From contig NW_024704742.1 in NCBI RefSeq assembly GCF_018977255.1, positions 26,600,001 through 26,664,000 on the forward strand: a stretch of DNA of 64,000 nt. Direction: 5' to 3'. This DNA comes from Callorhinchus milii. Lineage: Eukaryota. The position numbers and the translations under genes are program-made. Under the pieces are notes generated by a model. That model worked only from the letters and a program-made list of their open reading frames with translations, made no database searches and had not been told where the DNA came from. Shown here one piece after another: positions 1 to 64,000 of this stretch; within the stretch, counting starts at the first letter, position 1; each line of letters begins with the position of its first letter.

Positions 1-46
1 ATACACATCAAGAGGTAGACACATTGCAACAATTCCCCAAATAAAA

Positions 47-210
47 TTGGTCATTTACTCCAAAGCTGTTTTTGAGACATTGTTGTACGCAAATTGACTG
101 TCATGTTCATCCACAAAATACATAGTCACAGCATTTTACAGTATATTTAGCAAAGTGCTTAGAGATGTCTCAAAGATGTGATAAGGTGCTATATCAATTG
201 CAATTATTAA
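47..210 (+). mobile_element. SINE 3' tail, representative of many tail-only copies (e.g. ~1690, 2895, 5525, 17920, 23090, 30050, 32195, 41985, 45125, 56555, 59730, 60700, 62305, 62575 on plus; ~15160, 24010, 24225, 27955, 50115, 54452, 63500 on minus)
   Basis: Recurrent consensus cacaaaatatacagtcaattcactttacagtatattctgtgaagcgctttgagacgtc...gataaggcgctatatcaaatgcaagga(tta)n. Confidence 0.85.
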
Positions 211-944
211 AATAATTATAATAAATGATTTGGACAATTTGTCTCATCATACTTTGTGAAATTCTACAGTAGATTCAAAAGAGAGTAGGGAACGTTTTGG
301 ACGTTTAGCTAATGAAGAGAAGAAATCGAAAACCCAACATTACTTTGTATAAATCCCCCAGAATTACACAGTTATTTTAGATGATGTGCTTATATATGTG
401 TCCACTCCCGACTGACACTTGCACACTGTGCCCAGAATTACACGGGTGGATAATTAGGATGAATGTCATTAGGAAGCAGCAGTACATCAAAGAGTTAATT
501 AACAAACCACAGAGAGGATTCAAAGCTAATAATTACTGTGAAACAGGCATTGATTGTCCCACATGGGCAAGTAGGATATGTGACCAGCAGCCACCTTCTG
601 CAGTTAACAATTCATCCATTGTCGCTTGCTTTTTGGTACCGAAGTAATATTCTGCTCACTACCCAAAAGACAAACAATATAGTTTTACCTGAAGCAATTG
701 TTGGCTACAGCAGACATGAACTTTACGATCTTTCCAAGCCAACACAACTGGGGCAGGGTGGGTGGGTGGGGAGGGAAGGTAAGGTCTAGTTCTATGGGTG
801 CTACAATTTCTCCACTTATCTCCCTCCACCCACCCAACTTCAGTAAACTGGCATCCACACATGCTCACTTTTCAGGGGCTATGAGAAGCACAACAGAGGA
901 GAGTGACAAGGATGACTGCCATTGTTAGAGCAATGAGCTTCAAG

Positions 945-1308
945 CAAAGTTTGGATAAGCTAGAGCTCTTCAATCTTCAGAGAAGATGTCTCAAAGAGGA
1001 CCTTATAGGAGTGTGTAACATTTTGATTGAAAAAGTAAACCCAAAACATTAGTTTAGGACAGTGGAACCAGAGGACATTTGCTTAGGTTTGCAAAGAGTA
1101 ATTTCATGACAAACACCAGGAAGTCTTTCTTTACCCAGACATTAATTAATGACTTGAACAGGTTGATAGGAAGGGTGGTTGAGATGAGGATGCTGGGTTC
1201 CATTTAAAAAGCAGCTTGATGCTGTGATGGGATTGTGGTCAGGTAGGAATTCTGGAAGGATGAGATTGAATGAGCTGAAGGGTCTTTTCTCATCTAAAAC
1301 AATCTTGA
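945..1308 (+). mobile_element. Old CR1 3' fragment
   Basis: Degenerate equivalents of the LF.L..R.L..DL and TRGH regions, plus tttaaaaagcagcttgat and tail gaatgagctgaagggtcttttctc. Confidence 0.7.
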
Positions 1309-3784
1309 GGTGATTTACAGCACACCAAATGCTTCCCTGGGTCAGATCAGCTAACTGAGCACAGAACAAAGATTTGTACAGTTTAGTATTTTTGAATGTA
1401 GGCAGCAACTTTACATTTGAAATTCTCATTTGCTAACAGTATGTAAAGCTGCACCATAATATTTTCCTTATCCCCTTTTCCCTCCAAAGTCACTCGTAAA
1501 TTTCAGGCCTTTGAGGTGCTCTGTTCCCTTCCACAGCACTTTAGACAATTACTTTACTTGGCCAGGCTTTCAGAAGCAGTGTATGCAGCACGTTGTTAAA
1601 CTCACAATTAAAATTCAAATGAAACTTTGCTAAGTACAGGAAGCCTGTTTAAGCTCTACTGCATCTCTTTTAGCTACACTCAGACCCACACTTTCGCCCA
1701 CAAAATATAGTCAATTCACTTTAAAGTATATTCTCTGAAGCGCTTTGAGACATCTTGAAGACGTTATAAGGTGTTGAATCAAATGCAGGGATTATTATTA
1801 TTATACTCAACTAACAAATATTAATGGTGCAGAATACTATTGAAGCAAAATATTACACTCTCAATAGAAGTCAGTGCATTAAAGCAAATGTCAAGTGGAA
1901 ACAATACATTCTCGGCACTATAAAAATAGACAACCTACAACTTTATTTCGTGCTCTGCCCCATTGCATTTGATCACATAGGAATCGTGAAACACATTTCC
2001 CAATACAGTAGTGGATGGGATAAAATAATGCATAAAGAAGCAACTTACACACCATGGTTTGAGGTAAATGCAATACTTTTACAGTTATTGACAATGTTTA
2101 GTTTTGTCATACTCTGTATCCATACAGAAGACCTGTACATTACCAGTGCACCCCACACCAATAGCAACAGCCTAAAATATCACCAGCCAAGAAATGATTA
2201 TCATGCAAAATCAGAGGTCAATGGTCCGCTGAATGCAACATGCCTGCTGCAAGTCTGACAAAGCACAAGACTAGCTCAAATGTCTGGGGAACTATTATCA
2301 TACACTGCTTATTCCTCAACAGATTATTGCAGAGGCAATGTGATCATGAATTTCTGATTTGCAAACCAAAGATTCCAGATTGCAAATAAATGTTGGACTT
2401 TGCATATTTAACACATTTGCAATCCATTATCATATTGCTGAGCAATTTTGAAACCCAAAGGAATCTTCTCTCTTTAAAGAACGATTCAACCTGAAACAAA
2501 TGGGCCAAATAGCCTCCTGTGGTGTCGCACATTTCTAGGTTTCGAATGGGTTCCTGTCTCACTGGATTCTCATCTCCCTGGAACAATGTGTTTAAAATTA
2601 CAAAACCTTCATGTTAAAAACAGTCTCCTCGGAAGCAAGTTCTGAAATAATCCCAGCAGATTCCCAGTGCAGCAATGCGCAACAGTGTCATTATAACTAA
2701 TTAAAACATTACAACTATCACAATAAATTGCTCACAGTGAAATGGCAAAGTTCCTTTAAAAGACTGCATTTTTGTTCAGCATATTCGTCAAAGTGATAAT
2801 TTTTTCCCCAATATGTTCTAAATCTAAGTCATTTTATACATACCGATATGGACAGCCTCTTCAGCATCACCTTCTGCATGAATTGCATATTCTGCCAATA
2901 TTGGCTGCCGTGTTTGCCCACAGAACACAGGCACTACACTTTACAGTATATCCTGTGAATCGCTTTTGGCTGTCCTCCTGCTGCAAATGGTGCCGTACCA
3001 AATATAAAATGTAACGTAATGTTGGGCAGGGACTTTGCAACATGAGGAAAATGAGAGAAAATGTTGTGATCTTTACCAAATCAGCTGAATCTTAAGCAAG
3101 AAAATAAATCACAATATTTGCATTAAAACCTTTATTTTAAGAAAAAGTCAATTCAATTTATATGGAAACTATGCCCGCGGGAGTGCAAGTCTGGGGAGTG
3201 CCAACCCAATTTCCACTTGGCATAAGACCACATTACCAAAAGCACGTACAATACTTAACATAACACGAGATAAGTCATCCATCCCATTTCTTCCACAAAC
3301 CATATATTGGCGGTGTTGTGGACATTATCTGACTGACCCACTCAATCTCCTCAGTCAATCACTCGAGCTCTAAGACAATTAAATTTACTCCCCAGCATCC
3401 AAGAACAATTGAACAAAAATTCTTAATATCAATGCTATTGATATAAAACTAATCTGTTGCAAAGCAGCAATTTCAGAAAAACTATAGAAGATGTGAAGGA
3501 AATGAGTGAAGAAATAAATACTGTAGTAAAACCACTTACATTTGATATGGCACCATTTCATGTTGGAAGTATATCTCAAAGCGCTTGTTTTACTGGATTT
3601 ACTGTAAATGTAAAGACTTTTTTTAATTAGTTGCAAGGGCTGCAAGACATTTGGGCACAAAATACAGAAATAACTTTGGTGCAAAAAGGAATATTATTCT
3701 CTGAGGCTGTGGTGAAAACAAATTTATTTCATTCCATATCTACTGGTACTATCATCGAGTTTCCTCTAAAACCCATTGATGCTA

Positions 3785-4149
3785 TAATAATAATCTTTGC
3801 ATTTGATAGAACGCCTTATCACGTCTTTGAAACATCTCAAAGCGCTTCAGAGAATATACTGTAAAGTGAATTTTCTATATTTTGTGGGAGAAATGTGGCA
3901 GCCAATTGCACACAGCAACGTCTCACAAACAGTTGTTGATTGAGTGACCAAATTTTTATTATTTATTTTGAAGGGATTATTACCCCCGGAAAGTGATCCG
4001 CCATTCAACTAACAACCAGGTTCCTACTTACTGCTTGGTAAACAGAGGTGTGTGGAGTAAGGAAACTTGCCCAGCATTCCGCCTGCCAGGAATCGAACCC
4101 TGGTCCTCTCGTTTGCAAAGCAAGTGCTCTAACCACTACACTACTGGAT
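3785..4149 (-). mobile_element. tRNA-derived SINE family A, long form
   Basis: tRNA-Ala(TGC)-like head with A/B boxes, gggcaagtttccttactccacac block, Deu/L2-like tail ending tatcaaatgcaaaga(tta)n. Confidence 0.9.
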
Positions 4150-4792
4150 TATTATTGTTATTAATATTATAATCTTTATGAAGCTTTGTCTCACTGTTCA
4201 TTTAGATCTCTGTTAAAAAGCACTGCCGATTGGCGTGATAGGGAACGGTAAAGTTGGCAGGAAGAGAGAATTTGCCGATACTTTAGCAAATCAGAAATGA
4301 ACGAGGATCCATTGAAAAGAAAGCACGGCCTCAAATTAGGGCAAGTGGGCTTCTTTGTGCTGAAAATGAATGATAATGATCTTCGGGTAATCACATTTAC
4401 ATATTTATGTTAATTCAACCTTAAATGGATTGATAGCCCTCTGCGCAACACCGAATTATCAGTTAGCTTCATTGAAAAAATAAAACTCAAGTTTTGACAG
4501 AAGCCTGTAAAAGCAAGGCCTACAATATATAAATTGTCAATTGTCTATACTGAATAAGTAATGAATCTCTGGTGGTATTGCAGTTTTGAAACAGGTAAAA
4601 GAAAAAGAAAAATAATGTCTTGGATTCCAGTTGGTGGCATAGTTTAGCAGATACACATTGAATCCACAACAGTAATCCAACATAACTGGGCAGTTATTTA
4701 TTAAAAAACAAAAATACCAAAATTGAAATAAAAATTTTTCAATTGTATTTAGTTTTTTGGTGTTGTTGTAATGCACGCACAAAGAGCTATTT

Positions 4793-5176
4793 GTCTGCCT
4801 GGCTCAGTTGGTAGCACTCTCGCCTCTGAATCAGAATGCTGTAGGTTCAAGACACACATCGAGACTTTGAACTTGTATCATCTCAGCTATATATTGGACA
4901 AGGGCTGCACTGTTAAGAGGTGGTGTCCTTTGGATGAGATATTAAAACTGAAATCCTGTCTTCCTGTTCAGCATTATTTCAAAAGAGAAAGCAGTTTCTC
5001 CCAGAGTCTTGGCCAACAATCCTCCACATAAAATTGGTCGTTCACGTCATGCATGTTTATTGGACACTTATATGCGCAAGTTGTCTGCCGTGTGCGCCTA
5101 AAAAAACACAGTCACTGCACTTTATACGATATTCTGTGAAACACTTAAAAGATGTCCTTCCTATATGAAAGGCACC
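4793..5176 (+). mobile_element. SINE family B (SacSINE1/Deu-like)
   Basis: cctggctcagttggtagcactctcgcctctgaatcagaa...ggatgagatattaaaactg...tgaaaggcac. Confidence 0.85.
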
Positions 5177-6877
5177 ACTATATTTTGCTGGATGACAGTG
5201 AGTGTAATACATGTTGATACAATGGTTGACAACCTAGAATCTGAAAAAGGTTAAGTTCCCTCCAACTTCTCCCCCACCCCACCCAATCTCAGCTGCTGCA
5301 TCTTTCTACAACTCTAGAGTCACAACAATGCCTGAAAATATTTTTCTAAGCTCTTAGAAAAGCTTCAACAATGCAGGTGGTCTATTAAATTCCAGGATTA
5401 TTCCTAGCAGCCTGCTGACACTTTCTGTCTGGACTCGCGCATAAATAGGCACGTGGGTGAATTCTCAGGGAATATTTGACACTCCAGCTGCATGGAGAGG
5501 AGAATATTTTAGGGTGGAGGTAAAAATTGCGCTGTGTGCAACTGGCTGCTGCATTTTGCCCATAAAATACACATTCAGTTCACTGTTCAGTGCAGTCTGT
5601 GAAACGCTTTGAGACGTCTCAACGATGTGATGAGGGGCTATGTCAAACGCAAGGATTATTATTTAAAATAATCACAGCTCTAGTATTTGGTAGTCAGGCT
5701 TTGACACCTCTGCTATGTGTAAATAATTTCTCACTTCTTTCCACAGGGGTTTTGGATTGCATGTTCTCAATTATCAAGCTCTCTTTCTTTTCCGCCTCTT
5801 CATTTTGCTAAAATTCACCCTGTATCCAGTGACAGTTTGAAGAAAACTCTGCCAAATGGGAATTTGAATGCAATTAATACAAGACAGCCCCAAACGGCAG
5901 ATTCCACCCAGTCCTCACATACCCTCAAGCTTGTGTCAGTCAGATTACTGCAAAGAATGACATGAAAGTGGGAAAGATTTCATGGTTGTTTACTGGATAA
6001 GTCAGGACTTTTCACCCTAAACAAGAGATGCAAGGTTATATGCGCTCCGTAAATAAATAATCTCCTAAAACGCACAATTTAGTTTTTGAAATATGTGTCT
6101 TAAGTGCAAGCATGCAGTGATATTTCATCTTTTTTAAAAAAAAATCATATGAACACTGACCACACTGTAAGAATAATAATCTGGTGGACACTAAGCCTGA
6201 ACCTCTGATTGAAGATATCAAAATGGAAATATATGGGCTAAATATATTGGAGGATATAGCAGCTATATGCCAATTACTGACAATATGTTAAAGAGTCCTC
6301 ATGATGCTACACAAGAACTGTAATCCTCTCCATTTCAACTTGAGTTTGAGGAGGGTTTTAAGACACACAGCATTTTGGTTTTTCAAATATTTTCTACAGA
6401 CTTGTTCTTGCATTATGCAGAATCTAAAGCTGGAACATCAAACCTGATATCAAACCAAATCAGAAACTTATTGAATGGATGGATTTATCACCACCAAATT
6501 CCTGTTGAGATAAAACTGTTTTATCAACCAGATCATCCAGTGATCTAAAGTGACCTTTCAGCTTTGTGCTTTCTGCATCAGTTGTGTAGTGTCTAATACA
6601 GTTTACAATGTTTGCCAGAATATATATATTGAGCTCTGGATCAACAGAAAGAGTGACTAACGGAAATGGGGATGAAAGCTTAATGATGTCTAAGAGGTTT
6701 TGGCTGAATAATGGAAATACTGGTAGTAAATAAAACAAGGTGTCCGAAGATCCTTCCCAAAGTTCAACCAGAACAGGCCACTATTTTCTGTAAGACAACA
6801 ACAACTTGCATTTATATAATTGCACTTCACGTGGGTAGTGTCTCGGAGCACTTAAAAAGAGTCAAGCTGAATAAAAT

Positions 6878-7230
6878 GTCAGCCTGGCTTGCCTCTGAGT
6901 CAGAAAATTATGAATTCAAGCACCACGTTGAGACTGAGTTCACAGTCCAGGCTGAAACTCAAATAATAAATGATAATAATCCTTGCATTTGATATAGCGC
7001 CTTATCACGTTTTCTATACTGTAAATATACTGTAAAGTGAATTGAGCAATGGATTATCAGTCATATTGTCTATTGAATAAGATGTTAAAAAAAAGAGACC
7101 CGGTCTGCTTGTTCAGGTAGAAGTCAAAGATCACATAGCACAATTCAAAAAGAGAAGGGAGTTTCTTCCCAGTATCCTGGTCATCAGTCCCCCAGATAAA
7201 ATAGGTCATTCACATTAGGGCTATTTGCCA
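6878..7230 (+). mobile_element. SINE family B with an inverted SINE tail (~6962-7045) inside it
   Basis: gtcagcctggcttgcctctgagtcagaa...ggctgaaactc [aataatccttgcatttgatatagcg] ...gatgttaaa...aaagatcacatagcac. Confidence 0.75.
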
Positions 7231-9606
7231 TTCCCTGTAATAATAGTTTGCAAAGCTTTTGACAAAGTTTTACATAAAATACAGTTAATACTACTAAAAG
7301 TCACAAAAGTCCTGGGAAATGTGAAATTCACAATACAGAATGGCTTCTCTAGCCCATAATATCCTTCAAAGTATCCTTCATACATAGATATTCAGATTGG
7401 TTGCAAATAGGCTATTAAAAAATCTAATTGAACTTGAAACTGCTAAACCTAGGCATTGGAGTCTCAGATATTCATGTGAGATATAAATAATGCTTACAAG
7501 TACAAAAAAGAAATGTTGATGTATTTAGCAACCGAAGATGGATTTGGTGTGTGAACAGAAAAACTGAAATCACTGCGAAACTAAAGGATCACAACCAAAA
7601 GAAGAGATAGACAAACTGTCTCGAGAAGTCATCAACATGCCTAATGCATGACACCAGGATTCAATTGGAGGGTAAAAAGACACGTGATTGGGATCTCTAA
7701 CACACCTCCATGATTGACAATTTGAAAGGATGAAAGCAGAAAAATTAAAAGCAATCCCTTCAAACTCAATTCAAAATCTGATTCAATCCTATTATGGTCC
7801 TTTTCGTTTTGGTAAGTGCTATTGATTTCAATAGAAATTTGTTACTTTATACCCAGAAGCAGAAAACCTTAAAAGTTCTTTGAGCCTTGGCCATTTTTGA
7901 TTTGCTCAATAGCTTCACTCAATTTAACAGATCCTGAAAGATTGCTAATTAAAACTGTACCACCAAAGAGATTTTTCAGGTTTAAGAGAAGAGTGCTGTG
8001 CTCTTCATTGCTGGGGTTTTCATTCATATATATGCAGCTCAGATATCCAATCGATTAGGAATGTGATTACCTCACAGACTTTTGTTCCAAATTCAGATTC
8101 ACATTCAATCTGGACAGTCACTGAACCACCTCACCAGGAAATCTTCCAGCAGGAAAAGCATGATCAGTTATAGAAAACTGCACCAGGACAATTTCTTCTG
8201 TGATCCACAAAAATGATCAGTTGGTCCAACCACATGCTAATTTTGAGCTGATACTAGAAATGACAAGGAAATGATTATTTGCTACCTGGTAATGACAAGT
8301 CGGTCATGACATCTGATTCAGACAATGCCACAAAACACAAGGTTGGTGGGGGGGGGGGTTGGGGCGGGGGGAAGGGTATGCAACCAGTTTGCAGCAATCA
8401 TCTGGATCCTGAGAAACTTTATTATGAAATGATTCAGATGCATCAGATTTTAATATAGTGTGGGTTGAATTAAGGGATGAATGAATTTCGAAACAATTAC
8501 ATTAAATGCACTTGCTGCCAATACTGCATTAAGTGCAAGTACAAATAAAAAGCTATTAAAACAGGCATTTGGTTTCAGCTGCTGATTATTTCCCACTCCA
8601 GGCTATTGTACTGGATACGCTGACAGGTTAAGTCATTCCACAACTGACTGATTCTTATGGCTCCCAATGTTACACTTTTTATTCAACAAATTTCAATTAC
8701 AAACAGAATAAAAACTGAGCTGCTTGCACGATGTTTAACATAAAATAGCCATTTCTCACAATGTGATAAACAGGTATAAAATGTACAACCATATTCAAGC
8801 TCAGTGATCAATGTACAGGATAGTTCCAATCTGTACAGCTGCTAAGTCAATGCAATATGCTATATTTCAAGGAATGAGACCTACACTAATGTCACTGGTG
8901 TTTTCAAGGGAGAGTGAGCTTGAGCAGTGAACTGGTTATGTGTTTGACTGAAGTTCTTTTCTTAAAAAATGACCTAGGGCCAGTGTCTGATTCCTTTCAC
9001 TGCTATATGGTCAAGACCTTTACTCAGGGGCATAGATTTCTTTGGGGTTTTTTTAAATATAAAAGGTGAGGTTGCTGGAGCTTTTAAGGTTATGCAAGTC
9101 TTTAACTCAATCAATAAACAAAAAGGTCACATCTGTATTTGTCACAGGAGCATAAATGAAAGTACCAGATTCAACCTAGTCGTTGAGAGGGTATAGAGAA
9201 TGTGAGCGCAAGAGCAATCTACCACTACTGACCCTTTCATTGTCACAGGGCTGACTGCAGGATAAGATAACATTTTCAAGAATGACATGAACCTGATAGT
9301 TTGGGTTTGCAATGCTATCTTCCACTTCACCAATCCTTCACCATGGTGTGCCATTCACCAGGTTAAAAGTATAAATCAACACCACTAAGCAAGGAATAAA
9401 GTACATCATTATAAAGTAGTTAAAATTAAAAAAGTGTATGGATGTGAGATTTGCGTTTTCATCATTCATTCAATTGTTATATTATGTATTTCTCACTCAG
9501 CTCGTCCAAGCCAAAGCCCTAAAGGGTATTAACCTTGGGAGCGCCTTGGGATGTCCTCCTGGCGTGAAAGGCGCTCAATAAATGGAATCTTGTTGTTGTT
9601 GTTGTA

Positions 9607-9775
9607 ACCTGGCTCAGTTGGTAGCACAGAAAGTTGTGGATTCAAGCCCTTCATCTGGAATTTGAAGTCACAGTCTTGGCTGAAACTCCAGTGAGGTGCT
9701 GGGGGAATGCTGCATTGTTAGAGGTGTCAGCCTTCAGATGAGACACTAAACTGAGGTCCCGTTCAGGTGACGCCT
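9607..9775 (+). mobile_element. SINE family B 5' part, following an L2-type tail (9530-9605)
   Basis: cctggctcagttggtagcac...cagatgagacactaaactgaggtccc. Confidence 0.8.
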
Positions 9776-10507
9776 ACAGACCATAAGATCGTAGGAATCT
9801 GTGACAATGACTTTAGTTTTACAAGGGTCTCGAAACACTGCCATCCACTGAACCTTATCAAAATAAAGGCACATTGGAGGTTATTAGAGACACTGATAAA
9901 ATACTCTGTTTTAGCATTAAACTTCCATCATTGAATCAGTATTGCATATGCAGTCAAACTGCATCATAACCATAATACGCAGAAAGCAATTGCTGATGTG
10001 CAATATTGGATGCATTGCCCAAAATTCAATCACTCTGTTATTCCCAATGCTTCATACAATCTGCAAAAGGCAGAACTGGTCTCACCATTACATTTCCCTC
10101 AGCCCACTCACAATGCCCATAAAAAAAATGTTGCATTATTAACTTTATTAAACACAAAGCAGCTGGAATCCAGCAGCTCGTTTCTGTAGGAAATAATCCC
10201 ATTTATTTTCTAGAAGTTCAATGGATTTAGGAAAATGAAATCTAAATTAATATGATTCACCAGGCATTTAGTTTACAGTAAATAGCAATGCTACTCCAGC
10301 ACTGTTTCAACTATTGTTATGCACCGACCTTGTTTTTCTGATGGGTTTCGTATTTATGAGAACAGGCACTGACCTGCTACTTGGGAGTTTCACAAGAGGA
10401 ATGATAGTGGGTGGGAATAAAAAGGTAGGAAATTCATCCCAAAGGCCACTTGTGTAATTCCCGATGGCTGGTAAATTATTATTATTAAATTATTTATGAC
10501 TGAAGAC

Positions 10508-12620
10508 AACAACAAGATTACATTTGTTATGTATGTTACGTTATGGGGGAATAACATAAAGACAGTAGGCCTTTCACGTCGGGAGGACGTCCCAAGACAC
10601 TGGACAGAGTACAGCATTTCAGACTTGAGCTGGGTTCGGGGGGGGGGGGGGGGGAGGGGAAGGGGGGTGGCCGATGGCATGGTCAAAGCAGAGGATCTTG
10701 AGGCGGGACTTGAAGGAGGCTAAGGAGTGGGGGAGGCGGAGTGACTGGGGGATGGAATTCCAGAGGTTGGGGGCAGAGTGGTTGAAGGCTCTCCCACCAA
10801 TGGTGAGGTGGGTGGGCCAGGGGACATGGAGCAGGTGGAAGCCGGTTGAGCGGAGGGAACGGGCGGGTTGGGAGGGGATTAGGAGGTCGCAGAGGTAGGG
10901 TGGGGCGAGGCCATGGAGGGCTTTGTATGTGAGGACCAGGATCTTGAACTGGATCCTTTGAAGGATAGGGAGCTAATGGAGTCAGGCAAGAATGGGGGAG
11001 ATGGGGTCACGGAGTTTGGTGCAGGAGAGGCCACGGGCTGCAGAGTTAGTTCTGGATTATCTGCAGCCTGTGGAGGGAGGAGTTGGGAAGGCCGACAAGC
11101 AGGGCGTTTGCATAGTCGAGCCTGGAGGTGATGAAGGCATGAACAAGAGTTTCAGCGGCCTGAGGGGTGAGGTAGTGGCGAAGTCGGGCGATGTTATGGA
11201 GGTGAGGGGAAGCAGAGCGGGTCATGGCTTGGATGTGGGGGAGAAAAGACAGTTGAGGGTCGAACAAGACACCTAGGTTCCTGACTGGCTTGGTGAGTTG
11301 TAGTGAGCAACCATGGAGGTTGATGCTGCCAGAGCCTGAGGTGCAGAGGCGTTGGCGCGAACCAATCTGGAGGGCCTCAGTCTTGTTCACATTCAACTGT
11401 AGGAAATTTGTCCTCATCCAGGACTTGGTGTCCGACAGACAGTCTGTCAGGACAGCAGTGGTCCTGGAATTGAGGGTGGAGGCAGAAAGATAGAGTTGGG
11501 TGTCATCCACATACATGTCTGCGGATGATGTCACCAAGGGGGAGGATGTAGATATTAAAGAGGAGAGGGTCAAGGACAGAGCCCTGAGGGACGCCAGACG
11601 TGACAGTGTGGGGGCTGGAGGAGAAACCGTTAGCGGCAACAAAGTGGAGATGGTGAGAGAGAGAAGAATTGAACCAGGCAAGGGCAGATCCAAGAAGATT
11701 GAGTAAAGCGGAGCGGCGGTGTATGAGGATGGAGTGGTCGACAGTGTCGAAGGCAGCAGAGAGGTCGAGGAAGACAAGGAGGCCGAGGCAGCCCCTGATC
11801 ACAGATGTTTAGGATGTCACTAGTCACTTCGACCAAGGCTGTTTCCGTGCTGTGGACAGCGCGGAAGCTGGATTGGAGGGTTTCAAAGAGGGAATGGCGA
11901 GAGAGAAAGGAGCGGAGCTGGGACGCGATGACTCGTTCCAGGACCTTGAAGAGGAATGGGAGGTCAGAGATGGGGCGGTAGCTGAAGAGGAGGGATGGAT
12001 TCAGGGAAGGTTTTTTCAGGATGGGGGTGATGACAGCTGTTTTTAGGGGGGTGGGAACTGAACCGGTGGACAGGGAGAGGTCGATGACATTGGACAGGAG
12101 GGGGGCCAGAAGGTGGAGCTGGGAGACAAGGAGAGAGGTGGGGATGGGATCAAGGGAGCAGGTGATGGGTTTGAGTTTGCGGACAGTCGTGGTGAGGGAG
12201 GAGGGAGAGATAGGGTCGAAGGAGTATAGGGGGGATGGGTGGAGGGTGGGTCCTGAGGGAGAGGTGATGTAGGGATGGCTGTGGACGGGGCTGAGGTGGC
12301 TGAACGTGTCCCCTCGATTTTAGATTTGAGGAAGTCCAGCATCTCCTCGCAGTTGGAGTTTTAGGAGAGGATGGGCGAGGTATGGGAAGGTGGATGGAGG
12401 AGATGGTTAGTGGTGGAAAAGAAGCCAGGCGTTGTCCTTTGCCTCCAAGATAACCTTGGAGTAGAAGGAGGATTTGGCAGAGGTAACAGCGCAGCGGTAA
12501 GGTCTTGGTGTGGTGAAGCCAAATCTGCCGAAGGACCGTTAGTTTGGATTTGGTCCAGGCGCGTTCGGCAGCTCGCACTTGTGCCTTGAAGGAACGGAGA
12601 TGGCTGATGTACCAGGGGGA
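10508..12620 (-). mobile_element. L2-clade LINE, 5'-truncated, frameshifted RT and 3' tail
   Basis: Minus ORFs give LDLSAAFDTVDH, GVPQGSVLDPLLF, YVDDTQLY, LQLNVNKTE, VRNLGVLFD, HAFITSRLDYAN; tail cttgggacgtcctcccgacgtgaaaggc...ttgttg. Confidence 0.95.
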
Positions 12621-13227
12621 TTTATGACTGAAGACTTTCCTCTTCGACTGTACTTTTACCTCCTCCCTCTCCCCGGCTCAGCATCAGGCTCCGCCACTAC
12701 TAAGCGAAGACGCTGCCTCTCGTGATATATAAATGCACTATATAAATGCAAGTTGTTGTTGGTTCATGAAAGAAAGAGTAGGAACAAATTATTGGGTCAT
12801 TACATCTCTGTGGAATAAGCAAACACATGGCATGGGGAGAGAAGAGAAAAGGGAAATGAACAGATCTTAAGATATGAGATGAGAAACAACAGGCAGAGAG
12901 AGAATTAGTCTGACACACAGCGATTCCCAGATCAGAAACAACTGTGCAATACTGTTAAGCAGCAGCAGCAGCATTGTGAAAGAACTAGTGGTGACATTCA
13001 GCCACCAGCACACAAAGTATTTAACTCCCAGCACTGAAAATGAAAAATATACATTTTACCATTCAGCAGGCATGATGAGGACAACATTTAACAACTATCA
13101 CTATCTGACAAGTACTGAGTATTGCAATGGTTTAGCCCATCTTTCTCTTGTTGATTGTAAAGATCCTATGTGGAGCAATCTCAACCTAATTCCAAGAGCA
13201 TGAGCCCACGGTATATAACGTACTAGG

Positions 13228-13918
13228 TGTCAGCCTGGCTCAATTAATAATAATAATAATCTTTGCGTTTGAGGTAGCGCTTTTCACATCTTCTTGACGT
13301 CTCAAAGCGCTTCACAGAATATACTGTAAAGAGGATTCACTGTATATTTGTGGGCGAAATGCAGCAGCCAAATTGCATACAGCAGTGTCCCACAAACATC
13401 CGTGGATTGAAGTGACCAATTTATTATTGTCTTTTTTTTCTTGAGGGATTATTATTAGGCGTGTGGAGTAAGGAAACTTGCCAAAGGTATCGCCCTGCCA
13501 GGAATTGAACCCAGGTCTCTCGCTTGAGAGGCGAGTGCTCTTACCACTGAGCTACAGGACTCCACTTGGTAGCACTCTCGCCCCCGAGGCAGAAGGTTGC
13601 GTGTTCAAGATCAGGACTTGGAACCCATACTGGCTATGCTGACACTCCAATGTTTTGCTGCGGGTCAGAGATGAGACATTAAACTGAGGTCCCATTTATC
13701 TGTCCAGGTGGACATTGAAGATCCTCAGGCACTATGCAAAAATCCCCCAAATAAAAAATGTCACTTACTGCATGGCTGTTTGTGGGACATTGCTGCACGA
13801 AAATTGGTTGCCATATTCACCCACAAAATACACACAGTCAATCTACTTTACAGAATATCCTATGAAGTGCTTTGAGATGTCTCAACAATGTGATAAGGCT
13901 CTATATCAAATTCAAATC
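13228..13918 (+). mobile_element. SINE family B (SacSINE1/Deu-like), split by the family A insertion
   Basis: gtcagcctggctcaatt|ttggtagcactctcgcc...gatgagacattaaactgaggtccc...ctgtttgtgggacattgctg...tatatcaaat. Confidence 0.85.
13246..13565 (-). mobile_element. SINE family A, short form, full length, nested in a family B SINE head
   Basis: Minus strand starts gtggagtcctgtagctcagtggtaagagcactcgc; (tta)n tail. Confidence 0.92.
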
Positions 13919-16242
13919 TTAAAGGCTACGATTAGGTGAAATTTCAAGCCTTTGGGACGTAGAGTGAGAGAGTCAGACACATCTGGGTACCTACAGGATT
14001 CCACATTTTGAAACACTGCTACAAAAAACTCCGCCAATCAGACCCCGTGATATTAATTTGTTAGCATAGCTTGGTTTTGGTGTGGGAGGGGAAGGGAGTG
14101 AGCAATTGTGCTGAAGCAGACATCCGATCAGTAGTAATGACAACTCTTAACAACCCAAACTACTCCCTTATTATAGTTTCTTCTGTCCAAAGATTTCTCT
14201 CAAAGTTTTTTTAAAGTATTACAAGCTGGCGGTTCATTCTTCTCCTGGCCGTGACAAATTATTTTACAACATGATGACCGTTACAAAATGTGGTCTGCAT
14301 GCATCAGCAGAACCATGTAACAGATCAATTCGCCTCTGGAGGAAATAATGCACAGCATACCATGCTAACAGTTTTCTTGAACTTGAAACACATCAGTTTG
14401 AAAAGAGGTGACGGGAGTAGCTTTCATCCTTAGCATGCAGAAAACAAGAGAGGACAGGGCAGCATTGTAAAGGCGACAGTACAATGCCACTGTTCTTTCA
14501 GAAGCAGCCAAGACGCACGAACCATGAATACTAGAGTTAGGAATGAAGTTCAATGAGATTTTTCTTCCGATAAAGAACTGGAATGTGTTAGTACAACACA
14601 ATACTACAACAACAATAACTTACATTTAGATAGCATCCTTCATACGAGGCAGCGTCTCAAAGTGTTTAGCAGTAGCGGAGCTTGATTCCGAGCCAGCTAG
14701 AGAGGTACTGAAGATATTTTGATCCTGTATTTATTTCAGAATGCCAAAGACTGTAAGAATTCCTGGAGATACCCTGTGTACGTGTGCTTGTGTGGATGTA
14801 GGAGGGGAGGGGGAATATCAGATTTTTGCTTTTCTAAAATGTCATATTTGTAATCTAAAATAAATCTGTTGCTGGTGTCATATCACTCAACCATGCAGTG
14901 AAGTCATCGGTGGTGTGAAGTTTGATCATGTAAAACATCTCATAGAGAAGGAAGCAATAGAAAATGTTAGGACATTACATTTTGCTGTTAAACCTAAGTC
15001 ATTAATGCACTGCAGAGTGTGTTACATTAACTAAAGGCATTCAGGTTAATGTTCAACTCCTGGAAAAACTGATGCTCAAAATTAACTGGATCATGCAACC
15101 CTTGCACACCAATCTTAACGCTAGCTCTACAACTCCTTATCCACAGAAAAAAATTATAATTATAATAATGCTTGGATTTCATAACACGCTTTATCTTGCT
15201 GAATCGTCTCAAGGTGTTTCTGTGAAGTGTAGTAACTGTGCATTTTGCAGGTTAATGCAGCAGCCAATTTGCTTACAACAGTATCCTACAGAAAATCAGG
15301 AGGTGAATAATCAATGTAACTGGAGGATTGTTGGCCAGTACACTGGAAGAAAGCCCCTCCTCTTATTGATTTCAGAAACAATTACATTTCAAAGACTATA
15401 TTTTTTGGAGTGAAAAATATAGAAGATTCTAAATGGCAGCTCCTTCCAGCAACCACAATGTGTCTAAACAATCAGTGGGAACTATTCTCCAGAAGTCGAA
15501 CATGTTGGAGTTCCCATGAGGTCAGTAGAATGGACTTCCGTTACTAGAATTAATCACAATTTGAGACTCAAGGTACTTTGTGGAAAATCCATTCAATGAA
15601 TGTGGCATTGTCTTTAATGTAAAGGGATGGAGAAAAGGCATGGGAAATGAGATTAAAACATCTGCCATATGATATATTAACGGAAAAGGCTTTATGGGCT
15701 GACCTTCTCCTGTTCCTATAAAAGACTACTGTATATGCCATTGACAGAGGACAAAGTTAGGTCAAGCATTGTGTCCATTAACACCTGGCCTAGCAGTATC
15801 TGCAGTAATTCAGCTTGACCTGCATATTCCAAGGTGGAGATGAAATACAATTGACAAGGTTATATCTGAGGAGTTCAAACAGGATTGGTGCCAATGTGTA
15901 CCTATACAATTGGCCAACTACCAAATCTACAATAACATGAAAGATCACGGGTACCATAGTAAACCAGCTTGAACAGGCTTGGAAGCAAAATGACAACACA
16001 AAAATTTTCATCCCTGATCTATCGAACATTACTGAAGGAAAAATAATGGCATTTATATGTTGTAAGTAATCAATGTAGGGAATTATATTATCTTTTCTGA
16101 CCATAGATGGAAAAGGAAAGCATCATCTAGAGCAGGATTGCTTCAGTCAAAAGAAAAGATGTTTAGAATTATCAACTCTCCTGCCACCGAATTACTAAGT
16201 AATAATGGGGTAGAAATTCCACCTAGGTCTAAATTTACCCTA

Positions 16243-16670
16243 CATAATAATCCTTACATCCAATATAGCAAGTTTCACATCAGGAGGACATCTCAAAGTG
16301 TTTCATAGTATTTGCTATAGTGTGTGATGACTGTATATTTTGTGGATGAACATGGTAGACAATTTGTGCCCAGAGATCTCCCGCAAACATGAAACAAATA
16401 TTAATTTTATTATTATACTTGGTGACTGTTGGCCAGGACACCAAGAATACTTCCCTTTTGTTTCCCAATAGTGCCATGAGATTTCTGACGTCCACTTGAA
16501 CAGGCAGACGGACTTTCGCTTAACATCTCATTTGAAGAGTGATATCTCTGACAATGTAGCATATCCCCAGCATTGCATTGGAGTAGCAGCCTAGACTATA
16601 TAAGTTCAAAGTCACAACATGGGGTTTGAACCCACAACCTTCTGACTCAAGATGCAAGTGGTACCAACCG
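16243..16670 (-). mobile_element. SINE family B
   Basis: Reverse complement of head (gaacccacaaccttctgactca) and Deu-like core (tagtgccatgagatt, aacatctcatttgaa). Confidence 0.85.
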
Positions 16671-16927
16671 GGACTTCAGAGTTTGGCAAATTCTTAAATG
16701 CAACCTTAATTCTAAAGCCAGATATCTGTAAGTTGTTTTCAAGACAGTTTCTTAAAGCACAATGCAGTGTACAGAAAAATTAACAGGGAATGTAATAGTT
16801 ATTGGAGTTTCACGTCCAAGCCTGATCTCAAATTAATAATACAGAAAAGCTGGTCAATGATATGGGTTGGGCTCTACTGCTCGAGCGCTGAGAATTCATC
16901 ATGGGGACTCATCAATACATCCATTTT

Positions 16928-17260
16928 TATAATAATCCTTGCATTTGATATGTCATGTCGTCTAGACGTCTCAAAGTGCTTCACAGAATATACCCTAAAG
17001 TGAATTGACTGTATATTTTGTGGCCACAACGCTGCAGACAATTGCGCATAGCAGTATCCCACAAACAGTCGTGGATTGAAGTGACCAATTTATTATTATT
17101 ATTATTATTTTGAAGGAATTATTACCCCTGGAAAAGCAATCCGCAATCGACTAACAACTGGGTTCTAGATAAACAGTAAGGAAACTTGTCCAACATTTCG
17201 CTCTGCCGGGAATCAAACCCAGGTCTCTTGCTTGCTCTAACCCCTGAGCTACAAGTCTCT
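16928..17260 (-). mobile_element. SINE family A, long form with internal deletions
   Basis: Same tail, middle block and degraded head as 3785-4149. Confidence 0.85.
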
Positions 17261-18559
17261 ACGATCTTTATCATTTTGTACACTCTTGTTACAGCGGCTG
17301 AGGGCGGAATTCAAGATTATTCTCATTTGAATCTTGAATCCAATAACTGCAGTACCAAACTGAGAACAAATCATTACTGCACTTGCTCTTTGTAAATTTT
17401 CATTACCCATCTATTACTGAACAGTGACCGATTCCTCGGTCTTAGGAAATGCATGGCTGACTTTCCATTTGAAGATACAGAACAAGATCCCAAGATTGGA
17501 GTGGATGAAATAAGCCCTTCAGCCCATCCAATCTCATCCTTCCAGCTTCCGTTTCCCCTGTCTCTCTCCCCAAACCCCACCACCCACCCCCATTCGTTGA
17601 GACGTCTCAAAGAGCTTCAGAGGATACACTGTAAAGTGGATTGACCGTGTGTTTTGTGGGTGAAAGCCCGAAGTAAGGATACTAAACAAAGACAATCCCA
17701 ACTCTTCACAGAGTTCTTTTATTTAGCTGTTATGATTAGCTGCACTATTCAGCAGGATACCCAAGGCACCTTATGCTGAAGCAGTAGACAAACAGTAATG
17801 ATGGATTATCACTTTAAGCAAGGCCGATAAAAGACCAGGGTTCAGTTTCTGATATTAAATATTCAGTGTGTTTTTTTTAAAACCTGTTTATGAAATCCAT
17901 ACCGCACATGAAAAAATGCCTGCAAAATACATACAGACACACCACTTTACAGTATATCCTGTGAAGCATTTTATGACATCTCAATGACGTGGTAAGGTGC
18001 TATATCAAATGCAAGGAATCTTATTATTATTATTATATGAATAAAAAAAAGCTTCCATTCAAAAGCTTCACACAGAAGATAAAAGCGCCTAATCACATAT
18101 AGGAGTAAAATAGGAAGAAAATACAAAATAAATCAATTCCATTCTACAATGCAGAATCAAACAATATTGCACTGCAGAGAATCGTAAACAGGATTTTTTT
18201 GTCTCTGCTGCCAGTAAGTTCACCATTTCCAAAAACTGTTCATCCGATTATTGCTTGTAAACCGAGACACCCTCTCAAACACGTTACTCAAATCTATGTC
18301 CATGTTCAACCTTTATTGCTACAATCAGAGTCAAAGTCACACAACAGTTCCTCAATGCTTCATTAAGTGCAGATGAAACAGGATGCACATTCCCATTACC
18401 TGAGAGTAAAGCAAGTGAGCTCTTTGTGTGATCTTGAAGGTGGAGGAAAACTATGTATGATATGGAAATGCATGCAGTAGGGGGAGGGGGGGGCGAGGAG
18501 GGAAGGAAGCTATATCCTTATTTATTTTTAAGCAAATACAAAAGCGAAACCAGATTGAG

Positions 18560-18890
18560 TTTTACAATACAATGGACATTTAAACAGCAGGAGGACGTCT
18601 CAAAATGCTCTACACTGCTTGCTGGGCATGGGAGCCAAAGGGGGTGGCAGGGGAAAGATGACCAGAAGTGGGATCAAACATTTATGTCTTGAGGCCGGCT
18701 ATGAATGGAGTGAGGGAGGGAACAAGTGGGGGGGATTCAGAGATGGAATTCCAGACAGCGAGGGCCCAGTAGCTGAAAGCTCGTCTGCCGAAAGTGGGCT
18801 GGACAGGGTAGGAGACATGACACAGCAGTGTTCGCTGAGTGAAAGGAGCGGCCAGGTCAGTAGGGTTGTAGGAAGTCACAGAGGTACGGT
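18560..18890 (-). mobile_element. L2 3' fragment
   Basis: Minus ORF with TFGRRAFSYWALAVWNS; L2-type tail at ~18590. Confidence 0.75.
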
Positions 18891-19819
18891 GAAAATATCG
18901 TAAGTGAGTACATCTTGTACAGCAACAAGCAACATAACCTGCTAATCAACCATCATTATCTTTTGGATATATTTCTGCACAGATTTTTATTCGCACAAAA
19001 CATTGAAGTTTCATCTTAAATGGCACCAAAAGATGTTTAAATATCTGTACGGTAAATATTTGTACATTTGTTTAATCGAAAAACACCCCCCAGATTGTGG
19101 TGGAAATAATAATGTATTAAATAGTCATTAATGTTGGAATAATTTTGCCAGTTATTCCCCCCTCCCTGTGTTGAAGGAAAAGATATTGCACTTTCTCTCC
19201 CCCCAAAAATTCCAATGCAATGTACGTGTAAACAGAATCTTTTGCTCGGTTATCTGGCTTGCAAATATATGGCAGAGAAATCAATGTATAGGCTCCATCT
19301 CCCCCCCACGGTTTACTAGCAGACTGACCCAATTGTGGACGTTTTTTATTGAATAAGTCTCAGGAGGGATATATTGAAGTTTTTGGACTATAACAGCATT
19401 TTTGATTACAACACTATCATTATCATTAAATTCCTGATAACGCAACGTGGGTTAACTTGTCACTACCACAAAAGTCATCATGCTGCTAATATATACATTT
19501 TTCTATTTATTTACACTTATGCCTAACTCGTCATTCCAGATAATTCATCACTGAGCCCTCTTCCCTTGGAGCAACAAGTTATCAGGAGTTTACTGTATAT
19601 CCTGGGATTGCATTTACTGGGAAAATGGTCCATGCTGTTGCCTCCTACAGATGCAACAAATGCAACATTTATACTGCATCGAGTGCGGCACACTTCGGAA
19701 CAGGATTCTAAGATTCTGCAGGGATTGCAAAAAGAGTAGGGAATTGGGATCAGGTTAGTTAGTGGTGGAGCTGGCACCACCCTAGGCATTAATGGGCCAA
19801 ATGATCTCTTCCAAAGCTA

Positions 19820-20010
19820 CATTTTACATTACAATTTACATTTATACAACACCTTTCTTGTCGCAAGGCCATTTCTAAGCTCTCAACACCGCTTCTGGGC
19901 AACAGAGCTGTGGGAGGATACGAAAGGGAGTGGACTAGAAAGATGACCGAAAGTGCGATCAAAGAGATGGGTCTTGAGAAGGATCTTGAACGAGGTGAGG
20001 GAAGGAGTGA
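19820..20010 (-). mobile_element. L2 3' fragment
   Basis: SLTSFKILLKTHLFDRTF; tail with ataaatgtaaattgtaa. Confidence 0.7.
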
Positions 20011-20483
20011 TTTTTTCTGCATTTGGAGCATTGGGTGGAGTGGAAAAAACAAAGAATAGACATAGAATTTTTTCCACAAAATACACAAGAAACATTCAGA
20101 ACAAACAAAAAAATACCCTTTGACAACCTAAATCTTCACAAATGATTGTGTGCAAGTCAAATCAGTGGTCAAGCTGTGCACTTTAACAGTCATTTCTCTA
20201 TTTGGGGACATTTGTGGTGAGGTTGTGGGAATACAGCTGTGTCCCATATCTATGCATCTCGATATTTTCTTTCTCTCTCATGACACACACTATGAAGAAC
20301 ATGCAGTAAAAGGTGTTCATTAACTAGGTTTCTGCTGCAGCTTGTCCCGACCTGGCCACTGGGAGGTGTACAAGATCAGACCAGAGCTTTGATCCCCACT
20401 ACACCCCATCCCACCACCACCTCTTGTGGACAATGCCTCCACTTCTGTCCTTCCCTTAATGATTGAGTTCAGAAATCCTGCGC

Positions 20484-20507
20484 TGTGTGTGTGTGTGTGT
20501 GTGTGTG
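20484..20507. repeat. (TG)n microsatellite
   Basis: Seen directly. Confidence 0.95.
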
Positions 20508-21508
20508 CAGGGAGGGGGTGGAAATCAAAGGTCTAAACCAGTGAAAAGCAAATCAAGGCACAGCACAACAGCACATTCTGTAGACCTCATTCTGAAAAGA
20601 TATTTGGCCAACATTGAAGATCGTTTTCTTAAATGCTTCAGTATTATGCAAGTTACCAGTATAGAAAATACTGTGAGCTCCCCCTGAGGCACAAGTCATT
20701 TTTTTTCCCCCACATTGCCCGTGACTTAGTGTGTTGCCAACCAAGCTCTGTGTAATAAATGTCACGTGCCAACTTGCTACTGTCCGTAGATTTCATTGTC
20801 CGATTATCTAGTTCTCTGCCCTGTGGCAGAAACAGGCATGTATGAACCTCAAACTCACGTCTTAAGAGGAACAGGTATTGCAAATAAGCGATTTTAGGCA
20901 ATTTTACTGTGGATAACCGAGACCATGCAATTGCCGTCTTTCTCAGCAGGATTTTCTCTATACGGAATCCTCCTAAAATTCCCAATCAATAGCAGTCGGG
21001 GACCAGATCGCGTTGAGTGCCGTTGCTGTTGTGCTGTGCCACGTAATTCCTGTGACCGGAAGGAGTCCCTGTTCGTGTGACACGAATTCAACGAATCCCA
21101 TTTAAGAAACACCACACATCAGATCTCGCACATGTTAATTTTTATTTTGGCAACAAAAAAATGACCATATATGTTGGTTGAACCAAACGATTTGAACTGA
21201 CATTCCTTGAAAGAAGTATAGCTCAGCTGCATGACTGCTGCTAATACCACACAGTACTCGTATGCCTGCCTACTAGCGTATATACCTGCTGAGGGAGGTG
21301 GGGGGGGAAGGGGGGAAAGAAGAGAGAAATTTGCTGACTCATTACTTCATTTCTAACCTTGATGAGCTATGCACGGCATGACTTATACAGCTCACACTGC
21401 AATTCCGCAGGATTTCACCGAGTACGTCAGAAACACCACAATTACTGACAGCAGCTAAGGTTGGGAGGGGAGGTTTAAAAAGGCAGAGAAATAGAAAACA
21501 GACGCTAC

Positions 21509-21578
21509 CTTCTGTCACATAGTTATGGTCTCGGAGAAAGCTGTTGTTGATTTTTCGTGTATCAATGTCCTCGCCCAT
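21509..21578 (-). CDS. PPP2R2B: First coding exon of PP2A regulatory subunit B55 (Bbeta1-type N-terminus); most likely PPP2R2B, PPP2R2C not excluded
   Basis: Translates [23 protein letters not shown] + G, then donor AAG/gtagcg (intron starts 21508). Matches the B55beta ([23 protein letters not shown]) and B55gamma (MGEDTDTRKINHSFLRDHSYVTE) N-termini. 23 codons + 1 nt gives the phase needed to continue into [10 protein letters not shown]. UTR context aaataaccctgctgtcaATG resembles human PPP2R2B as recalled. Confidence 0.9.
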
Positions 21579-21657
21579 TGACAGCAGGGTTATTTGGCAT
21601 GCCGATCCGCAGTGGACTAAAAGAAGCAGGAGAGGTCGTCACGACAGCAGCATCCAT
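21562..21657 (-). CDS. Upstream overlapping ORF (31 aa, [31 protein letters not shown])
   Basis: ATG at 21657 in strong Kozak context (agtATGG); out of frame with the main ORF; TGA at 21564-21562 lies inside the B55 CDS. Translation not demonstrated. Confidence 0.5.
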
Positions 21658-21736
21658 ACTGCCAGTGCTCAGCAGAGGTGGAAGGCGGCGAGGGGTGTGG
21701 AGCACAGCATAATGTGGCTTAGTGATGCAGCACAGC
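21579..21736 (-). other. PPP2R2B: 5' UTR part of the first coding exon, with candidate splice acceptor at ~21736-21738
   Basis: Minus strand reads tttctctttctgtctctcttcatttccctctctcttttgtaaaaaNgctgtg: long polypyrimidine tract then AG if N is A or G. Confidence 0.55.
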
Positions 21737-22054
21737 NTTTTTACAAAAGAGAGAGGGAAATGAAGAGAGACAGAAAGAGAAACAAACACAACGGCTCCCA
21801 CCAAAGTGACAATGTCCAAAAAGAGAGAAGGCTGGGGCGGATGGGGGGGGGGGGGGTGGCGAATAATCAAAGCAAGAGGTGGCCCTTTTGTAGAACAGCC
21901 TTTCACTGGATGACTTATCCTGCAGTAAAAAAAGAGCAAATCAATCTTTCACTCAGGAACTCCTCAAACAAACCCCCGTGCAGAATCTACTCTCGAGTGC
22001 TGCTGCAGAATCTCAACGGATGCTGAGAAAGTGGCACGTCTGGGTAGCACTCAC

Positions 22055-22200
22055 TTAGAATAAGTGCACTGCTGCATTGGCTGCCTGTAGAGACTCAGTA
22101 AAACACGGGTGCTGTGTGACTGCTGCTGCCGCTGCTGTCATATGTGCATGCTGCATCAGGACAGGCCCCTCCCAGACATCCTGTCAGCATCCAACCACGT
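22055..22200 (-). promoter_or_regulatory. PPP2R2B: Core promoter / non-coding 5' exon containing a CAG tract, ending at a GTGAGT donor
   Basis: Minus strand: cgtggttggatgctgacaggatgtctgggaggggcctgtcctgatgca...CAGCAGCGGCAGCAGCAG...ctaa/gtgagtgc (GT at 22054-22053). Contains an Sp1-like GGGAGGGG. TSS not determinable. Confidence 0.6.
22120..22137 (-). repeat. Interrupted trinucleotide tract (CAG)2 CGG (CAG)3
   Basis: Plus strand ctgctgctgccgctgctg, seen directly. Confidence 0.9.
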
Positions 22201-23519
22201 TAGTCCGCATTTCTGGAGATGAAATATGGCACTGCAGGTGATTAAAAGGGGGAGGGAAAAAAAACACAGCTACCACCTTATTTACTGGAATCCTTTGGTA
22301 CAAAACTCTTCCGTGTTGGTGGGTGGATGAAAAGAAGCCAAAAGCAGGCGATCATTGGAAAATCATGAATAAATCAATTCCCTTTTAGAGGAAAGAGAGG
22401 AGAGAGAGAGAGACAGTACAATTGGCATGGCGCTCTGGTTCATCAGTTATTAGCCCGAGTGTGTGAAACGTGTAAAAGCATTGAAACCAGCAGCTCTGCT
22501 ATTAAATTGTACTGAGGTTTTGTCAGCAGATTCTGCCTGGAGCAATCAGTTTACTTGTTCTGCACTGTGTTCCCCATGTGCCTTTCAAATGAGGACCAAA
22601 ATGACTTATATACAAAAAAAAATGCAAACCTAACCTGCGTGGACAGTGCCAAGTTTCACTGCCGGTTAATGCCACTTTCCGCGGGTTGCCAAAAGCATTT
22701 ACATCAAAGCCATTAAAAGAAAATGGTCCATTACTGCAGCAACTTTCGCCTTCTTCAGTTAACTGGAATTTTACTGCAGTAATCATTCATCTATTTACGG
22801 TTGCAGCCCCACACTTAAAATCAGCATGATTGCATAGTGTACCACTGGTTGGATTATTCTGAATTTTATTAAATTCACACTGATTCATCTGGCTCGAAGA
22901 TGATGGGGCTACAATTTTAGGACGCATACAATTGTGAAAAATGCATTTGGCACAATCATTACACATTATTTTCCATCCAGATATCTTTCAGCACCTCACA
23001 CACTGAACATGTGTCCCTTTTGCACATCAGGCCCACTGGTGCCACTTCACACAGTGGAAAGATTATTTTTCTGCCTAACCTTTACCTTTGTAACTTGGTC
23101 ATTCAATCCACCACTGTTTGTGGGACACTGCTGTGCGTTACTGGCTGCCATGTTTCTCCCACAAAATCTACAGTCAATTCACTTTACAGTAAAGAGCTTT
23201 TGAGACGTCTCGAAGACGTGACAAGGCTCTATATCAAATGCAAGGATTATTATTATTATTATTACATTATGTTTTGGTGAATTTATGTTCTCATTCATGC
23301 AGGTTTGCAGGTTATTGCACAACAGCTTTACTGGATTTCACAAATCAAATAAAAAAAATCCCAGAGCCAGAAGTCACATAGAGTATGTTACATAAAAGCT
23401 GCAGGTCAGGAAATACAGGCCCACCCTGCACTGGGGTTTGTCCATAAACTCTGACCTTGTGGTATAAAGAAAGTTTAAAAAAACACTGGTCAGCACTTTC
23501 GGGGACATTAGGTCACCAC

Positions 23520-23600
23520 TGACATCATTTATGTTGTAAAGTGACATCAGCTGCACTTCCTATGCAGAGTGCAGGAAATGCCGCTGGCGTCACTTCCTTT
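23520..23600. promoter_or_regulatory. Candidate proximal enhancer: 2x TGACATCA, CAGCTG E-box, ETS cores, GGAAGTGACGC ETS/half-CRE composite
   Basis: Motifs at 23520-27, 23542-49, 23548-53 and 23587-97, ~1.4 kb upstream of the CAG exon. Motif evidence only. Confidence 0.35.
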
Positions 23601-25113
23601 AATAACGCTCATGGAAAGCGAGTCAATCAACGCCAGAAGTTTCAGATCCAGAATCTCAGTTCCACAATGTGCCTGAGCCATAAGCAGATCTACGCTAAAC
23701 TGGAGTAAGATACATAAGGGTTGCCCTGCAGTATTTGACAGGTTTCTAAGAAAAAAGCAAGACCTAGCATCTAACAAAAACTTGTGCAAACTTCTTATCC
23801 CGCGCTACAGTCTGTTATACAATAAGGCGAATTCCTTTCTTTGAAAATTCTTGGATCTTTTTAAAAATTAGTTTTGCTTTCATTTGGGAAAGGTTTGGCT
23901 AGCCAAGAATAAAGCGCATGGTTGTGGAGACAAGATGATTCTTCCAAAGGTATCACTGAAATCAGGTGAGTGGTTACCTGGGACGCTACCCCACATGAAT
24001 GGCACTATATAATAATAATAATAATCCTTGCATTTGATATAGCGCTTTTCACGTCGGGAGGATAAATCAATTTGTTGTTGTTGTTGTGCGAATCTTGATC
24101 AGCTTATCAAATAATCTCCCCACCCCCCCATGCCCTCAGACAAGTTACGTCTTTGAAATTGAAACTATCCAAACCATTGATTATTAAACTAAACTATTTA
24201 CTACTGAAGTTATCCAAACTGCATTATTATTATTATTATAATAATCCTTGCATTTTATAATGTTCTTTATCACGTTGTCAAGATGTTTCAAAGCACTTCA
24301 CTAAATATACTGTCAAGTGTAGTGAGTGTGTATTTTGTAAGCGAACATTGCAGCCAAATAAAATTAATGACTAATTGGGATTGTTTGGCAATGACACAGA
24401 AAAATTATTCTTCAGTCTGTCCAGTTCAATTATGTGGAGCCAATTTATTCCATTTTTGGCTAACTTATTCATTCCTTATTATAATATGATCATGATATAT
24501 ATATATAATATACACACACACATGCACACACAATGCAATGGAACATGATCACATTAAACAACAATGCTTCAAATGAATCAACAGGATAATAATAAAGGGA
24601 AATAATTGGCAACGCTTGTTGGAAAAGGAAAGAGGCTGACCACTGGATTGAGAACAAGACAGAAGGATTTCAAAAAAGAGAGATTAGGGGAACCAAGAGA
24701 TAGCTGAAAAGGGAAATAACAACAGATGCAAGACAGAACATCAAAATAATCTTGAAATATTCTAACAGTAAGAGAGTAGTCAGGAGAAAAGTTAAACCCT
24801 AAGAGATCTATACGATGAAAAACAGGGTAAACAGGAGAAGGTATACGCATAATACATTTTAACTTTTTTCTTAAAACTGGGGAGGCAACTGGGGAGGGCA
24901 TTAAAAAAAAACTTTCTGGCCCACTTCCACCACATATTGTCTTTAACTGATAGGCTCAAGGGGCTGAAGTCCCCCAAAATAGGCCCCATGGAATTATGAA
25001 CTGTATCTCAAAGATACTTAGAAAGATGAGTGATGGGTTCTATGAGGCACTCAATGTCAGGAATCACAAATGATAAGGTCCAGCGGGATGGAAGCAAACA
25101 AATGTGGTTCTAC

Positions 25114-25835
25114 AATCAATGTTGAGGCCAGAGGGCTGTAAGGTGCCCAGGAGGTGGAGGAAGTGCTGTTCTTAGAGCTTGCATTGTGCTTCGTTCGAAC
25201 AGCATAGGAGGCTGTGGACAGAGAGGTCGCAGTTGGGAGTGGGAAGGAGAATTAAAATGGCAAGTGACTGGAAGCTCAGGTTTGCACTTATGGGCGGAAC
25301 AGAGGTATTCAGCAAAGCGATCAGCCAATCTGCGTTTGGTCTACCCGATGTAGAGGAGACCACAGCGTGTGCAGTGAATACAGTAAACTGTAATCACACA
25401 CAGTATACTGGCCTCAACATTGATTTCAACCACTTCAGACCCTAACCACAGCTCCCACCCTCTCTCAGCCTTGCCTCCCGCCACCCATCTTCCCACACTT
25501 CTATAGCCATTAACACATCCTCTGGTTCTTATATGCATCTGTTCGCTCTATAATCCCCCTATTGCCTTTTGTCTTGCACTATCAACACCTCTAATCTCAT
25601 CATCTTCTGTCCTCCATCTAAAAATGTTTCCTTTGTCTTTCGTTCCCCGCCCCCTTCTCTGCTTGCCCTGATAATCTGCTCCCTTCCAACATCCCCTAGT
25701 TCTGACGAAAGGTTATAGATCTCAAATCTTTTCCTCATTTTCCTCTCTCCATAGATGCTGCCTGATCAGCTGTGTTTTCCCAGCGACTTCTGTGTTTATA
25801 CTAAATCTCCAGCATCTACAGTACTTTGCCTTTTT
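25114..25835. mobile_element. Penelope-like element fragment with internal inversion (GIY-YIG on minus; C-terminus and pLTR on plus)
   Basis: Minus 25114-25390: VYCIHCTRCGLLYIG*...LADRFAEYL...PVTCHFNSPSHS. Plus 25408-25835: GLNIDFNHFR*, then ttctgacgaaagg...agatgctgcctgatcagctg...tccagcatctacagtactttgc. Confidence 0.85.
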
Positions 25836-26875
25836 CTACTTGTGAGGGATTTGGCTTCCAGGGTTAACAGGAGCTAACCGAGAAGAATCCTTGTCCCCAG
25901 TGATTAGTCCTCCCTTCCTTCCAAGACAGGTTGCCTGGTCTGTCAACAGTGCCTTTGTAGAACAAAAGGAAAATAAATGAAATGAACTATCCCAGTTAGA
26001 CTGGGCACAATTTGGGAATAGATTGGCAGATTGGCTGACAGCCATCAGTAAGTGGCACAGGCGTGCACAAAAGAAGCCAACAAGAGGGAGAAATCAAAGA
26101 GACTAAATTAATACAAGAGGAAATGAAAAAGAGAGATGGAGTGATCTATATTCTGTGATTTTAATAGAACTGAGCAAAAGACATTTACGACATTGAAGAA
26201 AGCCGCAGAACACGATTCACAGACAACATAACATATCCATATATAGTCAATTCTAAACATGCATTCATTCTTTTAAAATTCTCTTCGAGCATCGATGGGA
26301 ATTCTATCTGGGAAGGGAGGGGGAAGGTAAGCAAGGTTTCCTTGAGGCTGAGTTGGATCCAAGATGATATGCTTGGCAACAAAATGTCAGAATCGAGTCA
26401 ACCCACTGCAGCAGTCTTGGTGGTACTCCAGGCACTGCTGACAGACCAGGTAACCTGATTTGGAAGGGCAGACTAATCACTGGGGGCAAGGATTCTTCTC
26501 AGTCAACTCCTGTTAACTCTGGAAGCCAAATAACAAGTAGGGTGTCCTTGGCTGGACAGGTAGATGAATGCTTACCAGGCAGTGCTCTCAATGACAAGGT
26601 ATACAATCTTAGCTGGTGAAACTCCAGGAGTACCACAACACAACTGCTAATATATCTACTTAGTGTGGGTTCTTGACAACCTGAGCCAAATACTTTCTGG
26701 AACTAAGTAAGCAAGGTGCATCTGTGCAGGAAGAGAGGCAATTCTATTCTAGACAAAGGGAAATTTCCATGTGTAGGTTGCATACATTTGTGAAACTCAG
26801 TCTGGTTTGGATACTCTTGAGCACAGTGATGGGTTTCCTCATGTGTCAGACATCCAGTTGACCAAAACAAAATTA
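25836..26875. repeat. Unclassified repeat, head-to-head pair 1 (minus arm 25836-25954; plus copy 26430-26875)
   Basis: ~115-bp inverted repeat; the plus copy is homologous to 35806-36188. Confidence 0.8.
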
Positions 26876-28389
26876 TTAGGAATATGTTTCCACAACAGAG
26901 AAACATGCAAAACTGCATTCTCCATATTGCTACAATTACACAGAGGATGTTGTACCCAACTTAGAAGACCCTTTCATGTTTACACTGCTCCTGGCTATCC
27001 TTCCCATTGCTTATCAGAAGACCAGTTCCAAATTAGTCCCATGGCTTTCATTGTAAATCTTGGGTAGACACAGTGGTTGCGACAATTATTCTCTCCATTG
27101 AAATATCTTCAAAAACAATACATGGAGAAGGCAATGCCCTTCGGGTTGCTGCTCATGCCGCCAGACACCCAGAATGATTTCAGACTGAAAGCCTTCTTTG
27201 TGACTTTTAGCCCTGAAATGTAAATTCAACTTCAGGACAAAGGTACAAATAGAATGAAAGGATTGGGATATGTTCCATATTCAAGAAAGGCCTATGGGCA
27301 AATCCGACTCCTCAGCCCTTGACATCCACCTGTCTATTAGGCATCCCCTAGGTGAAAAAGATTCATCACCCTGCCTAGCTCAGATATGGGGAAAACCAAG
27401 CGCAAATAAGGTTTACAACTGGAGAGGTGCGAGGTGAACTCCCTGGTGAAGTGGCATTTGTTATACACAGCTTTGAGGATGTCCACTCTTTTGATAATAA
27501 ATACAATTAGGTGGTTTTGACTTGCTCGACCACGCATCATCTGCTGTATCTACGAGTATGGTTTATTTAGCAGGATAAAGGTGAAGGTTGTTTCAAATAA
27601 CTTTGAAGACCTAGTTTCCTCTGTTGTGGCTCGTACAATACAATCAAAGTGCACAAACAGATACACTTGGCTGCTAGTCCCTCAAATTTACCTGCATATT
27701 CATAATGCAAACATTAAAATAAAACTTGCTGACTTGTGCATATCTATTATTAACTCAACCTTTTCATTCCAACATAGTCTGCAAAAGAATAAATCATTAT
27801 TGATCAGTTACGCCTTGAGTACTCCTCACCCAGTGCAGCTTTCAAACTTTCTGCATATTCTCATATATAGAATCTGATGGGAAGCAGTGGGGCAGGGAGG
27901 GAGGAAAGGAGAAGAGAATTAAATATCAGTCTCTTCTAGTCCAAGGGGTAAATACAACACAATTTGCATTTATATAGCAGCTTTCACGTTGGGAGGATGT
28001 CTCAAAGCGTATGAAAAATGTGATGCTACACCAGGCCATACATATAAGGAAGTTACAAATTTCAAAACTTGACTAATGGCTTCTAGGATATTGCTGGCAC
28101 AACTTAATTGCTGTGTTTGCTGACGTAACAACATTCATTTTTTTTCTAATTGATCTCCTTCTGAAAGCTCTTCTACAGGTTTATTTAGTGGGAAAAACGC
28201 TATGTAAATGTAAGCTGTTTTTATACATTAGCTAAGGAAATGTTGGGAGAGCTAACGATGGCCTCTAGACATGGCAGGTCTAGGAATATTTAAAATAAGA
28301 CAGGTTCCCAATGACTCCTGTGAGTGATCTCTGATGGAATGTACACATGTAGATTCAGCACATAACTAGGTGTAGCTATGAACGTATTC

Positions 28390-28652
28390 TTATCTGGAAG
28401 ATTGTTGGCTAGGACACCAGAGAAAGAGAAACTCCCTTCTCTTTTCAACTAGGGCCATGAGATATTTTTGCACAACAGCAAACTTCAGTTTAACGTGTGA
28501 TCCGAAATACAACACTTTTGACAATTCTGAACTCCCTCTGCACAGCATTGAAGTGTCAGCCTGGGCGATGAGCTCAAAGTCACGATATGGGGCTGAATCC
28601 CACAACCTTCTGACTTCATATGCTGGAGTTCCAGCAATTGAGTTAGGCTGAC
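28390..28652 (-). mobile_element. SINE family B 5' part
   Basis: cccacaaccttctgacttc...gagttaggctgaca. Confidence 0.8.
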
Positions 28653-29414
28653 ATTTACTCTTTTCAACAAAGTACACACAACTTTATTATGGAGCCCAGC
28701 TATGAAATGGATTCATAGTCCAATATATTCTGTCTCTTCCTGCCAAACATTGTTAATTCTTGAAGGAGCTGGGATGAAATATTTTAATTCAGCAGTTCTT
28801 CCAGATAGCTGAAGACCTAATTCTTTGACAAGACAACACCTATTAATAACCGTACAAATGCTGACCAGAAGCCTTACCAGGAAGCTACAGTCGTCCAAAT
28901 GGCCTTTGTACACAAGCCAGTGCAAAAGCCAGGGTTTGATGGCTGGATGCCATCAACCACCTTCCAAAAACACTTATTTCTTAATTTTCAACAGATACAT
29001 TTTCTGGTCCATTGAGAAACAGTAACACTTTGGAAACATTTACCCACAAGCAATACACACACACACACGCTCAATGTAAACCTTCTTTGCATCGTAGGAA
29101 AATTCCAAAATGTGACATTACAGTAGCCGGTCTGGAACTATGTGCAATCTTCTGCGTGGAACTATTCAACCATAGAAGCCCTCGAGGTAACAGCTGTCTG
29201 TGAGTCTGGCTTCACTATCTCAGGATCAACTGCAGTGAGAATTATATTATTCGAACATTTACAAGTCCACGTTACACCTCCCCCCTGCCCCGCTAATAAA
29301 ATATATAGAATTCTGTTTTGGGGAAATACAGTAATTTAATGAGCACAGATTCCTACTGTGAGCAAGTGTCATTAAATTTAAGCTATTTTAGCAATATCAA
29401 GTTTATTTATTTAA

Positions 29415-29630
29415 AAAATAATAATTCTTGCATTTGATCTAGCGCCTTATCATATCATTGAGATGTGTAAAGTGCTTCACAAAATATACCATAAAGTGAA
29501 TTTACTGTATATTTTATGGGTGAAATGTGGCAGCTAATTGCACATAGCAGTGTATCACAAACAGCTGCTGATTGTGTGACCAAGTTTTTATTATTTATTT
29601 ATTTTGAAGGGATTATTTCCCCCAGAAAAG
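29415..29630 (-). mobile_element. SINE family A, 3' part
   Basis: Tail plus gaaggggattatttcccc block. Confidence 0.85.
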
Positions 29631-31527
29631 CGCCAGCAGTGACCTAAATACCTGTAGGTGCCTTTTTAAAAAAAAGCAGAAGAAGCTAGCCAGTAAGTGC
29701 TGGAAGCCAAGTGTAATACGATGCCAAGTCTACAGCATGCCCGCATGTATATGCACAAAGCTACAGTACCTTGTAATGGGGTTACCTGGTCATTAGGTTA
29801 CCTTTTACATAAAATAAACATCTAAGCAAGTGCTTTAAGAATGGAATTGATTAGAAATGAAGTAAATGTTACAAGTGGCAGGCCATCCTCTGATGGATCC
29901 CACCCAGGTAAATCTCAGCCAGTGATTTCAATCCAAATCTGTGATACGATTCACACTGATTTAACCAGTTCATTATTGAGATACTATTTGGAACAGTGAA
30001 CACAATATATATGTTTAAACCGCACACTTACAGTATAATTTTCCTTTTTATCCACAAATATAGTCAATCCACTTTACAACATACTCTGTGAAATTTTGAG
30101 ATGTCCAGCGCCTTGGGTCGTCTTCCCGAAGTGAAAGGCGCAATACAAATGCAATTTATTGTTGCTGCCGTTTCAATACCGTGATAAGGCGCTACTTCAA
30201 ATGCAAGGAGTATGATTGTAATCTATGAGAATACACCACAACATTCAGGAAATATTGTGTTGAAAATTAATTCCAAGTTTGTCCCAGAAAAGGCATCAAC
30301 CTCATTGTAAGTATGGTTTCCATAGACATCCATATTTATATTATAGAAACAATCCCATGTGGAAAGAGTCCATTAGTTTATATACCAGAAAATTGAATGT
30401 ACCCAGGTGCTGAAATGAAAGTAGCTATGAATATTTGCTTGTGCCCCGTATGGTAATGATAAAGCTTCAGCTTCTATCAGACTTCGTTGACAAATTCCTC
30501 AGGCATCACTTCAGTCAGAGCATACATGGGTATATTAATTAACAAGGTAATGCTGCAGACACATTGATGACTAATGATTGTTACGATGCTTTGCCACCAT
30601 TTAATGGTCAGGTCACTGGATCACGATTTTTTTCATAGGTTTCACCCTCAGTCTATAAAGGTAGTATTTTAGTGTATAAGTGCATTTGCTGTTTTGTGTG
30701 TCAAGTTAAAAAAAACATTTCAACTAACGGAAACTGAAGAAGTGAAGCATTTTCCTGAGGCGACTTTAGCTCTAATAGCTTTTACAAATTAAGAGCAGAA
30801 CTAGAAAACGAGGACTCAGCAGATGTTACAGAAATTACACCTTAGGAAGGAGGCTATTTGGCCCAAGAGTCTAAACCGTTGTTATCTCACCCACTGTTAC
30901 TGAATACTAGAATAATCCTATGTCCACATGGGCAGATATCCAAATGGTGTTGGCAAGTACATGGAGTGATAATGGCATTTGCCCAACAATCGTCTATGAT
31001 GTCTCAGAGTTTTCCCCCATGCAGCTCCTCAATTGATCCTCAGAATATAACACCACCTGTTCCTGCTGTCACATTCATATCCATATTATTGGGATATTCC
31101 AGAGCCCCTCTATGGTCTGAAACTGGTCTGTTAGCACAATAGCTCATGGTGTTGGTGCTGGGAACTGAATGTTTTTAGTCACTTTGGGTGAAGAGGAGAA
31201 TAGGATGCAAGAGCAACATTGGAGGCATTCTGAGCCATCACCATGGGGGGAAACAGGTGTAGATTCTGCCAATTATTTTTTGCCAATTAATTAAACCCCA
31301 GGTTTGAAACCATTCTCATGTAACAATGCTCAAGGGGGATGTATAGATTTCAACCCTGAGGTGATGTCTGAACCCTCTACTTAGTAAAACAACAGTTTTA
31401 CATTGACAGTGGTGTCTGAGAGGGACGAATCTATAAAATCGATAAAAATATCGATAAAAATCGATACGGCAAATATTCAACAAAGTTCAGATTCAACCTT
31501 GGTACAAGTTCTTTTTTTTAAAAAAAA

Positions 31528-31576
31528 GTTTCATGATCATATAACTTTTTTTAATAAAGTTATATGACCATGAAAC
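31528..31576. repeat. 21-bp near-perfect palindrome with 7-nt loop
   Basis: gtttcatgatcatataacttt / aaagttatatgaccatgaaac. Confidence 0.9.
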
Positions 31577-31704
31577 ACTGAGCTGTTTACACTCATTCAC
31601 GAATTATAGGTCAATATGCACTGGTTCGTTATCTAGCCTCAGTTAACATGAATGGTGCTGTATCAGCCTGGGCACCAAGGGCACTAAGAAATAAATGCAG
31701 ATAT

Positions 31705-32075
31705 AGGAGTGGGAATTGGTGGTAGAGTGTACTGATATACAGATCTTTCATTTGTGGAACCAGGGTTCCACTACAATTCAGCTGTCATGAGATGAGATGC
31801 TGGCTGTAAGGGTCCCACACATAAATAATGGCTCCACGTATAACAAATAGGGTTCTTCATTTTGCTCATAAGGCAGATATGCAGCATACAAATGCCATGA
31901 GTTGGGAAAAGCTGCCAAGTGCACTATAAGAGGCAAGGAGGATGGGTGGCATGGGAGATGGAAACATTACTAATAAGGGAAATTGGTGCTATAGAGAACA
32001 GAAAGTTTTACTCACTAGACCAGGTTATGTTTGACCTAAAGTCCTGGCTGTTGACACTGGCTGCTCAAATGAATC
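31705..32075 (+). mobile_element. Possible ancient tRNA-derived SINE (LF-SINE-like head)
   Basis: gaattggt...gatatacagatctttcatttgtggaaccagggttcc resembles the LF-SINE head as recalled; highly diverged. Confidence 0.35.
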
Positions 32076-33106
32076 AAAACATTTATTCTCAGCACCAACA
32101 CAAATCATGAGGAACACAAAGATTGCTCATTGTTTTTTTTCCAAAAAGTGATACCATTGAGATAAATATACAGTAATTTTATGCTCTTATGGGGACAAAT
32201 ATACAGTCAATTCACTTTACAGTGTGTTCTGTGAAGCGCTTTGGGACATCCTCCCGACGTGAAAAGCACTATATCAAATGCAAGGATTATTATTATTATT
32301 ATTATAATATTGATGTGAAGTTGTATCTACATCTAGCTTAGTCCCAGTGCAATACTAAAGGTGTTGAGTGTAACATTCACTGAAATTATATTCCCCAATT
32401 CATTGGTTTTGGAGAAGCATGATAATGGTCCTTTGCCGCTGGATTGCAGGCTCCCAGGTACTCCATCAGTCTTCTGCCCTTCACCTTCCAAAGTATGATT
32501 TCGAGTGCAACACACATTACTAGTTTAGTTCTCAGCTAGTGTGTAAATTAATGATATCCTTTCCTGGAGGTGTGACTGGAGTGATCACAGCTACACATAA
32601 CTGTAATACATCAGTTTTGTCATCTAATTTCTCAAAGAATCCCAAAGATGTGGGAAGATTGTGATTGTGAAGAATGTGAAACAGTAGATTGTGGTGTATC
32701 CGCATGACTACTTATCCACATTGGGTTCTGCTTTGGAAATGAACTCGAGGCTGTCATAATATAAAAAAAATCTAGTTGGGGACATGCATACAAGGTTGCA
32801 TGGTTCATAATTTAGCCATGCCGGCATTAGCCAACAATGTAAAGTTAAGCATTTATTTAGCACTTTGTTAGAGGTACAGTGTAAAGGTAAGAGATAGTGT
32901 AAATAATAATAATCCTTGCATTTGATAAATGTAGGAGACAGTGAAAGTCAGAGAGTGATGAAGGAATTCAGAGAGAGAAAGCGAGTAAGGGGAGGGAGTG
33001 AGATTGAGAGAGAAGGGTTGGCACAGTGTGATATTACAATAACTGTATAATTCCTAATGGAACAAATGTTTGATTTGTATTATAGCCTATTTGTATTCAG
33101 ATATCG

Positions 33107-33530
33107 ATCTGGCTTAATTGGTAGCACTCTTGCTTCCAAGTCTGAAGGTTGGTGGTTCAAGCCCAAGTCGACCTTGAGCTCAAGGTTGACACTCCAGTGC
33201 AACACTGGGTGAGCATTACATTACGATTTTACATTAAGATTTTGTTTCGTCTCATCTGCCATCGTTCAGATGAGACATGAAACCGAGATCCTGTCTGTCT
33301 GTTCAGGTGGACGTTTGAGCTCGTTTGACATTAATCTAAAAGAGGAGGAAGTTTCTCCCGCTGTCCAGGTCAACAATCATCCAGATAAATTGGTCATTCA
33401 TTTCATGGTGGTTTGTGGGACATTTGTGTGTGCAAATCAACCAACGCGTTAACCTATAAAAACTACACTTCATCCAGTGAAGCGCTGAGACTTTAGTGAA
33501 CATAATAAGGGCTTTACTAAATACAAGATT
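33107..33530 (+). mobile_element. SINE family B
   Basis: ctggcttaattggtagcactcttgc...cagatgagacatgaaaccgag...gtttgtgggacattt. Confidence 0.85.
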
Positions 33531-33667
33531 GCTATTAGAATATGTATTATTGTTTTGCATGATGACACTTTATCCTCACTGGTTGCGTATCTACACTGGG
33601 GAACACTGGAAATCCAAAATATTTTGAAACTCAAGCATGTATATCTGACATCCATGAAAATCCATCA

Positions 33668-34649
33668 TCATGCATACCTCACCCCTCATGCTGCTGAAAC
33701 ACTGGTCCACGCCTTTATCACCTCAAGGCTGGACTATGGGAACTCTCTCCTCGCCGGCCTTCCCGGCACCTCCCTCCACAAGCTTCAGGTCATTCAGAAC
33801 TCTGCAGCTCATGTACTGTCCCGCACCAGGCTTCGCGACCACATCACTCCCACCCTCGCTCGCCTCCACTGGCTCCCCATCCCCCAGAGGATCGAATTCA
33901 AGATCCTCATCCTCACCTACAAGGCCATTCAAGGCCTTGCTCCCTTCTACCTCTCTGACCTACTATCCCCCTACTTACCTGCCCGTACCCTCCGTTTCTC
34001 TGGCTCCGGTCTACTCCACATCCCCCACCCCAACCGCCCTACCATAATAATAATAATCCTTGCATTTGATATAGCGCTTTTCACGTTGGGAGGACGTCCC
34101 AAAGCACTTCACAGAACACACTGTAAAGTGACTTGACTGTATATTTGTGGGCGAACGCGGCAGCCAATTGCGCACAGCAATGTCCCACAAACAGTCGTAG
34201 ATTGAAAATGACCAATTTATTATTGTTTTTGGTTTTGGAGGGATTATTATTAGGCGTGTGGAGTAAGGAAACTTGCCCAAGGTTTCGCCCTCTGCCTGGA
34301 ATTGAACTCAGGTCTCTCACTTGCAAAGCGAGTGCTCTAACCACTGAGCTGCAGGACTCCACCATCGTTGGCCGGGCCTTCAACCTCTCAGCCCCTAGGC
34401 TCTGGAACTCCACCCCAGTGCCTTTGCCTTGCTTCCTCCCTTTCCTCCTTCAAGGCTGGTCTCAAGACTTTTCTCTTCGACCGTGCCTTCAGCTCCCCTC
34501 TCGCCTCTCTACCCCCTACTCACTCCCTTCCTTCCCTCCCCTCACCCTGACCATTTCCCCCCTGCTCGGGTCCTGACCCAACTGTCCAGCGCCTTGGGAC
34601 GTCCTCCTGAAAGGCGCTCTATAAATGAAATCCTGTTGTTGTTGTTGTT
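33668..34649 (+). mobile_element. L2-clade LINE 3' fragment, interrupted by a SINE at 34046-34362
   Basis: ETLVHAFITSRLDYGNSLL...LHWLPIPQRIEFKILILTYKA, resuming after the SINE (GRAFNLSAPRLWNS); tail gcgccttgggacgtcctcctgaaaggcgct...(ttg)n. Confidence 0.95.
34046..34362 (-). mobile_element. SINE family A, short form, full length, inserted in L2
   Basis: Intact head ggagtcctgcagctcagtggttagagcactcgctttgcaagtgagagacctgagttcaattcc; accat present on both sides (3-5 bp TSD). Confidence 0.95.
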
Positions 34650-34671
34650 AAGCATATCAAAACCAATCTGA

Positions 34672-36188
34672 ATGGAAACTTCTCTTTGTCTTGAATCGAA
34701 TGTGCACTCTCTCCCTAGATGGAAGCACGTGACCAACCTAATCCCAGAAAGTATAAGCTAATGTTGGCAAAAGTCAATGCTTGAGGACCCCAGAGTTGTG
34801 CATTGGTGGGAGGGGCAGTGCTGTCATTTAATCAGCTAAAATCAATGAGCTTTCTGCTACTTTAAGTGCTCTGAGACACTCTCCCATGTGAAGGGCACTG
34901 TTGTTGTTAGTTGTCTATCTCGAGCCCCTCTACCTGTAAAGGACTTTAGATTACTGGGTGAAAAGGAGCCAAGTGAGAAGAATCCCCGTCTCCAATACGT
35001 AGTCTGCCCTTCAAGTGGCAATCTTGAAGGTTGGTCGGTCATCAACAATCCTGCAGACCTGCCTGATTTGTGAACTGGACTACCACATTGACAACTCCTT
35101 AATGAAGACGATCAAGATTAAAAACCATAGCTCATTTAATTAAGTGACACACAAATCAAGCTGTACATCATAAGCATCCCTTCCAAACCAAACTTTGTTT
35201 TTAATCCCTTTGCTGGATACTTGCTATTTCAGCTCTACAAAGACAGCAAAAAACCACTTGGTTGATAGACTGCTTTCTGATATCAATAAGCAGCCCGAAG
35301 GAACAACTGAAGATCGACCTCCTTCTTGCTCCTGGACTCCAATCCAAAGGCATCAGGAAATGTTACTATTTGGAACTGTCAAATCCTGCTGTGTTGTTGC
35401 TCATAAACCGTAGCGAATCCAACCTGCTAGCAACATTCAGAGACCATTCCTTTCCTCGGCAATTTGAGCAAGCATGGCAAACCAGAGTAGAGATTTTTAA
35501 AAATTCTCTGAGCTGGTAAGGAATTCTTTTCAAAAAACTACCCAAGGGAGAATTAATTGCATCAAATCTGCAACCCTCTGCTCTTCTAAAATGATGTTCA
35601 AATTAAGACTTTTCCCAGATGTCAATTTTTTTTCTTCTAAAATATCTTGTTCCAAAGGAAAATTCTAAAATCTTTAATCATCTAACTACTGATGGTCATA
35701 GAAGCAGACACAGGTCATGCAACATTCATCTGTTAAATGCTCATCTTGTTTGCATTTTCTGAATTAATTGTCATTTCTTTGCACTGCATTTGCCTTTATG
35801 GCGGCGACTTGGAGCAGGGATTCTTTCCACTCAGCTCCAGTTAACCCTGCAAGGCCCAACAGGTAGGATAGTTCCAGCTGGACAAGCAGTGGGAAAGTTT
35901 GCCAGACAGTGCTCTCAAGATCAAACTATGCGGTTTTAGCAGGTTACACTCTAGCAAAACCCCAACACTCATTTTGGGATCCCAAGCCTTGGATCTTGCT
36001 AACTTGCACTTAATATTCTGAAATTGTTAAGCAGGCTGCACGAAAGAGCGTGCATTCTGTTTGAAATATAGTAAAATTTGCATGTGTAGGTGGCCTACAT
36101 ATGTGAAACTCAGTTAATTTTGGATACTCTTAAGCGTGATGATGAGTTTCCCCATATGTCCGACACCCGGCTGACCAAGAAAAAAAAG
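34672..36188. repeat. Unclassified repeat, head-to-head pair 2 (minus copy ~34672-35052; plus copy ~35806-36188)
   Basis: Shares gagaagaatcc...tagtctgcccttc and tgtgaaactcag...ttggatactctt blocks with pair 1. Confidence 0.7.
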
Positions 36189-36639
36189 CTATTAAGTCAT
36201 TAAAGAGATTACAGATGAAAATAAAAGGTGCACTTATAAATTAGTGTGCCTCAGCTATAAACAAGATAAAATGGGTCTCTTAAATTATTGTAATGTCTTT
36301 CAATTCATCTCCAGTTAGCACATTGATTTTTCACCTTCATCTGTTGCCTGTGGGCAGTGTCCCATTGCAACTTCAATATAGTGGCAGATCAAAAAAAATC
36401 AATCAAGGTCATTTTCAAGTTGAATTAAAAATAAGTGAAAGCTGAGTTCTACAACGTTCCCTGATCAACAAAGCACAAGTGAGACAAGCCAAAGCAGAGG
36501 TGCACTTATAAATTTACAAAATGTTTAAAACAGTGGCTCAGCATCAATTTACTTAGCCGTCTTTCGATTTGTTCTAAAACAAAATGAACCCATAAAATCC
36601 AATGCTAATTGTAGTGAAGGGGCGAAAAAGTGATCATTC

Positions 36640-37030
36640 ATAATAATAATTCACGCATTTGGTATAAGGCCTTATCACGTCACCAAGATATCTCAAACCC
36701 TTTTACAGGATTTACTGTAAAGTGGATTAACTGTATATTTTGTGGGCAAAACGCAGCAGCCAATTTACACTCAGCAATGTCCCACAAACAGCCAAGGAGC
36801 GAGTAACCAATTTTATTTGGGGGATTGTTGACCAGGACACCGGTCTCTTTGTTTTGATGAGGTGTAGTAAATAGTCAAATCTAATAAACAGTGCAATGGG
36901 ATCTTTAATGTTCACCTAAATAAATAGACTTATCAGGTCTTTGAGACGTCTCAAAGTACTTCACGGAATATACCGTAAATTGAATTGACTGTATATTTTG
37001 TGGGCGAAACACGGCAGCCAATTGCACCTC
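36640..37030 (-). mobile_element. Two tandem SINE 3' fragments
   Basis: Tails at ~36640-36920 and ~36928-37030. Confidence 0.8.
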
Positions 37031-37570
37031 AATTTATACTGCAATTTACAGTAAGCCCTGTGAAGCACTTTTGAGACGTCCTCCTATCATGAAAATCACT
37101 ATATCAATTGCAGGAATTATCTGGATGTGGAATGCAGCCAATGCTTTGGTGAATATAGCAATAGATGTTGATCAGGGCCAAGAAAGAAATGCAAATAAAA
37201 CAAAAGGAAAACTACAGGGTAAGGAAAGCTTTTGGAAGATAAGCTTAAATATTTACCCTAATGCAATGGTTAGTCAAATTAGAGTAGGAAACTTAAATTA
37301 GGAAAATAGACAGTTGCATCACAGAAGCAGAATAGGAGCTTCAGATAAGGACAGGAGACCAATGAAGTTTGGTCAGCTTTTCTGCCCCCACCCTCTGGAA
37401 CTCCAGCTTGGTGTCCCTCCACCTTATCCCCTTCCATTGCCTCCTTCAAGCCACATTTCCTCTTTGATTGTATTTTCGGCCATCCTCCACCCTTCTTGAT
37501 TCCAACCCCCAGCTCAGGTGCAAACCCTTAACTGTCCAGTGCCTTTGGGATGTCCTTTTGATTTGAAGGG

Positions 37571-37620
37571 TATATATATATATATAAATATATATTTATA
37601 TAAATAAATATATATATATA
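37571..37620. repeat. Imperfect (TA)n tract expanded inside an L2-type tail (37530-37636)
   Basis: tgaaggg-(ta)n-caatttgctgttgttg. Confidence 0.85.
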
Positions 37621-38849
37621 CAATTTGCTGTTGTTGAGCAGACGAATCGTGCTGTGGATAAATAATGATGCAAGAGTAGCTGAAAGAGTAAAAATAGGAG
37701 TGGCTACATCAGCAACAACTTCAACAACAACTTGAATTTGTTGCATTTATACATCACCCTTCATGTAGGATAACATCTAGCTTAACCAGTGGAAACAGCA
37801 GACAAAGTAGGTAGAAATTCATCAGAAGGACAGCAACTAATAAATATCAACTGCTATCAATCATCAGCTCTAGGTGAGCGGATAGATAGAAAGCTGTTCA
37901 GGCAAATACGCAAAAAGGCAGGTAATCATACTGTGATATTCACAAGGGATTTCTATGTCCCAGAATGAAATAGGCAGAAGACAGATCATCGGAATGGAAG
38001 GATAACTGTACAGTTTCACAGAAGTAATTAATGTGAAGCTGAGCACAGGAGCCAATGTTACATTGCATTTAATATTTATTAAATCCATCAGAACTGGTTG
38101 GAAACCTGAAAATAGGTAAAGACTTGGTTTCAGGAATCTTTGGCAGTTGAATTCGATATAACAATGAAAGTCAACATAGAGGTGCCAGACTTCAGATTAC
38201 CAAACAGAGCTACAGTACGACTCCAAGGAAGATTAAATGGGAAATGGATTTACACAATAAAGTACAACACAAGTGTAAAGCAAGTGTATAGAATGATACA
38301 AAAACAATTTATTCATCCTCTCCTATGCCTCTCTATCCCTTTCTCCCTCATGTATGCATCAAGTAAATTAAGTGATTCAGAGTTCTGCACAAGAGTAGAT
38401 TGTACCCAGTGTGTCAAAGGACTAGGCTGGATGGGTTGAATGACTTTCTATTGCTCTTTTGTCTCTTTTTAGGAAACATTGAATACATTTTAGGTCTATT
38501 CTGAATATGCCATTGTCACACGTCAATTATAACATAAAGGTTTGCTCCATTCAAGGGAAGCTTATTGTGCAGCAACTTCTTTTACATCAAACAAAAGCAA
38601 TTTTCAAAACTCTCCTACTTGGTACAAGAGAAGTGTGGTTTTGTGCAAGAACTAAAAGGGAAAGGGAGGCAGAGAAGAGCACTGAAGTTACTCTTCCTTC
38701 CCACACACAAGCACATAAAAAAGTAATTTCCTTGAAGTGCATTGTGAAATGCTACAGCAGGCTCCTTACAATAGGTTTCACTGATGCTTCTCCGGAACCC
38801 AAGTTCAACAAAGAGTTTTTCCCTTAAGCTTGCTTCTCCTTATACACTC

Positions 38850-39143
38850 GGGGCAAAACTTTGGGCAAGTTTCCTTACTCCACACGTCTGTTTCACTAGC
38901 AGTCAGTAGGGACCTGGTTGTCAGTCAATCGGCAGATTGCTTTCAGGGGTAATAAACCTTTCAAAATAATAATAATAGTAATAATATGGTCACTCAATCC
39001 ATGACTGTTTGTGGGACACCGCTGTGCGCAATTGGCTGTCACATTTCACCCACAAAATATACAGTCACTACACTTTACAATATATTCTGTGAAGCACTTG
39101 AGACGTCTTGAAGAAATGATAAAGCGCTATATCAAATGCAAAG
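38850..39143 (+). mobile_element. SINE family A, long form, headless
   Basis: ttgggcaagtttccttactccacac...gcgctatatcaaatgcaa, directly abutting the CR1. Confidence 0.88.
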
Positions 39144-39144
39144 G

Positions 39145-40675
39145 TGCTCAAGGAAGATAAGTCACCCGGTTTCGGATGAGATCCATCTTAGGTTGCTGAG
39201 AGAAATAAGGGTGGAAATAGCAGAGGCTCTGGCCACAATCTCTCAATCCTCCTTGGACACCGATGTGGTGCCAGAGGACTGAAGGGTTGCAAATGTTACT
39301 CTCTGCACAAAAAGGGGCAGAAGGATAAACCTGGGAACTACAGGCCAATCAGCCTAACGTCACTAGCGGGGAAACCTCTAGAAACTGTAATCCAGGACAA
39401 AATAAATTTACACTTAGAAAAATGTGGTTGAATAATGGACAGCCAACATGGATTTGTTCAAAGCAAATCATGTCTAACAAACCTGATAGTTTTTTGATGA
39501 AATAACGGAGAGGGTGGATGAAGCTAGTGCAGTTGATGTAGTTTATATGGATTTTCAAAAGGCATTTGATAAAGTGCCACATAAGAGACTTGTAAGCAAA
39601 ACAAAAGCCCATGGTATTAAAGGGATAGTGGCAGCATAGATACAGAACTGGCTGGGAGACAGAAAGCAGAGAGTGGTGGTGAATGGGTTGTTTTTCTGAC
39701 TGGAAGGAAGTATGCAGTGGTGTGCCCCAGGGGATTGTCAGTATTGGGACCACTGCTGTTTTTGATCCATAGAAATGACCTGGACTTGGGTATAGGGAGT
39801 ACAATTTCCAAGTTTGCAGATGTTACTAAGTTAGGAAAAGTGGTAATCAGTGAGGAGGATAGTAGCAGACTCCAAACGCACATAGACAGACTGGTAAAAT
39901 GGGCAGACACGTGGCAGATAAAGTTTAATGCGGAGAAATGTGAAGTGATGCATTTTGGAAGGAAGAATGAGGAGAAGCAATATAAGCTGATGGTACAATC
40001 TTTAAGGGGGTGAAGGAACAGAGAAACCTGGGGGTTCATATAAATAAGTCTTTAAAGGTGGCAGGACAGATAGATAAAGCTATTAAAAAGTCATACGGGA
40101 TATTAGGCTTTATAAACAGGGGCATAGAATACAAAAGTAGGAAGTTATGATGAACCTTTATAAATCACTGGTTAGGCCTCAGTTAGAGCACTGTGTTCAG
40201 TTCTGGGCACCACACTTTAGGAAGGATGTCAAGGCATTGGAGAGGGTGCAAAGGAGATTTCCAGGATTGAGGGATTTCAGTTATCAGGAGAAGCTCGGAT
40301 TATTCTCCTTGGAGCAGAGAAGGTTAAGAGGAGACTTAATAGAAGTTTTCAAAATTATGAGGGGATTTGATAGGGTGAACAGGGAGAAATTATTTCCACT
40401 GGCGGGTGGGTCGGTAACCCAAGGATATCGATTTAAAATAGCTGTTAAAAAAAAACAGAAGGGAGGAGAATTTTTTTCACACAGCGTCGTGGAAGCCGAT
40501 TCGATAACAACTTTTAAGAGAGAAGTAGATAATTAATTGGAGAGGACAAGTTTGCAGGGCTATGGGGAGAGAGCGGGAGAGTGGGATTGAATTGGATAGC
40601 TCTTTTCAAAGAGCCAGAACAGACACAGTGGCCTAATCTCCTCCTTCTGTGCTGTATAATTCTATGATTCTATGA
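39145..40675 (+). mobile_element. CR1 LINE, 5'-truncated, degenerate RT and 3' UTR
   Basis: GNYRPISLTS, MDFQKAFDKVPH, VLGPLLF, KFADVTKLG, LYKSLVRPQLEHCVQFWAP, RRLRGDLIEVFKI; ends in CR1 (attctatg)n tail. Confidence 0.95.
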
Positions 40676-41137
40676 AAGGAAGGCCTCAATGAAGGGGCCA
40701 TGAAGAACTCATCTAAGCAACAAAATATCTTCGTGCCAATGGACCAACTATAGTAATCTATACAGTGACAGAATTCCTAAGCTTTTTTGTGGCCTTGAAA
40801 ACACACTGACAGACAATTCCATAGTCACTCACTTCAACAAATGTACCATTAAAGAGATTTTAAATAAATTCATGAAAGAAAACATTTACTTTTATTGGGG
40901 TCATTTAAACATTAACAGCTCGAGCAGACATGTCATCTGACCTTCAACTTACTCTCCAGAGAGGATTACTTTCCAATTCTGCCATCTGTTGAATTTAGCA
41001 CTCAATTTAATTTTTATGAACAAAATACAACCCTAGACAACATTACTGTGAACATAAAATCAAGTGTAGAATGCTCTTTTGCAAGAGTAAAATTCTATCT
41101 TGAGATTGATCCTTTGTCTGCGCATAAATAATAAGAA

Positions 41138-41517
41138 TGATAATAATAATCCTTGCATTTGATATAGCACTTCATCACGTCATTGAGGCATCTCAAAGCA
41201 CGCCACAGAATATACTGTAAAGTGAATTAACTGTATATTTTGTGGGCGAAACATGGCAGCCAATTGTGCACAATTGCGCAGTGGGCCACAAACGGTCGGT
41301 GATTAAGCAACCAATTATTATTTTATTCACTTTTAAGGGATTTTATTCCCAGAAAACAATCTGCCAATTGTTTAACAGCCAAGTTCCTACTTACTGCTAG
41401 GTAAACAGAGGTGTGTGGAGTAAGGAAACTTGCTTAGGTTTCACCCTGCCCAGGAATGGAACTTGGATCCTCTTGTTTGCGAGACGAGTGCTCTAACTAA
41501 TATGCTACAGAACTCCA
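41138..41517 (-). mobile_element. SINE family A, long form, full length
   Basis: Head, middle block and (tta)n tail all present. Confidence 0.9.
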
Positions 41518-41793
41518 ATGGATTTTAAATACTGTATATGCAGATGGGAGCTATGGAAGCATTTCCTTATCCTTCTACTCATAACATCTGCAGGTGCATT
41601 CAGCATGAACTTGATAGAAAAGTCCCTCTGATAACACGTGATGCATTTCACACATTCAGTTTCCAAGAGTAGCTTATAAACTCATTACCAAGTGCACGGC
41701 ATATGGTTTATTGAAGACATTGATGGAATCAAAAAAACACAACATTTCCAAAAACTGAATCCTGCAGGTAAACAAGACGCACGTCACACTCAC

Positions 41794-41867
41794 CCGCCAG
41801 AACTCCGTTCCCACCTCCTGCTGTTTGCGGTGGACCCAAGTTCGTCAATGTGACGCACATTCGGTTA
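41794..41867 (-). other. Candidate alternative upstream exon of the B55 gene (ATG 41860; MCVTLTNLGPPQTAGGGNGVLA + phase 1)
   Basis: Acceptor cccttctctcag, donor CGG/gtgagt, open frame, same phase as the 21509 donor, locally CpG-rich, not a recognisable repeat. No homology recognised. Confidence 0.35.
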
Positions 41868-43554
41868 CTGAGAGAAGGGTCTATTTGCCACGCCTTGTTG
41901 CAAATAGTGAATTTCTCACCCCAATATGGACAATATCTAACTTTAAAGAGAATTGAAGCAAATCCATCAAAATAAAATTGGTCATTATAATATGATAATA
42001 ATAACTATTATAATCATTCACCTCATGGGCTGTTTGTGGGACATAGTTGCGTGCAAATTGACTGCCACTTTCGTCCACAAAACACAGTGCTCTGGAACAT
42101 CCTCCTGATGTTATTCATATCCATTGATTATTATTATCTACACCTCACCAAAGTAAACTAAGACATTTTAATCTAATTTTCACCAAGGATTCAAAAGAAC
42201 TTTATGCACTTTATATATAATCCCATTCTCATCTTCAAGATGCACTGGATACCAGTTACCTAGCAACCACCTATAAATCAGCAGAAAATGCTAGAACTTC
42301 AGAGCAGATACAAAACCTTTTCTGATAGATATTTTACACTCTTTCAACTCTGCCAGGTTACATGTCAAACCTGCAGCAAATATCTTTTTATGTAGAGATT
42401 TTATAAAAAAAGTTAACACCTGAAAATATGTGAAATTAAAAAAAAGCCTTTCAAATATACATATATATTCATTGAACAAATACAAATGGACTGAATAAAC
42501 TGGACATTGTGCTTCATGAGCAATTATTTTTGTCTTGTTCTTTATATAACTATAGAAAGGAATTGAAGCAAATCTTGTTAAACTACAGAAAAAAGAAAGC
42601 TGCAATCTCCATTATGTCTGATTTCAGTAAGAACTGAATATTAACATGCATTAAATCAGATTTGCTCCCAGATTTCCCATTCTGTACTGACCAAAGTATA
42701 TTTGAACATTGGATCTGCATCGCACAGTAACATTAAGTGCATTGAATTCAACAGTGCTCTGGGACACAGTGCATAACACCTGAAATGTCTGCATTTCTTC
42801 AGATGCAATTTGGTCGAAGGGCTAAAGTCACATGCTGACACTATGACAAATTGGTGCAATTTCTAGAAAAACCTCCAGTGGCCTAAGAGAACGTGAGGTC
42901 CCAAAAGCTCAGTTCTTAATGATAACAAATGGTGAAATCCCAGCCTGGGGGGATGAGTTGACTTGCACACAGCAGGCATTGACCTCAGTCAGCATGAAGC
43001 TGTGGTCAAACACAAGTTAAGCTAAATTAAAATTTTTACTCAGTGGTTTCAATACACAACAGCATTTTGTCCTAACAATTCACCAATGGGACACAAGTCT
43101 TCAGATTATTTTGGCATTACTTTAAACTTGAGCTGTTTATTTTGCTGACGAAGGAGAATGGCACAGTTCGATCATAGCAACTGTCGTAAGTCACCCAAAC
43201 TGTGCAACAATTTAATTGCCATTAAATTTGACCTCTGGCAGGTAATAACTCCCGAATCTCTGTTTATACCATCATAGCGTACAGAATGTCTTTCCCATAA
43301 CCCTTAAGGGATCATTAAACCTAGTTTTTAATTAGACGTTGCAAATACTGTAGGGGCAGAGCAACACGACCACGTAGACTTGATCCCCAAAATGACCACA
43401 GGGCCATGCTAAAATTTTAGTACAGTCTAACCCCGTAGAAAATGCCGTATTTGGGTCCATAAAATGAGATCCTACGTTATAACAGACCCACAAAATAAAA
43501 GTGGTCACTGGTCTCACTTCCAATTCATTATCTCACGTTGACATCACTTCTGCA

Positions 43555-43720
43555 CAGGAACAGGAGTAGGCCATTCAGCCCCTCAAGCCTGCTCCACCAT
43601 TCTATTAGATCATAGCTGATCTGTACCTCAACTCCAATTATCCGCCTTTGTTTCATATTCCTTGACACCCTTACCAAACTAAACTCTATCCACCTTAGTC
43701 GTGAAAATTTTAGTGGATCC
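43555..43720 (-). mobile_element. CR1 3' UTR fragment
   Basis: Plus strand aggagtaggccattcagcccctcaagcctgctccaccattc is the reverse complement of the shark-type CR1 tail. Confidence 0.8.
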
Positions 43721-43779
43721 ACAGCCACAGAGGGTTCCAGATCTGGTACTGGTTAGGCAAGTATCTACCCATGCTGTAA

Positions 43780-43991
43780 CAAGAACAGAGAGAGCTGGGG
43801 AAACTCAGCAGGTCAGGCAGCATCGAAAGAGAAAGGAAAGTGAGTCAACAGAAAGTGAGTCAGAACGAAGGGTCGCGGACCTGAAACGTTGACTCACTTT
43901 CCTTTCTCTATAGATGCTGCCTGACCTGCTGAGTTTTCCCAGCTCTCTCTGTTTTTGTTTCAGATTCCAGCGTCTGCAGTATTTTGTGTTT
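43780..43991 (+). mobile_element. Palindromic Penelope pLTR-derived element with 14-bp flanking direct repeat
   Basis: ~72-bp inverted arms 43778-43849 / 43888-43959; flanks tacccatgctgtaa (43766-79) and tacccatactgtaa (43992-44005). Confidence 0.85.
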
Positions 43992-46074
43992 TACCCATAC
44001 TGTAAACTGGTTCACGCTTTAACGAGTTGCTTCATCATGTGGTCAGACTGTATTGTGACTTAAGGGATGGGGGTGGGTTGAAAGAAAGACGAGGAAAATT
44101 AATTCTGTGCCATGTTTGTACACTGTTTTGAATAACTCTCAAATTACTCACTTAAAGGTGAATTGAAGTCCAGAGCAAATAGTTGATAGTTCAGAATACT
44201 CCACCTGGAAATGCAAGAAAGCATTCCAAAAGAATGCTTTACCTGAAGTTGCCATTTGACACTTGTCGACCCTTGTTACAGGATTACGAGTCCAGTGTCC
44301 TGACCTCAACTACCCCTCCTGGCAATCTGTTCCAGTTATTAATTACCCTAAATAAGTAATTCGTTTTTAAAATGTTATGCTCAGAAACAAGTCTCAATAA
44401 GAGTGCAATGAATAACCTGTTGATATAAAACATAATATTGAATTATGCAAAAGTTTAATTGCTCAAATCTTGAAAATTATCAGAGACCCAACTGTTGAAT
44501 CATTAACTTGATCAACAGTATTGAGAGCACCATGATATTTTCCATGTACAATGGTCACCGACAAGCTGCAGTCCTTTCTCATCTCAACCAAAAGAGGCAA
44601 CTAAACGGCACTAATCCGTATTGCTTTCTCGGCAAGTCTAGTCCAGAAAGAAGTCTCAACCTCTGAAGAAGAAGCTTCAAGTTCAGTTCATTTGGCTTTA
44701 CAAAAAAGGCACTGTACCAAGGCTACCATCACTCAAAATCACTGACAGTCTGTCCTTGCCTAGGCAAGGCCTTAAATTCCTGGAGCTGTTATTTTAGATC
44801 TCAAAAGTCCTTTGATATCAGCATGGAATAACACGTAGCAAATTGCATCAATTTAAAATGCTGTAATCAAGGTTAATGGGGTTGGATAGGTTAGTCCTTC
44901 AACTTCAAAAATGATTGGGGGGGGGGGGGGGGAGAGAGAGAGAAGAAAGAAAATACAAAAACGTTTCTTTAACTCTCTCCTCCCTTTCTCTCCTAACCAC
45001 AGTCACTGGTTGACCTCCTCCCAGGCTTCGATCATATGAACATAGCAAGCCTGCTGAATGCGATTTATTAAGAATTGCAATTACTCATTTGTTTTTAAAA
45101 GAATATGACCAACGTGGCCTCATGGCACCCACAAAATACAGTCACTGCACTTTGCAATAAATTCTGTAAAGCGCGTTGGGATGTCCTCCTGACATGAAAA
45201 GCGCTCCACTGAACGTAAGGGTCATCTATTGGTTCTGTCATCTAGAACACAATGTACCCAGTGCAATACCTTTTAAACAGAGTAGAATCTCAGTCACTCT
45301 GCTGACTCCCTCAATGCTGACAGTTCTGCATACATTATTTGCAAAGCTCAGGGTCCATCAAGTCAGCCGGTATCCAAAATAACCTTTGATACTCACACAT
45401 CTTGTGGAAAGATGCATTCCCCACTGCCAAGTGGTTATTCAAATGTTGATACTTCGATTTATGTTGCAAATCTGAACTCAGGAACATTGAGAAATGAATT
45501 CTAAATCAAACAATAAATTTAGTAAACAAATTATGGCACACTGGAGTCATTCTTTGCAATCTTAAGGCAAAATCGATTGCTGTGCCCGTATTTTGGAATG
45601 CCAGGAAAGCCATCTGGCCTGAGCATCTTGCGACTTTTTTTAAACAAAAAAAAATTCCAAATGGCTGAACAGTTTTCTCCAAGGTATTCTAAGAAAGAGT
45701 GCTTTTTTTCCTTCTTCTTGGATCTGGGCCTAACTACACACTGTGCTTCTAAAATACCCCATATATTATTTAGTTGTATTCAGTGTTTCTGACCTACTTT
45801 ATTCATCATGCACGACGAAGCAAGTTCCATTCCAGTGCTTCATCACTCAGTATGGCTTATACCAAACTACATGGTGCAGTTGGCACCATGTGTGTAAAAC
45901 ACACACACACACACAAACAGGGTTTCCTGGAATTCAGCAGCACTAAACTGTTCTAACCAGGGATGACTATGACTGACTGGAACACATTTTATCAGTCCTA
46001 TATTGTCTCAACACTGAAACGAAGCTATAATGGAAAATGCATGTCTTCATCTCAATTTAAAAAGATTAAATACA

Positions 46075-46448
46075 TGATAATAATCCTTGATTTGATATAA
46101 CGCCTTATAATGTTGTTGAGACATCTCAAAGGGCTTCACAGAATACACTGTAAAGTGAATTGACTGCATATTTGGTGGGAGAAATGCGGTGGCTAATTGT
46201 GCAAGGCAGTGTCCCACAAATAGTCGTAGATTGAGTGACCAGTTCATTTTTTTAATATATAAAGGGATCATTACCCCCGGAAAGCTATCTGCTAATTGAC
46301 TAACAATCGGATTCCTACTTACTTCTAGGTAAACGGAGGCATGGTGGCGTAAGGAAACTTGCCAAAGGTTCCACCCTGCCCGGGAATTGAACCCTCATCC
46401 TCTCGCTTGCAAGACGAGTGCTCTAACCAATACACTACAGGACTCCAC
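46075..46448 (-). mobile_element. SINE family A, long form, full length
   Basis: Minus starts gtggagtcctgtagtgtattggttagagcactcgtcttgcaagcgagag. Confidence 0.9.
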
Positions 46449-46530
46449 AATATCAGCAAACACTTAAATAAATTATTATACATAAGTGCATTCTATTGAA
46501 TTCACACTTAAACCTAAATGGTATAGACCT

Positions 46531-47110
46531 CTTCAAGAAGATCCACTGTTTCGATGAACTTGCCATTTTTCTATGCTCATTTCTTACAGCCATAGTTTAG
46601 CAGCAGCATCAATAAGCAGTCAATTCACTCCCAACAATTCTGTGAGCAGAATGACAATGTAATTTTACAATCACATTTACACTTATACAGCGCCTTTCAA
46701 ATTGGTGGTCTGACTCACAGATGCCCTTTATTACCATGTTCTATCCTTTAAAACTGCTGGGGAGAAAGAGATTGAGAATTAAACAGTTTGGGCACACATG
46801 GGATTAGGAAGCATTTATTTATCCCGTTGAGCCTATTTCACCAAAACTAGTGAATATAAAGCAACATATCTCTTTGACAACATTTTTATTCCCCACCACA
46901 ACCCCCTCAGTTCCCACCCCCAGCTCAGGTTCCCAGCCGGCATTGTCAAATACTATGAGACGTTCTCCCATGTGAAAGGCGCTGTATAGGTATAAATTGT
47001 ATAGTTAAATTCCACTGTCAACCGTTCTGCTCACAGAATTGTCAGGAGTGATGACACTGCTAAACAATGACAACTTCATCAAAACAATGGATCTTCTTGT
47101 GCACTTGAAG
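46531..47110. repeat. Local inverted duplication (46531-46699 / 46973-47110)
   Basis: caagaagatccactgtttcgatgaa...acaattctgtgagcagaa...tatacagcgcctttca versus its reverse complement on the right. Confidence 0.85.
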
Positions 47111-47897
47111 CAACCAACAAGCTACTTAAAAAACATGCGTGTTGAAAGCCAGATCTAACAGGCAAGTGCCACTGGATATGGATGAGGAGGGTACATATTT
47201 GAGTGGGGAAGACAAACCCTCAGCATGGAGAAAAAGGGCAGGGAATTGAATTCCACATGAAACAGTTGCACACCCCACTCTCTGCTGACGTTGGAGAATA
47301 AGGGGCCATAGATTTGGACTACTGGAATGTGGCAGTTAGCTGGCAGTTAGCTGGATACAGCTCTTTTTATTTGCAATTTATTTATTGAAATTCTGGTATC
47401 ATTGCCTGGCAGTAAAAAAAAGCCACGTTTGGAAGTCCAATGCCACACACTCTGAAAAACATGAAAAGCGCTATATCAAATGCAAGGATTATTCTAACAA
47501 AATATACTTTGAGCCAGAGCAAGAACCTTTGACGATTGTCTGCAACGCTTTGGGATAGGACATCAGAATTGTAGCATGTGTGTGTGTCTCGTTTTGGCAG
47601 CTCAGGCTATTGGCACCGATCAGTAACTGGAGCACAGCATTCCCAATGGACTTCCCTCTTTACATGCTGTGAAATAATAATTAACATGGACCAAGTGCAA
47701 GGCTGATTGGAAGTGCAATGATAATTGCAATTGCGTGCAAGACAACTGGCACACTTGTGCAATGCGTTCCATGGAATATACATCGAAAATCATTTTATGG
47801 TGAAATGATTTTGCAGGTTGAGAGCGGATTACCGTTTGCAAGGAAGATATTTCTGCAGCCACAACCACCGCACCATTCACACTCAATAGAAATTAAA

Positions 47898-48882
47898 GTT
47901 GGACTTCGGTGCATGAGAGATATCAATAATTGCTGAAATTGAACAATAATAACCCCTGCATTTGGTGCAGCGCCTTTCATGTCGGGAGGATGTCTCAAAG
48001 CGCTTCGCAGGATTTATTGTGAAGTGGAGTGACTGTGTAGTTGTTGGCAAATGTGGCAGCTCATCTGTGCACAGCAATGTCCAATGGCCAATTTTATAGG
48101 GGGGTGGGGGGGAGGGTGTTTGGCCAGGGCACCAGGAGAAACTACCTTCTCTTATCAAAAACTGTCATGGATATTTAGTGTCCATCTGAACAGGCAGACA
48201 GGATCTCGGTTTAGTGCTTCATTCAAAGAATGTCACCTCCGACAATCCCCTAGCACTGCACAGTGTCAGTTATGTGAGTCCAAGTCCTTATGTAGGGTTT
48301 GAACCTTCTCACCCATGAAGGCAAGAATGCAACCACTGAGCCAGGCTGACACTGAAATTGAAGCCAAGCATTGGGCAACACCAAGGGGATACTTACACAA
48401 CCAACTCCACAGAGTACTGAATTTTAATAAGCGACCAAAAATTGAAGCGCAATAAGTGGAACTTAAAGAAAGCTATGCTAATAAATGGTTACGACCAAAA
48501 CTATAAAAAGCTTCCTCATTTTCATTCCTCTCGTTAGGCTGCAAAAACTTAAAACAACCTGCTCCAGCTAGGAAATCAGCAATGAGCTTTGTTTGGATGA
48601 GGAAAGGGTGGGTAGGGTGGAAGAGTGAAGACTGAGGAACATTGTTAACAATGATGATTCTGCTTGTATATGATTTCCATCAAGTGATTCGAACACATAA
48701 TTTTCCCTGGCTGACAACACAGCTCACTATTTTCAATTGGCTGCTGTTGGACTTCGGTACATGAGAGATATCAATAATTGCTGAAATTGAACAATAATAA
48801 CCCCTGCATTTGGTGCAGCGCCTTTCATGTCGGGAGGATGTCTCAAAGCGCTTCGCAGGATTTATTGTGAAGTGGAATGACT
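47898..48882 (+). repeat. 137-bp direct duplication (47898-48034 / 48746-48882)
   Basis: Two mismatches by eye; 848 bp offset. Confidence 0.95.
47945..48352 (-). mobile_element. SINE family B, near full length
   Basis: Tail at 47945; head ends cactgagccaggctgacac at ~48351. Confidence 0.85.
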
Positions 48883-48995
48883 TACCACAAAATACAGTCA
48901 CTCCACTTTACTGCATATCCTGTGAAGCCTTAGAGACATCTCAATGAGATGATAAGGAGCTATATCAAATGCAAGGTTTATTATTTTATTATTAT
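48735..48995 (+). mobile_element. SINE tail interrupted by a 137-bp local duplication
   Basis: caattggctgct [48746-48882] taccacaaaatacagtcac...tatatcaaatgcaagg. Confidence 0.85.
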
Positions 48996-51900
48996 CCTCA
49001 TGAGAGCCCGAAGAGAGATAGGTAAATGGCTCCGTAAAGAATTTGATGGTATTAATCTGTGCTGCAAAATCCTTCAGCTTCACACCTTGTGTGCTCAATG
49101 TAAGGTAACCCACTGCTTTTGTGGTATCTGATATGATGAGATACATGATGGCTTATATAACTTTCTGAAGAATACATCCAGCTCCAGGAATTAAATACCT
49201 TTTCTCCCTCTAAGCTGAATGGAATAATTCAAAGAGGATCACAAGAAAGAAGGTTCCCCCAACAATTCACCAACCTGAAGAACACCAACAGCACAGTAAA
49301 CCCTGAGGCTCACCCAATATCTGTAGCATGAAATGTACAACGTTGAATGGAAAGTTACAGGTATCTCCTACTTCTCATCCCCTCCCTACATCTTACACAC
49401 GATCCATTTAAAAAAAAACTTAACATCGTTCCACCTGTGTCCATACATTCCTTATCTAATATTTGCATGCCTTTAATTGGACACAGAAAAGGATTTTCAT
49501 TCAAATTACTTAGACAAAAAAAATTAATGCTGGCAAATCCAAATGTACAATCCAGATAATAATAAGCAAGGATCCCTTGGAACTTTTGCCCTTCTACGTT
49601 CCTTTGTTAATATATTGTGAACTGACTTGAGTCAAACTGGACAATATTTACACCCTTTCAAAATATACACACAGCTGGAGCAACAAATAAAACATTCAGC
49701 AGCATTCCTGATTTTCTCCCAAACAGATCACTTAAGATCTCAAAGCAAAAAAAATATAGTTGAATCACATTTTTATAAGAAGCCCAAGTTTCAATTTCTA
49801 TTCTGTCCCCTCAGGTACCCTTCAAGACACTGCACAGAAAGAACATACATAAATCCTGCACAAAAATCCCTCCGATTTACAGATGCCAGAGTTTATCAAT
49901 AGGCTCCACAAACCGTTTGCAGTACACACTTCTGGAAACACATATTGATCAAGTAACCTTTGCCCCACAACCATCATTTCGCAGAGCCTGCATGTCAACA
50001 GCTTGTGCTTGCTCTAATGAAAAAAAAGTGGACTGATACCATTTGTATGAGATCAGCCTGGTTGCTAAACAGTGAAATCGTATTACAGAACAATGAATAA
50101 TGCCATTTGAGAAGGTAATAATAATCCTTGCATTTGATATTGCGCCTTATTATGTCATTGAGACGTCTCAAAGTGCTTCACAGAATGTATTATAAAATGG
50201 ATTGACTGTATTTTGTGGGCGAAACAACCTCCCCCAATAAAAATATATCTTTTTAAAAATAATATTAAAAATATATACCCCACCCTTAATAAAAAAAATA
50301 AAAGAAAGTCACTGTACGGATAAGAGAAACATCATGAAGCTTTTTTAAATTGGCATCGAGTTTGCACTGATATTGTTGCAATCTCATTTGAGTAGAATTA
50401 TAAAAATGGAAACATTTAAAATCTCTGCTTTCTTATTTATTGTCATAGTGGTTATCTACTTTCTAATAAGATCTAACCTTTCACTTGAATTTCAGTTATG
50501 CCCAGGAAAACACTGCAGATCATATGCAACATTACAACCAGTGGTACATTGAGCGACAGGTACATTGTCTCACCTCGTCTTTTCAAAGCTGCTTAATAAA
50601 AAGTGATATTTAGGTCCAATTGTCTAACTGCTGTCAGAAATCCCCTTGAGCAATAATTAAAGGGCAGAAACATCCTGGTCCATTTAGTAGGGACTTAACT
50701 GTTTAATGGCCTACTTTTCTGAGTAAAGCCTCAAGCATACCTTGAATGTAATATTGATACAACAATTCACAATTTAAAAATTGAAATCGACAAAATTACA
50801 ACTTTCTAACAGATTGTAGCAATTTCTACTAAACTCAGCACTCCTGTTAGAAATTTGCAAGAAATTAGATTGATCTCCTATGAAAGGAAAGGTCGAAACT
50901 CAATCAAAATTATCTACTTGTACGAGTATGTGTTGCAACTGACTTCAGAATATGATGATCTTGCTGCATATTGTCTCTGTTGAAACTCCCAATGCAGAAG
51001 TACAGGACTGACATTTGAATCTGACACAGCTCTCCTCCTCTCACAAGGGAAATTCATATGATGGAGTAGAATTCATTCACATTTGATCGTTGCTTGTAAA
51101 AGATTAAGGAAATAAAATAACATTTTGCTATCCTACTTTATATCAAGTGGAGGGACCAAGAAATTCCTGAGTCTAGTGTGACATTCAGTCACTAATGTGC
51201 AACGTCCTCTATGTGGTTTGGACAGTATTCACCTGTCGTAAACTCATAAATTGTACCATTCTGCTTAGTTAGCTCATACCAACCCTGGTCTCAAAACTTG
51301 TGCCCTCTGTACTGAAAATAAACAGTAAGATGCTACAAAAGATCAAAGCCAGCAAATACAAAACTAAATTCTTCTTGCTGCTTGATGATTCTGCCAGATG
51401 TACAGTTGCCAAAACACGATGGGTTTGTACTCACAGGACAATATAACCTGATAGTCAGAATGATACAAAGAAACATTCAGCTTGTTTGCTACCAAAATAA
51501 AGTTATGCAAAACTACAAACAATGTAACACTTGGTTCTTATATGGACACTTCAAGTAACTCAATGCAGAATTTCCAACAGCCTTAACATCAACATGGACG
51601 AGTTGCTGAAGGGCAATTGGCATTTAGAAAAGAGTGCACCTTCTGAAGAGGCATGGAGAATTGGAAGATCATAAGAAGCCACCTAGCCTAACATCAAATC
51701 GCTTTGAGATGTCCTCCTTGCACTACATGAATTACAATTGTATTGTAATTTGCAATGTCTCATCTGGTCATAAAAGAAAAAATAATACGCCAAAAGTTTA
51801 AAGTGCCATCCTATCCGTAAAGTGTATCACATCTGTGCAAAAATACATTCAGGTTCTGTTATTCTACATTCATTTGTAAAATGTTAACTTATTACTCAAT

Positions 51901-53134
51901 GAGAAACTAAATGGCACTGCAACGTCCCATAGTTATTTCAGGCAAGATACACAGTTGATAATCTTTTAGTGTGGAGATCACCATTAGACCTAGCAACAGC
52001 ATGTGGGGCAGAATGCAATTAGATTATCAAAGAATTTGAGATTAAATCCTAATCAGAGTTCGCATAATGGTTCTTGAATTGAACCTCAGCAGTTAAAAGC
52101 CTCCTCCGATCCCCCTGAATATCATTTCTAGGAGAACAACATTCCGTATACATTAAATTAGTGAATTTGCATTCAATTCAGTCGCAAATATCACAGGAAT
52201 GCTATATACAGTATTTTAAGGCGCAAATGAAAATCTTCAAGTGTTATAAGCAACATTTTATAACTGTAACACACTTGGTCATGCTAACACAATAAGGAAA
52301 GAAAATCTGCTGCCAGAATACTGTACTTTCTGGTGAATTTAAAGCAGTAATCCAATCTAACGGTTCAGATTGAAAATCCAAACCAGTCAAGCTCTGCTCT
52401 TGTGGTTTATGAGATAATCTGTCGGGTTTAGAATTCACTGCAAGTTAGCCATTATCCTCTATGTATTCAAGGCTTAAAATAAAGGTTCATTAGTTGACAG
52501 TGATTTCTGGACACAGTCAGGGTAATCCCCACAGCCAGTCAAGAAAACAGAAATGAGAATTCAGCACAGTTCAGGCCGATGAGATGAGCTTGAGATGATG
52601 GAACCAAACGGGAGAACATATTTTTAAATATTTCATAACCAATGTTTATTGTAAATTAATAATGCATTTCACATACTCTATCAAACATTTATAAACTTAT
52701 TGTGGTCTCCAGCTTCACTGAAATGCATCTCATTTTAAAGCTTTTTTTATCAAAGATAGTTATGTATTAGAAAATTATTGTGACATAATTCATTGCATCC
52801 TAATGCAGCTTTATGCAAATACCAGCTAATGCTGAACATTTGCAGATGGGTTCCAGTACAGAACTGTATTAACAAAAGAAAAAGGAATAACACAAAGTGC
52901 ATGTCACGCTTCTGAGAGCTGTGTTGTCATAGCAATGTTTTCCTTTTTTTTGGTCTACTTATGATAGAATACATTTTATTTCCCTCCCCCAACAACATTT
53001 CTCCAGCCAAAAGGTATTTACTTCAAGGCTTCTGCCACAAGAAAGCATTAAGCGTACATGAGCAGCAAGTCGCCCTTCAACCTTATTTTACCTCAGTTTC
53101 AATGGAAATAACGCCTGACCTACGTAATAAAAAA

Positions 53135-53470
53135 ATAATACTTGCATTTGATGTAGCGCCTTTCGTGTCAGAATGACATCTCAAAGCACTTCACAGGATT
53201 AATTAGAAAGTGTCGTGACTGTGCATCCCACAGGCGAAAGCTGCAGCCAATTTGTGCACAGCAATGTCCCAGAAATAGCCACGAAGTAAATGACCCAATT
53301 TCACCTGGGAGATTAGGAAAAACTCGCTTCTTCTTTTCGCCCAATAGTTCCATAATCCACCTGATCTGGCAGACAGGAACTTGGTTTAATGTTTAGTCCA
53401 GAGGACAGTACGTGCAATAATGCAGTGCTCCCCCAACATTGCATTGGAGTGTCAGCCTGCATGTGGGAGT
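53135..53470 (-). mobile_element. SINE family B, headless
   Basis: Tail plus gcattggagtgtcagcc. Confidence 0.8.
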
Positions 53471-55099
53471 TCAAAGTTGGCACAGCAAACACATCATGGA
53501 TAATTAGAGATGTGCTCTGCAGGATACAAATCTGCACATGTTGTACTCATAGTACGTGCTGGAGACACAAACAACAATAGGAATCTAAAGCTAAGATTTT
53601 GTACTGGTGTATGGGGTTCTCACTTCTAGCATCTTCTCAGTTAGCTGACCAATTCGCTTCACCTCATCGGTTACGGTTATCAGTCTCATTCATGTTTTCA
53701 CCACTAAGATCTTACTGCTGTCTTGATCCATATTGTAGTGCGAGTGCCATCACCACAACAGAGGTTATAGTGGACTCAAAAAACAGATGGCAAATCAATA
53801 CACCGTGTCAGCAATCTCAGCCTCGTCTCGCCCACACACGGAAATTCCCACCAGAACGAGAATTCAAGGTGAAACAGGCTTTCCTTGGCTTTAAGGATAT
53901 TCCTTAAATGTCCTCTCTGCTCTCACCTCCAAGTTGAAAACCTTCATAAGTGCTATAAATTGAGCATATCCTGGCTTTGTTCCTCAAGTTGTGAGACAAG
54001 GGTAATTCATTCATGACCAGCGATCACTAGGCAGGGTGGTCGGCCTCAGTGGGAGCACTAACTAGCAGAGCACAGCTGGTCAGTGTACATCAGGGTGAAA
54101 ATTGTGGAAATGTGTTGGTCATCACCGGGATTCATTTTCACCCTGTCATGTCTACAATTGTAACCTGCCTCAAATACAAGCAGGGCTTCAATACCAACTG
54201 CATGCAGTTACACTACTTCACGTCCTCTGAAAGGAACAATTCCATATCATAAAATGATACTCCAGTCTTCAAACGGTTAAACAGATTGAGTAAAATCAAA
54301 CAAAATACAGTTTGTTCCTTGAAACTGATCACACCTTTCAAGTTGATATGTTTTACATTGAAGCTCAGCTGACCTAACTACAAACTGATATACTTCCTTC
54401 TGCGTTTGTTCTTTGAATGGTTGCAATGTGGATTCAGAGATAAATAATAAACAATAATAATAATCCGTGTACTTGATATAGCACCTTATCACGTCATTGA
54501 GATGTCTAAAGACTTTTCGCGGAATATATTGCAAAATGGATTGACTGTGTATTTTGTGGGTGAAATAAATATATATATATGTATATATATATAAAGAATT
54601 CCTTCAAATCACCCACTGTTGACACTGTTAGTTCAATACAATGGACAAAAATTGTATCGCTGATTGTTATACAGCACTGGAGCATGAGACACAGCTTTGG
54701 AATGAGGGGCAAGACATGGTTAGAAGTTTGGGGACTGAAACATCACATCTCAACAACCAGGTAAGTAATGGCTTCCCAGTCGGAGGATCAACGTTCTAAT
54801 TTAAGGGCAACCATTTTAAATAAAAATGTACATTTCTAAAACTGGATGTTTTATATCACAGAATATGACAACTCCATTACACTACTGTTTTCCTTCGTTT
54901 CTTTCACCCTACATCAACTCATTGCTTTCTGCACACTGGATTTTCTTCAAGTTGAGGTGAACGAGCCCTGCCTTAAGCCATTTTCTATCACATCTCTGCT
55001 TTTGTAGATAACATGAATAAGGCTGTACAGGCGGAACACTGTGGTAAATGAGAAGAAACACAGAAGTGGGGAAATATCTACATCTAAACAACCTGAGAG

Positions 55100-55281
55100 G
55101 TAAAATTAGGTGCACATATATCAATGCTAGAAACATTAAAAATAAAATGATGGAATTAGAGGCACTGATAATTGCTACTGTATATGGTATGAACGACAGA
55201 GACACAGTTAAATCAGGATGATGCAATGCAACTTACAAGATACAGGATAGGAAAGGTGGAAGCATTTCTATATATGTAAGG
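55100..55281 (+). mobile_element. CR1-type APE endonuclease N-terminal remnant
   Basis: IRCTYINARNIKNKMMELEAL...TET...DRKGG..S(I)YV-like motif order. Confidence 0.7.
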
Positions 55282-57344
55282 GTCACCCAGGAGGTTAGAC
55301 TAGTTGAGCGAACATTGCAGGATCACTCTTGCAATGATATCCTCTAATGTTCATTTTTCATTTTACTTCTAAGTACTAAATAATCATCAGGAAATATTTT
55401 TATCACCTTCAGTGCATGAGCACTTTATTCAGCATTTCACAAGCATTTTTGATCTGCATGAAGGGCGTTAATCTTCGAAAAGAGTATCCATAAAGCTACT
55501 GAGGAGAACAGTTCAATTAACAACCCGCCTGAGAATGGAATTTCCTCGTTTTAAAATTGATTGCATTTTAAAATATTCCAAAATTCTGCACAGTCTGAAT
55601 TTAGAAATCGTATTTTCCGCTGATATTCAAAAACCCCAATTTTCAAATTAAAACTGTATTTAAGATTTTTCTTGCACATTTCTTTACAATAACAATTCTG
55701 TAAGAGAACATTCTTGAGGTGAAGAACATCAGGTATTTGGGGGTTCTGGAGTTCTCAGCAAATCACCTCGCAATTCCCCAAACAAACTGAAGCGTGTACT
55801 TCACGATTTAGCTATGGTCACAAAAGCATTACATTTTAATTGAACACAACCATTTTAACAGAGTGCATTCATGCAATACAGGAAATACTCAACATCAATT
55901 ACGAAAAAAATTGGATGCAAAACCTGCTCAGCGTGTTGGTCAACATCAAAACATACATTAGTATTGGTTACAAGTATGCTCAGAATGGGAAGCAATATTA
56001 AAATAAATTGCATTACTTTTCTGTTAACCACAAAACCACTCATGCATTCGTCCATTTCAGTTCAGTCAATATTAAAAAGCTTCTCGCTACTTTGAAAATG
56101 GAAATGTCTCTACAAAAGCAGAGAGAAAAATGAAATTAAGGCAGAAGCCAATTTCTCTTCTCTTCTTCCCCTACCCCAAAAACAGGGGTAGAATGCTGAT
56201 TTGAACAAGTCTTATCATTAAAATGAAAACATTATTAACGCAAGAAAGCCTCAGTTTCTGAAAGAGAAAAACTAGTTAACATGTCAGAGTATCAGGGACT
56301 ACACCTGATACATAAGCTTATTTTTCCTCTCTCAGGCACTGTACCTAGCATTTAAAAAAAATCTGTAAAAATGGACCGAATAAATTCAAAATTTCAATTG
56401 TTTTACATTTTTATTACTTCTATAGTTCAATAGAATATTTGTGCAATGATGAAATGATTCTTATGCTAATCACACAAAAGTATTAATAAAAGAAACATTG
56501 CAGTTATTGTTCTAGTAGATTTGGGCTCAAAGTGTAGGATATTGGCTACTACATTTTGCCCACAAATAGTCAATGTACTTTACAGTATATTCTGTAAAGC
56601 GCTTTGAGACGTCAATGACTTGCAGCGTATATCAAATGCGAGGATGATGATTATTATTGTTATAACAGGAATGGGCAATTTCACACTTATCCATTTTAGG
56701 CAATCACTATCAACAGCTAGCACTTCCAGGAAAATCCAGCACAACCATCTGCAAAGTAAAATTCCCTCCACTCCATTCTAACAATGTACCTTAACGCTCA
56801 AAAGTGCAAAACCTAAAATGAACAGAACCAATTTCCTTGCCCAACCAACCTTATGGCCCCAAGTCAGATTGCTAACTTAGCACCAATTTGTGAGTAACTC
56901 TGTGCTGGACATCTGTCCCCTGACTCCCCATTCAAAATTGGTTTGAGACTGTCCAAAAGCATGGAATATAGGAACTTTACAGAGCAAGCTGAGAGAAGAC
57001 ATTCATCCCATGAGCTGGCTGGGTGCAAACCTTAGGCTCAGGCATATATATAACAGCATAAAGAAAAAACAAGAGAGCAGGGTGGCCAATTGTATACTGC
57101 AGCAATCCTTTCCATTTTCAACCCATCGTATTCCATAAACAACTTTTACCTCACAGAGGGAAAGGTCTTGTAACACAGGCAACGAAGGTTAAAGGCATGC
57201 GGAGAAATAAGTAGTTTGGTGAAACTGTGCTTTGCGTCTTTTATCACTGATACAACTCACAATTTAAGAGAGAGATGAAAGTGTCTGAGCAGGATTTCTT
57301 ACCTAAATTAGATTAAGACAAGAACTAACGCACATTAGACTGTT

Positions 57345-57432
57345 TCGTGGACCCAAAACTTTGGCTCACTTTCCTTTCTCCATAGATGCTGCCTGACCTG
57401 CTGAGTGTTCCCAGCGACTTCTGTTTTTGTTA
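57345..57432 (+). mobile_element. Penelope pLTR fragment
   Basis: ctcactttcctttctccatagatgctgcctgacctgctgagtgttcccagc is nearly identical to 43893-43943. Confidence 0.8.
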
Positions 57433-58624
57433 CACAATAGAAATGGATGTGGTAAATTAATGCCAGCCAAATCACAGAATTTGAAAGAACCATAGCTGTG
57501 TGCAAGCCGATGCACCGACCAGGTTATGGAATTCTGATATTGCAGATCGCTGATGTCTATTGCGGTGCTTAATTGAATTCTAACATCTAAAGTCATTTCT
57601 AAATTAAATCTGTGATAAATGTAGCATATTTCGCTGGCATCGTGCCTTGTTGACTCCAGTTTCAATGTGTTAAGACCCATAATTTATCATCGTGAAATCC
57701 CTGGTGAATTTAAGTGCAACATTCAGTTTTATGATCAAGAAGTCTGAAAACTCACAATTTGAACAGGCGAGACATATGATTCCATTTGCAATATTAGTGG
57801 TTTCCATGGTGATGATGTTCTGGTTTTGTTCTGTTCGTGGCGTTTCTTTTGCAATCGCAGGGTCTAAAGATACTCAGTACGGATTGGTGTTTTAATAGGC
57901 GTGCATTTCACCTTGGTCAATTGTGAACTATTACTGGTGGGGATAATGTAGGCTTATCATAATGGATACTCAAGAAAAGTAATCTCATCAAGAGGTTTAG
58001 ATAATGTAGTAAACCACAAACAATTATCAGCCTGCCCTTTGAACACTCAGCCACCATAAGATTGCATTGAAACCTTGAATCACTTCTGGAGTCTTGACTT
58101 AATGCAGCATACATTGTGAAGTTTGCACAGGATCAAGATTTTTTTTAGGGGTAGGGGAAGGGAAGAGGGGAAAAGAGAAACGATAACAAATGTCAAGTCG
58201 AATTGATTCTTTGAAAGATTTATCTGGAGTGTCATATCATCATTGCACCATTGTCTAAATCCAGTGATAATTCACAGAAAAATTAAAAAAGATGAATATA
58301 TTTCATTGAACCTCTTATCCTTTGCTTGATGACACTGAGGAGAATTGAACACAATATCAAGTCACAATGCTGTCAGGTGATCAGCTCAATATGAGGGAGG
58401 AGGAAGAAATCAAAAATGACAAAACTGGAGCAGCAACACTGTGCAGGTCAGTGACGTCCTGTTGAATGAAGAACCTCATGAGCTGCACATTTCATTGCAA
58501 TAAATAAAAATATATACTGGCATCTTAATTATTGACTGGATTCGTAATAGGATTTTCAAATAGTAATGCCTCAAGTAACCAGAAATGCTTCACATAGACT
58601 GTTGAGAACTCCGCTCTGTCTAGA

Positions 58625-59190
58625 TCTTTCACCCACAAAATATAGTCAATTCACTTTATGGTATATTCTGTGAAGCGTTTTGAGGCGTCTCGAAGATGTG
58701 ATAAGGTGCTACATCAAATGCAAAGATTATTATTATCATCATCACTTTTGAGAGGAGTCCCAGAGGCTGAGTGCGACATTCAGCCTGTTACCAGAAATGG
58801 TCAATATTTGCAGCTCATAGAGTCATCTAAGCTGACACTCCAATACACTGCTCTGGGTGTGCTGCGCTGTTTAAGATGCTGTTATTCAAATGGAATGTTA
58901 AACCGAGGTCCCATCTGCCTATTCAGGTGAACGTTAAAGATCCCATTGCAGTATTTGAAAAGAGAAAGGCGTTTCTTCCAAGCTACTGGTTAACAATCCC
59001 CCAAATAGGCAAATTGGTCACTTACTTCATGGCTGTTGATGGGACATCTAATTGGCTTCCACATTCACCTATAAATACACAGTTACAATCATTTATAGTA
59101 AAATGCTGTGAGTATCTTTGAGACATCCCAACGATATAAGGTCATATATAGCAATAATCCTGGTTATATCAAATGCAAGGATTATTATTG
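58625..59190 (+). mobile_element. SINE tail (58625-58740) followed by family B SINE (58830-59190)
   Basis: gctgacactcc...gttaaaccgaggtccc...aaagatcccattgcag...tatcaaatgcaaggattattatt. Confidence 0.85.
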
Positions 59191-62100
59191 TTAAAGTGCA
59201 TCATTTGAGTATTTCTACAAATCAAAAACCTATGAAAAATACATCTTTTTTCTTCCTTTCACGTACGGTGACTACTTGAGTTGGGCATCAATCATGGTTC
59301 TACTTTTGGCAAATAGACGATTTTACTCTAAACCAGAGTATGTTGTCCATTAACTGGTGAAAGTATAAAATAGTCTCACAAATTATCTTGAGGGAAATTG
59401 CAGATACCATTTAAATGCAATGTGACAGCATCTCAATATTCACTACTAAATACAAGTGTTTTTAAGGAATCTGATATTTTCATTTAATAGAAGTCTTTTC
59501 AATTATTCCAAAACGGGGTGGGGAAAATGAGGAAACTTAAGCTCAACTACTCCCTCTACAGTTGTCAGTCAACATCCTTTGCAGAATTTGAAAAACTTCT
59601 CTAGATTCACCTGGTTAACTCCAATCTGCCCCTCCCCCCACAAATGTGCAGTGATGAAATAAGATTGCCTTACTGAAAATACTATGCGTTTATTTATTAT
59701 TTATCATTTTCTGGGGGTAAAAAAAATTATTTGGTCACTCATTTCACGACTGTTTATGGGACGTGGCTGTGCATAATTGGATGCTGCGTTCCGCTCACAA
59801 AATATGCAGTCGATTCACTTTACAGGATATTCTGTGAAGTGCTTTGAGATGTCTCAAAGACATGATAAGGCGCTATATCAAATGCAAGGATTGTTATTAA
59901 ATTCTTATAGATCATGTACCAGAACACCATCTTCTGTTCAAACATTACAAGCATCTTGAATGCTAAGAGTTAATATCTACGAGACAAATATAAGTACTGT
60001 ACTTTATAGTTTTGAGTAATGAAGATGAAACTACAAAACAAAACTGTCCAACACCTTGAGCTCATACACACCACAAGGGTCAGCCAGACAGCACTGCTGC
60101 AAGTTAAGACAATCCCCGATCAAAGCTTTAAAATTATTGATTCGACACAGATAGTTAGAGGGCAAAATGTTAAATATACTTCTTAGTTCCACTACACTTC
60201 ACAGTCTCCAAAACACAAAGTGCCCTGCTATAGTCTACGATGCAAGTCACAATGTCAGTCTGGCTCAGTTGGTAGCACTCCCGCCTCTGAGTCAAAAGGT
60301 TGTGGGCTGCCTCAAGCCCCACGTCAGGACTTCAGGAATCATATAGTTTAAACTGACATTCCAATACAGTGCCAGGAGTATGTGAACCAAATAATGATTT
60401 ACCACAAATAATGGGCAGGCAGCACCATCCAATAAAATAATGCAAGAAAGTTGAGTAAAATAATCACAATATTTTACAAATCAATAGTTAGAAATATATT
60501 TCTTGTAGCTATAGTACATTAAAAGTTAAAAGTACAATTAAAATAGCAATGTAATCTTCACCAATACTTGACCAAGAACAATTTCCATTGCAATGACTAT
60601 GACAGACAGGTGAAGTTATTTATAGCTTTAAAAGTTCAATTTTAATAGACAGTTCCAGAGGAGAAACCCTGACTGTCACAAAAGACAAGGAGGCAATTTG
60701 TCTACAAATACACAGTTCCTATACTTTATTGTGTATCCTGTGAAACTGTTTGTGAGTCGTTCTCCTGATTTGAAAGGCACTATATCAAATGCAAGGTTTA
60801 TTAATTATTACTATTATTAATAAGAATTTATTAACATTGAATGCAGACCACAAGTTTGATAATGAAGTAAATATAATGAAAAGTGTTCTTTGCACATTTA
60901 CAGCCTACCTCATATCCTCCTTCAGCTTGGGTGACAAAGACAACTCCCCAAATTATGCGTCCTTATTCCCCTGGTTATAACTAGCAAGAAACAAAATAGC
61001 AAATATGGTGTATGGGTTACTTTATAAAGCCACTTCCATTGCAAGTGATTGACTGAACAGAAGTGCAACATTATTACCCTGGACTGACTAGTCCAAGTAA
61101 ATTACCTCTATCTGATTCTGAAAGGTTTCCATACATCTGTTAAAGTAGGTACAATAAATCACATAGGGTTATAAATGGATGTAAAAATAAGAGTACACTA
61201 TCAATGGGAACTTTTTACATCAACAATAATTGATAGCAATACACAACTTGATGGTCTTCCAAAGAGTGGTAGCTGAATGGCTGAAAACTTGTCCATCTAT
61301 GGCGGGGAGAAACCAGCCAGGGGACATGATGCAGGCTAAGAGGAAGGTGCAGACGAGCAATTGGATTGCAAAAGGTCATGAAATAACATCAATCAGCTTT
61401 AAACTTAGTCGTTTGCATTTACCTTCATCCAAAATAATTGAAGGTTTTTCTTTTAAATTCAATTAAATTGTGGGGAAAAAAGGATGAAGTTTACTTGTCA
61501 TCAAAAAATGTTTTTAATAATCATTTGCACAAAAAATGAAAACGTTATACATTTTCTGCAAGAACAGAAAAGCAGGAGGATGAAACCGCTACTGTGATTC
61601 ACCTTATAATAAGAAATAATAGTGAGCAACATGTTCCAGATCCCCCTGTGAAGTGACACATAAAATATACATTAGATGCAAGGACGCCAAATGATTCTTT
61701 TGGAAGCACATACTGGAAACACAAAAAATAGATTTTACGATTGTTGTCACTCATGCTTGAGGCACCTCAAGTATAATTATCATCACAGGGAAATCACAGA
61801 GAACAAAATGCTGAAAAAATAAAACCTCCATACCTTCAGGTGGGGGTGGGGAGGGGGTAGATGGGGAAAGAAGAGGGCACAATGAAAAGTCAGAGAGCTG
61901 CAAGAAGGTTTGGAAATGAATCAGATATCATATGATAAAAATCATCACCAATATCAGCATAGTTGAGTATTCTTTGAGGTTTGTAGGTCCAAGCACCAGA
62001 TCAATACGAACGACAGTCCAGTTTTTGCAGTCATCTCATCTTAAAAAAAATTAATAATATTTACAAATTCAATCTAACTCGTTCCATGTGGAGTTGCTGA

Positions 62101-63689
62101 TAAGCAACGTGCTTTGGGGAGAATTCCTGGCTCGTATTTGATACTATCCGTTTGGTCTTTTTTAACATATCGCACGGCTGTCATTTTAAAAGTCCTTATA
62201 AAGAATAAATGGAAAAAGCTAAGAGAACGGACTTGCATCCTAAAACCACAAATAAGACACCGTGCTTACATTGCAAGAGGTAAGAAAATCTTGAGAATCT
62301 CAAGTTCTGAGACATCTCGAAGACGTGATAAGGCGCTATATCAGCTCAAATTATTATTATGTTATTGTTATTACAGGTTATATAAATTTAAGGTGATGGA
62401 AAATTATGGTTTAAAAATGAGTTAACAAAATAAAAATCTACGTTTTTTTAAAAATCACTAGAAAACTTTTTTGTAAGACAAAAGCTAGAAACATAGCACT
62501 TTGAAGCAATCTTCCCAGTTCATCTTCCAGTCAAACCTACTGACTGTACTGATGACTGACATTTTGCCTGGCAGAAAACTGGTTGTCGTGTTTGCCCACA
62601 AAACAGCCATCAAACCACTTTACAGTATTCCCTGTGCAGAGTTTTGGGGCGTTCTCCTGGCATGAATGTACCAAATGTAATAACAAGTGAATATCAAATG
62701 TAAGGATTATTATTTCTATTGCTGTTGTTCTCTAGGTATACTTTGCACAGGGATGGATTTGGTGGCCATTACTTGTTCACACATCCAACCCAGAGGGATT
62801 AGATGTCCAGCAACAAAAAGCTGTTGGTTCAGCACACAACCCTTTAAATATCTAAAAAAAAACAATCTCCTAAGGGAACCAATTATAAGGCTTGCAAGAG
62901 GGAGATTTGTTTTCTTGTTCAATGTCTGAAACCTACGTAGGTCATATTTGGGCAGAGCAGCTCCTTCAAACTGTATCCAGATTGATTTGTAAAAAAAATA
63001 AAATTAAACTTTAATAGAGACCTCCATAGAGCAAACTGCTACTTTTCATGCATTTCACAAGCCCGCTGCACAGGTCTAGGCTGGAATAGACAAAATGCCA
63101 CCGAACTATTCCTGCGTGTAAAGGCAATCAAATATTCTGAACCCTAATTCGGATATGAATGCCTTCATTACTATGATGAACCATCTGTCACACAGGAAGC
63201 ATAATTGATCAATCTGCTGTCATGTTCTTGCTTTCTCTGTTTAGCCTAACTTCCAAGAAATTGTCAGTGTCACAGGCATTCGAGTCGACTCATTGACTGC
63301 TACTCATTTAACTTCAGTGCTGAACCTCCCGTTGCTTGGAAATGCCTAAATAATATTAATACAGAGGTTCACCTGCCCAAAGCCATCTCGGCTCTGCATA
63401 ATAGCTATCTGAATGCTAAGCACTGTTCCGAATACAGAGCTAAATGAGTTACACAATTGACGCTACTGTAACCAATGTAAAGGCTGTTTTTAAATATAAT
63501 AAAGAATAATCTGTGCATTTGATATAGCATCATATCACATCAGGATGCCACAAAGTGCTTCACAGAATATATGAAGACATATTGGATACAAAAGGCAGAT
63601 ATTTTAATCCAAATTTAAGTAAGAGAACTGATTTGTATGACAAAACAATAACTTGGATTTGTGCATCACCCCTTCCCAACATCTTGGGG

Positions 63690-64000
63690 TATTTTATATA
63701 GACAAGGCCAGGCACTGAATAGGAGGGAGTAGGAAAGAGATGAGTGTAGGCACAGTTGAAAAGGCAGGTAGATTTTAGGCAAGTTTTGAAGACAGATAGA
63801 GAAAAGGTGAAACTTTTGAAGTAATTCCAGAGGGTGAGGCTCAGTGGCTGAAGGCTCAGCTGTTGATGGTGGAGAGATAGAGTGGAAGACATGAAGCAGG
63901 CCGGAATTGACAAAGTGACATGGTTACAGGAGATCCTAGCTATTGGATGGTGCAAAGCCATGGATGCAGATCTTAAAGTTAAAGAAGACCTTTAATAGGC
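63690..64000 (-). mobile_element. Old L2 3' fragment running off the window end
   Basis: LWN...SVFKTCLKSTCLF in the minus ORF; aattccagagggtgagg...ctgaaggctc resembles 10756-10790. Confidence 0.7.

Follow-up and report, generated by a model that had tools for sequence, protein, structure and literature searches.

The window analysed here is a 64,000-nt stretch (C1:26600001-26664000) of a 991.5-Mb cartilaginous-fish assembly. Its minus strand holds the first coding exon of a B55 gene, whose exon 2 lies 77 kb downstream; the whole gene spans ~126 kb and ends, on the same strand, at position 26495674 of the contig. Upstream of this exon are found, in order, a block with a TGAC-type site and a G-box, an upstream ATG with a short ORF, a short CAG tract and an octamer resembling a splice donor (Table 1). 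The arrangement given in the original prediction, with the block, the tract (CAG)2CGG(CAG)3, GTGAGTGC ~65 nt further on and ~540 nt left to the B55 ATG, was recovered in full on this strand. The same is true of two details that it had pointed out within the block, namely a G-box that is present and a TGACA that stands where a human guide RNA carries TGACG.

Table 1. Features upstream of and within the first coding exon of the B55 gene in the window (positions count from the first letter of the window).
Feature	Position	Strand	Basis or remark
Upstream block cGTGGttggaTGCTGACaggatgtcTGGGAGGgGCCTgtCCTgATGCA	22199-22152	-	Read from the sequence
Block parts, in order: CGTGG..TGCTGACA, G-box TGGGAGGGGCC, CTGATGCA	within 22199-22152	-	
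Upstream ORF, 33 codons, MQHAHMTAAAAAVTQHPCFTESLQAANAAVHLF and stop	22156-22055	-	Its ATG is that of the ATGCA motif, 22156-22154
CAG tract (CAG)2 CGG (CAG)3, short and interrupted	22137-22120	-	Sequence read and pattern count in the window
Octamer GTGAGTGC, 5' splice-donor-like	22054-22047	-	Starts 65 nt past the tract end
Candidate splice acceptor tttgctctttttttactgcag, then GAT	21920-21940	-	Sequence and MAFFT
Transcribed part of the first coding exon: 5' leader and 23 codons	21855-21509	-	X2, X3 and X4 contigs
B55 first coding exon, Bbeta1-type, 23 codons, phase 1; its ATG 541 nt past the tract end	21578 (ATG) to 21509	-	

Four B55 paralogues were identified in the genome, on contigs C1, C13, C7 and C28, the first being that of the window. 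A tree of 29 rows was built from exon-stitched models of these four genes and 25 database proteins. In it, the C1 model belongs to the gamma clade (support 100/99), as do gamma proteins of Panthera, Miniopterus, Equus and Spea, and within this clade it joins the protein P0111 of the bamboo shark in a subclade of cartilaginous fishes (99/95). In each of the 10 exons compared, P0111 is nearer to C1 than to C13. Database names are not uniform, since two rows of the gamma clade bear other names at their source (P0040 'beta' and P0117 'delta'). The C13 model lies outside the gamma clade and not inside the beta clade, with which it forms a polytomy, and the C7 and C28 models group with alpha/delta-like rows. 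With mammalian beta, the type-1 (beta1-type) exon of C13 shares 88% identity and the window's exon 77%. An exon of the Bbeta2 type (MKCFSRYLPY-like) was found at C13 only (E 1.8e-9); alternative first exons of the WCF[TS]QVKG and Bbeta2 types were looked for in the window and gave no convincing match there. Solved structures searched with the 23-aa first exon returned 0 matches.

The neighbourhood of the C1 gene was also informative. A 618-aa ORF at C1:26475151-26477004 (+) matches the Pfam families WC-rich (1e-34) and WCOB (6e-35), both wolframin domains. This wolframin (WFS1) ORF lies 18.7 kb past the last exon of the B55 gene and on the opposite strand. At human 4p16, WFS1 and PPP2R2C are arranged tail to tail, and no WFS1 counterpart is known adjoining PPP2R2B. 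Because of the gamma-clade placement and the WFS1 neighbour, the gene of the window is orthologous to PPP2R2C (B55 gamma), not to PPP2R2B, and the C13 gene is PPP2R2B (beta)-type. The identification of the window with the human SCA12 locus, as originally proposed, is thus lost, given that the tree and WFS1 both assign the gene to gamma and that the beta-type gene on C13 has its own copy of the element. Of the neighbours proposed for comparison at the time (DPYSL3/STK32A vs CRMP1/WFS1), WFS1 was found next to the C1 gene, in the PPP2R2C arrangement.

Upstream of its type-1 exon, the C13 gene carries GGTTGGAcaCTGACAagctgtaGGGGAGGaGCatctgCTGATGCA and, 14 nt further on, CAG TAG CAG CAG. This copy sits ~567 nt upstream of C13's own MEEEIDTRK exon. 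We aligned about 820 nt upstream of each of the two start codons, leaving out the coding exon, and the best local alignment consisted of the block and tract (window 22196-22109 on the minus strand vs 2120-2201 of the C13 locus L036). Its score of 29 compares with 12.27 +/- 1.55 for 300 dinucleotide-preserving shuffles, the highest of which scored 21, so that 0 of 300 reached the observed value. The identity is moderate, with gaps, and the likeness is confined to ~90 nt; the surrounding upstream sequence is otherwise poorly alignable, apart from patches adjoining the ATG and the candidate acceptor, which MAFFT pairs with ...ccaatag followed by GAT in C13 (columns about 440-460). The pattern CTGACA-N5-12-GGGAGGNGC-N3-8-CTGATGCA has 2 matches in the 991-Mb genome, the C1 and C13 copies, and 0 control matches; because it was drawn from both copies, this count shows only that nothing else resembles them. 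The two copies are alike in having the block, an upstream ATG (MQH...), a CAG-type tract and a similar distance to the start codon, the block starting 618 nt upstream of it in C1 and 567 nt in C13. They differ in the tract, which is shorter in C13 and interrupted by TAG rather than CGG, and in the octamer, since C13 lacks GTGAGTGC and has a weaker GTAACC at the matching place. Runs of (GA)n flank the C13 copy. The element is therefore a non-coding sequence shared by duplicate genes, alike beyond chance, in the same position at both and otherwise single-copy. The alternative envisaged in the original prediction, a PPP2R2C gene without a shared promoter block, is contradicted by the alignment, the motif and the shuffles, all of which place the block in both paralogues.

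A CpG island is usually recognised by a CpG observed/expected ratio of about 0.6 or more together with high G+C. Neither upstream region qualifies: window positions 21500-22300 have a G+C of 0.497 and a ratio of 0.43, and the C13 region has 0.525 and 0.59.

Within the window, the parts of the element differ in how far they stand out from chance. The 18-nt tract, with up to 1 mismatch allowed, has 1 match vs 0.00 expected from shuffles. For CAGCAGCAG, there are 3 matches vs 0.57 expected, and the remaining two overlap one another at 12960-12971. The octamer, with 1 match vs 1.67 expected, is unremarkable taken alone. The pattern CGTGG-N2-6-TGCTGAC, which was chosen post hoc, has 1 match, at the block, vs 0.01 expected. 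Tandem Repeats Finder (minimum score 30) gave 7 rows in 20500-23500, none of them at 22120-22137, and the tract is below microsatellite size. A DNA search with 901 nt matched the window itself as its sole hit; the block accordingly does not belong to a repeat family. Rfam, run on 19000-26000, gave nothing at the block; two sub-threshold microRNA-like matches at 23541-23594 were its only output. A scan of metagenomes with TGCTGAC-N5-12-TGGGAGGNGCCT-N4-8-ATGCA yielded no vertebrate DNA; its 1 match, on a 22-kb marine contig, lies within an apparent bacterial dehydrogenase-like gene and was set aside as a chance match.

Contigs of four sequencing runs, X1-X4, could be placed on this region; all four consist of contigs and are guessed to be RNA, as no run listed for the region is on record as such. 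Record 10 of X2 (1329 nt, depth 134) lies on 21509-21855 only, and record 17 of X3 (897 nt, depth 41) on 21509-21804 only. The X4 contig, from another organism (5 differences in 152 nt), ends at 21509 as well, and its loose end past this point reads as the exon-2 codons ADIISTVEFN. From these contig ends, the donor after 21509 and a leader of at least 277 nt are real. On the 5' side, both the X2 and the X3 contig stop at a run of 14 C, where an assembly break is likely. Record 2 of X1 (255 nt, depth 4.1) covers 21954-22208, and with it the block, the tract and GTGAGTGC, without a joint and with the same tract length as the assembly; it may be RNA, unspliced RNA or DNA. No contig of X2, X3 or X4 lies over 21934-22257, an absence that says nothing on expression, and no contig of X1-X4 joins across 22054-21920, which says nothing on splicing. 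If the candidate acceptor at 21920 were used, it would close an intron of 135 nt from 22054. For the human repeat region, the literature speaks variously of 'exon 7', of '5'-UTR/non-coding' and of splice variants 7B7D and 7C7D.

An upstream ATG opens the reading frame in all four copies compared, with M-H-Q in human, M-Q-H in C1 and C13, and M-Q-P in bamboo shark. In the window, the ORF that it starts reads the tract as Ala, and its stop TAA directly abuts the GTGAGT of GTGAGTGC. This ORF begins MQHAHMTAAAAAV, where the bamboo-shark protein P0111, an automatic gene model, reads MQPAHMTAAAAAG; the ORF and the N-terminus of that model share 23 of 36 residues (E 6e-6), and all three gaps in their alignment are whole codons. 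Among 463 candidates, the bamboo-shark N-terminal extension was found in 1, P0111 itself, and in no other protein. The C13 ORF has 40 codons, starts MQHIPSSSSSF and reads its tract in the Ser frame, as in human. The frame of the tract thus differs between beta and gamma; the shared constraint would therefore act on the nucleic acid, or on the presence of an upstream ORF, not on the peptide.

The human flank was compared by way of printed oligonucleotides, a printed TTAA distance and protein translations, and several of the patterns used were chosen post hoc. According to PMC8110799, the guide sgRNA-B, upstream of the repeat in PPP2R2B exon 7, covers the first 20 nt of the flank, TGACG included, and a TTAA is located 25 bp upstream of the repeat. 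An SCA12 reverse primer, GCCAGCGCACTCACCCTC, contains the complement of GTGAGTGC (PMC4733707). The pieces that the window shares with these human oligonucleotides, CGTGG..TGCTGAC and GTGAGTGC, stand in it in the right order. In the primate isoforms, the N-termini read ...LLTRLGGASPLMHQPPPASC(S)n CECARVGVRVSALA; in primates and other mammals, the repeat is read as poly-Ser after M-H-Q, preceded by ...LLTRLGGASPL. Human isoform 7 (P0096) starts MHQPPPASC(S)10CECARVGVRVSALAP, and a Cercocebus model (P0113) continues further upstream as ...CWERVLGLLTRLGGASPL. The human flank given in the original prediction was borne out in the parts for which such material could be found: the first 20 nt, with TGACG (PMC8110799), the last octamer (PMC4733707), and the primate N-termini.

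The translations add further points of contact. Proteins with an isoform-7-like extension numbered 21, all of them mammalian. In mammals with short tracts, the Ser run is interrupted by Gly or Arg, and a CGG interruption, such as that of the window tract, gives Gly in the Ser frame. Just upstream of its ATG, the C13 leader aligns with the stretch GPWCSP...GSWILVC of the translated primate leader (E 1.2e-4, vs 4 kb), so that orthologous non-coding sequence survived at this locus. Scanning with a 27-aa primate upstream peptide was less telling: the best segment at the block came 180th of 6384 in the window, and in L036 the top segment in the block range came 32nd of 384 and starts only with the upstream ATG, past the block itself on the downstream side. 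A tblastn search of the window with the primate N-terminal extensions gave Pro/Ser-rich low-complexity matches only, at 10.6-12.4 kb and 33.6-34.0 kb. We regard it as likely that the block is homologous to the human SCA12 flank.

The window copy and the human SCA12 site are alike in preceding a first coding exon of the same type and in the order of CGTGG..TGCTGAC, G-box, ATGCA with its upstream ATG, CAG tract and GTGAGTGC, as checked against oligonucleotides and translations. The CGG-type interruption of the window also resembles the Gly-interrupted Ser runs of short-tract mammals. The differences are that the gene is PPP2R2C in the window and PPP2R2B in human; that the window tract has 6 units with one interruption, whereas normal human alleles are given as 4-31 triplets in the literature; that TGACA replaces TGACG; that the tract lies ~540 nt from the ATG in the window and about 260-290 nt in human (estimated from the 106-codon extension of isoform 7); and that, read from the upstream ATG, the tract is Ala in the window and Ser in human. 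A further parallel is offered by exon 2 of mouse Ppp2r2b, which is described in a preprint as having 'a short, interrupted repeat' (bioRxiv 10.1101/2023.04.02.535298). As in the window, a short interrupted tract stands there at the place of the human repeat, and this state would therefore be usual outside primates. Unlike the mouse sequence, which is an orthologue within mammals, the window copy belongs to a paralogue. It is also ~450 million years removed from mammals.

Conserved non-coding elements retained by both copies of gene pairs from whole-genome duplication are a known general class. The present element resembles them as a short block that holds the same position at both duplicates while its surroundings have diverged beyond alignment. 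It differs from them in including a low-complexity triplet tract, normally the fastest-evolving kind of sequence.

The window copy and the SCA12 site are sister copies in paralogous genes, not orthologues. In our preferred reading, the element is an ancient promoter/leader module common to the beta and gamma B55 genes, and its proto-CAG tract probably predates their duplication. The module, of 90-150 nt, would comprise the TGAC(A/G) half-CRE-like site, the GGGAGGNGC G-box, the conserved upstream ATG, a short CAG-type tract and a donor-like GT, and would stand at the head of the first exon of 'type-1' in the two neuronal B55 genes. It would most likely have been present, proto-tract included, in the single beta/gamma ancestor gene. 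As the block is common to both paralogues, its dating shifts to before the beta/gamma duplication: the great age originally claimed for the element holds, and its origin moves further back than the jawed-vertebrate ancestor then proposed. In exon 7 of human PPP2R2B, the tract at this place would have lengthened into the polymorphic SCA12 repeat, and in the shark the tracts may have been kept short by their interruptions, CGG in gamma and TAG in beta. Judging from its sequence, the module could act as the proximal promoter and the start of the 5' leader, with the factor sites favouring neuron-type transcription and the upstream ATG and short ORF dampening or tuning translation. CREB1 and SP1 are reported to raise, and TFAP4 to lower, B55 promoter activity (PMC7554801).

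Several other explanations have to be weighed. An orthologous relation of the window to the human SCA12 (PPP2R2B) locus was suggested by its Bbeta1-type first coding exon, by flank blocks that resemble the documented parts of the human flank and by the name 'beta' given at its source to P0040, a shark protein of the same clade. This reading is now very improbable, as C1 sits in the gamma clade (100/99) with WFS1 adjoining its gene, the Bbeta2-type exon and the more beta-like first exon are both on C13, and the Ser frame of human isoform 7 is kept in C13 whereas the window tract is in the Ala frame. It could also be that the shark beta/gamma element is real and that its likeness to the human flank arose by chance or convergence, the human repeat being independent. 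In 5' regions one often meets GC-boxes, GT donors and short runs of CAG, GTGAGTGC by itself has an expectation of 1.67 per window and is lacking from C13, the block does not stand out in the scan with the primate peptide, the human-matching patterns were picked post hoc, and 21 of 21 isoform-7-like proteins are mammalian. We nevertheless consider such a coincidence rather unlikely. The order of CGTGG, TGCTGAC, G-box, ATGCA, tract and GT donor is the same upstream of homologous first exons, the upstream ATG is in all four copies, the C13 leader is homologous to the mammalian leader (E 1.2e-4), and the Gly-interrupted Ser runs of short-tract mammals fit a CGG interruption like that of the window.

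A further explanation places the main constraint on protein coding, either in a translated upstream ORF or in an N-terminal extension of B55 gamma, with the block as a mere flank. The 23 of 36 residues identical to the bamboo-shark model with whole-codon gaps, the upstream ATG present in all copies, and the translation of the region in human isoform 7 and in 20 further mammalian protein models would all be expected in this case. However, the tract is Ala in gamma and Ser in beta, so that the DNA is conserved between the paralogues and the peptide is not; the window ORF reaches its stop at 33 codons and is unable to lengthen B55; most of the conserved block precedes the ATG, and in that frame the block has a stop; and P0111 is an automatic model whose extension recurs in 1 of 463 candidates, itself. 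A primarily coding role is thus quite improbable. Recent gene conversion, or a mobile or repeated element, might have left a likeness limited to ~90 nt in poorly alignable surroundings, as is seen between C1 and C13, but a moderate, gapped identity misfits a recent event, there are two copies only in 991 Mb, the 901-nt DNA search matched the window only, and the copies stand at the same distance from homologous exons on different contigs. We give this explanation next to no weight.

The role of the normal SCA12 repeat is unsettled, and the literature describes the repeat variously as promoter, 5' UTR, or translated poly-Ser or poly-Gln. Our search of the literature, in which few subscription journals were covered, found no paper on conservation of the site outside mammals or on an element shared by beta and gamma. 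An ancient module common to the two genes, with a block and a retained proto-tract in both, is a testable point for the field of repeat-expansion loci. If the tract and its flanks were kept in both ohnologues, the repeat would sit in an old functional module, not in drifting sequence, a minimal and naturally short interrupted version would be on hand for reporter and upstream-ORF tests, and PPP2R2C would be the place to seek a sister tract in humans. More tentatively, the tract might have been held with its flanks and the upstream ATG at one place in both genes since before the vertebrate genome duplications, and might itself be a working cis element, for instance as codons of a regulatory upstream ORF or as a factor- or RNA-binding site, rather than a neutral by-product of slippage. 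Human PPP2R2C would then be predicted to carry an unrecognised sister of the SCA12 repeat region.

Read in the frame of the second short upstream open reading frame, the tract (CAG)2CGG(CAG)3 encodes Ser-Ser-Gly-Ser-Ser-Ser, and the same peptide contains an LGGA that matches the one in the primate upstream translation, which reads ...LLTRLGGASPL before the repeat. Besides its copy in the block, CAGCAGCAG occurs within the window only at 12960-12971, in the G-skewed stretch of intron 1, whose Pro/Ser-rich open frames draw low-complexity protein matches.

Features of the window, the WFS1 neighbourhood and the flanks of the beta copy (L036, a stretch of contig C13)
Feature	Position	Strand	Remarks
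14-C run in 5′ leader	window 21842-21855	minus	sequence read
Second short ORF, 31 codons	window 22095-22190	minus	start inside block; peptide MLTGCLGGACPDAACTYDSSGSSSHTAPVFY
G+C-rich (0.47-0.55), strongly G-skewed (0.29-0.40) stretch	window 10000-13000		inside intron 1; composition
Large last exon of wolframin (WFS1) gene	G000:C1:26475151-26477004	opposite B55 gene	outside window
Long low-complexity minisatellite-like ORF stacks	C1:26419000-26423300 and 26455500-26462800		between WFS1 and B55 genes, and beyond both
(GA)n runs	L036 2085-2110 and 2210-2240		flank beta copy of block on both sides
(GT)n run	L036 ~2785-2805		downstream of first coding exon

The leader and first coding exon of the B55 gene were also covered by contigs of sequencing runs that are only guessed to be RNA. 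Contigs of two of these runs (X2 and X3) end at the 14-C run, where 31-letter contigs from another organism are also stacked, and the assembly itself carries a single N at 21737. A spliced contig of X4, a run from a different organism (coded B), spans 21509-21660 with 97% identity to the leader and first exon, with mismatches at 21589, 21593, 21595, and 21606. A second X4 contig departs from the first exon at 21508, and the different sequence that it enters may represent an alternative splice partner.

Thousands of contigs from three runs align at 85-95% likeness to about 100 nt at 23091-23195, with summed depths of 1e4-1e5. Most likely, this segment is a SINE-like interspersed repeat of very high copy number, carried in many transcripts.

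Finally, the position of two database proteins in the B55 tree contradicts their source names. A cartilaginous-fish “beta isoform X1” and a “delta isoform” (P0040 and P0117) both fall within the gamma clade.
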